Position numbers and translations under genes: made by a program. From IMG/VR virus record IMGVR_UViG_3300023214_000728, positions 1 through 27,644 of that record: DNA of 27,644 bases; one strand, 5' to 3'. Shown here one piece after another: positions 1 to 27,644 of the stretch (the stretch's first letter is position 1; each line of letters opens with the position of its first letter). Under the pieces are notes generated by a model. The model worked only from the letters and a program-made list of their open reading frames with translations. It did no database searches and had not been told where the DNA came from. This stretch comes from a virus. Taxonomy: Duplodnaviria; Caudoviricetes.

Positions 1-303
1 CTAGATTCCAAGCCTATCGAGGCGATAGTAGATCCCTGAGTCCGTTAGTCCCACTTGTTTCGCTGTACGTACTATGGAATGGTGCTTGGATTCACCCATT
101 TCTCTATATCTGAAGTACAACTTCTCTATCGCCATGTCTTCTACCACACGCCAAAGATATGGGCTGTGTTTGCCGCCGAACGATGAACCGAGAATGCGTA
201 TACCGTCCTTTTCTATTTCCGAAAACAGGTCGTCTATCGCAAGCAGTTCGTCTATTCTATTACTGTCCGGCCTCAATCCACGTACTCCCCGACCGCCTCG
301 CAT
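1..303 (-). CDS. Hypothetical protein with possible C-terminal helix-turn-helix (transcription regulator-like)
   Basis: 100-aa ORF co-oriented with the operon, overlapping the upstream gene, TAG stop at 1-3. The C-terminus SIVRTAKQVGLTDSGIYYRL has an HTH-like pattern. Confidence 0.5.
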   Translation of the reverse strand: MRGGRGVRGLRPDSNRIDELLAIDDLFSEIEKDGIRILGSSFGGKHSPYLWRVVEDMAIEKLYFRYREMGESKHHSIVRTAKQVGLTDSGIYYRLDRLGI

Positions 304-815
304 GTCTTGATGTATGCGTCCATTGACCCGAATACGCTGTGGATCTCTCCGGGGTCCGGCATGTCGCCTCTTTCGCTAAGGTCCTCGTCTGTGGGCCAAC
401 GTTCGTTGCGCACCCTGAACCAATATGCTGACGCAATAGCAACGTTCTCTGGGACGGGCACAGGCTTGGTTTCATCCAGAACACGGGTGCGATGTTTGTT
501 CATCAGACCATTCGCTGCATGGATAGACCACGAGAACATCCTGTGATACCTGGCTAACCTGATATTATCGTCGGCAGCTTTGCCATACTTTTGTGGGTCG
601 GGATAGCCGCCTATCCTTCGTTCCATGAGTATATCCGAGGATGTTTTGCCGATAACCTCTGAGCGATCCTCAGTGCGCTCTGCCACAAGGAACTCTGCGT
701 ATACGGGAGCACATTCCTCTTTCGCAAACATCCAGTCTTCGTATGGCGACCATTGCATGAACATGTGCTCTTCGGTTTCCCACATCTCTGGTCGATCACT
801 CTTCATGTACTTCAT
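273..815 (-). CDS. Hypothetical protein with a C-terminal 'homing endonuclease associated repeat'-like motif
   Basis: ATG at 815 is preceded by a GGAGG Shine-Dalgarno (the track start is 842). The C-terminal RWPTDEDL...MPDPGEIHSVFGSMDAY resembles the PT..e......Ps...y...FGSW..A repeat consensus. Confidence 0.6.
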   Translation of the reverse strand: MKYMKSDRPEMWETEEHMFMQWSPYEDWMFAKEECAPVYAEFLVAERTEDRSEVIGKTSSDILMERRIGGYPDPQKYGKAADDNIRLARYHRMFSWSIHAANGLMNKHRTRVLDETKPVPVPENVAIASAYWFRVRNERWPTDEDLSERGDMPDPGEIHSVFGSMDAYIKTCEAVGEYVD

Positions 816-1278
816 TCGTCCTCCAGTATCTTTCGACTGCATCCATGATTGCGTCCTCTTCCAGCCTGCTACCCTTTGCTCTGTTGCACCTACCGCACAT
901 CACCTGTAGGTTCCACATCTTAGCCGGGCCGCCTACACGTCTGGGGATCATGTGGTCTATCGTAACATCGTCAGGATCCAGGTGCTTCCCACACTTTTGA
1001 CACGTACTGTCGTCTCTTTCTGTGACCCTGTTACGCACACTCTTTATAACCTCAGTGCTACCATACATGCAGAACCGCAGGGTGTCCAACAGGTCTTCTT
1101 CGAGTCTTTGTTTTTTGTCGAACACGGAGTGTAAGTCTGAGATCAACCTTCTCTGGCGCTCAGACTCTTTCTCGATGCCCTTGATTTTTTCCCTGATTGT
1201 TTTCAAGGAAGGGCGATCAGATTCGTCCCCATGGTCGGTTGTTCTTTTTCTTTTTCGTCTTGATCTCGGGATCGTCAT
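796..1278 (-). CDS. HNH endonuclease (His-Me finger, Zn-binding) with N-terminal coiled coil
   Basis: RD..CQKCG...TIDHMIPRRVGG...NLQVMCGRCNRAKG is a canonical HNH motif. The gene lies directly downstream of TerL and overlaps it. Confidence 0.92.
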   Translation of the reverse strand: MTIPRSRRKRKRTTDHGDESDRPSLKTIREKIKGIEKESERQRRLISDLHSVFDKKQRLEEDLLDTLRFCMYGSTEVIKSVRNRVTERDDSTCQKCGKHLDPDDVTIDHMIPRRVGGPAKMWNLQVMCGRCNRAKGSRLEEDAIMDAVERYWRTNEVHEE

Positions 1279-3019
1279 TTTGGGTTTTTTTGTCTTCGAC
1301 GTAAGTCAGGTTCTCAAGATCAACCATGCGCCCACCGATAAACGCAAATTTCGGCGGTGGTCCAGGCATATACCTTAATGCAATATGTGACATACCGATC
1401 GCCACCGCAAGGTCTTGACCGCCAAACCTAGGCTCGCCGCGATGTTCCGTGACCCCGTTGATCGAGTCCACGGTGCGAGAATCGCGAATCCTTGGGAATC
1501 TATCTCGCAACACAGATGCTACAGCCAGCTTAAGTTCTGTTGGGTTATTAGACCAACCAGCACGAGAAGACCTGCGGGACCCGTCTGACCTTGTTACATC
1601 TTCATCGTGGTGTACAGAGGTCACAGGATATCCTGCTTGCTTCAGCAGCCCCACAAGGAATGCGTGTCCGTGATTCTGACGTTCAACGATCACATATGCT
1701 GGCGTAGAGGTTGATGTCTTCCATAGCCAACCCAGACCCATGCCCTTGCGTCCGAGCACATCATTAGCTACCACCTCCGGGGCCATATCATTGCGTTCCC
1801 AGCTAAACGCCTGTTCGCCTGTGTCAGCATTGATACCCACGATTGCGGTGCTGTCTGCACCCACACCCTCAGCGGGGTCAACAGCGATTACATATCTTGC
1901 ACCCTTCTTAGGTTCTTCCCAGATGCGGAAGTGTCCGCTCAGAAGATCGCCTTCCCGGTTACCGTATCTTTGTTTCAGCTCACCTGGCGGTATAGGGTCA
2001 CGGGTTTCCTTGTGTGCCTCGTCTATCATGCGCCCATCATAATAGGACGTGCCCGATGCGATAAACGCACCATCCGGGGTGAACGGGTGTTCCTGATACA
2101 CCTTAGAGGCCGAGCGCCCATCGGCGGCCAGTCCTAGCCTCTTGTCACGCCACCAGTGAACCTGTTCCAAGGAGAGGTCGAAACGATCCATTACATCTTT
2201 CTCCTCCTTGGACAGTTCCCCGAACTCGTCTAGGTTCCTGATCGGCAAGGTGTTTGTTGGGTCGCCATACCACGGAAAAAACAGCGGCGTGAACTTCGAC
2301 ATACCCTTCTCTGCCGCTTTCCACATGTCGTAGAACGCCTTGCCGTCGCCGTCTCGCCCATTCGCCGTAGATTCCAGAATGTAGGCACAGTCGTTTCTCT
2401 GGGACTCGGATAGAGACGTGTGCAACTCTGTCAGGTAGCGCACGAAAGCGGCCTCAGACACGTGGATGCGTGCGTGGGTTTGCCCTCTTCCTGTGTTCTT
2501 ACCTGCGTTCTCAGCTTTGTACCACGACCTGAGTAGCGGGAACTCTACGTGGTAGGTTTGGGCAGCGGTCTTGTCGTGTCTGTGGCGTTCCGGCTGGTAC
2601 TCATAGAACCCGGTCACCATACGGAAAATGTCTCGTGTGGCTTCGGGTTCGTGTGCCGTAGTCAGGCATGATGCGTTGCGCTGTGACCAGATCGTGTGAT
2701 AGGACAGCGCCTGTTGTAACGTGGTGACGCCGCCCTTACGGTACTTCAAAATCAGCAACCATGGCTTCTTGCGCTGTCTGCGTACACGCAATTCGGCTGC
2801 AAGGATGCGACGTTGCAGGTTGTTGAGTATAAAGGGCACAAGTTCACCAGCCTTGTTCACAATCTTGATCTGCTGTTTAGCAAACTCAGGGAAGTTTCTT
2901 ATGTCTTTGAGGTATTCTATGCCCTCATAAGCCTTATTCAGTTCCTGGTCTCTTGCAAGCTTACCAAGGTGCTGCATGGCACCAAGGCGCTTGCCTAGAT
3001 CAATGGTAGGCTCTGTCAC
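1217..3019 (-). CDS. terL: Terminase large subunit
   Basis: Adenine-binding region (LVPFILNNLQ), Walker A-like LKYRKGGVTT, GRG motif with Walker B RIHVSEAAF, coupling motif ESTANG, FFPW, and RNase H-like nuclease motifs YVIAVDPAEG..ADST and VIVERQNHG. GTG start. Confidence 0.93.
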   Translation of the reverse strand: MTEPTIDLGKRLGAMQHLGKLARDQELNKAYEGIEYLKDIRNFPEFAKQQIKIVNKAGELVPFILNNLQRRILAAELRVRRQRKKPWLLILKYRKGGVTTLQQALSYHTIWSQRNASCLTTAHEPEATRDIFRMVTGFYEYQPERHRHDKTAAQTYHVEFPLLRSWYKAENAGKNTGRGQTHARIHVSEAAFVRYLTELHTSLSESQRNDCAYILESTANGRDGDGKAFYDMWKAAEKGMSKFTPLFFPWYGDPTNTLPIRNLDEFGELSKEEKDVMDRFDLSLEQVHWWRDKRLGLAADGRSASKVYQEHPFTPDGAFIASGTSYYDGRMIDEAHKETRDPIPPGELKQRYGNREGDLLSGHFRIWEEPKKGARYVIAVDPAEGVGADSTAIVGINADTGEQAFSWERNDMAPEVVANDVLGRKGMGLGWLWKTSTSTPAYVIVERQNHGHAFLVGLLKQAGYPVTSVHHDEDVTRSDGSRRSSRAGWSNNPTELKLAVASVLRDRFPRIRDSRTVDSINGVTEHRGEPRFGGQDLAVAIGMSHIALRYMPGPPPKFAFIGGRMVDLENLTYVEDKKTQNDDPEIKTKKKKNNRPWGRI

Positions 3020-3742
3020 TTATCTACGGTCCATGCCGGGGTACAACAACTTAACCTGGTCAGACTGCCAGAACTCGAATGTCTCCATATCCAGTAGCGA
3101 CAGTTTTCCGTGCCAGCCAGCACCAGTATCCATGTTTGTTACGTCACAGATAGTCCATGGTTCTTCCACATCTAACCCCATCGTGGACGTATGGCCTATG
3201 AACGTATGGTCTACGTGAGGCACAAATTCTGTGGTGTTTCCCACGTGTTGAGATTGCCCAACACATGCGTACCACATAGACCTGTCCCACGTGAGTTCTT
3301 CTGTGCTCAGGCGCGATACATACTCATCACTACACCTGGTTGGTATCCCAGCGTGTACTATAAGGTGTGTTTCATCCCCCACATCAACATACATATAGTC
3401 GCGCAGGTTTCTAGCAAACTTCCTGTGGCGGTCGAACAACGTACCACCCACGCCTTCATATGAGTCTAGCGTGGCTCGCCCGCCCTGTTGCGTCCACACC
3501 CGGGGCGTTGCACCATAATCAAGCCAGCACCTCCACCATACGTCATGGTTGCCGATCACTCCGCAGAAATTCGGCAGGGTTCTCAAGAACTCTATAACCT
3601 CAAACGATTCACTCCAACCGTCTACATAGTCGCCCACCGCATATAGAGTATCGCCGCTAGGGTCGAAGTTGGCTCTATCTAGCACCTGTTCCAGTGCTCT
3701 GTAACCACCATGTATATCACCGACCACCAGTTTCCTAGACAT
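3020..3742 (-). CDS. Metallophosphoesterase, PPP/lambda NinI/ApaH-like (Ser/Thr phosphatase family)
   Basis: Motifs GDIHG, GDYVDG, GNHD, HAG, GHT and DTGAG appear in the canonical order. Confidence 0.93.
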   Translation of the reverse strand: MSRKLVVGDIHGGYRALEQVLDRANFDPSGDTLYAVGDYVDGWSESFEVIEFLRTLPNFCGVIGNHDVWWRCWLDYGATPRVWTQQGGRATLDSYEGVGGTLFDRHRKFARNLRDYMYVDVGDETHLIVHAGIPTRCSDEYVSRLSTEELTWDRSMWYACVGQSQHVGNTTEFVPHVDHTFIGHTSTMGLDVEEPWTICDVTNMDTGAGWHGKLSLLDMETFEFWQSDQVKLLYPGMDRR

Positions 3743-4001
3743 GATCTTCTAGGTACCTTTCCACGGGGTCATATAGCACATCAAATAAAGCCTCCACATC
3801 ATATGAAACGTCGCTGGAATGTGCTATCGTTTTGGCAAACTTTTTCATCCTACGTGCTATGATCTTCTTTCTGGACCCCTTGCTCATGTCACGCATCTCT
3901 GCTACACTCGCCCCGAATCTGCTAACGAGTGCGCTACACAGCGCTTCGTCAGATGAGTCTACAATGTGAGAGTACACACCGATACGCTTAAACGTAGACA
4001 C
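3735..4001 (-). CDS. Hypothetical protein (88 aa)
   Basis: Fills the gap exactly. Its GTG start overlaps the upstream TAG (TAGTG), and its stop overlaps the downstream ATG region. Confidence 0.65.
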   Translation of the reverse strand: MSTFKRIGVYSHIVDSSDEALCSALVSRFGASVAEMRDMSKGSRKKIIARRMKKFAKTIAHSSDVSYDVEALFDVLYDPVERYLEDHV

Positions 4002-4585
4002 TAATCGACCTCCGACAGACGACTCAGGAGGTGTCGGGTTTCTTCCTGTCCAATCTCGGGAACAAGGACAGCCTCGACCTCCTGTATACTTTCTGATTTA
4101 CCGATTGCGTCTATAGCTTCGTGAGACAGATGGTGCACAAGGTGTTCCAGAGAATGTGAGTGCTTGGTTTCTTTGGGTGCATCCAACCCTTCGATGTCCA
4201 CAATCTTGGATATTATCTTCAGCCTCGTGTTCATGAGCCCAGAGATTTCGTTTGGTGATGCGCCGCCCCTCCCCCTTGCTTTTGCGAGTTCGTTTGTCAG
4301 GTCCTGTAGGTCGGATGCCAGAATGTCAAGTATTCGTTCACGTCCGAAGTCGAGGCTGTGGTCCGAACGTATCTCCTCCTCGACGGTCTCGATGTCACGT
4401 TGCAGTGCGTCATAAGACCACAGTATGTTGTCATCTGAGGATTCTATAGCATCTACAACCGTGTTCTTGAAACCGTAACCCTTCTTATACCCCTTGGCGA
4501 ACAGCCAGCGTATTACTTCGCGCCTGAGTTCAGCGTGGTGTCTCTGGTCTTCGCGCTCCAGCTTACTTAGGTCAGCCTCCGGCAA
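4001..4585 (-). CDS. Probable terminase small subunit (HTH + helical oligomerisation region)
   Basis: N-terminal HTH-like segment (WSYDALQRDIETV), helical middle and a LKIISKIVDIEGLDAPKE motif typical of TerS-like proteins. It lies between the ParB genes and TerL. TTG start. Confidence 0.6.
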   Translation of the reverse strand: MPEADLSKLEREDQRHHAELRREVIRWLFAKGYKKGYGFKNTVVDAIESSDDNILWSYDALQRDIETVEEEIRSDHSLDFGRERILDILASDLQDLTNELAKARGRGGASPNEISGLMNTRLKIISKIVDIEGLDAPKETKHSHSLEHLVHHLSHEAIDAIGKSESIQEVEAVLVPEIGQEETRHLLSRLSEVD

Positions 4586-5204
4586 TGTCTACCAACTCCC
4601 CTTTTAGGCGATCAAAGAACTCTCTGACCACATCGTCTTTCGCCATGCCACCCTCGATCTTCATTCTCCCCCATTGATGCAACCGCTCTGCAACGTCCGG
4701 CTGTAGAGAATAGCGTTCGCCGCCAACAATCAGGCTAGGGGCAAACTGTGGCGGTGGCTCAGGTGATGGGGCAGCACGTAGATCGCTGTCAGGAACGATG
4801 GCGTCAGCCTTCATCAGCCCACGCACCTCTGACCGCAACAGGCCCGTAGGGGTAAGGTCTACGTCACGTTCATCTAGCCATACCACAACGTCACGCAACT
4901 TACCCTCGTCCCATTTCCCTGATACCGCATCAGAATACAGCGTGAGGTGTAACGACATAAGCCGCCCCTCGTCCCAGCCTTCAGCGGGCAATATTAGTGC
5001 TTCTACGTATTCATAGCCAAGATCCCTCATGGCATATACATATTCCATGCCCCAGACAACCTCGTTGGCATCTGACACCAGGATTGGCTCAACTTGCCCG
5101 AATGTACTCAAGAACGCCACGCACGAGTCGTGTGTTTCCTGATGGAACTTGCGTGGGGTGCCCGGTAATTCTGTTATGTCATATATAGGCAGAGACTCAA
5201 CCAC
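4572..5204 (-). CDS. ParB/Sulfiredoxin-like domain protein, degenerate
   Basis: TPRKF...FGQVEPILVSDANEVVWGMEY..AMRDLG...GKWDEGKL follows the ParB-N fold pattern, but GHxR is replaced by GMEY. Confidence 0.75.
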   Translation of the reverse strand: MVESLPIYDITELPGTPRKFHQETHDSCVAFLSTFGQVEPILVSDANEVVWGMEYVYAMRDLGYEYVEALILPAEGWDEGRLMSLHLTLYSDAVSGKWDEGKLRDVVVWLDERDVDLTPTGLLRSEVRGLMKADAIVPDSDLRAAPSPEPPPQFAPSLIVGGERYSLQPDVAERLHQWGRMKIEGGMAKDDVVREFFDRLKGELVDIAGG

Positions 5205-5796
5205 CTATAACCCCCTCTGTCGCCATATCAACTACGGCCTCTTCGTCTACACCGATCTGGTCAGAGATCACCATTATGGAAGAAAGAATGTCTTCTGCAA
5301 TGTCTACACCAAGGTTCGCATACATGCCTCTCCAGCCCATTCTACCAAGATCGGATCCGGGAACAAGGTTGGATGGCTTCGCCACGAAGGACTCAAGGCC
5401 AGTCGCACCGCGTAGTTGCGGGTCGTGTATTGCTCCTAGTGCCGCCTCAAGCGCCGTGGGTGACCAGTTCTTCCTGCCTTCCCCTATGCGGTTGAGTGCA
5501 ACGTTCAGGACACGCTCTTTGTCTTCGGGTAGATCTACAAAAACCACCCTCGCGTACTTCTCTTCACCCTCTTGTAGTGATTTCACCCTCTGATGACCGC
5601 CGACGATGTTTCCTGTGCGCTTGTTCACAACCAGCATACGCACCTGACCGAACTCCGCAAGGCTGTTTGAGATCATTTCGAAGTCTGGATCGCCCGGTCG
5701 CAAGTCTTCACGCGGGTTGTAGTCTGCCCCCATGTCTACCAGGTCCGACACCTCTACCAGCGCACATTCCACTAAACCGGCCTCAAGCACTGGCAT
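5197..5796 (-). CDS. ParB/Sulfiredoxin-like N-terminal domain protein
   Basis: ADYNPREDLRPGD...SLAEFGQV..LVVNKRTGNIVGGHQRVK...ERVLNVALNRI is the classic phage ParB-N motif. The exact start is uncertain. Confidence 0.9.
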   Translation of the reverse strand: MPVLEAGLVECALVEVSDLVDMGADYNPREDLRPGDPDFEMISNSLAEFGQVRMLVVNKRTGNIVGGHQRVKSLQEGEEKYARVVFVDLPEDKERVLNVALNRIGEGRKNWSPTALEAALGAIHDPQLRGATGLESFVAKPSNLVPGSDLGRMGWRGMYANLGVDIAEDILSSIMVISDQIGVDEEAVVDMATEGVIGG

Positions 5797-6491
5797 CCGG
5801 GGTAGCTACAATTTTCTTCCTTGGGCTGGACGGCCTGACAGACGCGGTCCTTTGGCGGGACGCTTCCATAGGTTTGACCCATAGTTGGCGGTGACGGTGA
5901 AATGACAGTAGTATACACGTGGGTTCTAGTTTCATCAAACCCTACTGCGTCGGACCCTGAGAAAACCACGTCCGGAGTTTCGTTTTTAATATCGTCAGCC
6001 ACGACACCTTGCCACTCACTGATGTCATCCAAATCCGGCTTGAGCGTTAGTAGCTCATGAAGACACGCTGCGTTCCACAGCGCATGAGCCCAGTGTTCCA
6101 GCCCTGATTTCGGGTCTGTTAATCTACCCCACTGTTGCTTGTGTGGAAGACACGCCTTTAGGTGGCGGTACATGGAGTTCACGAGCGTAGTTGCGCTCTG
6201 GCCCTCATACCAATCTAAGGGTGCATATTTATCAGCACCCCCGGTCGATACGTGGGCCAGTTTTTCTAGCGCACGATCTACGCCCATCTCGTTTATGATG
6301 ACACGACAAACCTCAAGACCCATGTTTGCGATACCTTCTGTATCAGCGTTCAATATTGCGTCGTGTGCTATCATCATGCAATCTGCAATCGGGCCATCGA
6401 ACGTATGGCCCACGAACAGGAGGGGTGCCCAAACCAACTGCGGCTTCCCCTCGGAATAACGAGTCCCGCCGGACTTTTCCGTATTCACCAT
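5772..6491 (-). CDS. DUF5664 / dATP-dGTP diphosphohydrolase N-terminal-like domain protein
   Basis: G.RYSEGKP..., GADKYAPLDW.EG, SMYRHL and DPKSGLEHWAHALWN match this family's pattern. Confidence 0.85.
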   Translation of the reverse strand: MVNTEKSGGTRYSEGKPQLVWAPLLFVGHTFDGPIADCMMIAHDAILNADTEGIANMGLEVCRVIINEMGVDRALEKLAHVSTGGADKYAPLDWYEGQSATTLVNSMYRHLKACLPHKQQWGRLTDPKSGLEHWAHALWNAACLHELLTLKPDLDDISEWQGVVADDIKNETPDVVFSGSDAVGFDETRTHVYTTVISPSPPTMGQTYGSVPPKDRVCQAVQPKEENCSYPGCQCLRPV

Positions 6492-6495
6492 GTGT

Positions 6496-6657
6496 CTACG
6501 CTCCGTATAGCATGATTCCGCCGCCTAGCGATGCCAGCCCGAATACAAGCACAGGACTCACGCTCCATAGGCCAGCCCCAATGGCAAGTACGCCCAAAAC
6601 CTGAAACGTGTTTGCCGTAACGTCCACGATCTTTCTCCTAGTCGTCTTCTTGCTCAT
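6496..6657 (-). CDS. Small two-TM membrane protein (53 aa), absent from the ORF track
   Basis: Hand translation: MSKKTTRRKIVDVTANTFQVLGVLAIGAGLWSVSPVLVFGLASLGGGIMLYGA*. ATGA overlap with the RusA stop, and it ends 4 nt before the next ATG. Confidence 0.75.
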   Translation of the reverse strand: MSKKTTRRKIVDVTANTFQVLGVLAIGAGLWSVSPVLVFGLASLGGGIMLYGA

Positions 6658-7253
6658 TTCCAACCCTTTCCGTTGCGTTCCATTGTGGTATAGTGCCGAG
6701 AGACGGCCATCACCGTCCTCGGGTTCTCTTTATCATGCTCTATGATTGCGACCTTGGCGGTCACCTGGTTGTCATCGTGCCACAGTATGCCATTGGCAGC
6801 GTCCATGACGAACTTCAGCAGGTTGTCCCCATCAACAACGTGCCTGGTTTCTCGATAGAATATACACACGACACACAGCGCCCCGACCCTCGGTTCCTCG
6901 ATCAATGGATCAAGGTACGTCTTCAGTTTTTTCTGTGCGTATCTGGACTTTTTATCCTTATACACACGCCCTTTGCCGAACCTTGGCCTACGCTTCACGG
7001 GGGTTTCATATGGGATCTCCACGGCATAGGGTGACGTGCCCCCACACGCTATTGCGATAGAACGAACCCTCTTAAGGTCGCTTGGCGTTTGCTTGGGCAC
7101 AGGTGACGCCCTTTCACGCTTCTTCTTCGCTACGCGAGAGCGTCTGCGAAACTCGCTGTTGATCCGCTTCACCGTTTCCGGCCCAGACACCCTCCTGAGG
7201 GATAGGAGCTGTGAGTCTGCCATGCCCTGCAAAGAGTCTTCGGTTACAGCCAA
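6654..7253 (-). CDS. rusA: RusA-family Holliday junction resolvase with N-terminal extension
   Basis: P..KRRPRF...Y motif and catalytic DGDNLLKFVMDAANGILWHDDNQV motif. TTG start after a GGGGG SD, or ATG at 7223. Confidence 0.92.
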   Translation of the reverse strand: MAVTEDSLQGMADSQLLSLRRVSGPETVKRINSEFRRRSRVAKKKRERASPVPKQTPSDLKRVRSIAIACGGTSPYAVEIPYETPVKRRPRFGKGRVYKDKKSRYAQKKLKTYLDPLIEEPRVGALCVVCIFYRETRHVVDGDNLLKFVMDAANGILWHDDNQVTAKVAIIEHDKENPRTVMAVSRHYTTMERNGKGWK

Positions 7254-7294
7254 TGTTCCCCCGCTACAGCAATCATTGTTCTGAAATGTAACAT

Positions 7295-7345
7295 GTATGT
7301 CTATGAACTTACACCCCCTTGTTCGAGGTGTGTCTATGAACTCAC
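7295..7345. repeat. Imperfect 18-bp direct repeat (core TGTCTATGAACT x2, 33-bp period) in the dnaB-rusA intergenic region
   Basis: gtatgtctatgaacttac (7295-7312) and gtgtgtctatgaactcac (7328-7345) are identical at 16 of 18 positions. Confidence 0.75.
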
Positions 7346-8665
7346 GTTCTTTGGGTCATCAAAGCGTGTATACGATGAACTGAACTTCAAGAACACCTTG
7401 CCGAGAGGCCCGTTTCGCTGCTTGCCAATGATAACCTGTGTGGCACCAACAACACGCTCGTTTATGGCCTTTTCTTCTGTCATGTAATAATCCTCCCTAT
7501 AAAGGAAGATCACAACATCAGCATCCTGTTCAAGCGACCCGGACTCTCTCAGGTCGGATAGCACAGGTACGTGGTTTGAACGCTGTTCTGGTGCCCTTGA
7601 AAGCTGGCTGAGGGCGACGACAGGAACCCCCAGCTCCTTAGCCAACCCCTTGAGCTTCCTTGATATGTCATCAATCTCTGAGCGGCGTCCGTGGCGTCTC
7701 GTTTCCTTGTCGCCCTGCATGAGTTGTAGGTAATCCACAACCACCAGATCCACCGGGCCGTTAGATGCAACATGCCTCATTATCCTTGCCCTGAGTTCAG
7801 ACGGTGTTTGCCCCGGCTTTTCGTCTATGTACAGCGGGGCTTCGTGGATGGTCTTTGCTGCAACAGCAAGACGGTCGTAGTCGGACTGGTGCATTTCGCC
7901 CTTACGGATGCGCTGTAGGTCGATTCTACCCTCACATGCAAGGATGCGCTCCACCAGGGACTCTTTCGACATTTCCAGCGATGCAACATATACGGTGTTG
8001 CCATTAACCGCCGCATTAACGCCCACCTGGATAGCCCAACTCGTCTTACCCATGCTCGGGCGTCCGGCAACATATATCAGGTCGCTATCATGCCAGCCAC
8101 CTGCCATCTTGTCGTCTAGCTCGGAGAAGCCCGTTTGGATGGCCGGTAGCTCTTCTGCGTTTGCTCTGGAGTCTATGATCTCCATGACGGGCCATACCAT
8201 GTCTCTGGTAGAAACCGGCTTGGTGCCCTGTATCTCGCCACCTGCCGCCAACAGGCGAGCTTCCGCTTCAGTCAGAGCATCATCGCCGGACACGTCACCA
8301 TAACACTCTCTGATCGTATCCTGTGAAGCTTTGATGATCCTTCTGCGCAAGGCGCGGTCTTTGACCACGTTGATGTGGTACTGTAGATTCGTGTCTGTCG
8401 GCAGGTCCAGGAGTTCGGACAGTGATTGTACGTCACCGCTGCCGAACATGTCCTCCATTTCGGAGTTTACGGCCAGCACGTCAACCTCATTGGAGTTGTC
8501 CATAACCCTGGAGATTGCACGGAAAACACGACGGTTCTGTTCAAAGTATAAATCGTCTTCGTCTAGCTCGTTCACCACGGCAAGGGCTGATTCAGGCGAC
8601 AAAAAACATGAACCCAGAACATAGTATTCTGAGTCCTCGCTATATGGTGGCTTCCTGTCTATCAC
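7334..8665 (-). CDS. dnaB: Replicative DNA helicase DnaB
   Basis: N-terminal PPYSEDSEYYVLG, TGFSELD, Walker A AGRPSMGKT, SLEM, VVVDYLQL, LSQLSR, SDLRESGSLEQDAD and KQRNG. Confidence 0.98.
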   Translation of the reverse strand: MIDRKPPYSEDSEYYVLGSCFLSPESALAVVNELDEDDLYFEQNRRVFRAISRVMDNSNEVDVLAVNSEMEDMFGSGDVQSLSELLDLPTDTNLQYHINVVKDRALRRRIIKASQDTIRECYGDVSGDDALTEAEARLLAAGGEIQGTKPVSTRDMVWPVMEIIDSRANAEELPAIQTGFSELDDKMAGGWHDSDLIYVAGRPSMGKTSWAIQVGVNAAVNGNTVYVASLEMSKESLVERILACEGRIDLQRIRKGEMHQSDYDRLAVAAKTIHEAPLYIDEKPGQTPSELRARIMRHVASNGPVDLVVVDYLQLMQGDKETRRHGRRSEIDDISRKLKGLAKELGVPVVALSQLSRAPEQRSNHVPVLSDLRESGSLEQDADVVIFLYREDYYMTEEKAINERVVGATQVIIGKQRNGPLGKVFLKFSSSYTRFDDPKNVSS

Positions 8666-9322
8666 CTAATCCTCCACCGGGTCGAGTTCACCCATAGCCT
8701 CCCTAGCTTCAGCCAACCGCTTTGCTAAATCTGGCGTTATAATGCCAAACTTATCCGTATTTATGTGGTTCAGGAACTGCTCAACCTTGCTCTGGTTGCG
8801 GCATATTAGCTCCAGGTCGAGGTAGCCACCCTCAAGGTTGTGTTCTCTGGAGTGGCACCCGTCTACCGCCTTTTTCAGGTCGGCAACCGAGTACCCCTCG
8901 TTGAGCCTCGCCAACACGGAACTGCCACGTTTCTGTGTGAGCTTGAGGCGCTTTCTGACACCTTCGTCTCCGCCCGTGGCTTCCACATAACTTTCCGCCC
9001 AATGGTCAAAGACCTCCTGTACATCCTTGCTCTTGCCCCACTCCGGGGTTTTCTTCTTCTTCGGCTTGGGCACCTTCGGGCTGGACCCGGTATTCACATA
9101 CAGGCTTTTGTTCTCAAACCTAACGAAGCCCTTTTTCTTGAGTTTCGTAAGAAGAGCCCTGGCTCTGGACTCGCCACCTCCAACGACATAGGACACAAGG
9201 TCGAGGTTGGCACCAGACATACCATCAGGATGCACCCAGTTACAAACAACGACCAGGGCAAGCTTTTCGTCTGAGTCCAACCCCTGCCGACCTAGTGCCC
9301 ACTGAACAGAACCTACGCTCAC
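8666..9322 (-). CDS. Replication initiator/replisome-organiser-like protein (N-terminal winged HTH + conserved phage C-terminal domain)
   Basis: wHTH-like N-terminus, basic linker, C-terminal ARLNEGYSVADLKKAVDG..DLELICRN. Lies immediately upstream of dnaB, a lambda O/P-like arrangement. Confidence 0.75.
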   Translation of the reverse strand: MSVGSVQWALGRQGLDSDEKLALVVVCNWVHPDGMSGANLDLVSYVVGGGESRARALLTKLKKKGFVRFENKSLYVNTGSSPKVPKPKKKKTPEWGKSKDVQEVFDHWAESYVEATGGDEGVRKRLKLTQKRGSSVLARLNEGYSVADLKKAVDGCHSREHNLEGGYLDLELICRNQSKVEQFLNHINTDKFGIITPDLAKRLAEAREAMGELDPVED

Positions 9323-9508
9323 CTATGTAACTGGCCCAGGATCGTCGCCAGAAGGACCTTCGGGGTCCTGGTTCGGTGTTTCGGTTGGCTGTCTTGGTGT
9401 ATGGGTGTGCTCCGTTGGATCCTGTTTATCGAACGTGCTGCGAAGCCCGTATCCTGCAAAGAACCCCGCAAACGCAGACAGTACCGCAATCGTGATAAAG
9501 GACTCCAT
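9323..9508 (-). CDS. Small single-TM membrane protein with Pro/acidic tail
   Basis: N-terminal hydrophobic helix FITIAVLSAFAGFFAGYGL. The ORF abuts both neighbours. Confidence 0.65.
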   Translation of the reverse strand: MESFITIAVLSAFAGFFAGYGLRSTFDKQDPTEHTHTPRQPTETPNQDPEGPSGDDPGPVT

Positions 9509-9510
9509 TG

Positions 9511-9762
9511 CTACAAATACCTCCAGTTGATGTTGTCTTCTACTTCTGAACTACGCTTCAAAATCATATCTGCTAGTACACCATTATACAACTCTGCTAA
9601 GAAAGATGCAACTATCAGGGCGAGCAACACAACGAACCCTACCGTGGAACCGCCAAGGTACGCGGTGAGCAATGCAACGAAAAAAGCAAACACGCCCACC
9701 GAAATCTGTATCCAGTACGGTGTCTCCCCGAGAGGTTCTTCCTGGTCGAGTGATGCCATCAT
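9511..9762 (-). CDS. Small two-TM membrane protein
   Basis: Two hydrophobic stretches and an ATGA overlap with the Rad50 stop. Confidence 0.7.
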   Translation of the reverse strand: MMASLDQEEPLGETPYWIQISVGVFAFFVALLTAYLGGSTVGFVVLLALIVASFLAELYNGVLADMILKRSSEVEDNINWRYL

Positions 9763-11669
9763 ACCAACTCGATAACCCGATCAGCCCGCTCTCTGGCGAT
9801 CTGTGTGTGTGTTACCACAACGATCTGTCTAAGGTTGTCTCCAATGATAGACTTCAGTGCGTCCACAACCATGCCCTGCCTGTTAGCGTTGATGGACTCC
9901 AGCGGCTCATCCAAAAACATCATATCCACAGGGTCGTCCGATGACTGGGCTGCAAGCCGCCCCATTGCAATCCGGAGACAGATAGCAACTACATTGGACT
10001 CTCCCCCTGACATCCTGGGTGTTGGTCCACCTTCGATATACAGTACGGGCTTATAGTCTTCATCCAGTTCGACTCGTGTGAACGCACCACCAGTAGCCTC
10101 GCTGACCAGATCAGATGCATAGGCGCTGATCCTGGCACGAATAGCACTGTTCAGGTGGTCCCTGACTTCACCCAACACCTTAGAGCACGCACTGTACAGG
10201 TTGCGGACCCTCGTGGCCTCTCTAAGGTCATCCTGTGCGGCCTGGGCCTTCTCCAGTCCCCTGCGCACCTCCTCAAGCTTGGACTGGGCCTTAGCGTGCT
10301 TCCTGCGTACCTCAGACTCTATATCAGCAGCCTCCTTCGCTCTTGCGGCTGCCGTGTTACGGGCCGCCTTGAGGCTGTCAAGCCTATCGGTGTCCACAGA
10401 AATCTCGCTCAGGCGTGACTGTGCGCTACCGACCTTCTCATGAAGACCGGAAAGTCTTTCTGTTATTTCTTCCCTTTCTTTAAGCAACTCAAGCAGGCTA
10501 GAGAGCCGCTCTGCTGTATAAGTGAACGTCTCAATTGTCCCTTCAAGGTCGGACTTCTTTTCCTCAATCCGCTTCAGTGAGCCCTCTACGTTGCGCAACT
10601 TATCCTGAGCGTCTTCCAGGTCACCCTCAATCTCTGAACGACGTGCGTTATATGCATCTTCTGGCATAACGTTGCCGCATTCAGAACACTTTTCTCCAGG
10701 ATCAACCAGAGAGTCCATGGCGTTCCTCAATACACGCACGTCTGCGTCGAGCTGTGTCTTAGCTTTGTGCAGCCTTTCGAGGTCTTCTTTCGCGTTACTC
10801 AGAGACTCGTTAAATTCAGGGATACGCTTCTTGCGGTTCTCAAGTTCTTCCTTGTAAGGCTTGTAAACTACGGGGTCGTTTGCGATCATTCCGACCTCTT
10901 CGTTTACGCGCTCCAGCTTGCTTTCGCTGTTCTTGATCGCCTCGCTTGCGTGTTCGATCTCTGATTCAATCTTCGTCGCCTGTACCATGCCGTCTGATGC
11001 GTCATCGTATTCTTTGACGGCTGCACTTTCTGTTGCTCTTGCTTTCTTGAGGTCAGCCTTAGCGTCTTCCATGTTCTTCGCATGTTTGGCCAACTCTTCT
11101 TCTGCGCCCTCTACGTCATATTCGTCGGGGTCAGCCACAGACTCCAGTGCGCTGATTCTGGACTTTGCGTCTCGGGCATTATCCCTGCTGTTGCTCTGAG
11201 CCCTATCCAGAGAATCCAGCGAGAGCGTTCGTGCAACAAACCGCTGTCGCTCTGTGGGACCCTTGCCCTTCAGCCACTCCAACTCCTCCTGCATGGCCAT
11301 GATCTGGGCCATGGACTCTTCTCTGGTAAGGTTCAGTATCGTCGACTCAACGAAATCAGTCACACCGCTTTGCGATGATGCCACCTTTTTACCAGCAGAG
11401 TTCAACACCCTGGCACCGTCAAAGTCGCGCTCGACGGTCCACCCGTTAATCTCTACCGAGCCAGAGGGCTTATTGTTGGTGCCCAGTGGAATGATGTCAC
11501 CTACAACGCCGTCTACAGCATGAGCACCATGTAGAACCCATGCTATGCCCTCGAAGATAGACGACTTGCCAGCACCGTTCGGTCCTACTATAACAGTAAG
11601 ACCTTCACCGAGAGCAAGGTCGATTTCGTCATGTGTGCGGTAGTTCTTCAGCCTTACGGAACTAATCAC
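9759..11669 (-). CDS. sbcC: Rad50/SbcC-like SMC ATPase
   Basis: Walker A GPNGAGKS, long coiled coil with a central CSEC zinc hook, signature MSGGE, Walker B MFLDEP and H-loop VVTH. GTG at 11669 follows an AAGGAGG SD (the track start is 11708). Confidence 0.95.
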   Translation of the reverse strand: MISSVRLKNYRTHDEIDLALGEGLTVIVGPNGAGKSSIFEGIAWVLHGAHAVDGVVGDIIPLGTNNKPSGSVEINGWTVERDFDGARVLNSAGKKVASSQSGVTDFVESTILNLTREESMAQIMAMQEELEWLKGKGPTERQRFVARTLSLDSLDRAQSNSRDNARDAKSRISALESVADPDEYDVEGAEEELAKHAKNMEDAKADLKKARATESAAVKEYDDASDGMVQATKIESEIEHASEAIKNSESKLERVNEEVGMIANDPVVYKPYKEELENRKKRIPEFNESLSNAKEDLERLHKAKTQLDADVRVLRNAMDSLVDPGEKCSECGNVMPEDAYNARRSEIEGDLEDAQDKLRNVEGSLKRIEEKKSDLEGTIETFTYTAERLSSLLELLKEREEITERLSGLHEKVGSAQSRLSEISVDTDRLDSLKAARNTAAARAKEAADIESEVRRKHAKAQSKLEEVRRGLEKAQAAQDDLREATRVRNLYSACSKVLGEVRDHLNSAIRARISAYASDLVSEATGGAFTRVELDEDYKPVLYIEGGPTPRMSGGESNVVAICLRIAMGRLAAQSSDDPVDMMFLDEPLESINANRQGMVVDALKSIIGDNLRQIVVVTHTQIARERADRVIELV

Positions 11670-12759
11670 GTTGTGCCTCCTTAACCAACCTGATAGACTC
11701 TGCCACAACCTCGTCCTCGTCTACACCAGGATCATCGAAGTTCTCGTCGATCCATTGTTCTATTGCGGCCTCAATGTTCACGGATTGCCCACCCTGCGCA
11801 ACGCCAGCGGGTCCACCAGAAACCTCTGCGGGAACCTCGTGAAGATGGAAGTGCAGGCAGTGTTCCTTGCACTTCCTTTCCAGCGACCTGTCGATCATGG
11901 AGGACAGTGACGGCGTAGAGTCGGTTACCTTAAGCCTGACGATGGCCCCATAGTGTGCATCTGACAACAACGTGTCTTCCATACACGCATTGATTACGTC
12001 ATAGTCGACGGCGGGCAGTGGGCCTATATCGTGGACAGCAACATCGCAAACCTCACAGAACTCTACATTCTTTGTTTCTGTGTCATATACAATGAAGCCT
12101 CGGGGTGTGTCCACTTGATCCCATGGCCCGTTCGGTACATGAGCTAGCGATCCAGGGTAGAACGCATTCGGTGCCAGCTCTGTATAGTTGTGGTAGTCAC
12201 CTAGTGCCACGTAGGCAAACCTGTCGGGGTTGATCTGGCCTATAGACGCGGCACCTATTCTGTCAGCGTAATCCACACCAGCACCGGATACGGCAGCGTG
12301 TGTCACCAATATGTCTGCACTAACATCGTCAGGGATGTCCATGTGATCCGGTACCACGAGAACATCAATCTCCCCGTGTCCAGTGACCACAGAAACAACC
12401 CTCGGCTCATCGGTCACAACCCTTATTCCGGGATGTGCTTCTCGTAGCACCTGTAACGGGTTGCCGTCAGAGGCGCGAGACGGGGCGTCATGATTGCCTC
12501 CAGCAATTACGACAGGACAATGGTCCACAAGCCCACCGAAATGCGATATGGCGTGTTCCATTACCGTATTCGATACATTCGGTAGATCGAACACATCTCC
12601 CGCAATCACCACAACATCAACATCGAGTCCCCTTATCTTGTCCACCGCACGAGCGAACACAGAGGAAACCTGGCGCTCTCTTAGGTTCTGTCCGTCTTCT
12701 GTGGTTTTTCTGTACGCCCTGAAGCCCAGGTGGGTGTCAGCTAGGTGTACGATTCTCAT
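11662..12759 (-). CDS. sbcD: Mre11/SbcD-like nuclease
   Basis: MRIVHLADTHLG, AGDVFD, GNHD, TH, YVALGDYH and YPGS. Directly upstream of sbcC. Confidence 0.95.
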   Translation of the reverse strand: MRIVHLADTHLGFRAYRKTTEDGQNLRERQVSSVFARAVDKIRGLDVDVVVIAGDVFDLPNVSNTVMEHAISHFGGLVDHCPVVIAGGNHDAPSRASDGNPLQVLREAHPGIRVVTDEPRVVSVVTGHGEIDVLVVPDHMDIPDDVSADILVTHAAVSGAGVDYADRIGAASIGQINPDRFAYVALGDYHNYTELAPNAFYPGSLAHVPNGPWDQVDTPRGFIVYDTETKNVEFCEVCDVAVHDIGPLPAVDYDVINACMEDTLLSDAHYGAIVRLKVTDSTPSLSSMIDRSLERKCKEHCLHFHLHEVPAEVSGGPAGVAQGGQSVNIEAAIEQWIDENFDDPGVDEDEVVAESIRLVKEAQRD

Positions 12760-12792
12760 GTTTCCTCGCGTGTTGGTGTGTGACTGGCCACA

Positions 12793-13428
12793 TCAGTATG
12801 GTAGCCCGTCACTCTGGTCCCCTACACCAGAACTGGACTCACTCGCGCCATCAAGTTCACCCTTCAGGTACTCGATGCCCTTCGATACCCGCTCCATGCT
12901 GGTCAGAGAGACAACATCGTCGTGGGTTTTCCGGTCGATTATACCACGATCCAGGGCCTTGCTGGCGAGGTCGCCAAGATAGTCCGTCTGCTTGCGCGTA
13001 GCTTCGCGGTCACCGTATCCGTCACCCATGAATCCGCCGTGCTTGTCCTTGTCATACAGATCCAGCCCCAACCCGAACATGCTGCACGCACGCTTGAACG
13101 CCTGCGAATATGCAGCCGTAGCGGCACCGCCCCACGAGAGCTTGTCAACGTCCTCTGTCCCGAAGTTCTCGCGAGTGATCCCATTAATCGTGAGCGCAAC
13201 GGTGACCAGCAGTTGGTTCTGTGGCCGCCCTTCCTTCCGGTTGGTGACATCCAGCACACGAACGTCAGTAACCCTGACCGCCCAGCCCCCACCTACTTCA
13301 TCGTTCAACCTCTGGATATACCGCCACTGTGGAACGAATACGCCGCCCTCGTCATATTTCTTAACGAGATCATCGTCCCACGGCTCACCCAGCGCATCCA
13401 TGACACCCGTGGAGATTGCATTTTCCAT
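12793..13428 (-). CDS. Rad52/Rad22-family (Sak-like) single-strand annealing protein
   Basis: YIQRLNDEVGGGW...LTINGITRENFG...AYSQAFKRACSMFGLGLDLY is the Rad52 core. It also has a C-terminal ATRKQ motif and an acidic tail ending LPY. GGAG upstream. Confidence 0.88.
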   Translation of the reverse strand: MENAISTGVMDALGEPWDDDLVKKYDEGGVFVPQWRYIQRLNDEVGGGWAVRVTDVRVLDVTNRKEGRPQNQLLVTVALTINGITRENFGTEDVDKLSWGGAATAAYSQAFKRACSMFGLGLDLYDKDKHGGFMGDGYGDREATRKQTDYLGDLASKALDRGIIDRKTHDDVVSLTSMERVSKGIEYLKGELDGASESSSGVGDQSDGLPY

Positions 13429-13431
13429 ATC

Positions 13432-15744
13432 CTACTCCCCCTTCTTGATTAGTCCGTCTACCAAGTTAGCAAGAATCGAGGTCTTGTCAACCCCCGACTC
13501 CTTCCCTGTGTTCGTCATGTCTACCACAGACCTCTTTTTTTCGATAAGGTCATGGATGGACATATCAATCGTTCCGTCTCCTAGCAGGTACCACGCAGTC
13601 ACGGGGCGATCCTGTCCGATACGAAGGCAGCGATCCTCTGCCTGATCGTGGTCTGCTGGCGTCCATGCTTGCTCAAGGAATGCCACGTTCGCGGCAGCGG
13701 TAAGTGTGATACCAACACCGCCCGCAGCGATATTCAGGACGATAAGGTTGCACTCCGGATCCTCCTGGAATCTATCAACATACTCCTGCCTGGCGGTGCC
13801 CGGCGTGTCTCCCGTGATGGAAGGAGCATCAAACTTCTTCGCGATCTCGCTCACAATCTCTTTATGCCACGCGAAAAGCACCAGCTTTTCACCCTGATCG
13901 AGCACGTTTTGTATCCACTCTTTCGCGTAGGACACCTTCCCGCGTGCAGCAAGTTTCTTCAGCGCATTGATGCGCACCAGTACTTCAGCCCTGCGGGCCT
14001 TCTCCGCTTTGGAGTTGGCGTATTCAGCACGCTTGCGCTTACGTTCTGGCGAGGGTAGGTGTGCAATGGACTCCAGGAACTCTCGTTCGTTGTACGCTTG
14101 CTCTCTTAACCATTCGATAAGGTCTTCCTCTGCACGACGATACTCGCTCATGTTATCAATGTCCATCAACACGACAGAGCGAGTCTTTGACGGCAGCTCA
14201 GACAACACATCTTCGCGTTCCCTGCGAACGTAGCATGTCTTCCTCAACTCGCGATTCAATACGTCCAGGTTCTTGGCACCGGACAGGTCCCAGCCAAACC
14301 TCCCCTTGTAGGCATCGCAGAAATTTTTGGCAAACGAAAACCACCCACCAAGGTCAGACAACCTGTCTATGATCCTGAGCTGTGATATGAGTTCTGATGG
14401 CCTGTTCGTTACAGCCGTCCCTGTCATGAGAAGCCGATAACGTGCGTTCTTGGCTATCCGCTGTAGTGCTTTTGCTCTTTTCGCCTTGGGATTCTTAACC
14501 ATATGCGACTCGTCAGCAACAACGACATTGAAGCGGTCTACCAGTTGCTTGAATATGCGATCATCCACCCTCTTGTTGCCGTCGTCATCCTTATATTCGC
14601 GCTTGATGATGATGTCATAGTTTGCCACCACAACGTCAACGTCCTTGAAAACTTCAGCATCCAGGCCCTCCAAAACCTGAACGGATATGCCGGGCACCCA
14701 ACGCTCAAGTTCCCTCTTCCAATTCAGTTTGATGGACGCAGGACACACAACCAATGCAGGAAAATCGTCGATAGCTGCCATGAAGATCGCTGCTTGAATT
14801 GTTTTGCCCGTCCCCATGACCTCACCCAATATAGCCCTCTCTGCGTCAACCAGATATTCTGCCCCTGACCACTGGAAAGGGTATGGCTCAAGGTCGTCGG
14901 ACCCTATGCCGTCTATGCGGAAGTCGGTTGTGTCTGATTTCGACGCCTGTAGCCTCTGTTGGGCTTCTTTGTGGTAGTTATCAATCGCGGACCTTACGGA
15001 CCCGGGAACAACATACCCGAAAGACTCAGCAAACCTTATAATGGAATCATCGTCAGAAACCGGCACAGTCCAGTGTTTGCCGCGCCTGTCATCATCGCGG
15101 AACTTGCGACCGGACACACCCTTGATCGCAGATACCGCATCTGCGTCGTAGTCGAAAAACACACGTATGATGTCTCCGTCTAGCTTGAGGTACCCATCAA
15201 CATCATTGTCCATGTCCTCGTTGTCGAACAACTCGCAGTCAGCGGTCAGCTTCTTTGCAGCGGCATCGGTTCTTCTGAAGTTGTTGATGTCAGCGAAAGA
15301 TGTAAGTTGTTTAGCGCCCTTCGGTGCGACTGTCCAGTATTTGTCTGAAGCGTTCCAGCGTGAGGTGGGGACTCCCTTGATCGCTGACACGAGGCCGGGG
15401 TCATAACTGAACTCGACACGGTAGAATCCGTTGTCCGTCACAGATATGAGCTTGCTGTTATCTGCCTTGAGTTTTATGGATACGGATTGGCGGGATGCGA
15501 CGGAGCGGCTTGTTGGCTCTGGGATTGAGCCGAAGTCTATACCAGCATCCTCTAGTTGGCCGCTATATCTCTTGGCCATGTGGTATGCGTGGTATGTTGC
15601 GTCTTCGCTCCATTCTTCGTGTGGGGTGTCGGCAAGCACATGACCGAACCGGGCATCTGTCGCGTTGAAGCCCTGCCCGTCTTTCGTGCTTGCGTGGTCA
15701 CAACGACCAGCAAGGAACCGTATCGCATCAGCTATAAGAGACAT
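13432..15744 (-). CDS. SNF2-family ATPase, SMARCAL1/HARP-like annealing helicase
   Basis: Q-motif PYPFQ, motif I MGTGKT, Ia VVCPAS, II DESH, III MTGTA, GGVGITLT and VI QAEDRCLRIGQ. Two N-terminal F.YD...V.AIKGV....W repeats. Confidence 0.93.
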   Translation of the reverse strand: MSLIADAIRFLAGRCDHASTKDGQGFNATDARFGHVLADTPHEEWSEDATYHAYHMAKRYSGQLEDAGIDFGSIPEPTSRSVASRQSVSIKLKADNSKLISVTDNGFYRVEFSYDPGLVSAIKGVPTSRWNASDKYWTVAPKGAKQLTSFADINNFRRTDAAAKKLTADCELFDNEDMDNDVDGYLKLDGDIIRVFFDYDADAVSAIKGVSGRKFRDDDRRGKHWTVPVSDDDSIIRFAESFGYVVPGSVRSAIDNYHKEAQQRLQASKSDTTDFRIDGIGSDDLEPYPFQWSGAEYLVDAERAILGEVMGTGKTIQAAIFMAAIDDFPALVVCPASIKLNWKRELERWVPGISVQVLEGLDAEVFKDVDVVVANYDIIIKREYKDDDGNKRVDDRIFKQLVDRFNVVVADESHMVKNPKAKRAKALQRIAKNARYRLLMTGTAVTNRPSELISQLRIIDRLSDLGGWFSFAKNFCDAYKGRFGWDLSGAKNLDVLNRELRKTCYVRREREDVLSELPSKTRSVVLMDIDNMSEYRRAEEDLIEWLREQAYNEREFLESIAHLPSPERKRKRAEYANSKAEKARRAEVLVRINALKKLAARGKVSYAKEWIQNVLDQGEKLVLFAWHKEIVSEIAKKFDAPSITGDTPGTARQEYVDRFQEDPECNLIVLNIAAGGVGITLTAAANVAFLEQAWTPADHDQAEDRCLRIGQDRPVTAWYLLGDGTIDMSIHDLIEKKRSVVDMTNTGKESGVDKTSILANLVDGLIKKGE

Positions 15745-15751
15745 GTGTCAC

Positions 15752-15780
15752 ACTATACTACGGCACTGGCTTTTTGTCAA
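15752..15780 (-). promoter_or_regulatory. Sigma70-type promoter TTGACA-17 bp-TATAGT driving the recombination/replication operon
   Basis: The minus strand reads TTGACA aaaagccagtgccgtag TATAGT gtgacac ATG: perfect -35, 5/6 -10 and a 17-bp spacer. Confidence 0.85.
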
Positions 15781-17387
15781 CCCCTTAGAACATCCTCGAA
15801 GATTCTGTGGTCGGTCACTGGCCTTCCGCGGTCGTCCAATATGAAGACATGCGCAGAGGGTCGGGAAGGGTACCGAAGGCTTGTTTCGTAGTCGTCAGAC
15901 TCACCAAGGCTCTCCAGCCTCATGAGCGTGTGGTGGGCACCCTGCATCGACACCTCAAGTTCGTGTTTGTGGCCCACGTAGGTATAGAGATAGTTCGCGC
16001 CATGGAAGTCGTCGCCAGCCACCTCGCGAGCAACGCTTTCGGCCTGGGCCTTGGCCTTCCATCCTGTGAGCGAGCCTACCCCATACCCGTGATCTATCAC
16101 GTGAACAGATTCGCCGGTCCTGAAGTATCCAAAGTGGCCCGGGGATGTAGGCACCGTTACGCGTTCCTCGTTCTCGTAGTATACGTTGAGCAAGAACATG
16201 AACTGCCAGAAATCAAAGCCATCGTGGTTGCCCTTTGCACCACCGACCCACACTTCGTCAGAAACCTCCAACATACGGTCCACGGAGTACGTACATGCCT
16301 CAAACGCCTGCGCCCACACCTTAGCGCCGCGAGTATCTTGATCCAGTTTCGTCTCGTGTATGGTTTTACCGATCAGAGCATGGAACAGGTCGCCTATGAA
16401 CGTTCTGTATACCTTCGTGCAACGCACGCCGTGTGACCTTATGATGTCTGCTGATGCGTCTGCATGGCGCTTAAGGCGCTCACATGATATCTTCGTATCG
16501 TAGTTTTCACCGAAGCTCTCGACCGCCCACACTTCCTTGCCGATATGTTCATCTGTTGTCGGGACATGGGCTTCAAACGATGTAGGTGAATCGTGGTTCG
16601 ATGGCATGTCCCTGGGTTCCGCACGCCCTACGCCATCCAGCATGATCGCAGCGTTCTCTACCATACGACCATGAGATGCACGTTCGCGCAGGAGCTTGAT
16701 GTAGTCTCTGCGCACCTGCCTGTCTCGTTTGTCCTGTAATCCATGCAGGAACTTCAGTTCAAGGCGTTCTACCGTGTTGTCGATTAGCGGCTCAAGGTCA
16801 TCTTTGTGCTCTGCAATGGTTTCCCTGCAAGCGGGCGCAGATGCCTTGTATTGTCCGTATTTGCTTAGTGCTCTGTTGAGCATGGGCTTGGGTATGCCGT
16901 ACTCTCTGGCAACCTGGGCCTGTGTCCTACCGTTCCCGTGTTCCGAATAGTCGAAGCAAATCGAGTTCCACGTATCGAAATCGACAGTGAGCAATCGGTC
17001 GTTGATGGAGAAGATGAACTTGCCGTCGATCAACGAGTAGTCACGCATGTCTTCTGCGCCCTCTACGTCCCAGTCACCATCGTCTTCATCGTAACGTGCA
17101 GCATACGAATCCAGGAAGTCGGGTACGTGTGCTGTGGATGTTACAGTCTCGACAATCTCGGTGATGCGCTCAAGGGTGCCTTCCGGGTCCTCTTCGATGT
17201 TCAGGGGAACCGCATCCAACTCGCCCTCAGACGGCTCCCAATTCGTCATTCTTGCGTAGCGCTTCTGCATCGCATTGGCAGACAGGCCAAGTTGAGGCTC
17301 CAGGTCCTGAACCAACGACCACTGTCTATCATACAGGTCACCTGCACGAAAAACAGCAGCCCGAATCTCACTGTCAGAATATTCCAT
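15777..17387 (-). CDS. Calcineurin-like metallophosphoesterase with N-terminal acidic and HTH-like regions
   Basis: TDEHIGK, IGDLFH, GNHD, DHG and VGHKH motifs, plus HTH-like RTQAQVAREYGIPKPMLNRAL. ATG at 17387 is preferred over the track's TTG at 17417. Confidence 0.85.
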   Translation of the reverse strand: MEYSDSEIRAAVFRAGDLYDRQWSLVQDLEPQLGLSANAMQKRYARMTNWEPSEGELDAVPLNIEEDPEGTLERITEIVETVTSTAHVPDFLDSYAARYDEDDGDWDVEGAEDMRDYSLIDGKFIFSINDRLLTVDFDTWNSICFDYSEHGNGRTQAQVAREYGIPKPMLNRALSKYGQYKASAPACRETIAEHKDDLEPLIDNTVERLELKFLHGLQDKRDRQVRRDYIKLLRERASHGRMVENAAIMLDGVGRAEPRDMPSNHDSPTSFEAHVPTTDEHIGKEVWAVESFGENYDTKISCERLKRHADASADIIRSHGVRCTKVYRTFIGDLFHALIGKTIHETKLDQDTRGAKVWAQAFEACTYSVDRMLEVSDEVWVGGAKGNHDGFDFWQFMFLLNVYYENEERVTVPTSPGHFGYFRTGESVHVIDHGYGVGSLTGWKAKAQAESVAREVAGDDFHGANYLYTYVGHKHELEVSMQGAHHTLMRLESLGESDDYETSLRYPSRPSAHVFILDDRGRPVTDHRIFEDVLRG

Positions 17388-17450
17388 CAATAGCCCTTTT
17401 CGGTTCGCTGGAAACAACGAAGATTGTATAATCTATGGCAATCAGCAAGG

Positions 17451-17488
17451 AAAAAGCAAGGGCCAGAATAGCCGAAGCCATTCTAGCC
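17451..17488 (-). terminator. Intrinsic terminator after the lysis cassette
   Basis: The minus strand reads GGCTAGAATGGC-TTCG-GCTATTCTGGCC, a 12-bp stem with two G-U pairs and a cUUCGg loop, followed by CTTGCTTTTT. Confidence 0.8.
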
Positions 17489-17513
17489 AATGTGTTATTC
17501 AGCATGTCGTGGA

Positions 17514-18257
17514 TCAGAAGATCCTTGCGACCTGTACGATTATGCACCCCATAGCAGCCGACTCTACAGCCTTACGAACATCGGAATCGTTCATGTAAGA
17601 AAGTGCGCCCAACCCAACCCCGGCACCTATACACCCGATATTATACGGATCCTTTATCCATGGTTCAGACGGTGGCTCGTTGGGCACAAAGGTCACCCTC
17701 GGGATGCGTAACGTCACCTTGTCAGAACTCGGTTCAGCAAATACAACCTTCCTACCGTCAGGCAAGTCTGTGTGCAGAAGCTCGCCCGATATTTCAACCT
17801 GATACTTCCATAGGCACGATGCACTAAGCACCTCACACCGGACGCTAAGTTCCACCACCTCATCGGAATACTCAGATGTTATGCTGTCCACCACGGCAAG
17901 GCTATCTACACCACGGACGACAACTGCTGGTGTAGTAGCCGTATCAGCGGCAGAGCCCTCGATGTCTATAACGGTTCCGCCATCTGCGCCAGTCGCTTCA
18001 AGGCGTGCTATGGCGTCGTTTAGCGCACCAACGGTATCGTCTCTTGAGATCCTGAGATCCTCGAAGCTTGATACCTGTTCGCCAACCCTGAACTCAAGGC
18101 TGTCGATTTCGGCTTCGGCAAGGAATAGTTCGGATGCTGCCTCATCTCGTGCATCCTGCTCTTGTTGAACCCGATACATCTGATAGCCAAGGGCGACAAC
18201 AAGAACCCCAATCACAACCAGCAGTATCTTGTTCAACATGCTCACCCTTGCCTCCAT
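17514..18257 (-). CDS. Spanin-like (Rz-like) membrane protein: N-terminal TM, coiled coil, beta-rich region, hydrophobic C-terminus
   Basis: Signal anchor ILLVVIGVLVVALGY followed by a coiled coil. It is the last gene of the lysis cassette. The start may be ATG 18239. Confidence 0.6.
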   Translation of the reverse strand: MEARVSMLNKILLVVIGVLVVALGYQMYRVQQEQDARDEAASELFLAEAEIDSLEFRVGEQVSSFEDLRISRDDTVGALNDAIARLEATGADGGTVIDIEGSAADTATTPAVVVRGVDSLAVVDSITSEYSDEVVELSVRCEVLSASCLWKYQVEISGELLHTDLPDGRKVVFAEPSSDKVTLRIPRVTFVPNEPPSEPWIKDPYNIGCIGAGVGLGALSYMNDSDVRKAVESAAMGCIIVQVARIF

Positions 18258-18454
18258 TCCGTTTTTATTGTCTCTGTTTTTGCATTACATGAACGACATA
18301 CCATCGCTGGCGTGAAGTGCACCATACAGTGTCTACTTGCACAACGCCTCAATGGCCCATACTCATCCGTATGGTCGCAGGACCCGGGAAGCCGCACCTT
18401 GACCTCGCCGTCAGTTGTAGAGCCGTCCCCCGATGTACCATCTTCGTCGTACAT
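18242..18454 (-). CDS. Small Cys/His-rich (putative Zn-binding) protein
   Basis: ATG lies 1 nt after the endolysin stop (the track start is GTG 18502). Contains CDH...CASRHC..H.....CRSC. Confidence 0.55.
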   Translation of the reverse strand: MYDEDGTSGDGSTTDGEVKVRLPGSCDHTDEYGPLRRCASRHCMVHFTPAMVCRSCNAKTETIKTEWRQG

Positions 18455-18455
18455 A

Positions 18456-18980
18456 TCAGAAACCAGTCCAAATCCTGGGTGATTTGTTGTCCTCGTGGGC
18501 ACTCAAGTCGATGTGCAACCCTGATGCCTCAGACGCATGGTCCGGCCACCCGTCTTCGCCTCTACGGTCCTTACCTGGGTACGCGCCCAACCTCACCGCC
18601 CCACTTCGGATCGCATAGATCATGATAACGGCGCGTTCGTAGGAATTAAAGACCTGTAGATCAACTGCTCTACACGGCCTCTTTTTGTGTGCAGACTTGG
18701 ATACGCCTGTATCAGAATCCAGCGGGCGAGCATCGTCATTTATCCTGAGCGGAACATCCCAATCAATATTACCCTCTTGATACTCGTCATGGATGCAGAT
18801 TCTCACACCGTACAGCCACCGCAGGAAATGTACATCCATCTCCCACGGGTTGTTGAATTCACTTGCCATGAAACCAGGATAACCTGTATCACTATCGGGC
18901 GCTATTTCGTCCCATACACTGTGACCTTCTGTAGCGAACTCTGGATCAACCTGCGCCAGAGGGGAGTCCCACTTATTCAT
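18456..18980 (-). CDS. Endolysin, peptidase M15 (Hedgehog/DD-peptidase fold)
   Basis: RINDDAR...SAHKKRPCRAVDL...RLGAY...LHIDL supplies the S-x-H, AxD and HxD zinc ligands. Lies downstream of the holin. Confidence 0.88.
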   Translation of the reverse strand: MNKWDSPLAQVDPEFATEGHSVWDEIAPDSDTGYPGFMASEFNNPWEMDVHFLRWLYGVRICIHDEYQEGNIDWDVPLRINDDARPLDSDTGVSKSAHKKRPCRAVDLQVFNSYERAVIMIYAIRSGAVRLGAYPGKDRRGEDGWPDHASEASGLHIDLSAHEDNKSPRIWTGF

Positions 18981-19221
18981 CAGCTCCCCCGCTCTTTGAC
19001 GACGTGATCGCCTTCAGCACCCCTGACAGGTCGATGGATTTCATCCACGCCAACGTCGTCTTCGGTGACACAAATGTAGCACCCATCGTCAAGATTATGA
19101 TACCAACTACATCTCTACCATAGAATACAAGGACGGCACCAAACAGAGATGCGGCCAAGCCATACGCCGTCCTCTTGAGGCGATCCCTCATGTACTCCTT
19201 GCTCTCGTCATTCGTTCTCAT
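18973..19221 (-). CDS. Putative holin (two TM helices)
   Basis: 82 aa with two hydrophobic helices and charged termini, immediately upstream of the endolysin. Confidence 0.65.
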   Translation of the reverse strand: MRTNDESKEYMRDRLKRTAYGLAASLFGAVLVFYGRDVVGIIILTMGATFVSPKTTLAWMKSIDLSGVLKAITSSKSGGADE

Positions 19222-19816
19222 ATACTGTCCCCAGTTCGTATAAGTTTCTTCCGTCTACCGGCTTGATCGTGCCGAAATAACCGACCAACACACCGTACTC
19301 ATCTTTAATCGGATACGCATGAGATACTACCGGATGTTCTCCCGTAACCGTCTTGATGTCATAGGTCGCCAGAAACTCTCTGCCCTCCCTGACGGCGGCT
19401 TTCCAGTCTGCGTCTACGGCATCGCGATCTCTCTCACTCACAAACTGTAGCCACCCGGTGCCGACAACCTGTTCAAACTGCATCCCGGTAACGGACAACA
19501 GGGTTCTGTTCACATATTCCGTGTCCCCTTTTTGGTCACAACGATACACCCCATATGTGAGATCCTGTAGCAACGCAATCTGCCCACCACCAACAACTAT
19601 AAGCTGTCGCTCGATTCGGTCAATCGCATCTTTCATAGACTTGCCACCGTTGGGCGTAAGCTCTTCCTCGACCCTCTTCAGCACCCTGGCTATGGATATG
19701 ATATAGCGTATAGCGGCCATGAACTTCTTGCCACCTACCCACAGTGCGCCAATAGCAGCCGAAATTCCGGTGATGATCCCAACCCAATCAGGAATGCCAG
19801 AAAAAGAACCTAGCAC
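19208..19816 (-). CDS. Membrane-anchored PAS-domain protein (TM + PNGGxS motif + PAS)
   Basis: GTG start after an AGGAGG SD. TM WVGIITGISAAIGALWVGG, then LTPNGGKSMKDAIDRIE, then PAS signature GVYRCDQKGDTEYVN...TG...VGTGWLQFVSERDR...PIKDEYGVLVGYFGT. Confidence 0.88.
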   Translation of the reverse strand: MLGSFSGIPDWVGIITGISAAIGALWVGGKKFMAAIRYIISIARVLKRVEEELTPNGGKSMKDAIDRIERQLIVVGGGQIALLQDLTYGVYRCDQKGDTEYVNRTLLSVTGMQFEQVVGTGWLQFVSERDRDAVDADWKAAVREGREFLATYDIKTVTGEHPVVSHAYPIKDEYGVLVGYFGTIKPVDGRNLYELGTVYENE

Positions 19817-19930
19817 TCTCTCCCTCCTGTAGTTAAACAAGTAACCCGCATGTGACACCTCTATGAAACATAACACAACTAAAACACAAGTTCGACCGGG
19901 TGTGCTGACCGTATATGTTGATGTGCTGAG

Positions 19931-22015
19931 TCACTGTGTGCAGAACACGGATTGTGACGCAGAGTCCTTGGGGGTATCGCCCTGATACCTGACCTCTATG
20001 TTGATCGTATCCCCGCCAGAGCCACCGGGTTCAATATCTGTGACCGTTTGTGGCGAGGAACTATGCGATACGCTTGTCCACGAACTCCACGTTCCTCCGT
20101 TCACGTTCGTCCTGTATTCCCAACCCTGTGCGCGTTCCGTGGAGTTGCTGCCAGTATGGTCCACGGTGAGGTCCATATTGATCGTCGGACAATGGCTCGC
20201 GTCCTGACTGAACCCGGTGATCTGTGGTGCGTCTACGTGTGTACGTGCTTCTTCGGTTGTGCTCCACACCCACGCGCTATCCGGGTGCGGAGAACTTGGA
20301 TCAGCCTCATTGCGTCCACGTGCCCTCCAAGAGTAGTTCGTGTCAGAAGCAAGCCCGGCTTCTTCGGTATCACCAGCAAGCGTATCGTTTTCGTTCGGCG
20401 TGCCGGACCCGGAAACGTAGTACACCTCAAAGTCGTCTACGTCCTGTCCCCCAATCGTGTATTCTATGGTGTCGCCAGTGTCGTCTTTTGGTGCGGGTAC
20501 ACTCAGCCAGTCTACAGACGACGGAGCAAGCGGCTTCGTCCACATGCCGGTTAGCTCGTTTGACCACGAACTCGCATCACCACAATCGTTAACCTCACGG
20601 ATCTGTGCATGGAACTCATCGTCATCGTTCAGTCCAGATATGGTTACCGATGTTGCAGACCCAGCCACCGTATCTGTAGCCGAGTCGCTGAACGCCACAC
20701 CGACAGCGCGAACCTCGATCTCTACATTATCAGTAACCCCTGAGCCACTGAGCGTCCAGTTGAGGTCGAAGCCATCGGTCGTTTCGGTTGTGGCGCTGTC
20801 GAGTGTCGGTGCGCCGGGCTCGGTTTCTATGCCCTCAGCGGACGTGGGCAGGCTCTCTGTCTCGCCTGCGACGTTTATCGCAACGACCCGCCACCTATAT
20901 TGCTTTCCTGACGTTAACGGTGAATGCGTGAACGTCATGTTGAAGTCCTGAGTGAACTGTGCAGGGTCTAGTTCGTTGCCAGCGGTAGACCACGATGCGG
21001 GCCACGGGTCGCCACATGCCCTATTCTGGAACTCGATTCTGTACGAGTCTGCGTTAGCCGGAACGCCCTCATCCCACTGTATCGTCCTAGACGTACCAGT
21101 TCCCGTGACACTATCTATCGTCGGCGCACCCGGCTCCCTGATCTCGTTAACAAAACTGTCGCTTGTGAACGGAGCATCGTCAGAGTCTTCGGTTCTTCCT
21201 TGTGCAGCAACGTGTATAGTCTGGTTATGTGACCACGATGAGTCGCCTGTCGAGGTTGTGCCTGAGACGATCTGCGATTCCGTGAAATCACCCAGAATGC
21301 TTGCGGCATTGAATTCGGATAGTGTCGTTATCGCAGCAGTATCCCAAACTAATCTTATTTCCGTCGCGTTTGCTGGCATACTGGTTAAGCTGAAGTCACC
21401 CTGCTGGTCTTCACTTGCATCGTCCTGTAATACATCGAACGCACCCGGTGTTTCCGTCACCCTGGACTTGCGGGTGCTTACATCCGATGATGCCTCTTTC
21501 CATGGCGCTAATGTCGATCCCGCAGCAATACCCACACCACCGTCCGCATCAATATGCATCGCATAACGCACTCGGTATGTCGTGTCCGGAGACAGACCAG
21601 TGATTGTCATGCCAGTAGCCGAACGAGACGCATTCGCAGGCGAAGAGTCAGAATACCCGCCAGGCGTCCCGCCCACTACAACCGCTTGCTCGAACTGCCA
21701 TTCGTCAAAAGGGTAACCGTCACCGTCCGTGACAACCCCGCGATCATAAAATGAGTTCGTGATAGACGGCCACGACAGCAGAAGTTCAGTGTCCTGCCCA
21801 TCGGTGTTCTTCGGGTGCTGACTTACCGTCAGTATGTCGGCTTCCTTGAGGTCGGGCGGCCATATCAGTTTCCACGAAACACCACCATCGGGTGACTGTC
21901 TAACTATCACCAGAGAATAGCTTGTGCCGCCATCCTCAGAAACCTTAAGGTGGCCGAGAGCGTTGCTGAACGTCGCTCCTCCGTCCACTGAAATCTTAAC
22001 CTCACCAGCGGCCAC
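19931..22015 (-). CDS. Virion tail/adsorption protein with multiple fibronectin type III repeats
   Basis: Repeated FN3 signatures (TITGLSPDTTYRVR, LTSGKQYRWRVVAIN, TISGLNDDDEFHAQIR, GLASDTNYSWRAR) and three N-terminal S.DGG.. boxes. GTG start in a TAGTG overlap (the track start is 22036). Confidence 0.85.
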   Translation of the reverse strand: MAAGEVKISVDGGATFSNALGHLKVSEDGGTSYSLVIVRQSPDGGVSWKLIWPPDLKEADILTVSQHPKNTDGQDTELLLSWPSITNSFYDRGVVTDGDGYPFDEWQFEQAVVVGGTPGGYSDSSPANASRSATGMTITGLSPDTTYRVRYAMHIDADGGVGIAAGSTLAPWKEASSDVSTRKSRVTETPGAFDVLQDDASEDQQGDFSLTSMPANATEIRLVWDTAAITTLSEFNAASILGDFTESQIVSGTTSTGDSSWSHNQTIHVAAQGRTEDSDDAPFTSDSFVNEIREPGAPTIDSVTGTGTSRTIQWDEGVPANADSYRIEFQNRACGDPWPASWSTAGNELDPAQFTQDFNMTFTHSPLTSGKQYRWRVVAINVAGETESLPTSAEGIETEPGAPTLDSATTETTDGFDLNWTLSGSGVTDNVEIEVRAVGVAFSDSATDTVAGSATSVTISGLNDDDEFHAQIREVNDCGDASSWSNELTGMWTKPLAPSSVDWLSVPAPKDDTGDTIEYTIGGQDVDDFEVYYVSGSGTPNENDTLAGDTEEAGLASDTNYSWRARGRNEADPSSPHPDSAWVWSTTEEARTHVDAPQITGFSQDASHCPTINMDLTVDHTGSNSTERAQGWEYRTNVNGGTWSSWTSVSHSSSPQTVTDIEPGGSGGDTINIEVRYQGDTPKDSASQSVFCTQ

Positions 22016-25000
22016 TAAGACACTTCCTTGCCCCAAAGAATCGTGAGGTCGCTTGGCTTGCCTGTGGGTGCTGTACCCTGAACGAAGATGAAGTGCGTTG
22101 TTTCGACCTGTGGGTTGCCGTCATCGTCTGCGCTCAGGCCATGGTCCTGAACTGGCGAAAAGTTTTGTATGAACTCTGTATCGTTACCAGAGGTGAAGTT
22201 CGCCCCGTCATGCTTTTTCATCCTGACGCCGCCAGAAGCATCGTCGCTCGGAATAGCCCACTCAACGCGCTTCGCTGTGCCCTGGTTTGCGTTACCGCCG
22301 CCCCTGTCTACCCACGGAGTAATACTTATGAACGGGGTCGCAGTCGAGCCACCATCTGACCCCGAAAGCGAAACGCCTGATATATTGAACGTTACGGTGC
22401 GTACAGATCCCGTGGAACCCAGCGTGACCGTGTCTACGGTCTGGTCCGTCATGATGAGATCACCCTCACCATCTGATCTTTGAATCACAAGCTCGTCCGT
22501 GTCCGGACCCACCTCGACAGACACCTTTGGCTGCCAGTTGTTTACTGTGGAATAAAACATTCGCGCATCCAGTATATCGACATAGTTACCTTGTTCCCCT
22601 CCAGAACCGGGGGCCTCTATAACAATATCATATGCCTTGGCACTAGATACGCTGCCATCCTGTGTAGCAAAGTCGGTTGATGGTGTGCGATAGAACACTG
22701 CTCTGACGTATAACTTTTCTCCAGCACTGAGCGTCCAGTCTGTCGCCAGCGCAGAAAGGTCCTCTCTATGCGGGAACGATGCACCACTTACCTCGGTGCC
22801 ATCTGATGCACCAGTGGGGTTCTCGTGAGCCGTGTTGGATATATGCAGCCTCCACGAGCCCGTGTCTGAATCCTGTGCGTTAATAGACACGAACGGGATC
22901 CCGCCATCCTCGACTTCCCCGGTAATAGATCCAGTGGGTATAGCGTTGTCATCAACACGTATGCGCTGATGTTTCGGAGCGCCGTCTGCATTCGTGAATG
23001 CGAAGTTGCCGTCAGCATCCTCTGCGTTGAATACAATGTCTTTTTCTGTACCGCCGTCAGCAGGTTTGGTGACCGCTACCTCCGTAACTACCGGGTCTGT
23101 GGTCTGCCCTGTCTTTGTGAAGCCACCAGAATCCCAGTCTGGGTCAGATACACCTGCATCTATAACCTTGTAACCGAAGTCCACGGTAGCAGCACGACTC
23201 ACTGAGATAAATCGCACGCCCTCTTTTGTCGGATCGTCTGGAATAAAAGGGTGCCACGTGAGCTGTACAGCACTGCCAGCAGCACCGCTTGTTGATCTGG
23301 CGACCCTCAGAGGCCCTTCGGTGCCGCCTGAGTCGCCACCGTCCACATCTGAGTAGGCACGTACCGCTGCCTTCACCGTGGCCGCTGGAGAGCCTGTGAG
23401 GACCTGTATCTGGTCGTCCGTGGACAGCGTTCCTTCTGTACCGCCGCCCATACCGTCTACATGCGCCGGGTCGTCGGGCTCAGAGCCATCGGTGGTTACA
23501 TTGTACCGGATGCTTTGTGCTGCCAGTGTCCTGAACGGGTTGAGATACCAGTCAGAGCCATCCTGATCCAAGATGGGCTGACAGTCTACAGTAAGCCCGG
23601 TGTTCACGCGCTTGAACTCTATCAGCGCCCCGTCGCGCCCTGCACCAGACGCTTCGCTGAACGCGACAACCGTAATAAACGCAGTATCGCCTAAGTCGGG
23701 GGCAATTACATCGCCCTCTGTGGGCTGAAAGTCGTCTTCTTCGGCAGAGTTTTGTGTAGCCCCGGAACCCAAAACAAACGATCTGGTGGGCTGGGCTGTA
23801 TCGTCTATGCTGTACTTAATCGACTGCCCGATTTCGTTCAACCGATACTTGATGTGTACGCTGCCAGCCTCGTCCAACCACGCATCTATCCAGTCGAACA
23901 TCGGCGCGGTGTTTTTTATAGGGTCTGCATCGTCACGACCCGGGTGTGCGATCTCAACATCCGTCAACGTCTTCGGGCGACTCTCTAGCGTGGTCTTCTG
24001 AACGTGTCCCTGAACAATGTCGCGCTCAAGCTTCATCACCCTGAGATCAACGTCGGAAGCCAACTCAGCGTCGATTACCCGTACCTTGCCGCCAAGGGTC
24101 AGTTCATCGAACTCATATACGTCCGGGTTGATGCCCTCAACGTCGATGAGAGACACAGCATAAGACACGTCTGCGTTTCGCTTATCAAGCAGTTCGTTTG
24201 CGCTTCTGCGCCACAGTTCGTTTGCCGCGTTCTCTGCAACGAAAACCTTAGCGTTTGGGGCGTTGGTTATCATCGCTGAGTCGAGGTACCATTCCGCAGC
24301 GCCGCCGTCCGACAACACGTTGATCTTCACCGTGCCGGACTCCAGCAGTATGCCTTCGATCCTTAGGTCAACCCACTGCCCCGTTTCCTCCGTCCACGCC
24401 TTTTTTGTCGGTGGCGGGAATGTGCCCATGGTGCTGTGTTCTAGCTCAAGTCTAACGGCACCAGAAACCACCCACAGGCTAATCAGCGCAGAATAGTATG
24501 GCTGATCGCTAGACGGGGATATGTTGATCGCATCCGATGATACACCATCACCCGATGCAGACGAAACCAGGTGCCAAGAAGAACCACCGACCCGCGTGAA
24601 GTTCGCACTCGTATTCTCTTCTGACGTAGATAGCGTTCCGACCAACGACCAATTATCAGCAACACCACCTGTGAATGAATCGAGCTTCGGTGTACCGATG
24701 ATGTTGCTGGCTTGTATCAGGTCATCAGCAGTTAGTGTGCCGGGGATGGCACCGAGAGACGATACGGAAGCAGAATCTTCGAGATATGTAACATGGTCAC
24801 CAGAAGAGTTCCTGAATATACGTAGCCTGTCGCCTACCGAGAAGTTGCCGGGTGTGCCGACTGTCAGCGTGCCGGGATTCGCGGAGTCGCTGATCTGCTG
24901 TAGCCCGGTACCGTCCTTGTTGCCGACATAAAGGCCGTTCAGAGCATCGTCCTCCCATACTGGGGTGCCCTTAAGAGTGAGCGGGCTATTGGACGTTACC

Positions 25001-25773
25001 TCCCACGCATTGCTGCCAAGCGTGAGCCTGTTGCCGGGTTCGCCGCCACCCTTACCGTACATCCTGTTCGCTGTCTCGCGTATATCATCCTCACGAGAGA
25101 AGCTTTTGATGTTCTTGCCCACGGTAACGAATGGCTTGGTCGCACCAGAACCCACCTCATCCAACAGGCTGATGTCATAGTCGCTAGGGCCGTTGCGCAG
25201 AACCTGAAGCTCGGTGTCGGTGAGCTTTGCAAGTTGCCTCAGAGCGCCCAGCGGGGTGAAGAAATCAAACGTGAACTCTTCCAGTTCGTCTGTCGGGTCA
25301 ATCGTGCCGATGCTGAAGTATGATGCAGCGTCGTTCAGGATATACTGATTGATGATCTCGGTTGGCGTGAAGTTGAGGATCGTGAAATCAGGCTGTACCA
25401 GACCAGAAGACTCTACACGCTCAATCAACCCCGGCCTGTTCAACTCGAATATAACGCCCTCTGCCTCTACGCTTGCGAGCTTCTTGTTGTCCTGCTTCCT
25501 GCCTTTCTTGATGTCTACTACTCGGTACTCAGCTACGGTGTCATCGTCCCACAGAACCCTGAAAACCACGCCCTCTGTAATTCCGCCAGAAGCGAAACTC
25601 ACGGAATCAACCGGAATGCTCAACATCAGGCGGTCGTCACCGTTCACCTCTTCGAGCAATGATGCTGCACTGAGGTCGCGTAGGATAGCACCGGGCGACA
25701 ACGACAGCACGGAACCACCCGCTGCCTCTATGTCACTCCACAATTCTATTCTATTTAGTCTCGGTGTAGCCAC
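22015..25773 (-). CDS. Large tail tip/baseplate hub protein (siphophage Tal/host-specificity-like) with inserted carbohydrate-binding-like domain
   Basis: The N-terminal region resembles prophage tail proteins (TVGKNIKSFSREDD..TANRMYGKG; LTLGGKVRVID). It has an internal CBM-like segment (GQWVDL..WYLDSAMI) and a beta-rich acidic C-terminus. Confidence 0.8.
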   Translation of the reverse strand: MATPRLNRIELWSDIEAAGGSVLSLSPGAILRDLSAASLLEEVNGDDRLMLSIPVDSVSFASGGITEGVVFRVLWDDDTVAEYRVVDIKKGRKQDNKKLASVEAEGVIFELNRPGLIERVESSGLVQPDFTILNFTPTEIINQYILNDAASYFSIGTIDPTDELEEFTFDFFTPLGALRQLAKLTDTELQVLRNGPSDYDISLLDEVGSGATKPFVTVGKNIKSFSREDDIRETANRMYGKGGGEPGNRLTLGSNAWEVTSNSPLTLKGTPVWEDDALNGLYVGNKDGTGLQQISDSANPGTLTVGTPGNFSVGDRLRIFRNSSGDHVTYLEDSASVSSLGAIPGTLTADDLIQASNIIGTPKLDSFTGGVADNWSLVGTLSTSEENTSANFTRVGGSSWHLVSSASGDGVSSDAINISPSSDQPYYSALISLWVVSGAVRLELEHSTMGTFPPPTKKAWTEETGQWVDLRIEGILLESGTVKINVLSDGGAAEWYLDSAMITNAPNAKVFVAENAANELWRRSANELLDKRNADVSYAVSLIDVEGINPDVYEFDELTLGGKVRVIDAELASDVDLRVMKLERDIVQGHVQKTTLESRPKTLTDVEIAHPGRDDADPIKNTAPMFDWIDAWLDEAGSVHIKYRLNEIGQSIKYSIDDTAQPTRSFVLGSGATQNSAEEDDFQPTEGDVIAPDLGDTAFITVVAFSEASGAGRDGALIEFKRVNTGLTVDCQPILDQDGSDWYLNPFRTLAAQSIRYNVTTDGSEPDDPAHVDGMGGGTEGTLSTDDQIQVLTGSPAATVKAAVRAYSDVDGGDSGGTEGPLRVARSTSGAAGSAVQLTWHPFIPDDPTKEGVRFISVSRAATVDFGYKVIDAGVSDPDWDSGGFTKTGQTTDPVVTEVAVTKPADGGTEKDIVFNAEDADGNFAFTNADGAPKHQRIRVDDNAIPTGSITGEVEDGGIPFVSINAQDSDTGSWRLHISNTAHENPTGASDGTEVSGASFPHREDLSALATDWTLSAGEKLYVRAVFYRTPSTDFATQDGSVSSAKAYDIVIEAPGSGGEQGNYVDILDARMFYSTVNNWQPKVSVEVGPDTDELVIQRSDGEGDLIMTDQTVDTVTLGSTGSVRTVTFNISGVSLSGSDGGSTATPFISITPWVDRGGGNANQGTAKRVEWAIPSDDASGGVRMKKHDGANFTSGNDTEFIQNFSPVQDHGLSADDDGNPQVETTHFIFVQGTAPTGKPSDLTILWGKEVS

Positions 25774-26175
25774 TTATTGAAATCTCACTGGTGGGATGTT
25801 CTTACTGAGTATAACCACGCCATCGGGTATGTCTTTCATGCGAGCACGTACAGCCTTGCGTGTTTCCGGATCCTGATAATACGCCCAAGCCATGCCCGCA
25901 ATCTCCGGGTCCTGAGCCACTGCATTCTCCCAGTCGCCAACAGGACCAGAGTTCTGTGGGTTTTTCGTGTTGAATATATCCAGCAAATCTTCGCTTGTTA
26001 CTGTTCGCTCAATACCCAACACGAACCTGCCGTCTGCTTTCGTGCCAACTACAGTCGCGCCAAAATTCTCTGCGTTCGGCACCTCCCTACCGTTTACGTT
26101 CGTCTTAGACTCGCCTTCACGCGGGCTTCTTACCTCTTCAGTATCTACAACAAACACATTCTTCGGGCCTTGCAT
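25774..26175 (-). CDS. Hypothetical protein (133 aa) in the tail module
   Basis: AGGAGG SD, a TAATG overlap with the upstream gene, and it abuts the downstream GTG. Confidence 0.8.
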   Translation of the reverse strand: MQGPKNVFVVDTEEVRSPREGESKTNVNGREVPNAENFGATVVGTKADGRFVLGIERTVTSEDLLDIFNTKNPQNSGPVGDWENAVAQDPEIAGMAWAYYQDPETRKAVRARMKDIPDGVVILSKNIPPVRFQ

Positions 26176-27644
26176 TACACCCTCCTGAGTCTCTTGGGTG
26201 ACACGGTGCCGTCCGGTGCGATCAGTAGACGCTTGAGCCCGAACCCGTTCGCGATCTCAAGGCTGCCACCAAACGCAGCAGATGGAGTAACCGAGGACGA
26301 TGCAACCTGTGCGTCTCCGTCATACGCCGTTGCTGTGCCAGAGGAAATCGTTAGGGTAAGCTCTTCTTCGTCGCCATTAGATGATGCAGAAGATATTGCG
26401 TTGATCGTTGTTGTAGCACCACCCACATATATAACCCACTGCATCTGGCCACTGGTGTTTCTGCGTAACCTGATTTCGTCTGTGGCGTCATTGCCAAGGC
26501 GCACATAACTATTGTTTGCAGCAGGTCCAGCACCGACCTTCACAGCAACCTGTATAGCCACGTCGTCAGGGTCTACACCTCCCGGCAACGCAAACGTCCA
26601 TGAGTCCGCGTTGGTTGTCACGTCAGATTCGGTTTCGTTGAACCCGGGTAGCGGTACAATGTCGTCCTGTACGACAGTGGGTAGCGCAAGGTAGACCTTC
26701 TGATTAGCGGTGCTGAGGTTTACAGAATCCGCAAACTCTACGTCGAAATACGCTTCGGTTGCTGACGCATCAATCTGATGCACAACGCCCAACCACTGCC
26801 ATTCGCCTTTCGTTGTGCTGGAGTCGCCTGTAGTAGTGCCCGTCTGGTCGTCTGTAGCCTTAATGGTCACACCAGTAGCGGACACCTCAGAATCGTTCGG
26901 TATGAATATTCCTGCAAACTTAGCGTAATAGCTACCAGCAGTCATTCCGTTCAGGTCTGCGGTCTGTCCGAGGCGATATTTCCTAGTTTGTGAGCCGGAG
27001 ACACCCGTATCCAGTTCTATGATGTTCGCTGTCGTAACCGCACCCGTATCATAAGGATCCGGGATATTCGCTGGAACGGTCACAATAGAGGCATCGGCCA
27101 CACCGAGCGCATTACCCGCCCCGTCGAGGCCGGGCATGGCCGAGCCCTTCGTCGCCGTAGAGGCGCTGACGGTAGCGAGTTCGTAGGCGCGAAGATCGTC
27201 GGCATACATCTCATCGCCAGAGTCCTCCGCTAAGAGCGCGACAAGCTGGGCTGCTGTAGTGGCCTGACGATGTGCGGCAGCCATCAAAGTTGCAGTCGCT
27301 GTGAGATTCGGATTCGACATACCATTGTTTACCAAAAACGACACGCTTCCGGCGACCTCTTCACCAACTCCGGCGACCGTAGTCCAGTCTTCTGCGTCAA
27401 CCGACTCTGTGGGCGTAGAGTCCCAGCGAGCTTCCTTGAGCCGCAGCCTGTAAGTCCCCTCCGTCACGCTTCCGGTCGCACGGTCGATCTCGCCCGCCGT
27501 GTTTTCGACCCACCCCTTCGGCTGCCGTCCATCGGCTACCTGGGTGGCTCCGGTGACGGTGCCGTTCACCGATCCGATGCTATCATTCGCATCGCCATCG
27601 AAATCCCACTCATGACTCCAGGTCCCGTCGCGGTTGTAGACGGT
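26175..27644 (-). CDS. Virion protein with LamG/concanavalin-like and CBM-like domains (5'-truncated by the window edge)
   Basis: The frame stays open from 27569 to the window end, reading TVYNRDGTWSHEWDFDGDANDSIGSVNGTVTGAT (a LamG-associated W.FDG.A.D motif). Beta-rich, Thr/Ala/Asp-rich, with GEWQWL of CBM type. Confidence 0.75.
   Translation of the reverse strand, partial: TVYNRDGTWSHEWDFDGDANDSIGSVNGTVTGATQVADGRQPKGWVENTAGEIDRATGSVTEGTYRLRLKEARWDSTPTESVDAEDWTTVAGVGEEVAGSVSFLVNNGMSNPNLTATATLMAAAHRQATTAAQLVALLAEDSGDEMYADDLRAYELATVSASTATKGSAMPGLDGAGNALGVADASIVTVPANIPDPYDTGAVTTANIIELDTGVSGSQTRKYRLGQTADLNGMTAGSYYAKFAGIFIPNDSEVSATGVTIKATDDQTGTTTGDSSTTKGEWQWLGVVHQIDASATEAYFDVEFADSVNLSTANQKVYLALPTVVQDDIVPLPGFNETESDVTTNADSWTFALPGGVDPDDVAIQVAVKVGAGPAANNSYVRLGNDATDEIRLRRNTSGQMQWVIYVGGATTTINAISSASSNGDEEELTLTISSGTATAYDGDAQVASSSVTPSAAFGGSLEIANGFGLKRLLIAPDGTVSPKRLRRV

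Follow-up and report, generated by a model that had tools for sequence, protein, structure and literature searches.

A protein in which a single transmembrane (TM) helix and a helical stalk carry a C-terminal PAS domain is encoded by the first gene of a cluster that continues with a membrane ORF, a peptidase gene and a spanin-like gene in a 27.6-kb IMG/VR provirus fragment (the window). Our tentative reading is that this protein is a LysF1b-like holin partner that aids the lysis trigger, with the PAS domain, which is predicted to be cytoplasmic, acting as a regulatory input. Lysis time determines burst size and phage fitness, and in the systems compared below it depends on the accumulation of holin, on membrane potential, on partner proteins or on superinfection. 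If the lysis trigger does carry a PAS domain, host physiology would have a direct and testable means of influencing when lysis occurs. A literature search by title and abstract start, with most subscription journals outside its coverage, returned no description of this arrangement, in line with an earlier sequence-only reading of this DNA that knew of no characterised example, and no paper combining GAF with a holin.

The PAS-bearing gene and its neighbours

The window contains tail, lysis-like, replication and terminase genes, as judged by Pfam and PHROG profile matches. The TM-stalk-PAS gene (19208..19816, on the minus strand like all window features described here) opens with a GTG codon 5 nt past an AGGAGGG ribosome site and encodes 202 aa. 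Its product begins with one TM helix (residues 11-29; 19730..19786), located by hydropathy and predicted from the K/R count of the family to be N-out/C-in, followed by a helix-kink-helix motif from E52 to I68 (ELTPNGGKSMKDAIDRI; 19613..19663), whose register is shared with the DUF2746/LysF1b motif, and by a PAS domain (residues 81-187; 19256..19576). The AlphaFold2 model (mean pLDDT 84.7, with residues 81-190 averaging 92-98 per block of 10) has helices at 10-27, 29-52 and 57-83, with a break at PNGG, and then a complete PAS fold connected to the anchor via one unbroken helix; a continuous helix likewise links PAS domains to their anchors in signalling proteins. The PAS matches lie above the Pfam cut-off for PAS_4 (E 2e-8), PAS_3 (3e-7) and PAS_9 (1e-6) and above the cut-off for TIGR00229, and a Foldseek search of the PDB with the model hit known PAS domains (E about 1e-7). 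No output domain, such as a kinase or cyclase, lies C-terminal to the PAS domain in the 202-aa protein. Hydropathy, Pfam and AlphaFold2 thus agree with the sequence-only reading, which had described one TM helix, a helical segment and a single, complete PAS domain lacking any output domain, and the PAS fold that it had proposed to confirm by structure prediction was recovered by AlphaFold2 and matched to known PAS structures by Foldseek.

The next ORF encodes an 82-aa membrane protein (18973..19221), a candidate holin by its size, hydrophobicity and position, and overlaps the following gene by 8 nt. A hydropathy scan finds one TM segment in it, by eye two short TM segments flank an RD turn, and it has no match in Pfam, PHROG or NCBIfam. 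The overlap of the PAS gene with the holin start that had been claimed amounts to 14 nt if Met1 is the start, and is lost if the alternative start Met11 (19191), which is also preceded by a ribosome-site-like AAGGAG, is used. The two starts (19191-19221), each with a ribosome-site-like stretch, are reminiscent of dual-start holins. The third gene (18456..18980) encodes a 174-aa candidate endolysin with an M15 peptidase fold: in an Atlas structure search its model reached TM-scores of 0.62-0.64 to Peptidase_M15_3 models, with no HMM match, no PDB sequence match and, by hydropathy, no TM segment. It is followed by a gene for a 247-aa protein (17514..18257) with an N-terminal TM segment by hydropathy and a weak likeness to Rz-type i-spanins (phrog_214, E 7e-4); no o-spanin ORF with a lipobox was found on the minus strand between 17300 and 18500. 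A terminator-like hairpin of 12 pairs (17461..17488) lies 3' of the spanin-like gene and likely marks the end of the cassette; it comes from a consensus scan of the window that gave five sites against 4.1 expected from shuffles, and a promoter scan of the window gave fewer sites than in shuffles.

Upstream of the PAS gene stand tail genes for a prophage-tail-domain protein and an FN3-repeat protein (19931..25773; Pfam, PHROG). Elsewhere in the window, a gene with a dATP/dGTP diphosphohydrolase domain and two adjoining ParB-like genes (5772-6491 and 4572-5796), followed by phosphatase and terminase genes, form a block that may be a sign of DNA base modification.

A lysis-cassette reading of the window is reasonable, with the holin and spanin labels taken from anatomy and position. 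In the holin-endolysin-spanin cluster that had been claimed, the endolysin gains the M15 fold and the spanin a weak Rz-like match, whereas the holin has no match in any library. Searches with the 82-aa, 174-aa and 247-aa proteins found no sequence relatives, and so yielded no PAS-less sister cassette of the window phage for comparison. A co-folding run that paired the 82-aa ORF with the PAS protein, using a 21-row alignment for the latter, scored 0.00 with its controls not folded, and it carries no weight for or against an interaction.

A viral family and its loci

TM-stalk-PAS proteins form a widespread viral family. A word-index search with the window protein gave two relatives, and three once an alignment was used; a single-sequence viral scan found no relatives, and neither did tblastn of cultured phages with two PAS members as query. 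In the ESM Atlas, seven of the ten matches listed were PAS clusters of 183-229 aa that are 99-100% viral, one of them with 1142 members, and the full-length matches in BFVD carry only the label 'PAS domain, uncultured Caudovirales phage'. Three viral scans together gave at least 91 full-length matches in at least 264 loci; at 80% identity the full-length matches collapse to at least 47 sequences, a number that includes the window and the two halves of a single split gene, and at least 45 IMG/VR lineages besides the window carry the family. Among cellular genomes (8 of 64 parts scanned), one of 120 pattern matches was a true member (L297). The split gene (L210:5739-6349, minus strand), which immediately precedes a portal gene, is broken within its PAS domain, either by a frameshift or by an error of assembly. 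Much commoner than the PAS form are PAS-less TM+NGG proteins of about 65-110 aa: at least about 3300-4000 IMG/VR stretches match NGG-type patterns, compared with at least about 160 for a stricter NGG+PAS pattern. The quick tree that we built of the family is mostly unresolved at its base, and the number of origins of the lysis context is not readable from it.

Members have in common the TM helix, the stalk, the kink motif and a terminal PAS domain. Since K and R are commoner after the TM helix than before it in 41 of 45 members among the matches listed, the protein is predicted to be N-out/C-in, with its PAS domain in the cytoplasm. The domain ends the chain (a median of two residues past the PAS match in 43 phage domains), and the C-terminal DxT motif, which couples cellular PAS domains to a downstream helix, is present in none of these 43 compared with 127 of 154 cellular domains. 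The cysteine motif of LOV flavin light sensors, of the NCRFL type, occurs in none of the 47 family sequences, and no cofactor motif was found. The domain is retained intact across the family at 20-32% identity. A PAS-only alignment proved too divergent for a locus scan, so a degenerate pattern was used that fixes E, D, G and W and thereby biases conservation at those positions; we therefore cite only profile columns that it leaves unfixed, at which the phage domains differ from 819 cellular ones in Arg 60 (82% vs 12%), Trp 36 (98% vs 51%), Arg 45 (87% vs 42%) and Trp 52 (73% vs 31%). Conserved residues of the window protein include Arg146, Trp122 and Trp138. A profile search of 1.84 billion representatives returned 290,175 proteins at E up to 0.001 and places the phage PAS close to the repeats of large multi-PAS proteins, which dominate the matches; a single family member (P0134) is among the best 150. 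This 385-aa protein has a tandem layout, in which TM helix, NGG stalk and PAS are followed by another kink, of degenerate sequence (KNGKS), and another PAS, which suggests that stalk and PAS duplicate as a unit.

A survey of homologue neighbourhoods, which the sequence-only reading had suggested, gave a divided picture. It covered 42 relatives with flanks (three without flanks were dropped), three genes on each side and 173 of 178 neighbour clusters, with genes called by our own greedy procedure and long proteins cut to 520 aa. Most of the 42 PAS-bearing loci have no recognisable lysis gene among these neighbours. L297, the member from the cellular genomes, has a further full cassette: its tail genes are followed by a TIGR02594 protein, which we take to be the lysin, the PAS gene, a holin-like hydrophobic ORF of 118 aa and a pair of ORFs that resemble spanins, with both of these labels given by reading. 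Partial cassettes with the PAS form occur in L086, L163 and L167. A wall hydrolase named by the libraries stands among the neighbours in 3 of 42 loci, or 5 of 42 when DUF5675 and a sub-cut-off C92 match are counted; the loci with hydrolase-type neighbours are L086, L163, L102, L167 and L090. Elsewhere the PAS gene adjoins terminase or portal genes (7 of 42), follows ribonucleotide reductase genes (4 of 42) or lies beside named tail or baseplate genes (4 of 42: L087, L095, L191 and L217), and the rest are mixed. It directly precedes the portal gene in L171, L207, L210 and L223, and in L207 and L223 genes for PagL-like lipid A deacylases stand two genes upstream of it.

The PAS gene is followed by a small TM gene at 12 of the 42 loci, compared with 23 of 294 background genes, and eight of the 12 belong to one clade. 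Members of this clade have a 69-79-aa membrane gene at +1, followed in six of them by the gene for a 306-308-aa protein without a library match, in which papain-like motifs were recognised by reading two sequences. The resulting conserved block, made up of a sigma-factor-like gene, a gene for a ~220-aa protein, the TM-PAS gene, a ~70-aa membrane gene and the gene for the 307-aa protein with papain-like motifs (L094, L157, L169, L187, L193 and L218), may be a lysis cassette that has so far gone unrecognised; in L090 the 307-aa protein is replaced by a permuted papain-like (C92) gene at +1. In L088 and L215 the PAS gene is preceded by four others, which encode a small TM protein, a protein that begins with a hydrophobic segment, a lipoprotein-like protein and a patatin phospholipase, possibly as a lipase-containing lysis block. 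Several carrier contigs exceed 100 kb, and lysis genes may be scattered in them; in D29 a 1-TMD regulator stands apart from the lysins. Part of the PAS-bearing family may also have a non-lysis role.

Remote likeness of the anchor and the proposed role of the protein

The lysis connection is clearer for the PAS-less relatives. A PAS-less query against cultured phages gave eight records that represent five actinophages, and in four of these five an annotated endolysin lies within two genes of the NGG gene, as in Streptomyces phage mu1/6, where endolysin and holin genes are followed by the NGG gene (gp52). In the fifth, the NGG gene has near it a 2-TM gene and the gene for an unannotated protein of the phrog_32486 type. 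Arthrobacter phage Sonali likewise carries a PAS-less NGG gene (gp22). A library-named endolysin lies within three genes in 4 of 16 PAS-less IMG/VR representatives, and five further ones have weak or motif-only endolysin candidates by reading. A rule for small TM gene neighbours, which is insensitive, picked out 3 of 16 PAS-less loci against a background of 8 of 129. The phrog_32486 family, whose listed function is unknown, adjoins NGG genes in L127, L141, L106 and L279 and shows metallopeptidase-like His/Asp motifs by reading; it is probably an unannotated endolysin family.

DUF2746 proteins carry a motif resembling the PNGG kink motif, which prompted a comparison with a set made up of D29 gp30 and 11 relatives picked from 60 matches listed. 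The consensus of the set, EQVxNSHxTNLRDDIDRL, aligns gap-free with the family's ExxPNGGSSLKDxIxRI, and several PAS members have a His at the position of the invariant DUF2746 His. In hhalign, the 12 proteins matched the PAS family with a probability of 90.4 (P 1.4e-6, pairwise and not database-corrected), with the motif in register, and the PAS-less family with 85.8%. Controls scored far lower: 30 shuffles of the motif columns reached at most 5.7, while Mu gp25 as a single sequence, two spanins and two holins stayed below 1 against the PAS family and reached up to 13% against the PAS-less family. Five single DUF2746-like proteins gave 17-82 against the PAS family, and the probability drops to 44 without the TM helix. 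When an HMM of the DUF2746-like set was run over 8426 ORFs, of which 113 carry the motif and 1806 a TM segment, motif-bearing ORFs filled the first 10 ranks and 23 of the first 25, though the best E to a family member was 0.0012; a motif-only HMM was weak (8 of the top 10 and 10 of the top 25). PF10874 itself had no match in the window, in residues 1-105 or in five cultured NGG proteins, although the positive controls D29 gp30 and PopTart gp33 passed its cut-off, and it was absent from the best 25 of 40 families for 16 PAS-less proteins. By profile likeness, then, the TM helix and stalk are a remote relative of DUF2746, not a member. This remote likeness and the lysis cassettes of the PAS-less cultured relatives support a lysis role for the TM+PNGGxS module, though not a linkage to lysis genes across the whole PAS-bearing family.

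Two DUF2746 proteins, LysF1b and LysA2b, have been tested as lysis regulators. LysF1b, which matches PF10874, is described in the available text of PMC13056207 as a 1-TMD, N-out/C-in protein that is triggerable by energy poisons and required for the activity of the 2-TMD LysF1a. For LysA2b (D29 gp30), also 1-TMD, N-out/C-in and open to triggering by energy poisons, the available text of bioRxiv 10.64898/2026.08.27.747656 reports that efficient lysis with a 2-TMD partner depends on it and that its gene sits among the minor tail genes of D29, apart from the lysins. Loss of LysF1b or LysA2b delays and cripples lysis, with no advance, according to the same parts of both sources.

These comparisons favour a 1-TM holin partner or activator over an antiholin as the best reading of the window protein. 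Its anchor would accumulate in the inner membrane late in infection and would then activate or join the small holin, so that the endolysin is released. The PAS domain likely serves as a regulatory input: because it ends the chain and has no DxT output motif, a change in it, caused by a ligand or a host protein, would travel backwards to the TM helix, first along helix 57-83 and then across the NGG kink, and shift the trigger point. The idea that oxygen, redox, light or nutrients may be sensed derives from the occurrence and conservation of this domain. It is a more doubtful proposition that many uncultured phages have a cytoplasmic PAS domain grafted on a LysF1b-type trigger, so that the timing of lysis would be dictated directly by a small molecule, or by redox conditions, within the infected cell; one polypeptide would then form a ligand-gated holin system whose signal runs back from PAS to anchor. 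If correct, the link would extend the LysF1b class (2026, actinophages) to a much wider viral family, and would suggest what is done by a small TM+NGG gene that is very common in phages and by phage proteins labelled only 'PAS domain'.

An unlikely alternative is a lysis membrane protein whose PAS domain does no sensing and is merely a structural dimerisation or spacer domain that fixes the trigger threshold. The retention of the full PAS core, its closeness to multi-PAS repeats, its family-specific conserved residues and the one continuous helix joining it to the anchor speak against this, whereas the absence of the LOV motif from all 47 sequences and the far greater abundance of PAS-less versions, which implies that the anchor works without PAS, speak for it, as does the T4 holin T, whose globular domain is described in the available text of PMC11413866 as mediating holin-holin and holin-antiholin contacts. 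In many relatives the scanned neighbours include portal, terminase, baseplate or reductase genes but none for lysis, and the PAS domain is very like the repeats of cellular sensors, both of which would suit a protein with no lysis role, either a membrane-tethered PAS decoy or adaptor for host sensor kinases or cyclases or a membrane tether for phage assembly; we give this a low probability, since the anchor module is lysis-linked in cultured phages, full cassettes exist in the window and L297, and the tested 1-TMD lysis regulator of D29 itself stands away from the lysins.

The sequence-only reading had suggested that the protein may be an antiholin or holin partner, by analogy with T4 T/RI/RIII. 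An antiholin that keeps the 82-aa holin inactive until the PAS domain releases it would accord with the position of the PAS gene directly before a holin-like gene in the window and in L297, and a phiKZ protein does act on the cytoplasmic domain of a holin, though it speeds lysis (available text of PMC12894885). The analogy nonetheless fits poorly: T4 T has the reverse of the topology predicted here, and lysis is delayed and crippled, not advanced, when the nearest tested relatives, which promote it, are lost. An antiholin is improbable. A virion structural or tail-associated protein is the least probable of these alternatives, and very improbable in itself: the gene follows tail genes in the window and stands among structural genes in several relatives, but the TM anchor has a positive-inside bias, and the structural analogue gp108 of phage phi19:1 is not among the structural proteins detected by MS in its record.

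Comparison with known systems

The globular domain of T4 T probably has a GAF fold, although a search of two papers did not turn this up. Like this class III holin, which has the antiholins RI and RIII, the window protein is a single-TM lysis protein candidate with a C-terminal globular domain, and a fold search weakly matched T-type holins (E 0.023 and 0.034). T is N-in/C-out with a periplasmic domain, however, and the window protein is predicted to be N-out/C-in with a cytoplasmic PAS; this opposite topology and the lack of a match to any holin PHROG set it apart from class III holins. The Mu releasin gp25 (DUF2730/PF10805) is similar in layout, with one TM helix, N-out/C-in topology and a helical tail (available text of PMC13056207), but it frees a SAR endolysin, whereas the window peptidase has no TM segment. 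Kinship with the releasin was rejected, as no profile similarity was detected (probability 0.5 with a single Mu sequence as query). In phiKZ, timing is tuned through the cytoplasmic domain of a single-TM lysis protein, the holin gp142, by the regulator gp143; gp142 differs in being N-in/C-out with a separate soluble regulator, and the available text of PMC12894885 does not mention PAS.

In fold and core residues the PAS domain resembles cellular PAS_3/PAS_4 sensors, such as the cytoplasmic PAS of CitA-type kinases (PDB 5fq1 and 8bjp), from which the window protein differs in having no kinase or cyclase output and no DxT motif and in ending with its PAS domain. Another match of the fold search was a protein from the cultured Cellulophaga phage phi19:1 (E 2e-5; 240 aa), identified by length as gp108, the sole 240-aa gene in the record. 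It has one TM helix, and its gene closes the series gp105-gp108 (L405:3167-4925), in which it comes after three genes for multi-TM proteins; the series stands where the tail module ends, and gp108 lies 1.5 kb from the lysozyme gene. Since gp108 has no profile similarity to the NGG TM-PAS family, its combination of a TM helix with a PAS-like domain in a lysis-like region seems to be independent.

The closest likeness is to LysF1b (Girr, NormanBulbieJr) and LysA2b (D29 gp30), with which the window protein shares one N-terminal TM helix of predicted N-out/C-in topology, basic residues past it, a long cytoplasmic helix, the motif in register and a small membrane-protein neighbour. The two tested proteins have 88-124 aa and a highly charged tail with no globular domain, whereas the 202-aa window protein has a PAS domain instead of the tail and does not reach the PF10874 cut-off. 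They are known from actinophages, whereas the spanin-like gene of the window suggests a diderm host, in whose phage the PAS-bearing gene precedes the holin-like gene.
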